From Rhizobium sp. Q54 (GTDB taxonomy: Bacteria > Pseudomonadota > Alphaproteobacteria > UBA828), in NCBI GenBank assembly GCA_945902735.1, contig CAMDNF010000004.1:1-53048 (forward strand): DNA of 53,048 nt, in the 5' to 3' direction. Positions 1 through 53,048 of this stretch are shown here, piece after piece (the stretch's first letter is position 1; every line of letters starts with the position of its first letter). The notes under the pieces are model-generated. The model was not told the origin of the DNA and searched no databases. It saw only the letters and a list, made by a program, of their open reading frames with translations. The position numbers and the translations under genes are program-made.

Positions 1-91
1 TCGCGCCCAGCCGGCTGGCCACCGCGGCGATGCTCAGGCCTGCGGCGCCCCCGCCAATGATGCAAAGATCGGGCTCTAGGGCCTGCCGCAC
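1..91 (-). CDS. N-terminus of an FAD-dependent pyridine nucleotide-disulfide oxidoreductase (dihydrolipoamide dehydrogenase/mercuric reductase-like); continues beyond the left edge
   Basis: Not in the ORF track. Minus strand from GTG at 91 reads VRQALEPDLCIIGGGAAGLSIAAVASRLGA, a Rossmann GxGxxG FAD-binding start; AAGGA SD-like motif upstream. Confidence 0.8.
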   Translation of the reverse strand, partial: MRQALEPDLCIIGGGAAGLSIAAVASRLGA

Positions 92-236
92 GAGTTATCC
101 TTGCTTGAATTCACCGGCACTATATTGACGCCCCTGAAAGCCACGACGCAGGGGCGGGCCGCCAAAAATCGCATGGCTAAGACCACCATTCGAGGCAAAC
201 GCGCGCCCGGTAGCGGTGTCAACGCCCGTTCAACCA

Positions 237-265
237 TTGACTAGAAATGCCCGGACCCTTATAGA
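237..265 (+). promoter_or_regulatory. Sigma70-type promoter of the rpmH operon
   Basis: TTGACT (237-242), 17 nt, TATAGA (260-265), about 50 nt upstream of rpmH. Confidence 0.65.
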
Positions 266-316
266 ACACCGCTCTCCGCCGCCCGCTGGGGGCCGACTAG
301 CTTTGGAGCCACGCGC

Positions 317-451
317 GTGAAGCGTCCTTATCAGCCGAGCCGGCTCGTCCGCAAGCGGCGTCATGGTTTTCGTAGCCGGATGAAGACGGTGGGCGGTCGC
401 GTCGTGTTGGCGCGGCGCCGCGCCAAGGGGCGCAAGCGGCTTTCGGCCTAA
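317..451 (+). CDS. rpmH: 50S ribosomal protein L34
   Basis: Not in the ORF track. GTG start after GGAG; translates [44 protein letters not shown] (44 aa), the canonical L34 pattern. Confidence 0.98.
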
Positions 452-455
452 GGCC

Positions 456-911
456 ATGAAGCCGCGGATCGCGCGCTTGACGCGCCGGTCCGAATTCCTC
501 CGCGCAGCCTCGGCGGGTCGGAAATGGGCCGCGCGCGGCCTTGTTCTACAGGCAATTGCCAGCGCCCCCGGTTCAGACGGCCTAGCGACATCCGAAGCGT
601 TTGCAATCGGTTATACCGCGAGCCGTCGGGTTGGCGGCGCGGTAGAGCGCAACCGGGCCAAGCGTCGATTGCGTGAGGCGGTGGCCCGTGTTATGCCCTC
701 GCACGCCGTTCGGGGCTATGATTATGTGCTGATCGCCCGGCCGGAAACGCTCTTGCGCCCGTTCGAGGCTTTGGTCGGCGATCTGATGATAGCGCTGGGC
801 CGCCTTGGACTGGACCGCGAGGGTCCACAGGGCGATCCGGGGGGCGGGCCGAACAGGGCGCGTCGCCCGAAATCGGCGTCTCACACTGAATCCGGGGCCG
901 TGAAGGAATGA
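456..911 (+). CDS. rnpA: Ribonuclease P protein component
   Basis: [30 protein letters not shown] (RNR motif), DYVLIAR; canonical position after rpmH. Confidence 0.96.
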
Positions 912-1174
912 ACCCGCTGGTGCTTCTCGCGCAGGCGCTAATCCGCCTCTATCAGCTCGTCGTCTCGCCCTATTTGCCGGCGAGCTGCCGCTATGCGCCG
1001 TCCTGCTCGCATTATGCGGCTGAGGCGCTGAGCCGTCATGGGCTCGTCATCGGCACCGGCCTTTCGCTTTACCGGCTGGTGCGTTGCGTACCCTGGGGTG
1101 GTTCTGGCTTTGATCCGGTTCCCCCGGCACCACTTTTCAGGCGCAGTCGCGCCGCTTCGCGCGCGGCGCGTTGA
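908..1174 (+). CDS. yidD: Membrane protein insertion efficiency factor YidD
   Basis: LIRLYQ...[11 protein letters not shown]...[14 protein letters not shown]; lies between rnpA and yidC. Confidence 0.96.
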
Positions 1175-1204
1175 GACCCCTCACAGCGACCGCGATCAAG
1201 CAAC

Positions 1205-3280
1205 ATGTTCGGCGACAATAAGCGCAATCTGGTCATCGCGATCGCCATCTCCTTGGCGATCTTGATCGGCTACCAATTCATCATGCCAAAGCCGGAGCCC
1301 GTGCCGGTGCAGCCTGCGCAAACGTCGCAAGGCCCGAGCGCACCCGATAGCGAAGCGAAAGTGGGCGCCGGAAACGTCGCAACGCCAGCGGGAGAGAAGG
1401 CCGCCGAAACGGTCAAGGATCGCCCCTCGGTCTTGGCCTCGGTCGAGCGCATCAAGATCGAAGCGCCGCGCATCCACGGCTCAATCGCCTTGACCGGTGC
1501 GCGTTTCGACGATTTGACGCTCAAGGAATATCGCGAGACGCTCGACCCCAACAGCCCCGAGATCGTGTTGCTTTCGCCGAGCGGCACCGAACACCCTTAT
1601 TTCGTTGAATTCGGTTGGATTGCCGAGGGCACTGGAATCGCCGTGCCCGATGCCAAGACCGTCTGGCAGCCCGACCGCGAAACGTTGACGCCCGAGACGC
1701 CGATTACGCTCAGTTGGGATAACGGTCAGGGCCTGATCTTCTCGCACAAGGTTGCGGTCGATGGCGATTATATGTTTACGGTCACGCAGCGTGTCGAAAA
1801 CAAAGGCACGACGCCCGCGACGCTCTATTCCTTCGGGCAAATCCAGCGGGTCGGCTACCCCTCGAAGCTAGAAGACTACTATGTGTTGCATGAGGGCCCG
1901 CTCGCCGTGCTCAACGGCACGCTGGTCGAGAGCAAATATGGCGAACTGGTCGATACGCTGGGCTGCGCGATCAAGGACACATCGATCGGCGGTTGGCTTG
2001 GCATCACCGACAAATACTGGCTGACCGCGCTAATCCCCGATCAAAGCGCCAAGATATCGGCTCAAATCGGCTCGGCGCTGGGCAGCATTGCCGGCACGTG
2101 CGAGCCGCGCTTCAAGACCAATTATTTGCGCGAGGCGGTCACCGTTCAACCGGGCGCTGCCGCTGAACTGACCGATCGTCTGTTCACCGGCGCCAAGGTC
2201 GTTCAACTCCTCAACCATTATGAGGAGACCATCGGCGTGCCGCGTTTTGACGACGCGGTCGATTTCGGTTGGCTCTGGTTCCTCACCAAGCCAATGTTCC
2301 ACATCATCGATTTCTTCTTCCGCAATGTCGGCAATTTCGGCGTCGCGATTCTGTTGCTCACGGTTTGCGTGCGCATTTTGCTCTTCCCGCTCGCCAACAA
2401 AGCCTATGTCTCGATGAGCAAGATGCGGAAGCTACAGCCAGAAATGCTGAAGCTCCGCGAGCGCCACAAGGACGACAAGGTTCGCTTCCAGCAAGAGACC
2501 ATGGCGCTCTACAAGCGCGAGAAGGCTAACCCGATCGCCGGGTGCTTCCCGATCCTCGTGCAGATCCCGGTGTTCTTCGCGCTTTATAAGGTGCTGCTGG
2601 TCTCGCTCGAAATGCGTCATGCGCCTTTTTTCTGGTGGATTCAGGATCTCTCGGCGCCTGACCCGATGACCTTGATCACCGGCTTTGGCTATCTCGATTG
2701 GCCAGCGCCGGCCTTCTTGATGATCGGCATTTGGCCGATCGTCTATGCCGTCACGCTGTTCCTGCAACAAAAGTTGAACCCGCAGCCGATGGACCCAGTG
2801 CAGGCCAAAATCCTGCTCGCGCTGCCCTTGGTCTTCTTGTTCATGTTCGCGCAATTCCCGGCCGGCCTCGTCATCTATTGGACCTGGAACAACGTGCTCT
2901 CGATCGCCCAGCAATACGCCATCATGCGGCGCATGGGCGTCACCAAGGCGGCGCTTCGAAAGGAGCACGATGAATTGCAAGCCTTGAAGGCCGAGCTCGG
3001 CACCAGCGGTGGCTTGGCCGGGCTGATGGTGGGCGGCGGTTCGAGAGCCACCCAATCGAAGCCGACCCAATCGAAGTCGGCGCAACCGATGAAGGGCCGG
3101 CCGATGACGGCATCCCCCAGCCCCACGGCCGATAAGAAGAACAAGAAGAAGCGCGGCCTCTTCTCCTTCTCCAAGACCGAAAAAGGCAAATCATGGCCGA
3201 AGGACATGCCGGAGGTCGAAACCCGCCAGATGCGCCGGGCCAAGGGACGCAGCAAACCGACGAGCAGGCGGCCCTCTTAG
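1205..3280 (+). CDS. yidC: Membrane protein insertase YidC with a long basic C-terminal tail
   Basis: N-terminal TM, periplasmic domain (GGWLGITDKYW), DFGWLWFLTKP, GNFGVAILLLT, AGCFPILVQIPVFFALY, WIQDLSAPDP, GLVIYWTWNN. Confidence 0.97.
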   Translation: MFGDNKRNLVIAIAISLAILIGYQFIMPKPEPVPVQPAQTSQGPSAPDSEAKVGAGNVATPAGEKAAETVKDRPSVLASVERIKIEAPRIHGSIALTGARFDDLTLKEYRETLDPNSPEIVLLSPSGTEHPYFVEFGWIAEGTGIAVPDAKTVWQPDRETLTPETPITLSWDNGQGLIFSHKVAVDGDYMFTVTQRVENKGTTPATLYSFGQIQRVGYPSKLEDYYVLHEGPLAVLNGTLVESKYGELVDTLGCAIKDTSIGGWLGITDKYWLTALIPDQSAKISAQIGSALGSIAGTCEPRFKTNYLREAVTVQPGAAAELTDRLFTGAKVVQLLNHYEETIGVPRFDDAVDFGWLWFLTKPMFHIIDFFFRNVGNFGVAILLLTVCVRILLFPLANKAYVSMSKMRKLQPEMLKLRERHKDDKVRFQQETMALYKREKANPIAGCFPILVQIPVFFALYKVLLVSLEMRHAPFFWWIQDLSAPDPMTLITGFGYLDWPAPAFLMIGIWPIVYAVTLFLQQKLNPQPMDPVQAKILLALPLVFLFMFAQFPAGLVIYWTWNNVLSIAQQYAIMRRMGVTKAALRKEHDELQALKAELGTSGGLAGLMVGGGSRATQSKPTQSKSAQPMKGRPMTASPSPTADKKNKKKRGLFSFSKTEKGKSWPKDMPEVETRQMRRAKGRSKPTSRRPS

Positions 3281-3900
3281 AGAGCGGTCGGCTACTTTTT
3301 GCGCAGCCGTGCACGTTTATCTCGGGCGCGGTCGATCTGGGGGGCATACCGAATTCGACACTGCCCGAAATCGCCTTTGCCGGGCGATCGAATGTCGGCA
3401 AGTCGAGCCTGATCAACGCGCTCACCGGGCATGATGGCCTGGCCCGCGTGTCGCACACGCCCGGCCGCACCCAACAGATCAATTTCTTCGACCTTGGCCA
3501 CCGGCTCATGCTGGTCGATCTGCCCGGTTACGGTTATGCAGAGGCCCCCAAGGGCGCGATCAAGGATTGGACCCGCCTCGCCGACCGGTTTTTGCGCGGG
3601 CGCGTTGCCCTCAAGCGCATCGCCCTCCTGATCGATGCCAGGCGCGGCCTCATGGCCGGCGACCGCGCGATCATGACCGGATTTGACGAACGGGCGGTCT
3701 CCTACCTCATGGTGTTGACCAAGGCCGATGCCGTGAAGCCGCCGGCGCTCGCCCGCACCCTGGCGGCCGTGCGCGAGGAAGCAACCCAGCACGTCGCGGC
3801 CTTCCCCGACGCGATCGCCACCAGCGCCCGAACCGGCGCCGGCATCCCCGAACTCCGTGCCCACTTCGCGGCCCTCGCGCTTGGCGCACCCACACGTTAG
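3193..3900 (+). CDS. engB: Ribosome biogenesis GTP-binding protein YihA/YsxC
   Basis: G1 [10 protein letters not shown]2 TPGRT, G3 DLPGYG, G4 TKAD; GRLLFAQ N-terminal motif. Start uncertain; 3193 overlaps yidC. Confidence 0.93.
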
Positions 3901-3934
3901 ATTTGCGCCGCCCGCGAGCCCCGGAGAGCGCCTA

Positions 3935-4831
3935 ATGACCATCAGCGACACCAAGGCCTGGCTACGCACCGCCGAGACGATTATCGAGGCGTTGCCCTAT
4001 ATGATCCGCTTCGCGGGCCAAACCATCGTGGTCAAATATGGCGGCCATGCCATGGGCGATGCCGCGCTCGCGCGTAATTTTGCGCTCGATGTCGTACTGC
4101 TGAAACAAGTCGGCATGAACCCGATCGTCGTGCATGGCGGCGGGCCGCAAATCGGCGCCATGCTCGATCGTCTGAAGATCAAGAGCGAATTCATCGATGG
4201 GCTCCGCGTGACCGACGAAGCCACGGTCGAAGTTGTCGAGATGGTGTTGGTCGGTCAGATCAACACTGAGATCGTCGCCTCGATCAATGCCGCCGGCGGT
4301 ACCGCGATTGGCCTATCGGGCAAGGATGGTGATTTGATCCGCGCCGAAAAAGTGACGCGCACCACGCGCGACCCCGATTCCAATATCGAACGTGTCGTCG
4401 ATCTTGGCTTTGTCGGCGAGCCGACCAAGATCAATGACAAAGTGCTCAAGCTGTTTGAACAATCGCATATCATTCCCGTCATCGCGCCAACCGGCGCCGG
4501 CCCAAGTGGCGAAACGCTCAACATCAATGCCGATACAGCGGCCGGTGCGATTGCCGCCGCGACCAACGCCTCGAAGCTCGTGATGTTGACCGATGTCGCC
4601 GGTGTGCTCGATCAAAACAAAAAATTGATCAGTCAAATGACCGCCGCCGAAGCAAAGGAATTACTCCGCAGCGGCGTGGCCACGGGCGGCATGATCCCAA
4701 AACTTGAAACCTGCCTGGCCGCGTTGGCGGACGGCGCCCAGGCCGCGCACATCCTCGATGGACGCATCCCTCATGTGCTGTTGCTCGAGATTTTCACCGA
4801 GCATGGCCTGGGTACGATGATCGTCCCCTGA
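3935..4831 (+). CDS. argB: Acetylglutamate kinase
   Basis: [46 protein letters not shown]; start trimmed to ATG 3935 after GGAG. Confidence 0.96.
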
Positions 4832-4862
4832 CCTGCCGGAGTACGATACCCGGCCCGAGATG

Positions 4863-6122
4863 CTATTCGAGCAGGCTCAGGGATTGCCGCATTTCGGCCG
4901 CGCTGAATGGATAGTCCACGCCGTCCTTGGCATTGATCACCTGGCCCGGCGGAATGCGCGCGATCCGAATCTCGATTTGCTGCGCGGTCCGCATGCCAAT
5001 GCCTGCCTTCCAACAAATCGCGACGATCCGTTTCGCCGTTCGCGCGGCCATCACCTGACGCACGCGCTCGACAGGAATATCGCTTTTGATCGCCAGCGCT
5101 TCGATCAAAAAATCACGATCGCCCCGCACAATCGCATCGGAAATCGCCGCCTCATCAAGTTTGCCGGCCTTGTGCAAATCGGCCACGCGAAGCGCCGGCT
5201 TTCCATCTTCTTTTTCTCCATCGTCGGACAGACGACGATCGATAGCGCGCGCGACTTCGCGTGTCTTTTCAGGTGAAATATCGTGTTTGCTTTCGAGAAT
5301 GGCCAAAAGCGAGGCTGAAACGAATTTCGCGATGCGCGTGATGGCATGCGTCGACAGGTCATCGCGTTCAATCAATGGCTTGTGCCAGATTTCATGCGTC
5401 GGCGCGGCATCGACGATGCGGTCGAGGGTTTCCTCGCGGATTTGAGCACTAGAATTGCCAAGCAATTCCGCGACGGCACGCTCGTCATCGACCGAAACGA
5501 TGGCGTGGGACACATCTCCGCTAATGCCAGCGCGGCGCGAAATGGCCGCCAGCGCGCCTTGCACGGGCCGGCTTCGAATGATCTCGAGCAAATCATCATC
5601 ATTGAGGAGCGGCGAAAACTCGAGAACGGGCGCGCTGACCATGAGTTCAACGTCACGCGCCAATCGCTTGATCAAATCTTTCGGCACGTTCTTGAGGTCA
5701 CGCACCTCTTCCGCGATGATCTGCCTGACCCGCGGCAATTGATCGCGCGCGAGCTGCTGCAAGACATCGAGCGTGAGTTTCTGAACCAGACTCTGCTGGT
5801 CGGAATTTAGCTCTGGGGCAAGCCGCGCGATTTTTTGGGCCAGAATAATACGGACTTCGTCATCGCGGTCCTGCGCCAAAAGCGCATCGGCCTGGCGCGG
5901 TGTTGCTTCATTGCGTGCCACCGCGCGGCGTACAGCGGGCGATTCGTCCTCGGCGAGGAAGTACAGAATTTCCGGCTGAAGGCCGCGCTCATTGGCGATC
6001 TTCTCGCGAGCGGTTAAGTCACCCTCCGCCGCGATACGCTTGGCCGCATCATAATCCAAGCGCGGATCGTCGACACGTCGCGCCGCGCCGTCACGCTTGG
6101 AGAATTTCAACCAGGAAAACAC
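4863..6122 (-). CDS. DUF2336-family helical-repeat protein
   Basis: HEAT-like repeats (LAEDESPAVRRAVARN, LAQDRDDEVRIILA, LARDQLPRVR) and VSAPVLEFSPLLNDDDLLEII...AISRR...AVAELLGNSSAQI, which I recognise as the DUF2336 pattern. Confidence 0.75.
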   Translation of the reverse strand: MFSWLKFSKRDGAARRVDDPRLDYDAAKRIAAEGDLTAREKIANERGLQPEILYFLAEDESPAVRRAVARNEATPRQADALLAQDRDDEVRIILAQKIARLAPELNSDQQSLVQKLTLDVLQQLARDQLPRVRQIIAEEVRDLKNVPKDLIKRLARDVELMVSAPVLEFSPLLNDDDLLEIIRSRPVQGALAAISRRAGISGDVSHAIVSVDDERAVAELLGNSSAQIREETLDRIVDAAPTHEIWHKPLIERDDLSTHAITRIAKFVSASLLAILESKHDISPEKTREVARAIDRRLSDDGEKEDGKPALRVADLHKAGKLDEAAISDAIVRGDRDFLIEALAIKSDIPVERVRQVMAARTAKRIVAICWKAGIGMRTAQQIEIRIARIPPGQVINAKDGVDYPFSAAEMRQSLSLLE

Positions 6123-6124
6123 GT

Positions 6125-7867
6125 CTAGCTCTTTGCGGTGTTCTTGCTCGAAGCGAGCGTGTAACCGCTCTTACCATTGCGCTTCGTGGCATAAAGCGCT
6201 TCATCACCAGCCGCCAACAAAGCTTCTATTTTGGGTAGCGACGAGGCGCTGACAAAGGCCGCGCCGATTGAGAACTTTAGCGGCAGATCAGGACTCGCCG
6301 AATAGGTCGCCAATTCGCTGGTACGCGCTTGGAGTGCCTTGATCTCAGTTTCCATTTTTTCCGGCGAATCACCGTCGATCCAGACCAAAAATTCATCCCC
6401 GCCAAGACGGCCGACGACGCCCCGCTCCCCAACAAACGAGCGTAGTAGCGCGGCAACGGCGCAAAGCGCTTGGTCGCCCTGCGCGTGGCCGAGCTTGTCG
6501 TTGATCGCCTTGAAATTATCGAGGTCGACATAAAGAAAGTATGCATTGCCGCCGGTCTTCGCCGCCGCACCGAGCCGTTGCTCCAACGCCGCCACGACCG
6601 CACGATGATTCAAGAGGCCGGTCAGGCCGTCATTGTTGGCCAGATCAAGGAGCCGCCCATGCGTATCGATCTGTTCGAACGCGATCGCGAGTTGATCCGC
6701 CAAGCCGCTGAGAAGAATGCGATCATCATCGCTCCAGCGACGCCGATCGACCCGCGCGATGGCAACGGCGCCATTGAGTGTGCCGCGATAGTGGGTCGGC
6801 GATGCAAGCGAGGCAACAGTCTCAAACTCCGGGTCACGGTCTTCGGCAATTGCGGTCCGTACCTCGCGGTCTGCAATTTCAGGCGGCATCACCGCCTCGC
6901 CATAGCCGCCGGCACGTTGGAGGACGCCATTCGCGTCGGGCCGATAGATCCAGCACGCCGCGGCGCTTTCCGCCGCCATCAGGGCCTTGCCCGCGGTTTC
7001 AAGGAGACGGCCGGTCTCTACATCATCACGAATGGTCTTGATCATGGTGGCGAGGAGCTGTTCGCGCGCCTGCACGACGGCGAGCGCTTCATCGCGTTTA
7101 CGCTGCTCGGTAATGTCGCGGCACACGCCGCGCGCGCCCATCCACTCGCCTTCTTGAGTGAACATGGGCAGACTCGACGCGATCAGGCAGGCGGGCTCGC
7201 CGTGCGAATCACGTAACCAGACCTCGACCTCCTCGGTCGGTTCGCGTGATTCGAAGGGAAACGGCTCGGGCGTCCGACGCCGACGATCGACGAACGAGCG
7301 CGAGGGCTTACCCACCAAATAGTCGGGCACATAACCAAGCGCGCCGCGCGCCGTCACAAAAGCAAAGCTCCCGCTCTTGTCGGTCTCCCACACAAAATCG
7401 GATGAACACTCGACGAGGTCTTTGTAACGCCGGCGCGATTCGATCAACGCATCACGCAAATTGCGATCGAGCGTGGCATCGCGGCCGAGCGCCAAGAAGG
7501 TCAACCCGACACTGCCCGCCGGCCCCATCGGGATCACGGTCAGATCGATGGCAACGCTCGTCTTCAAATCGCCCAAGCGGAGCAGATTGGACTGCGCCGC
7601 GCCGGCCTCGGCCGCGCGCGCGATCAAGGGGATGGCTTGCGGGCGGAGCGGGCCGTTGAGTGCGGCGGCCAGCGTGGTTGCCTTATCGTTGACCGCCACC
7701 GCCTGACCACCCGAATCGACCAACACGATCGGGCCTGGATAGCCGTTCATGAGCGTACGGCCGAGGTCGGTGTATTCGGGCTGCGCAATGCCGCGGCTGA
7801 TTTCGACGGCCGGCGCCGGCGCGGCCGGCGCAGGCGCTCGCTTTTTGGCGCGTGGGGTATCGCTCAT
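6125..7867 (-). CDS. PAS/PAS/GAF-like sensor diguanylate cyclase
   Basis: PAS (YKDLVECSSDFVWETD...GVCRDITE), GAF-like region, NDGLTGLLNHR, DLDNFKAINDKLGHAQGD, intact GGDEF at 6389-6403; start ATG 7867 after GGAGG. Confidence 0.9.
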   Translation of the reverse strand: MSDTPRAKKRAPAPAAPAPAVEISRGIAQPEYTDLGRTLMNGYPGPIVLVDSGGQAVAVNDKATTLAAALNGPLRPQAIPLIARAAEAGAAQSNLLRLGDLKTSVAIDLTVIPMGPAGSVGLTFLALGRDATLDRNLRDALIESRRRYKDLVECSSDFVWETDKSGSFAFVTARGALGYVPDYLVGKPSRSFVDRRRRTPEPFPFESREPTEEVEVWLRDSHGEPACLIASSLPMFTQEGEWMGARGVCRDITEQRKRDEALAVVQAREQLLATMIKTIRDDVETGRLLETAGKALMAAESAAACWIYRPDANGVLQRAGGYGEAVMPPEIADREVRTAIAEDRDPEFETVASLASPTHYRGTLNGAVAIARVDRRRWSDDDRILLSGLADQLAIAFEQIDTHGRLLDLANNDGLTGLLNHRAVVAALEQRLGAAAKTGGNAYFLYVDLDNFKAINDKLGHAQGDQALCAVAALLRSFVGERGVVGRLGGDEFLVWIDGDSPEKMETEIKALQARTSELATYSASPDLPLKFSIGAAFVSASSLPKIEALLAAGDEALYATKRNGKSGYTLASSKNTAKS

Positions 7868-7871
7868 TCGA

Positions 7872-9542
7872 TCAGCCTCCGAACGGATGTCTGACCGGCG
7901 GCGGACCGAAACGTTCAAGTGTCGCCGGCTTTCCAAATAAGTAACCTTGACCGTGCGTGATGCCTGCTTCGCGCACGACGTCAGCGGCCGTCTCGTCCTC
8001 AACCATTTCCGCGATCGTTGTAATGCCGAGCCCTTCGCACAGAGAGGCGATTGAGTGAATGAACGCGCGGTTAAACGTGGAAATCGCGGCATCACGAATA
8101 AAACTGCCGTCGATTTTCAGAATATCGACATGAAGCGAGCGGAGATATTCGAACGCCGAGGCCCCGACACCAAAATCATCCAGGCAGACTCGAACCTTGT
8201 TCTGCCTAAGGGTTTGCAGTGCGCGATTGACGGCATGAAGGTCGGTGATTTTGGCTGATTCCGTCACCTCAAAGAGCAGATGCGGCGCCAGATCGGGATT
8301 GTGCCGAATACGCGCGATGAGCGCGTCGACAAAACTCGGATTGACGAGCGAGCGACCCGATACGTTGATCGCGATCGACTCTTGACCGATCGGCGCCTTC
8401 GCCATGACGTCCATCACCCGTTCCGCCACGGCAAGATCGAACTCGGCGATGCTGCCAAGCTGTTCGGCCATGGTAATGAATTTATAAGGCGTAACATCGC
8501 CGCGCTCGGGTAGGCGCAGCAAGGCTTCGAAATGGTGCACGCGCCGATTGGTCATATCAACAATCGGCTGGAAGGCCAACGAGAACTGCCCTTCGCCGAT
8601 CGTACGCCGCATCCGGCTCGACCATTCGACGGATTCGGCAAGCATGGCGCGACGGCCATCGCTCAGCCGATCCATCGTGAATTGGCCGGCCGGTGCTTCG
8701 ATGAATTTCTTGAGCGCATAGAGAATTGTTTGCGTCGCCGCCTGCTTGCCGAGGCCGGAAGCGATCACGATGGTTTTCGCGTGTGCCGAAATCTTGCTGT
8801 CGCCCCGATGGAATCGCTTCGCCAACGCATCGATCTCAGCGGCGATCGAGCCAAAGCTTTGATCGGCGGCGTGAACCACACCAATTTTGCCGGCACCGAG
8901 ATAACCAACGTCATCACTGCCCTGCGCATAAAGCCGCAACAAATCGGCGATCGCCGACATAAGCGGCCTGGCGGCCTCGCCATCGGGCGCCGCTGTCGTA
9001 GCAGCCGTACTGTTCAAGGCGATCAAGGTGAGCGCGAGTGGCGCATCACCAATTTGCACGGTGCTCATTCGGCGCGCCACCGCGCGCGCGAAGCGGTTAA
9101 GGTCCGGCTCTCCCGCCATATTGCGCACCAGGTGAGAGGTCATCGCGGGGTCATCCCCCGCACCACGATCGCGAAATGTCAGAAAGATTGAGCCATTGGC
9201 ATCGGCCGGCCGATAGGCACGCAAATCGAGCCGACGCCCAGGCCCTTCACCATCAAGAGCGTGTGCGGAAAGGGTCGAAGACCGCGCGCCAAGTTCAACC
9301 GCCGCCAATGCCGCGTGAATGGCCAAGCGATCATCGGCAGACAACAGACGATAGAAATTCATGCCCTGGAGTTGCTCGACGTCGGAACCCAATAATTCGC
9401 GGCCTGCACCGGCCGCGAAGGTCACCGTGCCAATGGCATCGATCTCGAGCACGAGGTCGGCCGCCGCGAAGGCAAACGCAAAGAAACGGTTGCGCTCGGC
9501 GCGCAGGGTCTCCAGCATCGAATCTTGATCGGTTGTTGGCAT
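7872..9542 (-). CDS. PAS + degenerate GGDEF + EAL c-di-GMP phosphodiesterase
   Basis: FQPIVD, HFEALLR, INVSG, FEVTES, LDDFGVG, LKIDGSF, IAEMVE, QGYLF; central GGDEF-like region reads GAGKI. Confidence 0.88.
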   Translation of the reverse strand: MPTTDQDSMLETLRAERNRFFAFAFAAADLVLEIDAIGTVTFAAGAGRELLGSDVEQLQGMNFYRLLSADDRLAIHAALAAVELGARSSTLSAHALDGEGPGRRLDLRAYRPADANGSIFLTFRDRGAGDDPAMTSHLVRNMAGEPDLNRFARAVARRMSTVQIGDAPLALTLIALNSTAATTAAPDGEAARPLMSAIADLLRLYAQGSDDVGYLGAGKIGVVHAADQSFGSIAAEIDALAKRFHRGDSKISAHAKTIVIASGLGKQAATQTILYALKKFIEAPAGQFTMDRLSDGRRAMLAESVEWSSRMRRTIGEGQFSLAFQPIVDMTNRRVHHFEALLRLPERGDVTPYKFITMAEQLGSIAEFDLAVAERVMDVMAKAPIGQESIAINVSGRSLVNPSFVDALIARIRHNPDLAPHLLFEVTESAKITDLHAVNRALQTLRQNKVRVCLDDFGVGASAFEYLRSLHVDILKIDGSFIRDAAISTFNRAFIHSIASLCEGLGITTIAEMVEDETAADVVREAGITHGQGYLFGKPATLERFGPPPVRHPFGG

Positions 9543-9731
9543 CGGGTGCGCGGCTCAACCCGTTCATCGGGAACCGGAACCGTAGCCCGGCCGCGCTTAA
9601 CAAAGCGTAAGGCGAATTTTGCCCAATGTTAACACGGCGATGAAACCAGGGGTTGTATTTTCTCCGGAGGATATTCGCCGTTCGAGATTTGGGCGCTAGG
9701 CACTCAGGCCCTGAACCCCTAGATTGCCGCC

Positions 9732-10442
9732 ATGCCAAACACCAACCTTCCCGCGCCCGGCGCGCTTGCCGGCATCGACACCTGGATTTTCGACCTCGAC
9801 AACACGCTCTATCCGGCGCGTTGCCGGCTGTTCGACCAGATCGACGTGCGCATTGGCGAGTTCATTCGGCGTTTTTTCGGCGTCGACCATGGCGAGGCCA
9901 AGCGCATCCAAAAGGCCTATTTCAAAGCCCATGGCACGACCCTGCGCGGGCTCATGCTCGAGCACAATTTGGCGCCCGAGGAATATCTCGATTATGTCCA
10001 CGACATCGATTTCTCGATCCTCGAACCGGCCGATCGGCTTGAACGGGCCTTGGGCAAGCTGGAGGGGCGCAAGCTCATCTTTACGAACGCCGACGTGCCG
10101 TATGCCGAGCGCGTCATGGCGCGGCTCGGGCTGCGCCATCATTTTGAGGACATATACGATATCGCCGCCGCGCGCTTCGTGCCGAAACCATTTCCGGAAG
10201 CCTACGCCACCTTGATCGAGCGCCACGCGGTAACGCCCGCGCGCAGCGCCTTTTTTGAGGATATCGCGCGCAACCTCGCTCCGGCCGCGGAACTCGGCAT
10301 GACGACAATCTGGGTTCGCCATGATGACGAATGGTCGTCCTGGGGCGCCGAGCATCATGACGCTGATTACACGACCGATGATTTGCCGATTTGGCTTGAG
10401 ACGCTGGTGAGCGGCCACGGCGCGAAACCAGGCGGCAATTGA
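9732..10442 (+). CDS. HAD-family pyrimidine 5'-nucleotidase-like hydrolase
   Basis: WIFDLDNTLY, HGTTLRGL, LIFTNAD, PKP, FFEDIARNL. Confidence 0.88.
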   Translation: MPNTNLPAPGALAGIDTWIFDLDNTLYPARCRLFDQIDVRIGEFIRRFFGVDHGEAKRIQKAYFKAHGTTLRGLMLEHNLAPEEYLDYVHDIDFSILEPADRLERALGKLEGRKLIFTNADVPYAERVMARLGLRHHFEDIYDIAAARFVPKPFPEAYATLIERHAVTPARSAFFEDIARNLAPAAELGMTTIWVRHDDEWSSWGAEHHDADYTTDDLPIWLETLVSGHGAKPGGN

Positions 10443-10466
10443 CAGGCCGGTCCCCCCAGTTACTTT
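10439..10466 (+). promoter_or_regulatory. Candidate sigma70 promoter for dapD-dapE
   Basis: TTGACA (10439-10444), 16 nt, TACTTT (10461-10466). Confidence 0.45.
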
Positions 10467-10496
10467 AGCCGCCGCTATTGATTGAGAGGGACCGCC

Positions 10497-11342
10497 GTGA
10501 ACGCCGCCGAACTTGAAGCCGCCATCAACGATTCCTGGGACAAGCGCGATACGCTTTCGCCCGCCACCACGGGCAAATCACGCGAGGCGGTGAATGCCGC
10601 GCTCGATGCCCTCGATTCAGGCAAATTCCGCGTCGCCGAGCCAGGCGCTAGCGGCTGGCGCGTCCATGAATGGCTCAAAAAAGCGGTGCTGCTTTCCTTC
10701 CGGCTCAATGACAACAAGCTGATTCCGGGCGGCCCCGGCGAGAACACCGCGTGGTTCGACAAAGTGCCGTCCAAATTCGCCTTCTGGGATGAGGCACGCT
10801 TTCGCGCCGCCGGCTTTCGCGCCGTGCCGGGTGCCGTGGTGCGCCGCTCGGCCTTCATCGCGCCGGGCGTCGTTCTGATGCCGAGCTTCGTCAATGTCGG
10901 CGCCTATGTCGCGTCCGGCACCATGATCGATACCTGGGCCACGGTCGGCTCCTGCGCGCAGATCGGCAAGAATTGTCATATCTCGGGCGGCGCCGGCATT
11001 GGCGGCGTGCTTGAACCACTGCAGGCCGCGCCCGTGATCATCGAGGATGGCTGCTTCATCGGGGCGCGCGCCGAAGTCGCTGAAGGCGTCATCGTCGAAA
11101 CCGGCTCGGTGCTCTCGATGGGGGTCTATCTCGGCGCCTCGACGCGCATTGTCGATCGCGCGACCGGCGAAATTCATTATGGCCGCGTACCGGCTTATTC
11201 GGTCGTGGTCTCAGGGACCATGCCGAGCAAATCGACCAACGCGCGCAATGATGATCCCAGCCTCTATTGCGCGGTGATCGTCAAACGCGTCGATGAAAAA
11301 ACCCGCGCCAAGACCTCGATCAACGAACTGTTGAGAGCCTGA
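10497..11342 (+). CDS. dapD: Tetrahydrodipicolinate N-succinyltransferase
   Basis: [57 protein letters not shown]; GTG 10497 after GAGGG preferred to TTG 10482. Confidence 0.97.
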
Positions 11343-11347
11343 GCATC

Positions 11348-12502
11348 ATGGCGGGTCTCGACCAGCCGCTCGCGCTCGCGCAAGAGCTGATTCGCTGTCA
11401 GAGCGTGACGCCGGCCGATGGCGGCACGCTCGATGTGTTGCAGCGTGCGCTAGAGTCGCTCGGCTTTCTCTGCACCCGCCTGCCCTTTGCCGAGCCCGGC
11501 ACACCCGATATCGATAATCTCTATGCGCGCCTAGGTACCGCCGCGCCGAATTTTTGCTTCGCCGGCCATAGCGATGTCGTGCCGGTCGGCGACCGCGCGC
11601 GCTGGACGGTCGATCCCTTCGGCGCGAGCGTCGCGGGCGGCGCGCTTTTTGGTCGCGGTGCCGCCGACATGAAGGGCGCGATCGCGGCCTTTATCGCGGC
11701 GGTCGCGCGCGTGAAGAACGACGGTCAAAAACTCAAGGGCTCGATCTCGCTGCTGATCACGGGCGATGAAGAAGGCCCCTCGATCAATGGCACAAAAAAA
11801 ATGCTGCGCGCGCTGACCGAACGCGGCGAAAAATTCGACGCCTGTTTGGTCGGCGAGCCAACCAACCCGACCAAACTTGGCGAGATGATCAAGATCGGCC
11901 GGCGCGGCAGTTTATCGGGCTGGCTCAAAGTGACCGGCGTGCAAGGCCACACCGCCTATCCGCATCTGGCGGACAACCCAGTGCCACGCCTGTTGCGCAT
12001 GCTGCGCGTGATGAGCGAGACCACGCTCGATGACGGCACCGCGCATTTTCAACCCTCGAATCTGCAAATCACGTCGGTCGATGTCGGCAATCCGGCAACC
12101 AATGTGATTCCGGGCGAAGCGCGCGCGGCCTTCAACATCCGCTTCAATGATCGCCATACCGGAAAGAGCCTTGAGGACTGGCTGCGCCGCGAGTTCGATG
12201 CGATCGGCGGCGCCTATGAGCTGGCGATCCAAGTTTCCGGCGAAGCCTTCCTGACGCCACCCGGCCCACTCTCAAGCCTGATCGCGCGCGCGGCCGAGGC
12301 TGTCACGGGGCTCAAGCCCGAACTCTCGACCACAGGCGGCACGTCGGACGCGCGCTTCATCAAGGATTATTGTCCGGTCGCCGAATTCGGCCTGGTCGGC
12401 CAGACCATGCACAAGGTCGATGAACGCGTGAACCTCGCCGACCTCGACGCGTTGACGCGCATCTATCAAGGCGTGCTCGAAGGCTTTTTCGCGACTCGCT
12501 GA
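11348..12502 (+). CDS. dapE: Succinyl-diaminopimelate desuccinylase
   Basis: [57 protein letters not shown]. Confidence 0.97.
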
Positions 12503-12506
12503 GTGG

Positions 12507-12546
12507 GGCTCAGCTCGGCTCAGCGCGGCTCAGCTTAGCTCAGCTC
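12507..12546. repeat. Four tandem 10-bp units, each containing GCTCAGC
   Basis: ggctcagctc / ggctcagcgc / ggctcagctt / agctcagctc read directly. Confidence 0.85.
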
Positions 12547-12557
12547 ATACCTTCTTC

Positions 12558-12716
12558 GGCATTGCCGGGCGAAGACCCGGCAATCCAGTGACCGCAACAG
12601 TCCAACTTGTTCGAGAAAGAGCTGGATGCGCGGGTCAAGCCCGCGCATGACGGTTGGGGAGATACGCCGCCTGCGCTAACTAACCGTGAGAACGCGGCTC
12701 AAGCCCGGCCATGACA
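12558..12716. repeat. REP-like palindromic repeat, family A (doublet plus a degenerate third arm)
   Basis: attgccggg-cgaaga-cccggcaat; ctggatgcgcgggtcaagcccgcgcatgac (12622-12651); partial tcaagcccggccatgac near 12700-12715. Close match to 49479-49555. Confidence 0.85.
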
Positions 12717-12726
12717 ATCGTTGAAG

Positions 12727-14355
12727 CTATGTCTTCACCACGCCGCCTTCGACCGCGCGCAATTCGAACGCCGCCGCCATGAGCGCCCGCGTATAAGCGG
12801 TCTTGGGATTGTCGAACACCTCGGCCGATGGCCCCTGCTCGACCACGACGCCATCCTTCAGCACCACCACATCATGGCTGAGCGCGCGCACGACGCGCAG
12901 ATCATGGCTGATGAAGAGATAGGCCAGCCGATAGCGATCCTGCAACGAGCGCAAGAGGTCGATGATTTGCGCCTGGACCGACATATCGAGCGCGCTGGTC
13001 GGTTCATCGAGCACGACGAGGCGCGGCTTCAACACCAGCGCGCGCGCGATCGAGATGCGCTGGCGCTGACCGCCCGAGAATTCGTGCGGATAACGGTCCT
13101 GCATCGTGGCGTTGAGACCGACCTCTTCGAGCACTTGCGCGACCAAGGCGCGGCGCTCCGCCTCATCCTTTCCGATGCGGTGAACCTCAAGCCCTTCGGC
13201 GATGATCTCATAAACCGAGAGCCTCGGGCTCAAGGATGAGAACGGGTCCTGGAAGACCACCTGCATGCGCCTTCTCAGCGGCCGCATCTCGCCAAAGCCA
13301 TAAGCCTCGATCGGCGTGCCCTCGAAGGCGATGCGCCCCATGCTCTTGACCAAGCGCAGCAGCGCGAAGCCGAGCGTTGTCTTGCCCGAGCCTGATTCAC
13401 CCACAATGCCGACCGTATGACCCTCGCGCACCGTGATCGTCACGCCATCGACCGCCTTCACATAACCAACCGTCGAGCGAAACACGCCGGCCTTGATCGG
13501 GAAATGCACTTTGAGGTCGGTGCATTCGATGATAACCGGCGCTAAGAAATCGGATTTGAGCGGATTGCCCTTGGGCTCGGCCGCCAGCAGCATTTGGGTA
13601 TAGGGATGTTTCGGCGCGGCGAACAAAGCGGCGGTTTCACCCGTCTCGACGATCTTGCCGTCCTTCATCACGCAAACGCGGTTCGAGACATGACGCACGA
13701 TGTTGAGATCATGGGTGATCAACAACACCGCCATGCCATTGCGCCGCTGCATCTCGCCCAGAAGCTTCAGGATTTGCGCCTGGATGGTGACATCGACCGC
13801 CGTGGTCGGCTCATCGGCGATCAACAAATCGGGCTCGTTCGCCAGCGCCATGGCGATCATCACGCGCTGGCGCTGACCGCCGGAAAGTTCGTGCGGAAAG
13901 GCTTTCAACCGCCGCGCCGCGTCGCTCAAGCCCACCATTTCGAGCAGGGTCTGGGCGCGCTTCCACTCCTCAGGCTTTGCCACGGCGCGATGGAGAATCA
14001 GGATCTCGGCGATCTGCCTGCCGATGGTGTGAAGCGGGTTTAGCGAGGTCATCGGCTCTTGGAAAATCATCGCGACGCGATTGCCGCGCACGCGCCGCAA
14101 ATCGCGCTCGGGTGCGCCGATCATCTCGCGCCCCTCGACCAAAATACTGCCGCGCGGGTGACGCGCCACCGGATAGGGTAAAAGCTGCAAGATCGACAGC
14201 GCGCTGACCGATTTGCCCGAGCCCGATTCACCGACCAGCGCCAGCGTCTCGCCCTTGTTGATATAGAACGACACGCCATCGACCGCAACGTGCTCCCGCT
14301 CGCCCGAACGGAAGCTGACAGCCAGGTCGCGCACCTGAAGGAAAGGCGGGCTCAT
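12727..14355 (-). CDS. yejF: Peptide ABC transporter double ATP-binding subunit (YejF-like)
   Basis: Two Walker A motifs ([16 protein letters not shown]), two signatures ([16 protein letters not shown]), DEPT twice; ATG 14355 overlaps the upstream stop. Confidence 0.88.
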
Positions 14356-15401
14356 CGCGCCGTCAGCTTTCGCGGGTCGAAGGCATCGCGGATCGCCTCG
14401 CCGATGAAAATCATCAAGGTCAGCATGATCGCGAGCACGAAAAAGCCGGTGAAGCCCAGCCACGGCGCCTGCAGATTGGACTTACCCTGTTGCAGCAACT
14501 CACCCAATGACGGCGAACCCGGCGGCAGACCGAAACCCAGAAAGTCAAGCGCGGTCAGCGTGGTGATCGAACCGTTAAGAATGAACGGCAAAAAGGTCAG
14601 AGCGGAGACCATGGCATTCGGCAGAGCGTGCCGCATGATGATGGTGCGATCGCGCACGCCAAGGGCGCGCGCCGCGCGGATATAGTCGAAATTTCGCACG
14701 CGGAAAAATTCAGCGCGCACCACGTCAACCAACCCCATCCAGCTGAACAACAGCATCAAGCCGAGCAACAGCCAGAACGAGGGCTCGATGATGCTGGCGA
14801 GAATGATCAGGAGAAAAAGCTGCGGCAGGCCCGACCAAATTTCGATGAAGCGCTGAAAGCCGAGATCGATCCAACCGCCAAAAAACCCCTGCACCGCGCC
14901 CGCCGCGATGCCAATAATCGATGAGAGCACCGTGAGCACCAACCCAAACAGCACCGAAATGCGAAAGCCATAGATCAACCGCGCCAAGACATCGCGCCCC
15001 TGATCGTCGGTGCCCAGAAGGTTCACGTCCGAGGGCGGCGCCGGCGCGGGGACATCGAGGTCGTAATTGATCGTGCGATAGCTATAGGGAATCGCCGGCC
15101 ACAGCACCCAGCCTTTGTCGTCGATCAATTGCTTGACCACCGGGTCGCGATAATCCGCCTCGGTCTCGAAATCGCCGCCAAAGGCGGTCTCGGGGTAGGT
15201 GATGACGAACGGAAAATAGAGCGTGCCGTCATAGGAAACGACCAGCGGCTTGTCGTTCGCCAAAAGCTCGGCGAATAGACTGAGCACGAACAGAACAAGA
15301 AAAACCCAGAGCGAAATAAAGCCGCGCCGATTGGCCCTGAAATTGCGCCAGCGCCGGACCGTCAACGGCCTCAGTTTGAGCCCCAGAATCCGCCCGCTCA
15401 T
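14352..15401 (-). CDS. yejE: Peptide ABC transporter permease (YejE-like)
   Basis: RRWRNFRANRRGFISLW, LGTDDQGRDVLARLIYGFRIS, YIRAARALG, LDFLGFGLPPGSPSLGELL. Confidence 0.88.
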   Translation of the reverse strand: MSGRILGLKLRPLTVRRWRNFRANRRGFISLWVFLVLFVLSLFAELLANDKPLVVSYDGTLYFPFVITYPETAFGGDFETEADYRDPVVKQLIDDKGWVLWPAIPYSYRTINYDLDVPAPAPPSDVNLLGTDDQGRDVLARLIYGFRISVLFGLVLTVLSSIIGIAAGAVQGFFGGWIDLGFQRFIEIWSGLPQLFLLIILASIIEPSFWLLLGLMLLFSWMGLVDVVRAEFFRVRNFDYIRAARALGVRDRTIIMRHALPNAMVSALTFLPFILNGSITTLTALDFLGFGLPPGSPSLGELLQQGKSNLQAPWLGFTGFFVLAIMLTLMIFIGEAIRDAFDPRKLTAR

Positions 15402-15404
15402 CGC

Positions 15405-16520
15405 CTAGATCCGTCGCCTGTCGAAATCGATCCGTGGATCGACCAGCACATAGGTCAAATCGCCGATCAGTTTCACCACAAGACCGAGCAGAGTGAAAAA
15501 GAACAGCGTGCCGAAAATAATCGGATAATCGCGCCCGATCAGCGCCTCGAAACCCAACAGCCCAAGCCCATCGAGCGAAAAAATCACCTCGATCAAAAGC
15601 GAGCTTGTGAACAAAATGCCGATGAACGAGGCCGGCGCGCCGGCGACGATGATCAGCATCGCATTACGAAAGACATGACCGTAAAGCACGCGCCGCTCGG
15701 CCAATCCCTTGGCCCGCGCTGTGATGACATATTGCTTGTTGATCTCCTCCAGGAAGGAATTCTTGGTCAACATGGTCAGCGTGGCGAAACCGCCGATCAT
15801 CATGGCGGTGATCGGCAAGATCAGATGCCAAAAATAATCGCCGATCTTGCCGAGGAGCGAAAGCTCGCTCCAATTCGGCGAGACAATGCCGCGCAAGGGG
15901 AACCAATCGAGGTAGGATCCGCCCGCGAACAGCACGACCAAAAAAATTGCGAACAGGAAGCTCGGAATCGAATAACCAATGGCGATGACCGTGCTGGTCC
16001 ATAAATCGAAGCGCGTGCCATCCCTGACCGCCTTTCTGATGCCGAGCGGAATGCACACAAGATAGGTGAGAATCGTCGTCCACAGCCCAAGCGAGATCGA
16101 CACCGGCATTTTATCGAGCACGAGATCCACGACGCGGCGATCGCGGAAGAAGCTCTTGCCGAAATCGAAGCGGACATATTGCCCGAGCATCTGAAAGAAG
16201 CGCTCATGAACCGGCTTGTCGAAGCCATAAAGCTTCTCGATGTCCTTGATCAAATTGGGCGGCAGGCCGCGCGCGCCGCGATATTTGCTATTCGCCTCGG
16301 CGGCCGCGTTGGCGCCGGCGGCATTTTGCGCGCCCGACACTTCAGCGCCCGATGAGCCGCCAATCCGCGCGGTTGCCTCGACCGCGGTGCCGGTGAGCTT
16401 GGCGATCAATTGCTCGACCGGGCCGCCCGGCGCCACCTGGATGATCGCAAAATTGATCACCATGATCCCGAACAGCGTCGGAATGATCAGCAGCAGACGG
16501 CGGATGATATAGGCGAACAT
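15405..16520 (-). CDS. yejB: Peptide ABC transporter permease (YejB-like)
   Basis: [19 protein letters not shown]...[37 protein letters not shown]. Confidence 0.9.
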
Positions 16521-16541
16521 GACGTGGCTTCGCGTCCCCTT

Positions 16542-18398
16542 CTACTCGGTCTTGAGCAAAGCGGCGCCCTCGGCGATGGCCTTCTCCTTGGCCGGATTGA
16601 TCCACCACGCATCGATAAAGCCGAGACCGTATTTCGGGCTAATCTTCGGGCGCTCGAAAATATCCCAATAGGCGATACGAAATGTCCGGATATGCCAATT
16701 TGGAACCACGTAATAGCCAAACAACAATACCCGATCGAGCGCGCGCGTCGCGGTGATCAGAGATTTGCGATCCTTGGCCGCGATGACATGCTCGATCAGA
16801 ATATCGATCGCTTTGGATTTGATCCCGACCACATTGCCGGAATCCGGCGCATCGGCCGCCTTGCTCGACCAATAATTGCGTTGTTCATTGCCCGGCGAGA
16901 GCGATTGGCCAAACGATTGAACCACCATGTCGAAATCGAACTTCCGAAGGCGTTCGACATATTGGGAGGAGTCAACCACGCGCAATTTGCATTCAATGCC
17001 AAGGCGCGCCAGGCTCTTGGCATAGGGGCCGACGATGCGCTCAAAGCCCGGGCTTCCCATCAGAAACTCGAATTCCATCGGTCGGCCGGTCTTGGGGTCG
17101 ATCCGTTTCTTGTCCTTGACCACATAACCCGCCGCATCCAAGAGCGCCGCCGCGTTTTTCAAATTCGCGCGGTTGTTGCCCGAACCATCGGTTGCGGGCG
17201 CCTTGTATTCCTGCGTGAGAGGCTCAGGCGGCAGATCGGCCTTGAGCGGCTCAAGAAGCGCGAGTTCCTCCGCGCTCGGCAAGCCCGATGACGCTAATTC
17301 GGAATTGGAGAAATAGCTCTCCGTCCGCGTGTACTGGCCATAGAAAAGATTCTTGTTCGCCCATTCGAAATCGAACGCCTGAATCAACGCCTGACGCACG
17401 CGCACATCGGCGAACAAAGACCGACGGATATTGACGGCAAAACCCTGCATGCCGGTCGGCAATTCGTGACGCAATTCCTCCTTGATCGTGAGCTTTCGGT
17501 CGAAATTTGGGCCGACATATTGCGTCGCCCATTCCTTGGCGGAATTTTCGACACGAAAATCATATGCGTGCGCCTTAAAAGCCTCGAGCGCGACCGTCGG
17601 ATCGCGGAAATAGTCATAACGGATGAGATCGTAATTATATCGCCCGCGTTGGCGCGGAAAATTGGCGCCCCAATAATCCTTGACGCGCTCATAAGTGATC
17701 GAGCGCCCGCTTTCAACCTTGGACACTTTATAAGGCCCGCTGCCGAGCGGCGGCTGGAGCGTGGTCTCGTCGAATTTGTGCGCGGTGTAATAAGCCTTCG
17801 AGATGATCGGCAATTGGCCGATGATCAGCGGCAGCTCGCGATTCTCGCCGCCCGAGAAACTGAATTTAACGCGCCGCTCGCCCAAATCCTCGGCTCTATC
17901 TACGTTCGCGTAATAGAGCCGATAATTCGGGCTGCCCTGGGTCTTCAGCGTCTCCAGAGAAAAAATCACATCGGCGACGGTAATCGGCGTGCCGTCATGC
18001 CAGCGCGCTTCGGCGCGCAGCGTGAAGATCACCCAAGAGCGATCGGCCGGCATCTCGATCCTCTCGGCGATCAAGCCATATTCCGAGAACGCCTCGTCGC
18101 TTGATGGTTCCATCAGCGTCTCGAAAACCAAATTGATTCCGTCGGCCGCGACACCCTTGATGATAAAAGGGTTCAAATTGTCATAGGTACCGACCGAGGC
18201 CAGCCTGAGCGTGCCGCCCTTGGGCGCATCGGGGTTGACATAGTCAAAGCCCTGATCGGGCCCATATTTGAGATCGCCATGCATGGCGATGCCGTGGCTG
18301 ACATAGAGACCATCATCGGCGAGCGCGAACGCCGAACCGAAACTCAACCCCAAGGCCGCAGCGAGACAGGCAAATCGGCGATACAGGCGCAAACGCAT
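16542..18398 (-). CDS. yejA: Extracellular peptide-binding protein (YejA-like), copy 2
   Basis: Signal peptide, HGIAMHGDLKY...YVNPDAPKGG, YGLIAE, PLGSGPY, FDFEWANKNLF; start trimmed to ATG 18398. Confidence 0.85.
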   Translation of the reverse strand: MRLRLYRRFACLAAALGLSFGSAFALADDGLYVSHGIAMHGDLKYGPDQGFDYVNPDAPKGGTLRLASVGTYDNLNPFIIKGVAADGINLVFETLMEPSSDEAFSEYGLIAERIEMPADRSWVIFTLRAEARWHDGTPITVADVIFSLETLKTQGSPNYRLYYANVDRAEDLGERRVKFSFSGGENRELPLIIGQLPIISKAYYTAHKFDETTLQPPLGSGPYKVSKVESGRSITYERVKDYWGANFPRQRGRYNYDLIRYDYFRDPTVALEAFKAHAYDFRVENSAKEWATQYVGPNFDRKLTIKEELRHELPTGMQGFAVNIRRSLFADVRVRQALIQAFDFEWANKNLFYGQYTRTESYFSNSELASSGLPSAEELALLEPLKADLPPEPLTQEYKAPATDGSGNNRANLKNAAALLDAAGYVVKDKKRIDPKTGRPMEFEFLMGSPGFERIVGPYAKSLARLGIECKLRVVDSSQYVERLRKFDFDMVVQSFGQSLSPGNEQRNYWSSKAADAPDSGNVVGIKSKAIDILIEHVIAAKDRKSLITATRALDRVLLFGYYVVPNWHIRTFRIAYWDIFERPKISPKYGLGFIDAWWINPAKEKAIAEGAALLKTE

Positions 18399-18439
18399 CA
18401 AGCAAGACTCCTCTAGGCGCCGCGAATCCTGACGCCGCG

Positions 18440-20293
18440 TCAATCTATCCGCTTCCCCGCCGCGCTCAATGCCGCCTCTTTCGCCGGATCGACCCACCAC
18501 GTGTCGAGGCCAAGGCTATAAAGCGGCGCTTTTGCCGGGCGGCCAAATTTGTTCCAATAGATCAAATCATACCGGCCCTTATACCATTGCGGCACCATGT
18601 AGTGCCCGAACAGCAAAACGCGATCGAGCGCGCGCGTGGCCGCAAGCAAGGCCGGCCGATCGGCGGCGCCCAGCACCGTCTCGATCAGCGCATCGACGAC
18701 CTCGTTCTTGATGGCGGCGAGATTGCGACTGCCATCGTGGCTGGCCGCGGCCGAGCCGAAATAGCCGCGCAGCTCGGCGCCGGGCGAGAGCGATTGAACA
18801 TAACGCTGAATGATGAGGTCGAAATCGAACGTCTTGAGGCGATTCTCGTATTGGGCCGGATCAACCAGGCGAAGCGTGGTGACGAAACCGAGCTTTTCAA
18901 GATTGCGCGCATAGGGCGCGATGATCCGCTCGAAGGCGGGTTCAAAATAAAGAAACTCAAGCTTGAACGGCTCGCCGGTTGATGGCTCGAGCAACTTGCC
19001 ACCCGCCACGCGCAGGCCGGCTTCGCTCAGCAGTTTTCTAGCGGCACGTAGATTGGCGCACGCCTCACCCGAGCCGTCGGTCGCGGCCGGCGTGAACGCC
19101 GTGTTGAACAACTCAGCCGGCAGCTTGGCGCGGAAGGGGTTGAGCAGCGCGAGCTCGTCCGCCTCGGGTAGGCCGCGCGCTGCCAGTTCGGAGTTTTCAA
19201 AAAAGCTCGCCATGCGTTTATATTGCTCGTGGAACATCGTCTGGTTGGTCCACTCGAAATCAAAGGCGAGGTCGAGCGCCTGACGCACGCGTCGGTCGGC
19301 GAATTTGGCGCGCCGCGTGTTGATGAAAAACGCTTGCACGCCGGAAGGGGTGTTGTCCGCCAGGCTCTCTTTCACGATATGACCTTCGGCGATCTCGGGC
19401 AGGTCATAGCCGGTCACCCAGGTCTTCGATGTGAATTCCTCGTGCCAGTTGAACGCCCCCGCCTTGAACGCCTCGACCAACACCGTGCGGTCGCGATAAT
19501 AGTCATAGCGGATGGTGTCGAAATTGTGCCGGCCGATGCGAACCGGCAATTGCGCCGCCCAATGATTGGGCACGCGCTCATAAACGATGCTGCGCCCCGG
19601 ATCGGCCGATTTGACTCGATAGGGACCGCTGCCAAGGGGCGGTTCGACGGTGGTCTGATTGAATTTGTGCTTGCTGTAATAGGCCTTCGACAGAATCGGC
19701 ATGGCGCCAACGAGCAGCGGCAATTTGCGATTTTCGATCGTACGGAAGCGGAAGCGCACGGCATTCGGCGCCAGCGCCTCGGCCGCCACGACATCGGCAT
19801 AAAGTATCTGGAAGGTCGGGTTGCCCTCCTTGAGCAGCGTCTCATAGGAGAACACCACGTCGGCCGCCGTGATCGGCATGCCGTCATGAAAGCGCGCCAT
19901 CGGATTCAAGATGAATGTCACCGACCGACGATCGGGCGCCAGCGTGACGCTCCGTGCGATCAGACCATAGGCCGCATCGGGTTCGTCTTGCGAAGGCTCC
20001 AGCAGGGATTCGAAAACAAACTGGTCCACGCCCTCGGCCGGCACGCCCTTCAAGATGAAGGGGTTGAGACTATCGAAGGTGCCGTCGAGACCGCGACTAT
20101 AGGTGCCGCCCTTCGGCGCATTCGGGTCGACATAATCGAAATGCTCGAAATCGGCGTCATAGTTGAGCGGCCCGAACAGCGAAAGGCCATGGCGCGAGCT
20201 GCCGTCATCCGCCGTTGCGGAGGCGTAGGCAAGAAACAACGCGGCGAGACCCACGCCTAGCGCACGCCCCACCTCAAAGAGTCGCTTTTTCAT
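18440..20293 (-). CDS. yejA: Extracellular peptide-binding protein (YejA-like), copy 1
   Basis: Signal peptide, HGLSLFGPLNY...YVDPNAPKGG, PPLGSGPY, AFDFEWTNQTMF; start trimmed to ATG 20293. Confidence 0.82.
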   Translation of the reverse strand: MKKRLFEVGRALGVGLAALFLAYASATADDGSSRHGLSLFGPLNYDADFEHFDYVDPNAPKGGTYSRGLDGTFDSLNPFILKGVPAEGVDQFVFESLLEPSQDEPDAAYGLIARSVTLAPDRRSVTFILNPMARFHDGMPITAADVVFSYETLLKEGNPTFQILYADVVAAEALAPNAVRFRFRTIENRKLPLLVGAMPILSKAYYSKHKFNQTTVEPPLGSGPYRVKSADPGRSIVYERVPNHWAAQLPVRIGRHNFDTIRYDYYRDRTVLVEAFKAGAFNWHEEFTSKTWVTGYDLPEIAEGHIVKESLADNTPSGVQAFFINTRRAKFADRRVRQALDLAFDFEWTNQTMFHEQYKRMASFFENSELAARGLPEADELALLNPFRAKLPAELFNTAFTPAATDGSGEACANLRAARKLLSEAGLRVAGGKLLEPSTGEPFKLEFLYFEPAFERIIAPYARNLEKLGFVTTLRLVDPAQYENRLKTFDFDLIIQRYVQSLSPGAELRGYFGSAAASHDGSRNLAAIKNEVVDALIETVLGAADRPALLAATRALDRVLLFGHYMVPQWYKGRYDLIYWNKFGRPAKAPLYSLGLDTWWVDPAKEAALSAAGKRID

Positions 20294-20405
20294 CCGTCCA
20301 GGCAAATGAACCGCGTCGCAAGCAAACAAGCGGGTCATCGGGCGACTCGGGATCATGTCGACACTTTGCCCTGTGGCGCCCCTATTGAAAAGCGATGGGC
20401 CGTCT

Positions 20406-22952
20406 TTAAGCGCGATAACGCTCGCCAAACGCCTTGCGCGCCGCATCGAACTGAGCGCGGAGCGGAATCATCAGATCGCGAACGGCCTCGATCGGCTCGG
20501 ATTTAGCCGCGGCCTGAATGGCGCGCGCTTGAGCCGCCAATTGACGCGCCCCCAGATTGCCGGAGGACGATTTCAGATCATGCACCTCGGCGCCCACTTT
20601 AACGATGTCGCCCGCGGCGATAGCGCGGTCAAGCGCATCGAGATGTTGCCCGGTCGTCTCCAAAAAGGCCTTAACGAGCTCGATGACGCCGGCCTTGCCG
20701 AGCCAGCGCTCAAGCGCATCGAGCACGGCCTGATCGAGCACTGGCAAGCCGTGAGCGGCACCAAGGCGAGCCGATCCCGCCCCAAGCCCCGGCTCGGTTG
20801 TCCGGCGAAGCCAATGCAGCATGGTGTTCTTCAGACGCTCGGGCTCGATCGGCTTCGGGACGAAATCATCCATGCCCGCGGCCTTGTATTTTTCCTCATC
20901 GCCCGCCATCGCATGAGCCGTCACAGCGATGATCGGCAGCCAGGCGGCGGCATCGCCGAGCTCCCGAATGGCGCGGGTGGCGCTGATGCCATCCATCACG
21001 GGCATCTGAACATCCATCAACACCATATCGATACCGCCCGCCTTGACCCGCTCAACCGCCTCCGCGCCGTCGTTGGCGACGACCGTCGAACAACCCAGCC
21101 GCTGCATGAGGGCGACGGCCAGTTTCTGATTGACCGGGTGGTCCTCGGCGATCAGCACGACCGGCACGCGGCCAATTGCCTCTTTGAGGCTATGAATGGT
21201 GATCAATTGGCCGGATTTCTTGCGGCCAATGTCCATCTTGTTCTCGAAATACCGCAGGCATCGCAGCATAATTTCGGCGTCGAGCGGCTCGCTCAAATAG
21301 GCCGAGAAGCCGAGAGACTTGCTGCGCGCGGCATCGCCGCGTAGCCCGCTACGGATCAACAGGATAAGGGGACAGTTCTCAAAAGCGCGATTCGCCTTTA
21401 CGCGTCGAGCGAATTCGGCCGCGTCGTCCGCCAGGGCCTCCGCCGCGTAGATCACCACCGGCCTGCGGCCACCTTCATCCACCATCGCTTGCAGTCGATC
21501 GAGCGCGTCACGGGTAGACGACACGATTTCCGCCTTTGCGCCGGCGTCCTGTAGCCCCTCGATCAGACTCTGGCGTTCGCTCAATGCCGTGCCGGTCATC
21601 ACGATGCGCGTGCGCGACAAATCGGCGACCAGCGCCGGGGCTTTGTCGGCTTGCGCGGGTTGACACGGAATCTCAAGACGAAAGACGCTGCCTTCGCCGA
21701 GCGTGATCTCAACACCGATCGTGCCACCCATCATGATGGCCAGGCGATGGCAAATCGAAAGGCCTAGACCTGTCCCGCCATAGACTCGGGTGTTCGAAGA
21801 ATCGAGTTGCGAAAATCCTTCGAAGATTTTGGCCCGATCCGCCTCGGCGATACCGATCCCGGTATCGCGGACCTCGAACCGAAGCATGGCGCCATTGGGT
21901 GCCCCGGCTTCGATCAACGAGACATGAAGCGATACCGAACCCTTTTTTGTGAATTTGATCGCGTTGCCGATCAGATTGCTCACGACTTGCCGGACTCTGG
22001 CCGGATCGCCCATCAAACGATCCGGTACATCGGGCGCGATCTCAGTGCGGAAGGTCAGTCCTTTTTCGCGCGCCTGGCCGTCGAAGCCCTGCGCGATACC
22101 GCCGACCAACACAGCCAGATCGTAAGCGATGCGTTCAAGTTCGAGCCGGCCGCCTTCCATCCTGGAGAAATCGAGCACGTCATTGATGACCGTGAGCAAC
22201 GCATTGGCAGACTCGACAGCAGTTTCCGCATAGTCGCGTTGATTGGCGTCGAGTTCGCCCGCGAGCAACAATTGCAGCATGCCGAGCACGCCATTCAAGG
22301 GCGTGCGCACTTCATGACTCATCGTGGCGAGGAAATTGGATTTGACCGCATTAGCCCGCTCGCTTTCATCGCGCGCGAAGGCCAAGGCATGGGTCAATGA
22401 ATTGAGGTCGGCCGATTGTAGCGCGGGTTGCGCGCCGGCGCCGCTGGGCGCTGCAGCACCCTGGGTCAAGTCGTCGCAAAGAACGAGAGCGCGCGGCCCG
22501 ACAATGTCCCCACCACTAACGCCGGGTTCGAGCGGCTCGACCTGGGCGCGTAATTTAACCGCCGCCTTGCTTGTGCTTTCGAGCACGACATCCGCGCTCA
22601 TCGCTTCGCCCCGCGCGATCGATGCGACCAACGCCTCGTCCTTGGCGCCAACACCAAAAACATGCGCCAGCGTGAGGGCTCGGCTGTCGGTAACATCAGG
22701 GCAGACTTGGGCGGCCAACCGAACGAAGGCTTGATTGGCATAGGCCAGCCGCCCGCTCGCATCGCTCAACGCCATAGGTTTTCGCACCATGTCGAACGCC
22801 TGCCACGCGCAAGGCTGCAGCCGCGCCGAGGCTGGACTGGCCGCTTGCGCCGCCATTCTTGGCGCCGAAGCGGGCTCTGGCCGGTCTATTTTAGCGGCCG
22901 GTATTTTGGCGGGTTCTTTCACGTAGGCGAGCCCATACCATTGGAATGGCAT
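20406..22952 (-). CDS. Soluble hybrid sensor histidine kinase (PAS-like, HisKA, HATPase, degenerate REC, REC, Hpt)
   Basis: H-box FLATMSHEVRTPLNG, NLIGNAIKFT, DTGIGI, GTGLGL, REC (IAEDHPVNQ, LMDVQMP, KP), Hpt VHDLKSSSGNLGA. No TM stretch seen; start uncertain. Confidence 0.9.
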   Translation of the reverse strand: MPFQWYGLAYVKEPAKIPAAKIDRPEPASAPRMAAQAASPASARLQPCAWQAFDMVRKPMALSDASGRLAYANQAFVRLAAQVCPDVTDSRALTLAHVFGVGAKDEALVASIARGEAMSADVVLESTSKAAVKLRAQVEPLEPGVSGGDIVGPRALVLCDDLTQGAAAPSGAGAQPALQSADLNSLTHALAFARDESERANAVKSNFLATMSHEVRTPLNGVLGMLQLLLAGELDANQRDYAETAVESANALLTVINDVLDFSRMEGGRLELERIAYDLAVLVGGIAQGFDGQAREKGLTFRTEIAPDVPDRLMGDPARVRQVVSNLIGNAIKFTKKGSVSLHVSLIEAGAPNGAMLRFEVRDTGIGIAEADRAKIFEGFSQLDSSNTRVYGGTGLGLSICHRLAIMMGGTIGVEITLGEGSVFRLEIPCQPAQADKAPALVADLSRTRIVMTGTALSERQSLIEGLQDAGAKAEIVSSTRDALDRLQAMVDEGGRRPVVIYAAEALADDAAEFARRVKANRAFENCPLILLIRSGLRGDAARSKSLGFSAYLSEPLDAEIMLRCLRYFENKMDIGRKKSGQLITIHSLKEAIGRVPVVLIAEDHPVNQKLAVALMQRLGCSTVVANDGAEAVERVKAGGIDMVLMDVQMPVMDGISATRAIRELGDAAAWLPIIAVTAHAMAGDEEKYKAAGMDDFVPKPIEPERLKNTMLHWLRRTTEPGLGAGSARLGAAHGLPVLDQAVLDALERWLGKAGVIELVKAFLETTGQHLDALDRAIAAGDIVKVGAEVHDLKSSSGNLGARQLAAQARAIQAAAKSEPIEAVRDLMIPLRAQFDAARKAFGERYRA

Positions 22953-22985
22953 TATTTCGCGGCCCTATAGAAATAGTCACTTATA

Positions 22986-23001
22986 GTTAATAAGACATGA
23001 A
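22986..23001 (-). promoter_or_regulatory. Candidate CtrA-type box upstream of the hybrid kinase
   Basis: Minus strand TTCA-tgtctta-TTAAC, one mismatch to TTAA-N7-TTAAC, inside an AT-rich divergent intergenic region. Confidence 0.45.
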
Positions 23002-23056
23002 GGTTGGGCCGGGTTTGCCGGTGGATGGCAAGAACCGATCGGCTCATAATGGGGCC

Positions 23057-23635
23057 ATGACACGCTATCCTGAGAGCGGCGGGCCGATCCGCCGGCATAT
23101 CCCAGAGGGCGACAACCTCCCGCGCCTGGTGTGCGATACCTGCGGTTTCATCCGCTATGACAATCCCAAGATCGTGGTCGGCTCGGTTGCCAGCCTGAAC
23201 GACGGACGAATTCTTTTGTGTCGGCGCGCGATCGAGCCGCAATCGGGCTTCTGGACCATCCCGGCCGGCTATATGGAGGAGAACGAGACCGCCGAGGCCG
23301 GCGCGCTGCGCGAGGCGCGCGAGGAAGCCGGCGCCGCGCTTGAAATCGAGGGCCTGCTCGCGGTGTACAACGTGCCGCGCATCAGCCAGGTGCAGCTGAT
23401 TTTCCGCGCCCGGATGGCCGACGAGCTTCTCGCCATCGGACCGGAAAGCCTGGAGGCCCGGTTTTTCACCTGGGATGAGATTCCGTGGGATGCCCTTGCC
23501 TTCCCCTCGGTGATTTGGGCGCTCAGCCATCACCGCGCCGCCCAGGGCCGGCCGCTCGGCGCGCCCTATGGCAATCCCACCGGCCAAACCAGCGACTTCG
23601 CGCGTGGCCACGCCGCGCCTAGGCCTGGCGACTAA
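23057..23635 (+). CDS. NUDIX hydrolase with N-terminal zinc-ribbon-like segment
   Basis: RLVCDTCGFIRYDNPKIVVG; Nudix box GYMEENETAEAGALREAREEAG; ATG 23057 preferred. Confidence 0.88.
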   Translation: MTRYPESGGPIRRHIPEGDNLPRLVCDTCGFIRYDNPKIVVGSVASLNDGRILLCRRAIEPQSGFWTIPAGYMEENETAEAGALREAREEAGAALEIEGLLAVYNVPRISQVQLIFRARMADELLAIGPESLEARFFTWDEIPWDALAFPSVIWALSHHRAAQGRPLGAPYGNPTGQTSDFARGHAAPRPGD

Positions 23636-24582
23636 TTCAGCCCTAAGAGCGCACGGGCGAAGCCCTCGGCCTCGAACGGCCTCAAATCGTCGATCCCCTC
23701 GCCAACGCCAATGGCGACAATCGGCAAGCCAAAGCGCTGGGCGAGTGCGACCACCACGCCGCCTTTGGCCGTGCCGTCGAGCTTGGTCATCACCAGGCCA
23801 TCGATCTTGACGGCCTCTTTGAACACCTCGACCTGGTTGTGCGCGTTCTGGCCCGTCGTCGCATCGAGCACCAGGAGCCGCGTGTGCGGCGCGCTCGGGT
23901 CCACCTTCTTCAACACGCGGTCGATCTTCTTCAACTCGTCCATCAAATGCGCCTTATTTTGCAAGCGCCCGGCGGTATCGATGATCATCACATCGGCGCC
24001 CTTTGCCTTCGCTTCCATATAGGCATCGAAGGCAAGACCGGCGGCATCCGCGCCGGCTTCGGCGCGCGCGATCACGGGGCAATTGGCGCGGTGCCCCCAA
24101 ATCTTCAATTGCTCAACCGCGGCGGCGCGGAACGTATCGCCCGCCACTAGAATCACCGAATGACCCTCGGCCTTGAGTTGATGCGCGAGCTTACCGATCG
24201 TCGTGGTCTTACCCGTGCCATTGACCCCGGCGACCAAAATCACATGAGGCTTGTGCGCCGGATCGATCGCCAGCGAGCGCGCAACCGGCTCCAAAATACG
24301 CGCGACCTCACCAGCCAGCGCCGTGCGCACGTCTTCATCGCTTACTTCACGACCGAGTTTTTGTTTGGCGAGCGCTTCGACCAATTCCTCGGCGGTCGCG
24401 ACGCCGAGATCAGCCGCGATCAACGCCTCTTCCAGCTGATCGAGCATCGCGCGGTCGAGCGTGCGCCCGGTGAAGATCGCGCCGATCGAGCCGGTCAGGC
24501 CTTGCGCGGTTTTGGCGAGGCCCGCCTTCAGACGCGCGAAGAAGCCGCCTCTGCGGCCAGCCTTCTCGGTCGCTTGGCTCAT
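23632..24582 (-). CDS. ftsY: Signal recognition particle receptor FtsY (short NG form)
   Basis: FFARLKAGLAKT, GVNGTGKTTT, DTFRAAA, DTAGR, DATTGQ, TKLDGTAKGG; the ORF-track extension to 24681 is a translated repeat. Confidence 0.96.
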   Translation of the reverse strand: MSQATEKAGRRGGFFARLKAGLAKTAQGLTGSIGAIFTGRTLDRAMLDQLEEALIAADLGVATAEELVEALAKQKLGREVSDEDVRTALAGEVARILEPVARSLAIDPAHKPHVILVAGVNGTGKTTTIGKLAHQLKAEGHSVILVAGDTFRAAAVEQLKIWGHRANCPVIARAEAGADAAGLAFDAYMEAKAKGADVMIIDTAGRLQNKAHLMDELKKIDRVLKKVDPSAPHTRLLVLDATTGQNAHNQVEVFKEAVKIDGLVMTKLDGTAKGGVVVALAQRFGLPIVAIGVGEGIDDLRPFEAEGFARALLGLN

Positions 24583-24607
24583 GCGATTACGGTCGATAAC
24601 GCGACCA

Positions 24608-24756
24608 ACCCCTCGCCCCTTGTGGGAGAGGGAGGGGCCCAGCGCGAAGCGCTGGGAGGGTGAGGGGATTGAGGCCGGCAAAGCAAATTAGCCGGCATGT
24701 CACGAGCCCCCCTCACCCGCCGCTGCGCGGCGACCTCTCCCACCAGGGGAGAGGTG
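24608..24756. repeat. REP-like family C inverted pair (CCCCTCACCC-hairpin-CTCTCCC...GGGAGAG)
   Basis: Arms at about 24608-24667 and 24707-24756 in opposite orientation; the second lies inside the 3' end of mtaB. Confidence 0.88.
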
Positions 24757-26013
24757 AATACTTTCTTCGCACATTTTGGCGACCAACCAACCGCCGTCAC
24801 GCGCGGTCGCGATGGCTGAGACAATCTCGCCCGACGCATAGTCACGTCCCTCGACGCGCACCGGCAAATAATGCTCGCTACGGCCCTCGCCATCGCGTTC
24901 GATCAGGACCGAAACGGTCTTTCCAATCATATCATCGAGCGCGTCGCGCAAACGTTCCTCGCCGCGCGCGCGCAATCGTGCCGCGCGCGCCTTGCGCAGC
25001 GCGACCGGCAATTGCGGCATGTGTGCCGCCGGCGTGCCCGGCCGCGACGAATAGGGGAAGACGTGCAAATAATCGAGCCGTGCTTCATCGACCAGGCGCA
25101 GCGTATTGTCGAACATGGCATCGGTCTCGGTCGGAAAGCCCGCGATCAGATCGGCGCCAAACTTCATCTCAGGGCGCCGCTCATGCAGCCGCTCAACCAG
25201 CGCGATCACATCGGCGCGATTATGGCGGCGCTTCATGCGCTTCAAGATCATGTCATCGCCGGCCTGCACGCTGAGATGCAAATGCGGCATCAGGCGCGGC
25301 TCGTTACACAACAGACTCTCGAGCTCATCATCGATCTCGACCGGATCGATCGATGAGAGACGAAGGCGCGGCAATTCAGGCACGGCCGCCAGCAAGCGAC
25401 GCACCATCTGGCCAAGCGGCGGTTTGCCCGGCAAATCCGCGCCATAGGCACCAAGATCGATGCCCGAGAGCACGACCTCAGGATGACCATGCTCGACCAG
25501 ATTTCGAATCTCGCGCGCGATTTCGCCGATCGGAACGCTGCGGCTCGGGCCCCGACCAAAAGGAATGATGCAAAAGGTGCAGCGATGATCGCAGCCGTTT
25601 TGCACTTGCACGAACGCCCGCGCGCGATTTTCGAAGCCCGCGATCAAATGCGAAGCCGTCTCGCGCGCCATCATCACGTCATTGACCACAACGCGTGTCG
25701 TCACGCTCGGCATGAAGCTCGCTGTGTCGAGCTTGTCGAGATTGCCGATCACCCGATCAACCTCGGGCATCGCGGCATAGCGCGTGGGATCGACTTGCAC
25801 GCCACAACCGGTAACGATGATGCGCGCGTCGGGCCGCTCGCGCCGCGCGCGACGGATCGCCTGGCGCGCCTGGCGCTCGGCCTCGGCGGTGACCGCACAG
25901 GTATTGACGATCACCGCGTCCTCAAGCCCCGCCTCGCCCGCTTTGGCGCGCATGACCTCGGCCTCATAGGCGTTCAGCCGGCAGCCGAAGCTAATAACGT
26001 CGAGCGCGCTCAT
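24700..26013 (-). CDS. mtaB: tRNA t6A37 methylthiotransferase MtaB
   Basis: [19 protein letters not shown], radical [48 protein letters not shown]. Confidence 0.93.
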
Positions 26014-26843
26014 GACGCCGCCCCATTCGGCAACACGCCGGTGAAACTGGTCGCGACCGGCCCCGCCATCATCACATGATCATCGGCGCGCCACTCGATC
26101 TCAAGCGGCCCGCCATCGAGGATCAGCGTCGCCTTGCGCTCGGCGAGGCCGCGTCGCACCGCCGCGACCAACGCCGCGCACGCACCCGTGCCGCACGCGA
26201 GCGTCAGCCCCGCGCCGCGCTCCCACACACGAAGCCGAATACGCGTGCGATCGAGCATTTGCGCGATGCCGATATTGGCACGCTCTGGGAACAGCGGATC
26301 ATGTTCAAGCGCAGGCCCCAGCGTCGCGATATCGATCGCCTCGACATCGCCAACAAAAAACACCGCATGCGGATTGCCCATGCTGACCCCGACCGGATCG
26401 CGCAATGGTCCCCGCGCGAGATCGAGGTGCAGCGTATCCATCGCGCGGGCGAGCGGAATTTGCTGCCATTCAAGGCGCGGCGCGCCCATATCGACAGCAA
26501 TGCGCCCCTGCCCGCGCGCCTCGGCCGCGAGCAAACCTGCCTTGGTCTCGATCATGACGGTGGCGCGCTTGGTCTCGCCCATTAGGAGCGACGCAACGCA
26601 ACGTGAGGCATTGCCGCACGCCGCAACCTCGCCGCCATCGGCGTTATAAATACGCATGAAGGCATCGGCGCCCTTGGCCTGCGGTGCCTCGATCTCGATC
26701 AATTGATCGCAGCCAATGCCGGTGCGCCGATTGGCGATCGCACGCACCTCATCGGCACTCAGGCGCAAGGCCTTGGCGCGGGCATCGATGACCACGAAAT
26801 CATTGCCGAGCCCGTGCATCTTTATAAATGGCGTGCCAGACAT
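26010..26843 (-). CDS. dapF: Diaminopimelate epimerase
   Basis: [52 protein letters not shown]; ATG 26843. Confidence 0.97.
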
Positions 26844-26891
26844 GGTGGGGTTATAGGGCGCGGTCGGCGCGGCGTCCACCGTGGGCGAGTG

Positions 26892-27095
26892 CTAAGTGCC
26901 CCGCTCCTCCGGTCCGTCGCCACCTCGCTCGATATCGACCGGTTTGAGCACTGCGACAGGTTTGCCGCGTTTGGTGATGACGTATTTGACGCGCGTGGCC
27001 TGCACCTCGTTGAACAAACGGAGGCAATGCGTTCTAAAGTGCGCGGCCGTGATCGTGCGGACGAGAGGGCTCGCGTTCTCCATCGCCATAACCAT
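26892..27095 (-). CDS. Phd/YefM-family type II antitoxin (no adjacent toxin)
   Basis: ITAAHFRTHCLRLFNEV...VITKRGKPVAVLKPV matches the prevent-host-death pattern; three candidate ATGs (27095, 27089, 27083). Confidence 0.8.
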   Translation of the reverse strand: MVMAMENASPLVRTITAAHFRTHCLRLFNEVQATRVKYVITKRGKPVAVLKPVDIERGGDGPEERGT

Positions 27096-27154
27096 ACCGC
27101 GTTAATTGGTAGAAGCAGACTAATGAGTGGCCGGTAGTGCTTCAGCCTGACAGG

Positions 27155-27227
27155 CTCGTCCTTCGACAAGCTCAGGACGAGGCCCAATACAAAAACCCTC
27201 ATGCTGAGCCTGTCGAAGCATGAGGGT
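27155..27227. repeat. REP-like family B inverted doublet (11-nt conserved loop)
   Basis: ctcgtcct-TCGACAAGCTC-aggacgag (27155-27181) and accctcatgct-GAGCCTGTCGA-agcatgagggt (27195-27227). Confidence 0.88.
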
Positions 27228-27256
27228 AAACTGGCTCAATACCGCGCCACCATCAA

Positions 27257-27285
27257 TTGACTAAGTCCTTGTCCCCGCCTACATT
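27257..27285 (+). promoter_or_regulatory. Sigma70-type promoter of ffh
   Basis: TTGACT (27257-27262), 17 nt, TACATT (27280-27285). Confidence 0.7.
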
Positions 27286-27289
27286 CCGC

Positions 27290-27370
27290 CCTCTCTGAGC
27301 TTTGAGAGCGACCGCCTCCGAGGAGGCCCGTCAGCCCGCGAGATTCGCGCGCTGGCGCTTTTTTGTTTTG
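27290..27370 (+). ncRNA. Structured ffh 5' leader or small RNA with a terminator-like 3' end (candidate ffh motif)
   Basis: Hairpins gcctc-cgag-gaggc (27314-27327) and gtcagc.c.cgcga-gat-tcgcg.c.gctggc (27330-27356), then a T-run; located where the alphaproteobacterial ffh RNA motif is described. Family identity not verified. Confidence 0.5.
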
Positions 27371-27387
27371 GATCAACGGATTAGCCT

Positions 27388-28761
27388 GTGTTCGATAGCC
27401 TGACCACCAAGCTCAACGCCGCCTTCGAGCGGCTGACGCGGCGCGGCGCCCTCTCCGAGGCCGACGTGACCGAGGGCCTGCGCGAGGTGCGCGTGGCGCT
27501 CCTGGAGGCCGATGTCGCGCTTCCGGTGGTCAAGGATTTCGTCGCCCAGGTCAAGGAAAAGGCCATCGGGCAGGATGTTTTGCGTTCGGTCACGCCGGGC
27601 CAGCAAATCATCAAATTGGTCCACGACCATCTAATCGAGGTGCTGGGGGCGGATGAGTCCGAGCTCGCGCTCGCGGTTGAGCCGCCGGCGGTGATTTTGA
27701 TGGCGGGCCTGCAAGGCTCGGGCAAAACCACCACCAGCGCCAAGCTCGCGCTTCGCCTGCTGCGCCAAAGAAAGTCGCGCTGCCTGCTGGCCTCGCTCGA
27801 TACCAACCGCCCGGCCGCGATGGAGCAGCTTGCCGTGCTCGGCAAACAGGCCGGCATCGACGTGCTGCCGATCGTCGCCGGCCAAAATGCACTGACCATC
27901 GCGAAGCGCGCGCATGAAACCGCGCGGCTCGAAGGCTATGACGTCGTCATCCTCGATACCGCTGGGCGGCTTCACGTCGATGAGGATTTGATGACCGAGG
28001 TCGCCGCGGTCCACACCGCGATGCGGCCGATCGAGACCCTGCTCGTGGTCGACGCCTTGACCGGCCAGGATGCGGTCAATGTCGCGCGCCAATTCAAGGC
28101 GCGCCTGCCGATCACCGGCATCGTGTTGACCCGCGTCGATGGCGATGGAAGGGGCGGCGCCGCCCTTTCCATGCGCGCGGTCACCGGGTGCCCGATCAAG
28201 CTGATGGGTGTCGGCGAAAAATTGGACGCGCTCGAAGCGTTTCACCCCGCCGGCATCGCCTCGCGCATTCTCGGCATGGGCGATATCGTTTCGCTGGTCG
28301 AAAAGGCGCAAGCCACGATCGACCAGAAAGAAGCCGAGCGCTTCGCCGCCAAGGTGCAAAAGGGCGCGTTCGATCTCGACGATCTGGCCAAGCAGATTCA
28401 GCAGATGAAAAAAATGGGCGGCATGGATGGCCTGATGGGTCTCCTGCCCGGCGTCGGCAAGGTCAAGAAGCAACTCGCCGCGGCCAATGTCGATGATTCG
28501 ATGTTGGCCCGCCAACTCGCCATCATTCAGTCGATGACCAAGACCGAGCGACGCAACCCGAAGGTGCTGAACGGCTCGCGCCGGCGCCGCATCGCGAGCG
28601 GCTCGGGCACCACGATCCAAGAGGTCAATCGCCTCTTGAAGCAATTCCAGCAGATGAGCGACATGGTCAAGAAAGTCGGCAAAATGGGCATGAAGGGCAT
28701 GTTGCGCGGCCTGCCGGCGGGCTCGTTGCCGACCGGCTTTCCACGCGGCGGCCTGTCATGA
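27388..28761 (+). CDS. ffh: Signal recognition particle protein Ffh
   Basis: [49 protein letters not shown]. Confidence 0.98.
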
Positions 28762-28838
28762 CTCGCCTCGAAATCACACGCACAACACACAACACAAGGA
28801 TGATCCCAATGAAGCTGAGAAGGAATTTGACCGCATGA
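28758..28838 (+). CDS. Candidate 26-aa bridging small ORF ([26 protein letters not shown])
   Basis: Its ATG overlaps the ffh stop (ATGA) and its TGA overlaps the rpsP ATG (ATGA), with no internal stop. No homology evidence. Confidence 0.3.
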
Positions 28839-29245
28839 GCCTCAAGATTCGCATGTCGCGCGCGGGCGCGAAGAAACGGCCGTTCTACCGCATCGTGGTG
28901 GCTGATTCGCGCATGGCGCGCGACAGCAAGTTCATCGAGCGGCTCGGCACCTATGACCCCATGTTGATGCGCGACAATCCAGATCGCGTGAAACTCAATG
29001 TCGAGCGCATCAAGCATTGGCTCGGCGTCGGCGCCAAGCCATCCGATCGCGTGGCGCGTTTTTTGGCCGAGGCGTCGCTCGCGCCGGCCCCGGCCCGTCA
29101 TGAATCGCCGCAGAAATCGAAACCCAAGGCGAAGGCGCAAGAACGCCTGAAGGCCGCGGCCGATAAGGCGACCGCCGCCGAAGCGGCTGCCGCTGCAGCC
29201 GCCGCCGCACCCGCCGAAGCAGCGCCGGCTGAAGGAGCCAGTTGA
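28835..29245 (+). CDS. rpsP: 30S ribosomal protein S16
   Basis: [23 protein letters not shown]...[10 protein letters not shown]; Ala-rich tail. Confidence 0.98.
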
Positions 29246-29261
29246 GTTGTTGGCCCAAGCC

Positions 29262-29801
29262 ATGACCGAACACGCGCGACCGACCCGCAAGCCTGCGGCC
29301 GGCCTCGTTTGCTTGGGCGAGGTGCTGGGCCCGCATGGCGTCAAGGGCGCGGTGCGCGTGAAGAGCTTCGCGGCGGCGCCGGCCGATCTCGTTGCCTATG
29401 GTGCGCTGGTCGATGCATCGGGCACGCGGCGCTTCGCGCTCACCTTGATTGGTGAGAGTCGCGGCGCGTTGATCGCGCGCTTCGAGGGTGTTGATGATCG
29501 CGATGGCGTGGAGGCCTTGCGCGGCCTCCGGCTTTACGTGCCAAGGCGGGCCATGCCCGCGCCTGAGCCCGAAAGCTATTATCAGACCGATCTGATCGGG
29601 CTTCGCGTGATCGACAAAGCGGGCCAAGCGATTGGCACGGTGCGCGCCGTGCTCGATCTGCCAGCCGGCGCGGTGATCGAAATCGCGCGCGCGGATGGCG
29701 GCGAACTTTTGCTCGCCTTCACGGACGCAACGGTACCCTCGATCGATCTTGAGGCCGGCCTGATGGTGGTCGATCCGCCCGAGGAGGTCGAAGCTCGATG
29801 A
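29262..29801 (+). CDS. rimM: Ribosome maturation factor RimM
   Basis: [27 protein letters not shown]-barrel-like C-terminus; start ATG 29262 or TTG 29247. Confidence 0.94.
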
Positions 29802-30538
29802 GCGAGACCAACTCAAACGCGCTCCCACGTGCGCCCTGGCAGGCCCGCGTGCTGACGCTGTACCCGGAGATGTTTCCGGGGCCGCTCGGCTTCGCGCTGG
29901 CGGGCCGCGCGCTGAACGAGGGCCTGTGGTCGCTCGAAGCGTTCGATATTCGCCGCTTCGCGCGTGATCGCCATGGCTCGGTCGATGACGCGCCGTTTGG
30001 CGGCGGGCCCGGCATGGTGATGCGCGCCGATGTGGTGGCGGACGCGATCGATGCGGCTCGCCTGCCCGCGCCGGCGCCTTTGGTCTATCTCTCCGCGCGC
30101 GGCCGCATGTTGACCCAGGCGCGCGCGCGCGAACTCGCCGCCGGCCCCGGCGTCACGCTGATCTGCGGTCGCTTCGAAGGCGTCGACCAGCGCGTCATCG
30201 AGGCGCGCGAGGTCGAGGAAGTTTCGATCGGCGATTACGTTCTGTCCGGCGGTGAAATTGCCGCGCTCGCCCTCTTGGATGCGTGCGTGCGTCTCCTGCC
30301 CGGCGTGATTGGCCGCGCTGAATCGCTGACCGAGGAAAGCCACGAAGCCGGCCTCCTCGAATACCCCCATTACACGCGGCCGCAAACATTCGAAGGCCGC
30401 GCCGTTCCCGAGGTTCTGCTGTCCGGCAATCACGAGCGGATCCGCTTGTGGCGCCGGGCCGAGGCCGAGCGCACCACGCGCGAACGCCGCGCCGACCTCT
30501 GGTCAAATTATGCCGCAACCCGCGCGTCACGCGCCTGA
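29798..30538 (+). CDS. trmD: tRNA (guanine37-N1)-methyltransferase
   Basis: [55 protein letters not shown]. Confidence 0.98.
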
Positions 30539-30557
30539 GCTTGAAGGGGCCAAAGCC

Positions 30558-30956
30558 ATGAACATGATTGAACAACTTGAAAAAGAAGCGGTCGACAAGC
30601 TCGCCGCGGTGCGCGCCATTCCGCCATTCCAACCCGGCGATACGGTGCGCGTGAAGATCAAGGTCGTCGAAGGCACGCGCGAACGCGTTCAGGCCTTCGA
30701 GGGCGTCTGCATCGCCCGGCGCAATCGCGGCCTCAATTCAGCCTTCACGCTGCGGAAGATTTCTTATGGTGAGGGCGTCGAACGGGTCTTCCCGCTCTAT
30801 TCGCCACGCCTCACCGCGATCGAAGTCATCAAGCGCGGCGATGTGCGGCGCGCGAAGCTCTATTATCTGCGCGGGCGGCGCGGCAAATCGGCCCGCATCA
30901 CCGAGCGGCGCGACGACGCACACGAAAAGGCTGCGTCGGCAAGCACCAAGGAATAG
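30558..30956 (+). CDS. rplS: 50S ribosomal protein L19
   Basis: FQPGDTVRV...[15 protein letters not shown]...GVERVFP...[10 protein letters not shown]. Confidence 0.98.
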
Positions 30957-30965
30957 AACGTTTCA

Positions 30966-31084
30966 GTCCTCATGGTTCGACAGGCTCACCATGAGGACCG
31001 CTATGAAGGCCTCATCCTGAGCCTGTCGACCTGCCTGCCTCCGCCGAAGCGGCTTCGCTTCGGCGGAGGCAGGAGGATGAGGCC
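30966..31084. repeat. REP-like family B doublet; second hairpin interrupted by a 44-bp nested palindrome
   Basis: gtcctcatggt-TCGACAGGCTC-accatgaggac (30966-30998); ggcctcatcct-GAGCCTGTCGA-[insert 31030-31073]-aggatgaggcc (31008-31084). Confidence 0.88.
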
Positions 31085-31103
31085 ATGACACGGGCACTTA
31101 TTT

Positions 31104-32510
31104 ATGACTCAGCCACGCACGCTATTTGACAAGATCTGGGAAAGCCATGTTGTCGCGGAGAACGCTGACGGCACGACGATCCTTTATATCGATCGCCACC
31201 TCGTTCATGAGGTGACCAGCCCGCAGGCCTATGAGGGCTTGCGCGTGTCGAACCGGCGCGTGCGTCGCCCCGACGCCACGCTTGCCGTGCCCGATCACGC
31301 GATCCCGACCAAGGACCGCGCCAAGGGCATCAAGGAAGCCGATGCGCGCCTTCAAGTCGAAACCCTGATCGAGAACTGCCGAGATTTCGGTGTCGAGCTG
31401 ATCGATTTGATGGACGTGCGCCAAGGCATCGTCCACATCATCGGCCCCGAGCAAGGCGTCACTCTGCCGGGCGTCACGCTGGTGTGCGGCGATTCGCATA
31501 CCGCGACGCATGGCGCGTTCGGCGCGCTCGCCTTTGGCATCGGCACGTCCGAGGTCGAGCATGTGCTGGCGACGCAAACGCTCGTGCAGAAGCGGCCGAA
31601 GAACATGCGCATCACGGTCGAGGGCGCCTTGCCGCGCGGTATCACCGCGAAGGATTTGATTCTCGCGATCATCGCCAAGATCGGCACCGCCGGCGGCACC
31701 GGTCATGTGGTCGAATATGCCGGCCCGGCCATTCGCGCGCTTTCGATGGAAGGGCGCATGACCGTCTGCAACATGACGATCGAGGCCGGCGCGCGCGCCG
31801 GGTTGATCGCGCCCGACGAAACGACGTTTGCGTTCTTGAAGGGCCGCCCGCGCGCGCCCAAGGCCGGCGCGTGGGAACAAGCCGAGCGCTTCTGGCGCAC
31901 GCTGCCCTCCGACCCAGGCGCAAATTATGACCGCGAAATCACGCTCGATGTGGCCTCGATCGCGCCGCAAGTCAGCTGGGGCACCTCGCCCCAAGACGTC
32001 GTGCCGATCGATGGCCGCGTGCCTGATCCCGCCAATGAGACCGATCCCGGCAGGCGCCGCGCGCTTGAGCGCTCGCTCGATTATATGGGCCTCAAGGCCA
32101 ACATGAAGATGACCGACGTGAAGATCGACCGCGTCTTCATCGGCTCGTGCACCAATGGCCGGCTCGAGGATTTGCGCGCCGCGGCCGATGTGGTGAAAGG
32201 CAAGAAGGTCGCAAGCCATGTCGGCGCCATGGTCGTGCCGGGCTCGGGCCTGGTGAAAGAGGCCGCCGAGGCCGAAGGGCTCGATCGCATTTTCCTCGAG
32301 GCCGGCTTCGAATGGCGTGAGCCCGGCTGCTCGATGTGCATCGCGATGAACCCCGACAAACTCGCACCCGGCGAGCGTTGCGCCTCGACCTCGAACCGTA
32401 ATTTCGAAGGCCGCCAAGGCCCGGGCGGACGCACCCACTTGGTCAGCCCGGCGATGGCGGCGGCGGCGGCGATTGCCGGCCACCTCGCCGACGTCCGCAC
32501 GCTCAGCTGA
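31104..32510 (+). CDS. leuC: 3-isopropylmalate dehydratase large subunit
   Basis: [48 protein letters not shown]. Confidence 0.98.
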
Positions 32511-32521
32511 ACGGATCGACC

Positions 32522-33133
32522 ATGGACAAATTCATCACGTTAAGCGGCATCGCTGCACCTTTACCGATCATCAACATCGATACCGACCAGATCATTCCGG
32601 CGCGCTATCTCACCACGATCGGGCGCACCGGGCTTGGTCGCGGTCTGTTTCATTCGATGCGCTATGAGGACGACGGCAGCAATCGCCCCGGCTTCGTGCT
32701 CAACCGCGCGCCCTATGACAAATCGAAAATCTTGGTCACGGGCGAGAATTTCGCCTGTGGCTCATCGCGCGAGCACGCGCCCTGGGCATTGATGGATTTC
32801 GGCATACGCTGCGTCATCGCACCGTCCTTCGCCGATATCTTTTTCAACAATTGCATGAAGAACGGCATTTTGTTGATCACGCTGCCGGCCGCGACGGTCG
32901 AGGCGTTGCAGGCGGAAATCGCGGCGCCCGCCAAGGCCTCGCTCACCGTGGATTTGCCGAAGCAGGAAATCCGCAAGGCCAATGGCGGCGTAATCGCGTT
33001 CGAGATCGATCAAGCGCGCAAACATCGCCTCTTGAACGGGCTCGACGATATCGGCCTCACGCTTGAAAAATCCGCCGCGATCGGCGGCTTCGAGGCCAAG
33101 CAGCGCGCTCAACAACCCTGGCTCTATCGGTAG
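32522..33133 (+). CDS. leuD: 3-isopropylmalate dehydratase small subunit
   Basis: [40 protein letters not shown]. Confidence 0.98.
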
Positions 33134-33136
33134 ACC

Positions 33137-34246
33137 ATGCCCGCGAACAAAAAAATTCTGGTTTTGCCCGGTGATGGCATCGGGCCCGAAGTGATGCGCG
33201 AGACCGAGCGCGTGATGGATTGGCTCGCCAAGCGCCGGAGTTTCTCCTACGAGATCACACGCGGCCTGGTCGGCGGCTCCGCCTATGACGCCAAGGGCGT
33301 CTCGATCACCGACGAAACCGTAGCCGATGCCATGGCGGCGGATGCCGTGTTGTTCGGCTCGGTCGGCGGCCCGAAATGGGACAATGTGGCACGTCAGCAC
33401 AGGCCCGAGGCCGGCCTGCTGCGCCTGAGAAAAGACCTCGATCTGTTCGCCAATCTTAGGCCCGCGATCGTGTTCGATTTCATGCTCGACGCCTCGACCT
33501 TGAAGCCCGAGGTGGTCAAGGGGCTTGATCTCATGATCATTCGCGAGCTCACGAGCGGCGTTTATTTCGGCGAGCCGCGCGGCAGCTTCAAAAAGCCTGA
33601 CGGCACGCGCTATGCCATCGACACGCAGTATTATACCGCGCCCGAAGTCGAGCGCGTCGCGCGCGTCGGCTTCGAGCTGGCCAAGAAGCGCGGCAACAAG
33701 CTGCATTCGATCGAGAAGGCGAATGTGATGGAGACCGGCGTCTTTTGGCGCGCCGAGGTCACGGCCCTGCACAAGAAGGACTATGCCAGCGTCGAACTGC
33801 ACCACATGTATGCCGACAATTGCGCCATGCAATTGGTGCGCAACCCGAAACAGTTCGACGTGATCGTCACCGACAATCTGTTCGGCGATCTTCTGAGCGA
33901 TTGCGCGGCGATGCTCACGGGCTCGCTCGGCATGTTGCCGTCGGCCTCGCTGGGCTTGGCCGATTCAAGCGGCCGGCGGCGTGCGCTTTATGAGCCGGTG
34001 CATGGCTCGGCGCCCGATATCGCGGGCAAGAACCTGGCCAATCCGATCGCGCAACTTTTGAGTATGTCGATGATGCTGCGCTATTCGTTCGATGATGGCG
34101 CGAGCGCCGATCTGGTCGACGAAGCGATCCAACGCGTGCTGGCAAGCGGCGTGCGTACCGGCGACATCATGGCCCAAGGGGCACGCAAGGTTTCAACGGT
34201 TGAAATGGGCAGCGCGATTTTGGCCGAGCTCGACAAGCTCGTCTGA
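33137..34246 (+). CDS. leuB: 3-isopropylmalate dehydrogenase
   Basis: LPGDGIGPE, LFANLRP, RELTSGVYFG, NLFGDLLSD, GSLGMLPS, YEPVHGSAPDIAG. Confidence 0.98.
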   Translation: MPANKKILVLPGDGIGPEVMRETERVMDWLAKRRSFSYEITRGLVGGSAYDAKGVSITDETVADAMAADAVLFGSVGGPKWDNVARQHRPEAGLLRLRKDLDLFANLRPAIVFDFMLDASTLKPEVVKGLDLMIIRELTSGVYFGEPRGSFKKPDGTRYAIDTQYYTAPEVERVARVGFELAKKRGNKLHSIEKANVMETGVFWRAEVTALHKKDYASVELHHMYADNCAMQLVRNPKQFDVIVTDNLFGDLLSDCAAMLTGSLGMLPSASLGLADSSGRRRALYEPVHGSAPDIAGKNLANPIAQLLSMSMMLRYSFDDGASADLVDEAIQRVLASGVRTGDIMAQGARKVSTVEMGSAILAELDKLV

Positions 34247-34270
34247 AGCGCGCCCGCGGAGTAGCGAATA

Positions 34271-35296
34271 ATGGGTTATCGTGTAGCGGTCGTCGGCGCC
34301 ACCGGCAATGTCGGGCGCGAGATTCTCAACGTGTTGTGGCAACGCGAATTCCCGGTCGATGAAGTGATCGCGCTGGCGAGCCGCGATTCGGCCGGCAAGG
34401 AAGTCTCGTACGGCGAAGGGCAGATCCTCACCGTCAAGGCGCTCGACACATTCGACTTCAAGGGCATCGATATCGGCCTGTTCTCGCCCGGCGCCTCGAT
34501 CTCGAAGCTTCACGCGCCGCGCGCGGCGGCGGCGGGCTGCGTCGTCATCGACAACACCTCGCAATTCCGCATGGATGAAGACGTGCCTTTGATCGTGCCC
34601 GAGGTCAATGGCGACGCGCTGTCGCAATTCCGCCAGCGCAACATCATCGCCAATCCGAATTGCTCGACCATTCAAATGGTGATGGCGCTGAAGCCCTTGC
34701 ATGATATCGCGCCCATCAAGCGCGTCGTGGTTGCGACCTATCAATCGACCTCGGGTAAGGGCAAGGCGGCGATGGATGAGTTGTTCGAGCAAACCCGCTC
34801 GATTTACATGAACCAGCCCAAGCAGCCCAAGGTCTTCACCAAGCGCATTGCGTTCAACGCGATTCCCCATATCGACGTCTTCATGCCCGACGGCTCGACC
34901 AAGGAAGAGTGGAAGATGGTGCACGAGACCCAGAAGATTCTCGATTCGTCGATCGAGGTCGCGGCGACGTGCGTGCGCATCCCCACCTTCATCGGCCATG
35001 CCGAGGTGGTCAATGTCGAGTTCCGCACGGCGATCAGCGAGGCCGAGGCGCGCGCGGCATTGCGCAAGGCCCCCGGAATCGAGGTGATCGACGATCGCAA
35101 GGACGGCGGCTATGCGACACCGGTCGATTGCGCCGGCGAAGACGCGACGTTCGTCTCGCGCCTGCGCAAGGACCCGACCGTGCCGCATGGCCTCCAAATG
35201 TGGGTGGTCTCGGACAATCTGCGCAAGGGCGCCGCGCTGAACGCCGTGCAGATCGCCGAAAATTTGATCCGCCTCTATTTGAAAAAGCCGCATTGA
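34271..35296 (+). CDS. asd: Aspartate-semialdehyde dehydrogenase
   Basis: VVGATGNVG, IANPNCST, TYQSTSG, TCVRIP, GHAE, SDNLRKGAA. Confidence 0.98.
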   Translation: MGYRVAVVGATGNVGREILNVLWQREFPVDEVIALASRDSAGKEVSYGEGQILTVKALDTFDFKGIDIGLFSPGASISKLHAPRAAAAGCVVIDNTSQFRMDEDVPLIVPEVNGDALSQFRQRNIIANPNCSTIQMVMALKPLHDIAPIKRVVVATYQSTSGKGKAAMDELFEQTRSIYMNQPKQPKVFTKRIAFNAIPHIDVFMPDGSTKEEWKMVHETQKILDSSIEVAATCVRIPTFIGHAEVVNVEFRTAISEAEARAALRKAPGIEVIDDRKDGGYATPVDCAGEDATFVSRLRKDPTVPHGLQMWVVSDNLRKGAALNAVQIAENLIRLYLKKPH

Positions 35297-35300
35297 GGCG

Positions 35301-36722
35301 ATGAGCGACCCGGCCGCCCCTCAATCGGCCGGCCCGGCGCCGGCGCGCGCGTCGGTTACGCACGACACCAACGCCCTTCATCGCGCTGCGATCGAAGCGC
35401 TGCAAGCGGGCCGCCTCGAAGAGGCGCTTGAGGGCTTAACCAAAGTGGTCGCGCTCAACCCGCGTTTGCTCACTGTCTACAATAATATGGGTGTCGCGTT
35501 GTATCGGCTCGGCCGCTTCGAGGCGGCGGCCGCCTGGTATCGCCGCGCGATGCAATTGGGTGATAAAGAGGCGCGCGGCAATCTCGGCGACGCCTATCGC
35601 AAGCTCGGTCGCCTCGCTGAGGCCGAGGCCTGCCAGCGCACGATCCTCACGAGCCGCCCCCGCGACCCGAACGCACTTTTTGCCCTGTCGCAAACGCTAA
35701 GGGATGCGGGCCGGATCGAGGAATCGCTCGCCTGCCATGACGAGCTCCTGAAGCATCATCCCAATCATGTACGCGGCGCCTGGAACAGGTCGCTCGTTCT
35801 GCTCCAGCTCGGCCGGTTCGGCGAGGGGTTCGCCGCCTATGAAGCGCGTTTCCGCCGCCCCGAAAGCCCCGCGCGAAAATTCGACGTGCCGCGCTGGACC
35901 GGTGAGCCGCTGGCCGGAAAAACCATCCTCATCCATGACGAACAAGGTTTTGGCGATTGCTTGCAATATGCGCGCTTCGTGCCCGTGGTCGCGGCGCGCG
36001 GTGGGCGCGTTGTGTTCGAATGCCAGGCCCCGCTCGTGCGCCTGATGCAGAAACTTGATGGTGTGGTCCAAATCATCGCGCGCGGCGCGCAACCACCACC
36101 CTTTGAGGTAGAGGCCCCGTTGCTTTCCCTGCCCGCCATACTCGGCACGCAAGGCGAAACCTTGCCCGCGCCGGAAGGCTATATCGCGCCACCTGACGAT
36201 TTGGTCGCGCGCTTCACGCCCCTCACGGCACGCCCAGCCGGCACATTGAAAGTGGGCATCGTATGGGCCGGCCGACCCGAGCAACGCGACGACGCCAGAC
36301 GCTCGGCCGGCCTGACCCCCTTTTCGGCGCTGATCGGCGTGCCGAACGTCGTCCTTTTCGGCCTCCAAGTCGGCCCGCGCGCGGCGGATATCAGCCGCCT
36401 CGGCTATGAAGGCCTGATCGCCGATCTGTCGCCTCATTTGGAGGATTTCGCCGCCACCGCCGCCGCGATCAAAACGCTCGATCTCGTGATCTCGATCGAC
36501 AGCGCGGTCACCCATCTGGCCGGTGCCCTTGGCAAACCGGTCTGGCTGGCGCTGTCCTCGAGCGGCGATTGGCGTTATCTCAGCAATCGTGCCGATAGTC
36601 CATGGTATAAGAGCCTCCGAATTTTTCGCCAAGCGCGCTTCGGCGATTGGGAGAGCGTGTTCCGAGACATCGTAGCCGCGCTCGAATTATGCCAAGGTCT
36701 TAGCGGAGGCCGGCCCACATGA
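35301..36722 (+). CDS. TPR-repeat protein with C-terminal GT-B (GT9-like) glycosyltransferase domain
   Basis: TPRs (NNMGVALYRLGRFEAA, GNLGDAYRKLGRLAEA), HDEQGFGDCLQYARF, GIVWAG, DLVISIDSAVTHLAGALG, SPWY. Confidence 0.82.
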   Translation: MSDPAAPQSAGPAPARASVTHDTNALHRAAIEALQAGRLEEALEGLTKVVALNPRLLTVYNNMGVALYRLGRFEAAAAWYRRAMQLGDKEARGNLGDAYRKLGRLAEAEACQRTILTSRPRDPNALFALSQTLRDAGRIEESLACHDELLKHHPNHVRGAWNRSLVLLQLGRFGEGFAAYEARFRRPESPARKFDVPRWTGEPLAGKTILIHDEQGFGDCLQYARFVPVVAARGGRVVFECQAPLVRLMQKLDGVVQIIARGAQPPPFEVEAPLLSLPAILGTQGETLPAPEGYIAPPDDLVARFTPLTARPAGTLKVGIVWAGRPEQRDDARRSAGLTPFSALIGVPNVVLFGLQVGPRAADISRLGYEGLIADLSPHLEDFAATAAAIKTLDLVISIDSAVTHLAGALGKPVWLALSSSGDWRYLSNRADSPWYKSLRIFRQARFGDWESVFRDIVAALELCQGLSGGRPT

Positions 36723-38110
36723 ACGATCCGACGCCCCTCTCAAAACCTAAGAATAAGCTCGCGATCGCCTTTGAGCGGGCGCGTGACGCGCACCTCGCCG
36801 GCAGGCTCGATGAGGCCATCGGCCATTATCGCGATGTGTTGCGGCTGGCGCCCGAACATGGCGGCGCGCTCAATAATCTTGGCGTCGCGCTGAAGACGCA
36901 AAACCGCTTCGCCCCGGCAATCGCCTGCTATCGCCGCGCGCTCGCGACCAAGCCCGATGATGTTGGCCTCCTGACCAATCTCGGCAATGCGTTGCGTGGC
37001 CTCGGCCGCTTCGACGAAGCGAGAACGGTACTCAAGCGCGCTATGGTCTTGAATCCGCGCTCGGTCGATGCGCTCAACAACCTCTCGCTCACCTATAAGG
37101 GCGAGCGACAATTCAAGGAAGCCATCGATGGCCTGACCGAGGTGGTTCGCCTCAGGCCCTACGACGCCGAGGCGCATCTCGATTTGGCGCTGTCGCTGCT
37201 GCAAAGCGGCGAATACAGACGCGGCTTCGCTGAATATGAATGGCGCTGGCGGACCAAGGAATTGCCGCCGCGCAAATTCGACCAGCCCGCCTGGGACGGC
37301 AAGCCACTCGATGGCAAAACCATATTGCTCCACGCCGAACAGGGTTATGGCGACGCCATACAGTTCGCGCGCTATGTGCCGATGGTCGTGGCGCAAGGCG
37401 GCAAGGTCGTGCTCGAATGCCTGAACGGACTCGAGCGGTTGATGCAAAGCCTAGGCAGTGTCGACCACATCGTAACAAAGGGTGCGGTTCCGCCGCCCTT
37501 CGACGTGCAAGCGCCGCTGCTCTCACTGCCCCATTTGTTTGGCACCTCGCTCGAGACCATTCCCGCACCACCCCGTTATCTCAGCGCCGAGACCGAGCAG
37601 ATCGCGCACTTTGGCGCGCGCCTCGCCGCGCCATCGGGCGTGCTGAAGGTCGGCATCGTGTGGGCCGGCAAGCCGAGCCATAAGAACGACTACAACCGAA
37701 GCGCCGGCTTCAGCCAGTTCATTGACTTATTGGGCATCGGCGGGGTCCGTTGGTACGGGCTTCAAGTCGGCCCGCGCGCGGCCGATATCGTGGCGCATGA
37801 CTGCCAGGGTTTGCTCGAAGACCTGGCGCCCGAGCTCAATGATTTCGCCACCAGCGCAGCCGCGATCGAAAATCTTGACCTGGTGATTTCGGTCGATACC
37901 TCGGTTGCCCATTTAACCGGCGCGCTCGGCAAGCCGATCTGGCTCGCGCTCGCCTTTGGCGGCGAATGGCGCTACCCCGAGGGGCGCGAGGATAGCCCGT
38001 GGTATCCCTCGATGCGGCTCTTCCAGCAAACCCGATTCGGCGATTGGGACGGCGTGTTCCGTCGCATCGCCGAAAGCCTCCAAGCCAGAGAGGGCCTGGC
38101 GCAAGCATGA
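36719..38110 (+). CDS. Second TPR + GT9-like glycosyltransferase (tandem paralog)
   Basis: TPRs (NNLGVALK, TNLGNALRGLGRFDEA), HAEQGYGDAIQFARY, GIVWAG, DLVISVDTSVAHLTGALG, SPWYPSMRLF. Confidence 0.82.
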   Translation: MNDPTPLSKPKNKLAIAFERARDAHLAGRLDEAIGHYRDVLRLAPEHGGALNNLGVALKTQNRFAPAIACYRRALATKPDDVGLLTNLGNALRGLGRFDEARTVLKRAMVLNPRSVDALNNLSLTYKGERQFKEAIDGLTEVVRLRPYDAEAHLDLALSLLQSGEYRRGFAEYEWRWRTKELPPRKFDQPAWDGKPLDGKTILLHAEQGYGDAIQFARYVPMVVAQGGKVVLECLNGLERLMQSLGSVDHIVTKGAVPPPFDVQAPLLSLPHLFGTSLETIPAPPRYLSAETEQIAHFGARLAAPSGVLKVGIVWAGKPSHKNDYNRSAGFSQFIDLLGIGGVRWYGLQVGPRAADIVAHDCQGLLEDLAPELNDFATSAAAIENLDLVISVDTSVAHLTGALGKPIWLALAFGGEWRYPEGREDSPWYPSMRLFQQTRFGDWDGVFRRIAESLQAREGLAQA

Positions 38111-38145
38111 ACGCGGGCGGGCGTCCGGGCCGCGAAGGGGCGCGA

Positions 38146-38175
38146 TTGACGGCCCCGGGCAATGGGTCGTAAATT
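38146..38175 (+). promoter_or_regulatory. Candidate promoter of sdhCDAB
   Basis: TTGACG (38146-38151), 18 nt, TAAATT (38170-38175), about 145 nt before sdhC. Confidence 0.45.
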
Positions 38176-38321
38176 TCTGCCCGATTGGGATTCGCCCCGC
38201 GCCGCCGAGCCTGACGCGAGGTTGTCGGCGACGCCCGAATCCTGGTCGACGCTTCATCCAGCACCGGTCGCCCTGCCTTTACCCCAAGACCGCCCGTTGT
38301 GCGCGAATTAGGTCAATAACC

Positions 38322-38744
38322 ATGGACAAGGCCTCGACGAGCAAAAGCGGCGTTCATGCACGCCGACCGCTCTCACCGCATTTGCAGGTCTATCGCCCGC
38401 AGCTCACTTCGGTGTTGTCGATTGTTCACCGCATGACCGGTGTGTTTTTGGCGAGCGCCGCCGCCATGCTGTGCTGCTGGCTGCTGACCGCCGCCGCGGG
38501 GCCTAACTATTACGCCTGGTCGATGTGGTTCCTGACCTCATGGGTCGGCTATGCGCTGCTCGTCATCTGGTCGTTTTGCCTGTTTTATCACCTGTGCAAT
38601 GGCATCCGGCATTTGTTCTGGGATATCGGGATCGGCTTTTCCTTGCGCGCGACCTATGCCTCGGGCGCGCTGATGCTGGGCGCCGCGCTTGGGTTGACCG
38701 GGGTCTCGTGGGCCATCGGGCTCGCTGTCTATTTCTCGGGCTGA
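38322..38744 (+). CDS. sdhC: Succinate dehydrogenase cytochrome b556 subunit
   Basis: RPLSPHLQVY, SIVHRMTG, YHLCNGIRHLFWD; ATG 38322. Confidence 0.96.
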   Translation: MDKASTSKSGVHARRPLSPHLQVYRPQLTSVLSIVHRMTGVFLASAAAMLCCWLLTAAAGPNYYAWSMWFLTSWVGYALLVIWSFCLFYHLCNGIRHLFWDIGIGFSLRATYASGALMLGAALGLTGVSWAIGLAVYFSG

Positions 38745-38752
38745 GGTGCGCC

Positions 38753-39148
38753 ATGCGTGAAACCCAAATTCAAACGCCGCTCGCCCGTGTGCGCGGCCTC
38801 GGCTCGGCCAAGCAAGGCACCGAGCATTGGTGGATGCAGCGCCTGACCGCCATTCTCATGGTGCCACTCGGGCTTTGGGTCGTCGCCGAACTATGGCTGC
38901 TCGCCATGCGCGGCGCCGACCACGCCGCATTGGTCGACTGGCTTCAGGGCCCGGTCGCGGCGACGCTGCTCATTCTGTTTTCGGGCGCGATGTTTTTTCA
39001 CCTGAAGCTCGGGCTTCAAGTGGTGATCGAAGACTATGTCCACCACAAACCGAAGAAATGGGCGCTGCTGATTGGGCTCTCGCTCGGCTGCTTGATGGCC
39101 GGCGTAGCCTGCGTCTACTCGATCATCGCCATCGCGTTGAAGGGATAG
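38753..39148 (+). CDS. sdhD: Succinate dehydrogenase membrane anchor
   Basis: TPLARVRGLGSAKQGTEHWWMQRLTA, FHLKLGLQVVIEDYV; ATG 38753. Confidence 0.96.
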   Translation: MRETQIQTPLARVRGLGSAKQGTEHWWMQRLTAILMVPLGLWVVAELWLLAMRGADHAALVDWLQGPVAATLLILFSGAMFFHLKLGLQVVIEDYVHHKPKKWALLIGLSLGCLMAGVACVYSIIAIALKG

Positions 39149-39151
39149 TTC

Positions 39152-40945
39152 ATGCCGCCAGCCTATCCATTGATCGAGCATCGCTATGACGTCGTCGTCG
39201 TCGGCGCGGGCGGCGCGGGCTTACGCGCGACCTTCGGCCTCGCGCAACGCGGCTTGAAGACAGCCTGCCTCTCTAAATTGTTCCCGACGCGCAGTCATAC
39301 CGTCGCCGCGCAAGGCGGCATTTCGGCCGCGCTTGGCAATATGGGCGAAGACGATTGGCGCTGGCATATGTATGACACCGTCAAGGGCTCGGACTGGCTC
39401 GGCGATCAAGACGCCATCGAATATATGTGCAAGCACGCGCCCGAAGCCGTGCTTGAGCTTGAGCATTATGGCGTGCCGTTTTCGCGCACCGCCGAAGGCA
39501 AGATCTATCAGCGCGCGTTCGGCGGCATGACGACGCATTTTGGCGAAGGCACCGCGCTCCGCACCTGCGCGGCGGCCGATCGCACCGGCCATGCCATGCT
39601 GCACACGCTTTACCAGCAATCGCTGAAACACTCGGCCGAGTTCTTCATCGAATATGTCGCGCTCGATCTCGTGATGGATGAGGAAGGCGTCTGCCGCGGC
39701 GTGATCGCCTGGAATCTCGACGACGGCTCCATGCATCTGTTCCGCTCGCACATGGTGATCCTGGCGACCGGCGGCTATGGCCGCGCCTATTTCTCGGCGA
39801 CCTCGGCGCACACCTGCACGGGTGATGGCAATGGCATGGCGCTGCGCGCCGGCCTGCCGCTGCAAGACATGGAGTTCATCCAATTCCATCCGACCGGCAT
39901 TTATGGCGCCGGCTGTTTGATCACCGAGGGCGTGCGCGGCGAAGGCGGCTATTTGCTGAACTCGGAAGGCGAGCGCTTTATGGAGCGCTATGCGCCGAGC
40001 GCGAAAGACCTCGCCTCGCGCGATGTCGTGTCGCGTTCGATGACGCTCGAGATTCGCGATGGCCGAGGCGTCGGACCGCTCAAGGATCATATTTTCCTGA
40101 AGCTCGATCATTTGGGCCGCGATGTGCTGCACGAGCGCCTGCCCGGTATTACCGAAACCGCGAAGATTTTTGCCGGCGTCGATTGCACCAAGGAGCCGAT
40201 CCCCGTCATCCCGACCGTGCACTACAACATGGGCGGCGTGCCGACCAATTATCACGGCGAGGTCGTGACGCTCGCGCAGGACAACCCCGATACGGTGGTG
40301 CGCGGCATCATGGCGGTCGGCGAGGCGGCCTGCGTTTCGGTCCACGGCGCCAATCGGCTCGGCTCCAACTCGCTGTTGGATCTCGTCGTGTTCGGCCGCG
40401 CCGCCGCCAATCGCTGCGCCGAATTGATCAAATCCGGCGCGCCGCACAAAACCCTACCGGCCGCGATCTCCGATCGTTGTTTCGAGTGGTTCGACCGACT
40501 ACGCCACGCCAAGGGCAAGAGCTCGACCGCCGAAATTCGCCTCGATATGCAACGCACCATGCAGAATCACGCCGGCGTGTTTCGCACCGGCCCGCTGATG
40601 GATGAAGGCAAGCGCAAACTCGCCTCGATCTGGTCAAGCTTCCGCGATGAAATTCGGGTCGCCGATCGGTCCCTGATCTGGAATTCCGACCTCGCGGAAA
40701 CCATCGAGCTCGACAATTTAATGCGCCAGGCCCTCGTCACCCTGCATTGTGCCTCGAACCGAACCGAAAGCCGCGGCGCCCAAGCGCGTGAGGACTTCCC
40801 CAATCGCGATGACGTCAATTGGATGAAGCACTCGATTGCCTGGCTCAACGACGATGGCGCACCCAAGATCAATTACCGGCCGGTACATCTCTATACGCTG
40901 ACCAAGGACGTCGAGGTGATCCAGCCCAAGGCGCGCGTTTATTGA
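39152..40945 (+). CDS. sdhA: Succinate dehydrogenase flavoprotein
   Basis: [44 protein letters not shown]. Confidence 0.99.
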
Positions 40946-40981
40946 ACCGCGCATCGGGCTTGGCGCAAAGGAACACGGATC

Positions 40982-43035
<2,054 letters not shown>

Positions 43036-43082
43036 CTGGCAGGAAAATGGTCCAGGCGCGGTCGTTAGGTAGGGCTTTGCAG

Positions 43083-43110
43083 TTGAACCCAGGCGGCACG
43101 GTGCTATAAG
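43083..43110 (+). promoter_or_regulatory. Candidate promoter for sucCDAB
   Basis: TTGAAC (43083-43088), 16 nt, TATAAG (43105-43110), about 40 nt before sucC. Confidence 0.45.
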
Positions 43111-43149
43111 TCGCGCGGCTCTCACGGCCAGGCTCACGCACATCAACCG

Positions 43150-44322
43150 ATGAACATCCACGAATATCAAGCGAAGCGCCTGCTGTCAGGCTTTGGCGTT
43201 CCCGTTCCGCATGGCGCGGTCGCGCTCGATCCCTCGGGCATTGCGGCGGCCATCAAAGAGGCGGCCGGCCCGGTCTGGGTGGTCAAGGCCCAAATCCACG
43301 CCGGCGGGCGCGGCAAGGCCGGCGGGGTCAAAGTTTGCAAATCGGCCGAGGATGCGGCGCGCGAGGCCAAGGCCATGTTTGGCCGCACGCTCGTCACGCC
43401 GCAAACCGGCCCGGCCGGCAAAGTGGTCAACCGCGTCTATATCGAGCGCGGCAGCGATATCGCCCGCGAGCTCTATTGCGGCATGGTGGTCGATCGCGGC
43501 ACGGGCCGCGTCGCCATCATGGCGTCAACCGAGGGCGGCGTTGAGATCGAACAAGTCGCCCATGACACGCCCGAAAAAATCGTCACGGTCACCATCGATC
43601 CGGCCAGCGGCTTCCAAGCCTTCCACGCGAGAAAACTCGCCTTCAGCCTCGGCCTTCAAGGCGACGCGCTGAAACAGGCGCCGAGCTTCTTCCGCGCGCT
43701 CTACACCGCCTTCACGCAATCCGACGCCAGCCTGATGGAAATCAACCCGCTGGTGGTTACCAAGGCGGGCGCGCTGATCGCGCTCGATGCCAAGCTCAAT
43801 TTCGATAGCAATGCGCTATATCGCCACAAAGAGATCGTCGAGCTGCGCGATGAGAGCGAAGAAGACCCCATGGAGCTCGAGGCCTCGCGCCATGAGCTCA
43901 ATTACATCAAGCTCGATGGCGATATCGGCTGCATGGTCAATGGCGCGGGCCTCGCTATGGCGACCATGGATATCATCCAGCTCAATGGCAGCGCGCCGGC
44001 CAATTTCCTCGATGTTGGCGGCGGCGCCACCCGCGAGCGCGTGATCGCCGCGCTCAAGATCATTCTGAGCGATCCCAATGTGAAGGGCATCCTGGTCAAT
44101 ATTTTCGGCGGCATCATGCGCTGCGACATCATCGCCGAAGGCATCATCGCGGCGGCGCGCGAGATCGGCATCAAAGTGCCGTTGGTGGTTCGCCTTGCCG
44201 GCACCAATGTGGAGAAGGCGAACGAGCTCTTGGCGAATTCGGGCCTGACCTTGATCGCCGCGAGCGATTTGGGCGATGCCGCCAAGAAGATCGTCAAGGC
44301 AGTCAAGGAAGGACGGGCCTGA
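43150..44322 (+). CDS. sucC: Succinyl-CoA synthetase beta subunit
   Basis: [45 protein letters not shown]. Confidence 0.99.
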
Positions 44323-45197
44323 TGGCGGTCTTGGTCGATTCCAACACCCGCGTCATCTGCCAGGGCTTCACCGGCGCGCAAGGTACGTTCCATTCCGAAC
44401 AAGCGATCGCCTACGGCACCAAAATGGTCGGCGGCGTAACGCCCGGCAAAGGCGGCACCACACATCTCAATCTGCCGGTCTTCGATACGGTCGCCGATGC
44501 GGTGGTCAAAACCGGCGCGACGGCGAGCGTGATTTATGTGCCCGCCGCCTTCGCGGCCGATGCGATTTTGGAAGCGCTCGATGCCGAGCTCGCGCTCATC
44601 GTCTGCATCACCGAAGGCATACCGGTGCTCGACATGGTGCGCGTCAAACGCGCGCTCTCAGGCTCGCGCTCACGCCTGATCGGACCGAACTGCCCCGGCG
44701 TCATCACACCCGGCGCCTGCAAGATTGGCATCATGCCCGGCCATATTCATAAGCGCGGCAAAGTAGGCATTGTTTCGCGCTCGGGCACGCTTACTTATGA
44801 AGCCGTGGCCCAGACCAGCGCGGCGGGGCTCGGCCAGTCGACCTGCATCGGAATTGGCGGCGACCCGGTGAACGGCACCAATTTTGTTGACTGCCTGGCG
44901 CTGTTCCTCGCCGACCAGGAAACAGAAGCCATTGTAATGATTGGAGAAATTGGCGGCTCGGCGGAAGAAGACGGCGCCGCCTTCCTGCGCACGCAAAAAG
45001 TTAAGAAGCCTGTGGTGGGATTCATCGCCGGCCGGACTGCACCACCGGGGCGGCGCATGGGTCATGCTGGGGCCATTATCTCCGGCGGCAAGGGTGATGC
45101 GGGGAGCAAGATCGACGCCATGCGCAGCGCAGGCATCGAGATTGCCGAATCTCCCGCCGCCATCGGCGCGACCATGCTCGCGGTGCTGAAGCGATAG
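44322..45197 (+). CDS. sucD: Succinyl-CoA synthetase alpha subunit
   Basis: [37 protein letters not shown]. Confidence 0.99.
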
Positions 45198-45238
45198 AAC
45201 GAGGCGCCCCTGCTTCGTTGGGTTACCCGGTCTGGATC

Positions 45239-48058
45239 ATGAACACGAACGATCTTTCTTTTCTCGACGGCTCGAATACGGCCTTCATGGAGGCGATCGA
45301 GGCGCAGTATCGACGCGACCCCGCATCCGTTGAGCCCGCCTGGCGTGAATTTTTCGCCCGCCTCGATGCCGAACCCGAACCCAAAAAAATAAACGGCCAT
45401 GCCAATGGTCACGCGGCGCCAGCGGTTCTCGCGCGGCCCTCGACCGCGCCGAGCACCGGCGAAGTGCCCGAAGCGACGCGCGATTCGATCCGCGCGCTGA
45501 TGTTGGTGCGCGCCTATCGCGTGCGCGGCCATTTGATCGCCTCGCTCGATCCCCTCCAGCTCGAGGGCGAAAAACATCATCCCGAGCTCGACCCCGCCTC
45601 CTACGATTTCACCGAAGCAGACTATGACCGCCCGATTTTTTTCGACGGTGTGCTTGGCTTGAATTGGGCGACGCTGCGCGAGGCGCTCTCGATCTTGAAG
45701 CAAACCTATTGCGCGCGTATCGGCGTTGAGTTCATGCACATTCAGAGCCCCGAGGAAAAGGCCTGGATCCAAAACCACATCGAAGGCTCGCGCAATCGCA
45801 CCGCGCTCTCCCCCGCCGAGAAGCGCGCCATTTTGGCCGATCTCGGCGAGGCCGAAGGCTTCGAGACCTTCCTCGATATCAAATATCGCGGCGCCAAGCG
45901 CTTTTCGCTCGAAGGCTGCGAGCCGGTCATTCCGGGCCTGGAAGCGATCATCCTGCGCGCGTCCGACCTTGGCGTCGAAGAAATCGTGTTCGGCATGTCG
46001 CATCGCGGCCGGCTCAACGTGCTGACCAGCGTGATCGGCAAATCCTACGCCGCCGTCTTTTCCGAGTTTCAAGGCGAGGCCGCGAACCCCGACGATGTGC
46101 AGGGCTCGGGCGACGTCAAATATCATCTCGGCGCCTCGGCCGATCGCGATTTGCCCAATGGCAAGCGCATCCATTTGTCGCTGACGCCTAACCCCTCGCA
46201 CCTCGAAGCGGTCAACCCGGTCGTGCTCGGCCGCGTGCGCGCCAAACAAAATCTGAAGCGCGACACTGAGCGCAAGCGCGTGATGAGCCTCTTGCTGCAT
46301 GGCGATGCCGCCTTTGCCGGCCAAGGCTTGGTCGGCGAAACGCTCGAGCTCTCCGAGCTCAAGGGTTATCGCGTCGGTGGCACCATCCACATCATCGTCA
46401 ACAACCAGATCGGCTTCACCACCAACCCGACCGCCGCGCGCTCATCGCCCTATTCGTCCGACATCGCGAAGGTGGTTCAAGCGCCGATCTTTCACGTCAA
46501 TGGCGATGACCCGGAGGCGGTCGTGCATATCTGCCGACTCGCCACGGAGTTCCGTCAAACCTTCGGCTCCGACGTGGTGCTCGATATCATCGGCTACCGC
46601 CGGCATGGTCATAATGAGGGCGATGAACCGGCCTTCACCCAACCGATCATGTATCGCGCGATCAGGAGCCGCCCGACGCCGCGTCAGCTCTATACCGAGC
46701 AATTGGTCGCGGACGGAACGATCACCGTGCAAGACGCCGACAAAATGGCCGCCGATTTCCGCGCCCGGCTCGACAAAGAGCTCGAAGCTTCGCGCAGCTA
46801 TCAGCCCAACAAGGCCGATTGGCTTGAGGGCGAATGGCGCGGCTTCGAGCCTGGCAATGGCGAATATCGCGCGGGCGAAACCGCCGTCGAGCTCGCCACG
46901 TTGCGCGAGATTGGCGCGGCCATGACCGCGATCCCCGCGGATTTCAAAGCGCATCAGCGTCTCGCTCGCGTGATCGATGAGCGCCGCCAGGCGATTGAAA
47001 GTGGCCAAGGGATCGATTGGGCCACCGGCGAAGCGCTGGCCTTTGGCGCCCTCCTCCTTGAAGGCAAGCGCGTGCGGCTCTCGGGCCAGGATTCGCCGCG
47101 CGGCACGTTCTCGCAACGCCACGCCGCACTGATCGACCAGGAAACCGAGGCGCGTCACGTCTCGCTCAACCATATCCGCCCCGGCGCCCAAGCCGATTTC
47201 GAGGCGATTGATTCATGCCTGTCGGAAGCCGGCGTGCTCGGCTTCGAATATGGCTATTCGCTCTCCGACCCCAACACGCTGGTGCTGTGGGAAGCGCAGT
47301 TCGGCGATTTTGCCAATGGCGCGCAGGTCATCATCGATCAATTCATCGTGCCGGGCGAAAGCAAATGGCTCCGCATGTCGGGCCTCGTGATGTTGCTGCC
47401 GCACGGCTATGAGGGCCAGGGCCCCGAGCACTCCTCGGCGCGGCTTGAGCGCTATTTGCAGCTCGCGGCCGAGCAGAATATTCAAGTCGTCAATTGCACG
47501 ACGCCGGCTTCGTTTTTTCACGTTCTGCGCCGGCAGATGAAGCGGAACTTCCGCAAACCGCTCATCGCCATGACTCCAAAATCGCTGCTGCGTCATAAGC
47601 TCTGCGTCTCGCCGCTGGCCGATTTCGGCCCTGGCACGGTGTTTCACCGTGTGCTCGGCGAAACCCAGCAAATAGCGGCGCCCGACAAAGTGCGCCGCGT
47701 CGTGCTATGCACCGGCAAAATCTATTACGACCTGTTGGAAACGCGCACCACCCGCAAGATCGATGACGTCGCGTTGATCCGGCTCGAGCAGATCGCGCCG
47801 TTCCCGAACAAAAGCCTGACCGTCGAACTCGCCAAATATCCCAAGGCCGACGTGGTCTGGTGCCAGGAAGAACCCCGCAATATGGGCGCCTTCACCTATG
47901 TCGACCGCCGCATTGAAGACGTGCTCGCCGCTCTGTCGATCACGGCGAAGCGCGCGCACTATGTCGGCCGGCCTGAATCGGCTTCGCCGGCGACCGGTTT
48001 CCTGAAGGTTCATATCCGTCAACAAGAAGCGCTGGTGACCGAAGCGCTTGTCGCCTGA
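45239..48058 (+). CDS. sucA: 2-oxoglutarate dehydrogenase E1
   Basis: GMSHRGRLN, GDVKYHLG, NPSHLE, HGDAAFAGQG, HGHNEGD, WEAQFGDFAN, HGYEGQGPEHSS; start approximate. Confidence 0.98.
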   Translation: MNTNDLSFLDGSNTAFMEAIEAQYRRDPASVEPAWREFFARLDAEPEPKKINGHANGHAAPAVLARPSTAPSTGEVPEATRDSIRALMLVRAYRVRGHLIASLDPLQLEGEKHHPELDPASYDFTEADYDRPIFFDGVLGLNWATLREALSILKQTYCARIGVEFMHIQSPEEKAWIQNHIEGSRNRTALSPAEKRAILADLGEAEGFETFLDIKYRGAKRFSLEGCEPVIPGLEAIILRASDLGVEEIVFGMSHRGRLNVLTSVIGKSYAAVFSEFQGEAANPDDVQGSGDVKYHLGASADRDLPNGKRIHLSLTPNPSHLEAVNPVVLGRVRAKQNLKRDTERKRVMSLLLHGDAAFAGQGLVGETLELSELKGYRVGGTIHIIVNNQIGFTTNPTAARSSPYSSDIAKVVQAPIFHVNGDDPEAVVHICRLATEFRQTFGSDVVLDIIGYRRHGHNEGDEPAFTQPIMYRAIRSRPTPRQLYTEQLVADGTITVQDADKMAADFRARLDKELEASRSYQPNKADWLEGEWRGFEPGNGEYRAGETAVELATLREIGAAMTAIPADFKAHQRLARVIDERRQAIESGQGIDWATGEALAFGALLLEGKRVRLSGQDSPRGTFSQRHAALIDQETEARHVSLNHIRPGAQADFEAIDSCLSEAGVLGFEYGYSLSDPNTLVLWEAQFGDFANGAQVIIDQFIVPGESKWLRMSGLVMLLPHGYEGQGPEHSSARLERYLQLAAEQNIQVVNCTTPASFFHVLRRQMKRNFRKPLIAMTPKSLLRHKLCVSPLADFGPGTVFHRVLGETQQIAAPDKVRRVVLCTGKIYYDLLETRTTRKIDDVALIRLEQIAPFPNKSLTVELAKYPKADVVWCQEEPRNMGAFTYVDRRIEDVLAALSITAKRAHYVGRPESASPATGFLKVHIRQQEALVTEALVA

Positions 48059-48076
48059 GCATTGGAGCACGAAGCG

Positions 48077-49423
48077 ATGTCGACCGAGATACGCGTTCCC
48101 ACCCTTGGCGAATCGGTGACCGAAGCCACCGTCGCCCGCTGGCTCAAGGCAGTTGGCGATATGGTCAAGCGCGACGAGGCCGTGCTCGAGCTTGAGACCG
48201 ATAAGATCTCGCTCGAAATCACCGCGACTGAGGCGGGCAAACTCACCGAGCAAACCGTCAAACAGGGCGATACGGTCGAAGTCGGTGCCATATTGGGACG
48301 CATTGTGGAAGGCGCCACCGGCGCCGCCGCACCCGCACCAGCCGCCGCACCCGCGCCAATTGCAAAGCCTGCGGCCGCCGCCACTGCCCCCAGCGTCAAA
48401 CCCAATGGCGCAGGCCACCACGCCCCAACCGCGCCGACCGCCTCGGCAACGGCACCATCGGCTCAAACCGCCGACGACGATCAGGTCATGCTTCCCTCGG
48501 TCCGCAAATTGGTCGAGGAGCATGTGCTCGACCTGCGCAAGATCAAAGGCTCAGGGCCAGGCGGTCGCGTGTTGAAAGGCGATGTCTTGGCCGCGGTCGA
48601 GGCTCGCAAATCAGAGGCCGCGCCGGCCACCGCACCAGCAGCGCCCGCAGCGGCAACCGCTCAGCCCACATCAAGCCCCGCTCCAACGCCGGCGCCAGCC
48701 GCGCCGGTCGCCCGGCCCGATGGCGCGCGTGAAGAGCGTGTTCCCATGTCACGCCTGAGAAAGCGCGTCGCCGAACGCTTGAAACAAGCGCAAAACACCG
48801 CCGCCATGTTGACCACGTTCAACGACGTGGATATGAGCGCGGTAATGGCCGCGCGCGCCGCCTATAAGGAGGCGTTCGAGAAGAAGCACGGCGCCAAACT
48901 CGGCTTCATGTCGTTCTTCGTCAAAGCCTCGATCCAGGCGCTCAAGGAAATTCCGGCGGTCAATGCCGAGATCAGCGGCGAGGACATTGTTTACAAGCAC
49001 TACTACAACATCGGCGTCGCGCTGAGCGCGCCGCAAGGTTTGGTTGTGCCGGTCTTGCGTGACGCCGATCGCATGAACTTCGCCGGCATCGAGAAGGCGA
49101 TCATCGCCTTCGGCCAAAAGGCGCGCGACAACAAACTTGCCATCGATGACCTCACCGGCGGCACCTTCACGATAACGAATGGCGGCATTTTCGGCTCGAT
49201 GCTCTCGACGCCGATCCTCAATCCGCCGCAAGTCGGCATTCTTGGCATGCACAAGATTCAAGAGCGCCCGGTCGCGCTCGACGGCAAGGTCGAGATCCGC
49301 CCGATGATGTATCTCGCGCTCTCTTATGATCATCGCCTGATCGATGGGCGCGAGGCGGTCACCTTCCTCGTGCGCATCAAGGAATGTCTGGAAGATCCGC
49401 AACGCCTGTTGTTGGAGCTATAG
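48077..49423 (+). CDS. sucB: Dihydrolipoyllysine succinyltransferase E2
   Basis: Lipoyl domain LETDK, E3-binding [13 protein letters not shown], catalytic SYDHRLIDG. Confidence 0.98.
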
Positions 49424-49478
49424 GGCCGGTTGCGCGGCAGGCACGCCACAACGTCGTCTGCCGCGACATTTCTTATTT

Positions 49479-49555
49479 CGTCATTGCCGGGCTTGACCCG
49501 GCAATCCAGTCTTCAGATGAGGCCTGGATGCCCGGGTCTTCGCCCGGGCATGACG
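49479..49555. repeat. REP-like family A doublet
   Basis: cgtcattgccgggcttgacccggcaatccag...ctggatgcccgggtcttcgcccgggcatgacg. Confidence 0.88.
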
Positions 49556-49614
49556 ATCGTGAGTAACGACCGGCCAAATTCCAAGGCCGTCAGCGTGGAC
49601 GACGGGAGCTTACA

Positions 49615-51024
49615 ATGACCGACAATGCTTTCGATGTGGTGGTGATTGGCGCGGGGCCGGGCGGTTATGTCGCCGCTATTCGCGCCGCGCAACTCGGGCT
49701 CAAAACCGCCTGCGTTGAAAAAGACAAATCGCTCGGCGGCACGTGTCTGAACGTCGGCTGCATTCCCTCGAAGGCGTTGTTGCACACCACCGAGGCCGTG
49801 GCCCACGCCCGTGGTGATTACGCCAAATACGGTATCAAATTCGCCAGCCTAAGCGTCGATCTCGGCATCATGATGGCGCACAAGGCCAGTGTGGTTGACA
49901 CGCTGACCAAGGGCATCGCCCAACTCTTCAAGAAGAACAATGTGACGCACTTGGCCGGCATCGGCAGCATCGCCAAGCCCGGCGAAGTTCTGGTCACCGG
50001 CGCCGATGGCTCGTCGAAAGCCATCGCTGCGCGCCACATCATAATTGCGACCGGCAGTGAGGTTGTCTCGCTGCCCGGCATCGCAATCGATGAGACGCGC
50101 ATTGTGTCCTCAACCGGCGCGCTCTCTTTGAGCGCAGTCCCGAAAAAATTGATCGTGATCGGCGGCGGCTATATCGGGCTTGAGATGGGCTCGGTCTGGC
50201 GTCGGCTCGGCGCCGAGGTCGAGGTGGTCGAATTTCTCGATTGCATCGTGCCCGGCATGGATGGCGAGATCACCAAATTGTTCCAGCGCGCGCTGATGAA
50301 ACAGGGCTTCAAATTTCGCCTCGGCACAAAAGTGACGAGCGCCAAAGCCAATGACGACGGTGTTGCGATCACGATCGAGCCGGTCAAAGGCGGCGCGGCG
50401 GAAACCTTGAATGCCGATATCGTGTTGGTCGCGGCCGGGCGGCGTGCCTATACCAAAGGCCTTGGGCTCGAAGCCTTAGGCGCGGCGCTCGACAAAATGG
50501 GCCGCGTCGAGGTCGATGAACATTTCCAAACCAAGATCGCCGGCATCTATGCGATTGGCGATGCCATTCGCGGGCCGATGCTCGCCCACAAGGCCGAGGA
50601 CGAGGGCGTCGCGGTCGCCGAAATCATCGCCGGCCAAAAGCCGCATATCAATTATGACGCGATACCGGGCGTGGTTTACACCGCGCCTGAAGTCGCCTCG
50701 GTCGGCAAGACCGAAGAGCAACTCAAAGAGGCCGGCATCGCTTTTCGCGCCGGTTCTTTCCCCTATCTCGCCAATGGCCGCGCGCGTGCGATGGCGGCGA
50801 CCGACGGCATGGTCAAAATTTTGGCCGACGCCAAGACCGATCGTATTCTAGGCGTGCACATTCTGGGTGCCGAAGCCGGCACCATGATCGCCGAGGCCGT
50901 GCTCGCGATCGAGATCGGCGCCTCCGCCGAAGACATCGCGCGCACCAGCCACGCGCACCCGACGCTTTCCGAAATCATGAAGGAAGCGGCGCTAGCCGTC
51001 GACAAAAGAGCGATCCACATCTGA
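49615..51024 (+). CDS. lpdA: Dihydrolipoamide dehydrogenase E3
   Basis: IGAGPGG, GGTCLNVGCIPSK, IGGGYIG, MLAHKAE, HAHPTLSE. Confidence 0.98.
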   Translation: MTDNAFDVVVIGAGPGGYVAAIRAAQLGLKTACVEKDKSLGGTCLNVGCIPSKALLHTTEAVAHARGDYAKYGIKFASLSVDLGIMMAHKASVVDTLTKGIAQLFKKNNVTHLAGIGSIAKPGEVLVTGADGSSKAIAARHIIIATGSEVVSLPGIAIDETRIVSSTGALSLSAVPKKLIVIGGGYIGLEMGSVWRRLGAEVEVVEFLDCIVPGMDGEITKLFQRALMKQGFKFRLGTKVTSAKANDDGVAITIEPVKGGAAETLNADIVLVAAGRRAYTKGLGLEALGAALDKMGRVEVDEHFQTKIAGIYAIGDAIRGPMLAHKAEDEGVAVAEIIAGQKPHINYDAIPGVVYTAPEVASVGKTEEQLKEAGIAFRAGSFPYLANGRARAMAATDGMVKILADAKTDRILGVHILGAEAGTMIAEAVLAIEIGASAEDIARTSHAHPTLSEIMKEAALAVDKRAIHI

Positions 51025-51038
51025 CGAAGCCTTGCCGC

Positions 51039-52322
51039 TCAAGCCGCGGACGGGTTCTCTCTGGTCTTCGCCCTCGGATGCGCCTTGAGGTATTGCGCGC
51101 GCATTCCCTCATCCGCGACGCCGGTATAACGCTGCGTGGTTGAGAGCGAGGCATGGCCCAATAATTCCTGGATCGTGCGCAAATCGCCGCCGCCCGAAAG
51201 CAGATGCGTCGCGAAACTATGGCGCAGCGCGTGCGGCGTCGCGCTATCGGGCAGACCGAGCGACTGACGTAAACGCGCCATCAAGGCTTGCACGGCACGC
51301 GGGCTAAGCGTCCTCCCTTGCACACCGACGAAGATCGGATCATGGGCGCCGATGGCCTGCGGGCAGGCGGCGAGATAATCGGCGAGCGCCTCGCGCACGA
51401 TCGGCAACACCGGCACCGCGCGCTCCTTATTGCCCTTGCCGCGCACGATCAGCGTAGCGACGCGCGTGCTTGTATCAGCCACACCCCTCACCCGCTCCCC
51501 TTGGGCCTTCGCCCAAGGCTCGCCTCCCTCTCCCCCAAGGGGAGAGGGGTCAAGGGAAGTTGGCCCCGCGCCTTCCCTTCTTTCCTCCTCTCCCCTTGGG
51601 GGAGAGGGAGGCGGGCGAAGCCCGCGGGGTGGGGTGTCGAGAGAAGGCGGCCGCGAGTCTGAGGTTTTCGTCTCATCTCCCCCGTGGGACGAGAGCAACG
51701 CCGCCGCGCCGATCTTTTTTCCTGCCCCCTCTCCCCTCGGGGGAGAGGGAGGGGTGAGGGGTGTCGAACGGATTGGTGAGGGGTCGGAACCGATCAACCG
51801 CTCGATATCATTACGGCGGAGAGACAGCGCCTCGCCGAGCCGGAGCCCACTGCCATAGAGCAACAGCAACACGGCCGTGTCGCGCTTCGCGATCCAGGCG
51901 GGCGCACGCGGATCCTCCAAATCATGCACCGCCTCAACCGTCGCGCGTGCGTCATGCACGCTCAAGGGGCGCGGCAACACGCGCGGCAGCTTCGGCCCGC
52001 GCAAGGTAGCGACGGCCGAATTGCCGGCCAGATTATTGCGCTCGAGATGGCGGAAAAAACCGCGCAGCGCTGAAAGCGCGCGCGCGTTGGACGATTTCGC
52101 CAAACCACCTGTCACGCGGTGTGCCAAATAGGCGCGGAAATCGCTGACTTTAAGCGCGCTCAAACTCGTGAGCGTCGGCGCCGCGCCAACATGATCGGTC
52201 ACGAACGCAAGAAACGCCGCGAGATCGCGCTGATAGGCGCTGAGCGTATGGCTTGAGGCGCGTCGTTCATGCGCAAGCCAACGCCGCCAGGACTCGATCG
52301 CGGCGGCAAGCGCTTGGTCCAT
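51039..52322 (-). CDS. xerC: Tyrosine recombinase XerC with an in-frame repeat-derived insertion of about 105 aa
   Basis: SAM-like N-domain (HTLSAYQRDL); catalytic R161 (YGSGLR), K296 (GKGNK), H364/R367 (PHALRHSFATH), H390 (LGH), Y399; located among core genes. Confidence 0.85.
   Translation of the reverse strand: MDQALAAAIESWRRWLAHERRASSHTLSAYQRDLAAFLAFVTDHVGAAPTLTSLSALKVSDFRAYLAHRVTGGLAKSSNARALSALRGFFRHLERNNLAGNSAVATLRGPKLPRVLPRPLSVHDARATVEAVHDLEDPRAPAWIAKRDTAVLLLLYGSGLRLGEALSLRRNDIERLIGSDPSPIRSTPLTPPSPPRGEGAGKKIGAAALLSSHGGDETKTSDSRPPSLDTPPRGLRPPPSPPRGEEERREGAGPTSLDPSPLGGEGGEPWAKAQGERVRGVADTSTRVATLIVRGKGNKERAVPVLPIVREALADYLAACPQAIGAHDPIFVGVQGRTLSPRAVQALMARLRQSLGLPDSATPHALRHSFATHLLSGGGDLRTIQELLGHASLSTTQRYTGVADEGMRAQYLKAHPRAKTRENPSAA
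51481..51785. repeat. Cluster of family C palindromes inside xerC
   Basis: Units at about 51481-51550, 51586-51637, 51672-51695 (degenerate) and 51726-51763, plus a half-unit at 51776-51785; outer acacccctcaccc / gggtgaggggtgt inverted repeat. Confidence 0.9.
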
Positions 52323-52326
52323 CGTG

Positions 52327-52992
52327 TCAGGGGGCCAAAATCGTCTGCCCGGTCTTGGCCCAATCCGCCAGGAACGCGGCGAGGCCCTTATCGGTCAAGG
52401 GATGCGTCACGAGCTTCTTCATCACATCGGGCGGAATGGTCGCGACATGCGCGCCAAGCTTCGCCGCTTGCAACAGATGAATCGGATGGCGGATCGAAGC
52501 GACCAACACTTCGGTCTGAATCGTATCGGGGTAGTTGCGATAGATCGTGCAAATGTCGGCGATCAATTGCATGCCGTCTTGGCCGATATCGTCGAGCCGC
52601 CCGACAAAGGGCGAGATGAACGACGCGCCCGCTTTGGCCGCGAGCAACGCCTGCGTGCCTGAAAAACAGAGCGTGACATTGACCTTGGAGCCCCCTTGGC
52701 TGAGCGCGCGGCAGGCCTTCAGGCCATCCCAGGTCAGCGGCACCTTGACCGCGACATTCTTGGCGATGGCGGCAAGCTTCTTGCCCTCGGCGATCATCTG
52801 ATCGGCCTGCGTCGCGGTCACCTCGGCCGAGACCGGGCCCGGCACCAGCGCGCAAATTTTCGCGATCGTGTCGAAAAAATTACCGCCCGATTTCGCAATG
52901 AGGCTCGGATTGGTGGTCACACCATCCAACAACCCCGTCGCCGCGAGCTCTTTGATCTCGCCAACATCCGCCGTATCAACGAAAAACTTCAT
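52327..52992 (-). CDS. tal: Transaldolase, small family (often annotated fsa/tal)
   Basis: [20 protein letters not shown] (Glu), Schiff-base [15 protein letters not shown] (Phe); the Glu/Phe pair fits transaldolase rather than FSA activity. Confidence 0.9.
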
Positions 52993-53048
52993 TGTATTTT
53001 CTGCTCCTTTGCCACCGCCGCCATGGCCCGGTAACTCACCCCCCCCCC

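What the first reader, a model, noticed from the sequence alone, without database searches (positions are those of the whole stretch)
51460..51800. XerC catalytic domain interrupted in frame by about 105 aa of translated palindromic repeats
Seen: XerC is 427 aa. Between the catalytic Arg helix (..LRRNDI, aa 173) and the Lys hairpin (TLIVRGKG, aa 290) lie 116 residues. The DNA is a cluster of four family C units plus a half-unit, bounded by the inverted repeat acacccctcaccc/gggtgaggggtgt, read as PLTPPSPPRGEG, PPPSPPRGEE and PSPLGGEGG. There is no stop or frameshift, and R161, K296, H364, R367, H390 and Y399 are all intact. Established: XerC is normally about 300 aa with only about 5-12 residues at this position and resolves chromosome dimers at dif; in-frame palindromic insertions into proteins are known from Rickettsia RPEs. 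Inference: several successive insertions preserving frame suggest selection for a functional protein carrying a large Pro/Gly-rich loop. Alternatives are regulation of XerC by mRNA hairpins, DNA-level excision by the repeat's cognate nuclease, or recent inactivation. This is the strongest candidate for new biology in the window.
Basis: partly seen in the sequence, partly recalled or inferred. Interest (0 to 1): 0.8.

Follow-up and report, generated by a model that had tools for sequence, protein, structure and literature searches.

The report
Triplex-motif repeats translated inside XerC
A chromosome-dimer recombinase gene (xerC) of an uncultured lake bacterium carries, in frame, 106 extra codons made of a known bacterial repeat (BoxC/PIT/"triplex motif"). 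The repeat sits in a surface turn of the catalytic domain and looks like tolerated selfish or structural DNA rather than a new protein domain.

Summary
ORF 51039-52322 (-) encodes a 427-aa XerC ortholog with all catalytic residues. A 318-nt, 106-codon insert (window 51468-51785) interrupts it in the beta1-beta2 turn, between the Arg-I helix and the Lys hairpin. It is not a misassembly: identical DNA occurs on at least 5 independent contigs, and a 97%-identical Lake Baikal MAG has the same insert.

The repeat is a named family: the G/C-rich intrastrand triplex motif (BoxC/PIT/TM_ECO; Holder 2015). Here it forms inverted doublets, mostly with a hairpin-bearing second loop.

All six members of the window's clade carry an insert with the same right junction. 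A second clade acquired one independently.

Flanks are under purifying selection (omega about 0.12-0.16). The insert peptide is not (7 nonsynonymous : 1 synonymous), and it is predicted disordered. The repeat units are conserved at nucleotide level (0/62 differences where flank pS = 0.51), while spacers drift.

The element has almost no stop codons, so only the frame-preserving length needs selection.

The same motif sits in frame in QueA and FtsY and fuses LutB-LutC in other phyla.

Verdict: a new example of a known phenomenon (as with Rickettsia RPEs), involving a repeat previously reported as always intergenic in E. coli. No evidence supports an adaptive loop.

The parts
51039..52322 (-). 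xerC coding sequence (427 aa plus stop), 4 nt downstream of the fsa/tal gene and convergent with lpdA
52035..52298 (-). N-terminal SAM-like core-binding domain (aa 9-96)
   Evidence: PF02899, 1.9e-16; pLDDT 88-98
51786..51965 (-). First part of the catalytic domain (aa ~120-179), including Arg-I R161 (51840-51842) and beta1 'RNDIERLIGS'
51468..51785 (-). In-frame insert, aa 180-285 (318 nt), made of triplex-motif repeats. Translated as a P/G/S/E-rich, predicted disordered loop
51042..51467 (-). Second part of the catalytic domain (aa 286-427): beta2-beta3 hairpin with K296 (51435-51437), H364, R367, H390, Y399 (51126-51128)
51481..51548 (-). Long-loop TM unit R, ancestral and shared by all of clade A: CCCTCTCCCC-ttg-GGGGAGAGGG + hairpin CCTTGGGCgaagGCCCAAGG + GGGTGAGGGGTGT
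51549..51585 (.). Spacer of the ancestral inverted doublet. Diverges freely between orthologs
51586..51637 (+). TM unit L, the inverted partner of unit R: palindrome + hairpin GCGGGCgaaGCCCGC + GGGGTGGGGTGT (third arm slightly degenerate in the window, consensus in L012)
   Evidence: (I1: 37-nt arms, 89% complementary)
51638..51726 (.). Spacer and degenerate palindrome (51676-51693) of the second, lineage-specific doublet. Present only in the window and L012
51727..51764 (+). Canonical short-loop triplex motif CCCTCTCCCCTCGGGGGAGAGGGAGGGGTGAGGGGTGT. Its 3' end forms the 13-nt inverted repeat with 51481-51493
   Evidence: (I8)
51775..51784 (+). Extra third-arm half-unit GGTGAGGGGT (encodes D180-P183), part of a 22-nt local duplication
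   Evidence: (D3, I12)
24610..24755 (.). Second locus of the same family: inverted doublet between two genes. Its right unit supplies the last ~17 codons of ORF 24700-26013 (-)
41846..41979 (.). Third locus: intergenic inverted doublet. The unit at 41846-41904 matches the xerC unit of orthologs L007/L013 at 56 of 59 nt

Best explanation
**What it is.** This is the genuine, syntenic xerC of an uncultured freshwater alphaproteobacterium. G/C-rich intrastrand-triplex repeats of the BoxC/PIT/TM_ECO family have colonised its catalytic domain. Each unit has a pyrimidine arm CCCTCTCCC, a purine arm GGGAGAGGG and a third arm GGGTGAGGG. Here the units are mostly arranged as inverted doublets with a hairpin in the second loop.

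**History.** A doublet entered the codons of the solvent-exposed beta1-beta2 turn in the ancestor of the clade. The window/Baikal lineage later gained about 150 nt more, giving 106 extra residues.

**Why it survives.** The element has almost no stop codons, so any copy whose length keeps the frame gives a full-length protein. Purifying selection on XerC removes the rest.

**What the insert does.** It is translated passively as a disordered Pro/Gly/Ser-rich loop that projects from the end of the sheet opposite the Lys-bearing beta2-beta3 hairpin. XerC most likely still resolves chromosome dimers at dif. The peptide itself is not under selection. What is maintained is the DNA: the triplex arms and hairpins. 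This could be by selection on DNA structure or by gene conversion from other family copies.

**Shown:** anatomy, orthology, repeated colonisation, selection pattern, predicted disorder.
**Inferred:** retained activity, surface position relative to DNA, mode of spread.
For: **Gene identity.**
- Two-domain tyrosine recombinase with the R-K-H-R-H-Y set.
- Best NCBIfam model is XerC. With the insert removed in silico it matches as one stretch, 2-294 of 295, at 299.9 bits. The naturally insert-free relative P0005 scores 291.5.
- Synteny is conserved.
- Foldseek top hits are all Xer recombinases.

**Insert position.** At XerD residues ~159/160, the beta1-beta2 turn. Residues 181-288 have pLDDT 35-52 and no secondary structure, while the core is at 87-98.

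**Not an artefact.**

**Repeat identity.** Exact matches to the published TM_ECO pattern and its long-loop variant, 1 + 4 in the window against 0 expected (definition in PMC4666352).

**History.**
- Clade A (bootstrap 99): 6 of 6 members carry inserts with the same right junction.
- Its sister P0005 is empty.
- P0004 in clade B (bootstrap 99.5, sister to the empty P0006 at 100) has an independent insertion read in a different frame.

**Selection.**
- Flank omega is 0.12. The insert has 7N:1S (Fisher p = 0.002).
- Insert divergence is 8/309 against flank pS = 0.115 (P = 8e-9).
- The right unit of L007 and L013 is identical (0/62) despite flank pS 0.51 and all-site p 0.217 (P = 3e-7), while spacers diverge with indels.
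- The variable second loop is a hairpin in 22 of 31 copies, with 29 different sequences.

**Stop-poor element.**

**Generality.** The same motif is in frame in QueA and FtsY, fuses LutB-LutC in other phyla, and forms the C-terminal tail of a MiaB/RimO-like ORF in this window.
Against: - No direct evidence that the full-length protein is made or active.
- Only 53 kb of the genome is visible, so a second xerC cannot be excluded.
- The nucleotide-level conservation of the units goes beyond simple passive tolerance and is not explained mechanistically.
- Ortholog L007 has Thr in place of the hairpin Lys, which could hint at relaxed function in one lineage.
- The protein scores below the NCBIfam XerC equivalog cutoff (about 300 against 335), although its insert-free relatives do too.
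- Holder et al. link these motifs to local instability, which fits poorly with long-term retention inside a gene.
Confidence: 0.7

Rival explanations
1. The repeat-encoded loop has been co-opted. The long disordered Pro/Gly-rich excursion would give XerC a new property, such as altered synapsis or partner contacts with XerD/FtsK, and would be kept for that reason.
For: All six sampled members of clade A retain an insert over flank dS up to ~0.86. The same turn was colonised twice, and other XerC lineages carry unrelated short inserts there.
Against: - Insert 7N:1S against flanks 11N:30S.
- Length varies from 32 to 106 extra aa.
- Spacer peptides are unrelated between orthologs.
- The independent insertion uses another reading frame of the unit.
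- No predicted structure.
- Conservation tracks DNA palindromes, not codon positions.
Confidence: 0.08
2. The intragenic repeats serve the host at the DNA or RNA level. They might pause replication or transcription, modulate xerC mRNA stability or translation, or provide a recombination or protein-binding site. The nucleotide-level conservation would then reflect that function.
For: Units are far more conserved than synonymous sites. The hairpin is kept through compensated changes. The insert RNA folds at -197 kcal/mol, z = -7.1. TM oligonucleotides form stable triplexes and block polymerase in vitro (PMC4666352).
Against: - PIT/TM elements showed no promoter, terminator or in vivo polymerase-blocking activity in E. 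coli (PMC4666352).
- No terminator, promoter or Rfam family is present here.
- Close relatives (P0005-P0008) do without the insert.
- Gene conversion from other family copies explains the conservation equally well. The window's 41.9-kb copy matches the L007/L013 xerC unit at 56 of 59 nt.
Confidence: 0.12
3. xerC is being inactivated. The insert would have crippled the enzyme, and the gene would be a young pseudogene or would be backed up by another recombinase.
For: A 106-aa insertion inside a catalytic domain. L007 has lost the hairpin Lys. The rest of the genome is not visible.
Against: - Flank omega is 0.12-0.16 in every pair across dS 0.13-0.86.
- All catalytic residues are intact in the window.
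- No stop or frameshift in any of 7 insert-bearing orthologs.
- Synteny and tight coupling to fsa are conserved.
- No other integrase in the window.
Confidence: 0.05
4. Assembly artefact: a collapsed or chimeric repeat placed inside xerC.
For: Repeats are a classic source of misassembly in metagenomes.
Against: Identical xerC DNA in five contigs from different samples and assemblers. A 97%-identical MAG has the same architecture and 8 substitutions inside the insert. Five more orthologs have related inserts at the same codon position.
Confidence: 0.01

Closest known systems
BoxC / PIT / TM_ECO G/C-rich class II intrastrand triplex motif (Holder et al. 2015, PMC4666352; earlier Bachellier, Hoyne/Maher)
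   Same: Same three arms in the same order (CCCTCNCCC, GGGNGAGGG, GGGNGAGGG). The first loop is 3-6 nt. Copies frequently occur as inverted tandems. Arms are highly conserved and loops are variable. No transposase is associated. One collapsed doublet (L006) resembles the hairpin-preserving deletions they describe.
   Different: Holder et al. report the motif as always intergenic in E. coli MG1655. Here it is translated inside a catalytic domain. Most copies have a 15-37 nt second loop carrying its own hairpin, against 3 nt in the definition, so the published ITxF search (loops 1-6) would miss them. The host is an alphaproteobacterium, and exact matches occur well outside Proteobacteria. The copies are retained stably across speciation rather than being visibly unstable.
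Rickettsia palindromic elements (RPE; Ogata et al. 2000, 2002, as summarised in PMC10969869 and PMC3184786)
   Same: Palindromic repeat DNA inserted in frame into housekeeping genes. The host protein stays intact, and the insert is thought compatible with fold and function. The same family is found both between and within genes.
   Different: An unrelated G/C-rich sequence family in free-living bacteria. The units are shorter and accumulate as nested or adjacent doublets (3-4 units in one site). There is no conserved encoded peptide, because frames differ. Here the DNA units stay at family consensus instead of decaying with the host gene.
REPINs (REP doublets forming hairpins) mobilised by RAYT transposases (Bertels & Rainey 2011, PMC3116915)
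   Same: The unit of occurrence is an inverted doublet with a spacer that folds into a long hairpin (37-nt arms, 89% complementary). Doublets are better conserved than spacers. Filled and empty orthologous sites exist.
   Different: No GTAG/CGTC tag. No RAYT was found in the sequence held. Each arm is itself a three-part triplex motif. REPINs are almost exclusively extragenic (14 of 1,067 16-mers overlap genes in SBW25).
Canonical XerC/XerD (E. coli XerD structure 1A0P)
   Same: Domain architecture, catalytic residues, the GKGxKxR hairpin and the C-terminal Tyr helix.
   Different: A 3-residue beta1-beta2 turn in XerD is replaced by a loop of about 110 residues. The score is below NCBIfam's equivalog cutoff, as in insert-free relatives of this clade.

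Membership tests
XerC (tyrosine recombinase, TIGR02224) | N-terminal SAM-like core-binding domain plus C-terminal Phage_integrase catalytic domain | tested here: met
   PF02899 at 1.9e-16 and PF00589 at 6.3e-33, the latter in two stretches
XerC (tyrosine recombinase, TIGR02224) | Catalytic R-K-H-R-H-Y residues | tested here: met
   R161, K296, H364, R367, H390, Y399
XerC (tyrosine recombinase, TIGR02224) | Score at or above NCBIfam's equivalog cutoff (335.15 bits) | tested here: not met
   291 bits with the insert, 299.9 with it removed, 291.5 for the insert-free relative P0005. XerC beats XerD by about 70 bits in all three. The shortfall is a property of the clade, not of the insert
XerC (tyrosine recombinase, TIGR02224) | Orthologous position shared with genes annotated XerC | tested here: met
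   priA-fsa-xerC-lpdA-sucB-sucA in all loci. NCBI names the Baikal protein XerC
XerC (tyrosine recombinase, TIGR02224) | Recombination at dif with XerD under FtsK control | not testable with these tools
   Needs an assay. dif and xerD were not seen in the window
TM_ECO / BoxC / PIT intrastrand triplex motif | Arms CCCTCNCCC, GGGNGAGGG, GGGNGAGGG in this order, with a first loop of 3-6 nt | tested here: met
   5 exact matches in the window against 0 in shuffles. Pattern taken from PMC4666352
TM_ECO / BoxC / PIT intrastrand triplex motif | Second loop of 3 nt (1-6 nt in the ITxF search) | tested here: not met
   Only 51727-51760 qualifies, with a 2-nt loop. The other four have 17-32 nt loops, which are usually hairpins
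TM_ECO / BoxC / PIT intrastrand triplex motif | Intergenic location (stated as 'always' for E. coli MG1655) | tested here: not met
   xerC copies are coding. One copy forms a C-terminal tail. QueA, FtsY and LutBC cases occur elsewhere
TM_ECO / BoxC / PIT intrastrand triplex motif | Forms a purine-motif triplex as single-stranded DNA | not testable with these tools
   Needs CD, NMR or melting experiments. ViennaRNA does not model triplexes
REPIN / REP-RAYT system | Two REPs in inverted orientation with a spacer, folding into a hairpin | tested here: met
   I1 (37-nt arms, 89%, 25-nt spacer). The same layout occurs at 24.6 and 41.9 kb and in L007, L008 and L013
REPIN / REP-RAYT system | Cognate RAYT (Y1 HUH transposase) gene in the genome, flanked by REPs | tested here: inconclusive
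   No HUH...Y..NP motif in six-frame translations of the window and held loci. This is a crude regex, and the whole genome is not available
REPIN / REP-RAYT system | GTAG or CGTC tetranucleotide tag at one end (PMC3733652 abstract) | tested here: not met
   Units start CCCTCTCCCC and end GGGTGAGGGGTGT
Rickettsia palindromic elements (RPE) | In-frame insertion into conserved genes without destroying the host protein | tested here: met
Rickettsia palindromic elements (RPE) | Sequence membership in an RPE family, each with a conserved encoded peptide | not tested
   No RPE sequence was compared. The organism, the G+C content (68% in the insert) and the variable reading frame make membership implausible
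MITE | Terminal inverted repeats | tested here: met
   13-nt perfect inverted repeat. ACCCCTCACCC...GGGTGAGGGGT ends in all orthologs
MITE | Target-site duplication and a parent insertion sequence | tested here: not met
   No direct repeat at the filled/empty junctions. No parent insertion sequence seen
Intein or self-splicing intron | Splicing motifs or a known intron RNA structure | tested here: not met
   Rfam gives only sub-threshold generic hairpin hits. Pfam shows no intein domain

The most novel reading that the evidence does not exclude
BoxC/PIT/TM triplex repeats are coding-compatible, still-active genomic elements. On this reading they invade housekeeping genes in frame across several phyla (XerC, QueA, FtsY, LutB-LutC). 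Once inside, their DNA arms are actively held at family consensus over long times (0/62 differences at flank dS about 0.86), by selection on non-B DNA structure or by copy-to-copy conversion. That would make them a free-living, cross-phylum counterpart of Rickettsia RPEs. It would also be the first comparative evidence (filled and empty orthologous sites, nested growth) that these repeats, always intergenic in E. coli, are mobile.
Probability: 0.3. Interest if true: 0.65.

Novelty: new member of a known kind. Interest (0 to 1): 0.42.

Why it matters
For Xer biology, this identifies the beta1-beta2 turn of the catalytic domain as a site that tolerates more than 100 extra residues. That is useful for engineering and for reading odd gene lengths in annotation.

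For repeat biology, it extends a repeat that was reported as always intergenic in E. coli and is of unknown function (BoxC/PIT/TM_ECO) in three ways:
- It can be translated inside genes.
- Filled and empty orthologous sites, plus nested growth, imply mobility.
- Its arms can stay at consensus inside a gene while the surrounding synonymous sites approach saturation.

The finding also warns annotators. P/G/S-rich 'low-complexity' segments with motifs such as PSPxxGEG or RVRGV in bacterial proteins can be translated triplex repeats. Existing triplex-motif searches (loops of 6 nt or less) also miss the hairpin-loop variant that dominates here.

Tried and rejected
- **Insert peptide search.** Searching the 106-aa insert peptide against 5.8 billion proteins gave no hit at E <= 0.001. 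It is probably filtered as low complexity, so no census of other hosts came from that route.
- **RAYT search.** A regex search for HUH...Y..NP in all held sequence found nothing. This is only a weak negative.
- **Covariation test.** An alignment-based covariation test of the second hairpin was abandoned because copies fall into different registers and lengths. It was replaced by a per-copy shuffle test.
- **Rfam, promoter and terminator scans.** Rfam gave only sub-threshold miRNA-like hairpin noise. The promoter/terminator scan found nothing.
- **Metagenome scan.** It added no new clade-A member and no short allele. The 90% cluster holds only the 427-aa and 429-aa forms and a fragment.
- **First AlphaFold run.** With 15 sequences it gave a poor C-terminal half. 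It was repeated with 119 sequences.
- **Readings considered and rejected.** Intein or intron, tandem-repeat expansion (the units are inverted, not head-to-tail), misassembly, and a Xer-binding dif-like site in the repeat (my inference from composition only; the G/C-rich arms do not resemble the AT-rich dif consensus as I recall it).
Full report
**1.

The minus-strand ORF 51039-52322 encodes 427 aa.
- Pfam finds an N-terminal SAM-like domain, and a Phage_integrase domain that matches in two stretches.
- NCBIfam's best model is XerC, at 291 bits, also in two stretches.
- R161, K296, H364, R367, H390 and Y399 are present. They are invariant or nearly so among 15 and 119 homologs.
- Against the E. 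coli XerD structure (1A0P), the query breaks at XerD residues ~159/160, between 'SDISL' and 'VVRVIGKG'. That is the beta1-beta2 turn.
- From the Arg-I motif to GKG there are 130 residues, against a mode of 18-24 in 120 homologs.
- Measured against the empty site of ortholog P0005, the insert is aa 180-285 = window 51468-51785, 318 nt.

The DNA of the insert contains:
- three exact CTCTCCCCnnnGGGGAGAG palindromes, with 0.01 expected;
- one degenerate palindrome;
- four GGGTGAGGGG-type motifs;
- the 13-nt inverted repeat at 51481-51493 / 51752-51764.

**2. It is not an artefact**

The identical protein is encoded on at least seven contigs. The xerC DNA of five contigs from different samples has no mismatch to the window. 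A Lake Baikal deep-water MAG (L012) is 97% identical and has the same architecture.

**3. What the repeat is**

Each unit has three parts: CCCTCTCCCC-nnn-GGGGAGAGGG, then a short variable segment, then GGGTGAGGGG(TGT). Units occur as inverted doublets separated by a spacer. This is true in xerC, at 24.6 kb and at 41.9 kb.

A text search for the motif led to Holder et al. 2015 (PMC4666352). The repeat is the G/C-rich class II intrastrand triplex motif, earlier called BoxC and PIT. It is defined as CCCTCNCCC-N3-6-GGGNGAGGG-N3-GGGNGAGGG. According to that paper:
- it occurs 3,610 times in 262 proteobacterial genomes;
- it has no promoter or terminator activity and no link to mobile elements;
- it often forms inverted tandems;
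- it is 'always located intergenically' in E. coli MG1655;
- it is associated with local sequence variability and small deletions.

The window holds one short-loop match (51727-51760) and four long-loop matches, against none in shuffles. The long second loop is itself a hairpin. Of 31 copies (29 distinct sequences), 22 fold better than 95% of their own shuffles.

An exact 36-base version of the motif also occurs in Sphingomonas, Planctomycetota, Deltaproteobacteria, Nitrospinota, Enterobacter and others.

**4. History of the insert**

All close homologs sit in the same priA-fsa-xerC-lpdA-sucB-sucA context. I built a tree from XerC with the loop removed.
- **Clade A (bootstrap 99):** the window, L012, P0012, L013, P0003/L007 and P0002/L006. 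All six carry inserts of 32-106 extra residues. Their sister P0005 is empty.
- **Clade B (bootstrap 99.5):** only P0004/L008 carries an insert. It is sister (bootstrap 100) to the empty P0006.

In clade A the right junction is identical: GGGTGAGGGGTGTG, 18 nt, then the beta2 codons.
- The ancestral element is an inverted doublet, still seen in L013 and L007.
- L006 has collapsed it to one unit flanked by the inverted ends.
- The window and L012 gained about 150 nt upstream: a second doublet with one degenerate arm, plus a half-unit.

L008 has different junction spacing and reads its right unit in another frame (QGEG instead of RVRGV). The turn was therefore colonised at least twice.

Unrelated short tandem inserts occupy the same turn in Rhodospirillales-type XerC, which marks it as a permissive site.

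**5. What selection acts on**

Window against L012:

| Region | dN | dS | Nonsynonymous : synonymous |
|---|---|---|---|
| Flanks | 0.015 | 0.128 (omega 0.12) | 11 : 30 |
| Insert | 0.032 | 0.012 | 7 : 1 |

Fisher p = 0.002. The peptide is therefore not under purifying selection.

The insert as DNA nevertheless changes far less than synonymous sites: 8/309 against pS = 0.115, P = 8e-9.

In more distant pairs, flank omega stays at 0.14-0.19 with dS of 0.6-0.9. The right-hand unit is conserved far more than that:
- 0/62 differences between L007 and L013, where flank pS is 0.51 and all-site divergence is 0.217 (P = 3e-7);
- 8/68 between the window and L006, including a compensated pair in the hairpin.

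Spacers between units diverge freely, with indels. The window's intergenic unit at 41.9 kb matches the L007/L013 xerC unit at 56 of 59 nt. The intragenic copies therefore stay at the family consensus. Either the DNA structure is selected, or the copies are refreshed by conversion from other copies. My data do not separate the two.

**6. The protein**

With 119 homologs, AlphaFold gives pLDDT 87-98 for residues 1-180 and 290-350. Residues 181-288 score 35-52 with no secondary structure, and lead directly into strand 289-294. Foldseek's best hits are all Xer-type recombinases. The insert is 18% Pro, 16% Gly and 11% Ser, with almost no hydrophobic residues.

With the insert removed in silico, the protein matches the XerC model in one stretch (2-294 of 295) at 299.9 bits. 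The naturally empty P0005 scores 291.5. The sub-cutoff score is therefore a property of the clade.

From the architecture of tyrosine recombinases, I infer that the turn lies at the end of the sheet away from the Lys-bearing beta2-beta3 hairpin. I could not measure distances to DNA.

**7. Why the frame is open**

The 103-codon insert has 3, 0 and 1 stops in the sense frames and 1, 2 and 0 in the antisense frames. The window's right-hand unit is open in 5 of 6 frames. An open frame is therefore nearly guaranteed. Only the requirement that the length be a multiple of three, roughly a 1 in 3 chance per event, needs the filter of selection on XerC.

**8. Alternatives**

- No shorter allele exists among 5.8 billion proteins, the JGI metagenome contigs or the 90% cluster.
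- No Rfam family, intron or riboswitch is present, and no terminator or promoter.
- The window holds no second integrase.
- The insert RNA is very stable (-197 kcal/mol, z = -7.1). A DNA- or RNA-level role cannot be excluded.

**9. Generality**

The same motif is in frame:
- within QueA (Nitrospinota MAG);
- between the N and G domains of FtsY (deltaproteobacterial MAG);
- through a repeat cluster that fuses LutB to LutC (Ectothiorhodospira);
- as the last ~17 residues of a MiaB/RimO-like ORF in this window.

**10. Comparison with what is known, and verdict**

In-frame palindromic or MITE insertions are established, with Rickettsia RPEs the classic case (PMC10969869, PMC3184786). REPINs give the doublet concept but are almost wholly extragenic (PMC3116915). 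The repeat family itself is published (PMC4666352).

I found no paper combining XerC with such an insertion, and none reporting BoxC/PIT/TM repeats inside coding sequence. That absence applies only to the library searched.

The finding is a real and well-preserved example of a known phenomenon, involving a known repeat in an unreported setting. It is of moderate interest, mainly for what it shows about the repeat family rather than about XerC.

Noticed in passing
window 24700-24760 (ORF 24700-26013, minus strand): A triplex-motif unit supplies the last ~17 codons (…[17 protein letters not shown]) of a 437-aa MiaB/RimO-type radical-SAM methylthiotransferase ORF (UPF0004 + Radical_SAM). This is a second, milder case of this repeat being translated in the same window.
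   Followed up: partly
window 41846-41979: Intergenic inverted doublet upstream of a gene that starts [14 protein letters not shown]. Its left unit matches the unit inside xerC of the distant orthologs L007/L013 at 56 of 59 nt, so the family consensus is shared across genomes whose synonymous sites are near saturation.
   Followed up: partly
L007 3001-4194 (protein P0003): This XerC ortholog reads RGTG (ACG) where all other aligned XerC have RGKG. That is the conserved hairpin Lys, equivalent to K296. It is seen on a single contig only, so it could be a sequencing error or a real loss of a catalytic residue.
   Followed up: no
L066 (Nitrospinota MAG), L072 (deltaproteobacterial MAG), L076 (Ectothiorhodospira haloalkaliphila): The same triplex motif lies in frame inside QueA, between the N and G domains of FtsY, and in a repeat cluster that joins LutB and LutC into one 700-aa reading frame. 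Pfam confirms the host domains on both sides.
   Followed up: partly
window 51786-51822 (xerC sense nt 501-537): Between the window and the 97%-identical L012, 11 substitutions cluster in the 37 nt immediately upstream of the insert. About 1.6 would be expected from the flank average, and the 309-nt insert itself has only 8. This could be a conversion-tract boundary or the repeat-adjacent variability described by Holder et al. It remains unexplained.
   Followed up: no
proteins P0019, P0033, P0057 (Rhodospirillales-type XerC): Unrelated short tandem inserts (…AASGTKAGL… repeated) occupy the same beta1-beta2 turn, giving loops of 30-53 residues. The turn seems generally permissive in XerC.
   Followed up: no
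protein P0006 (367 aa, empty loop): Its N-terminal extension 'PTLTLPRKGGG…PSPLTGEGGEGV' looks like repeat units upstream of xerC that were translated by an over-long gene call.
   Followed up: no
L011 4077-4674: In the empty-site ortholog, a HigB-like toxin / HTH antitoxin pair is inserted between xerC and lpdA. It is absent from the window and the other orthologs.
   Followed up: no
window 53039-53048: The window ends in a run of ten C residues directly after coding-like sequence. This is possibly a contig-end or assembly artefact.
   Followed up: no
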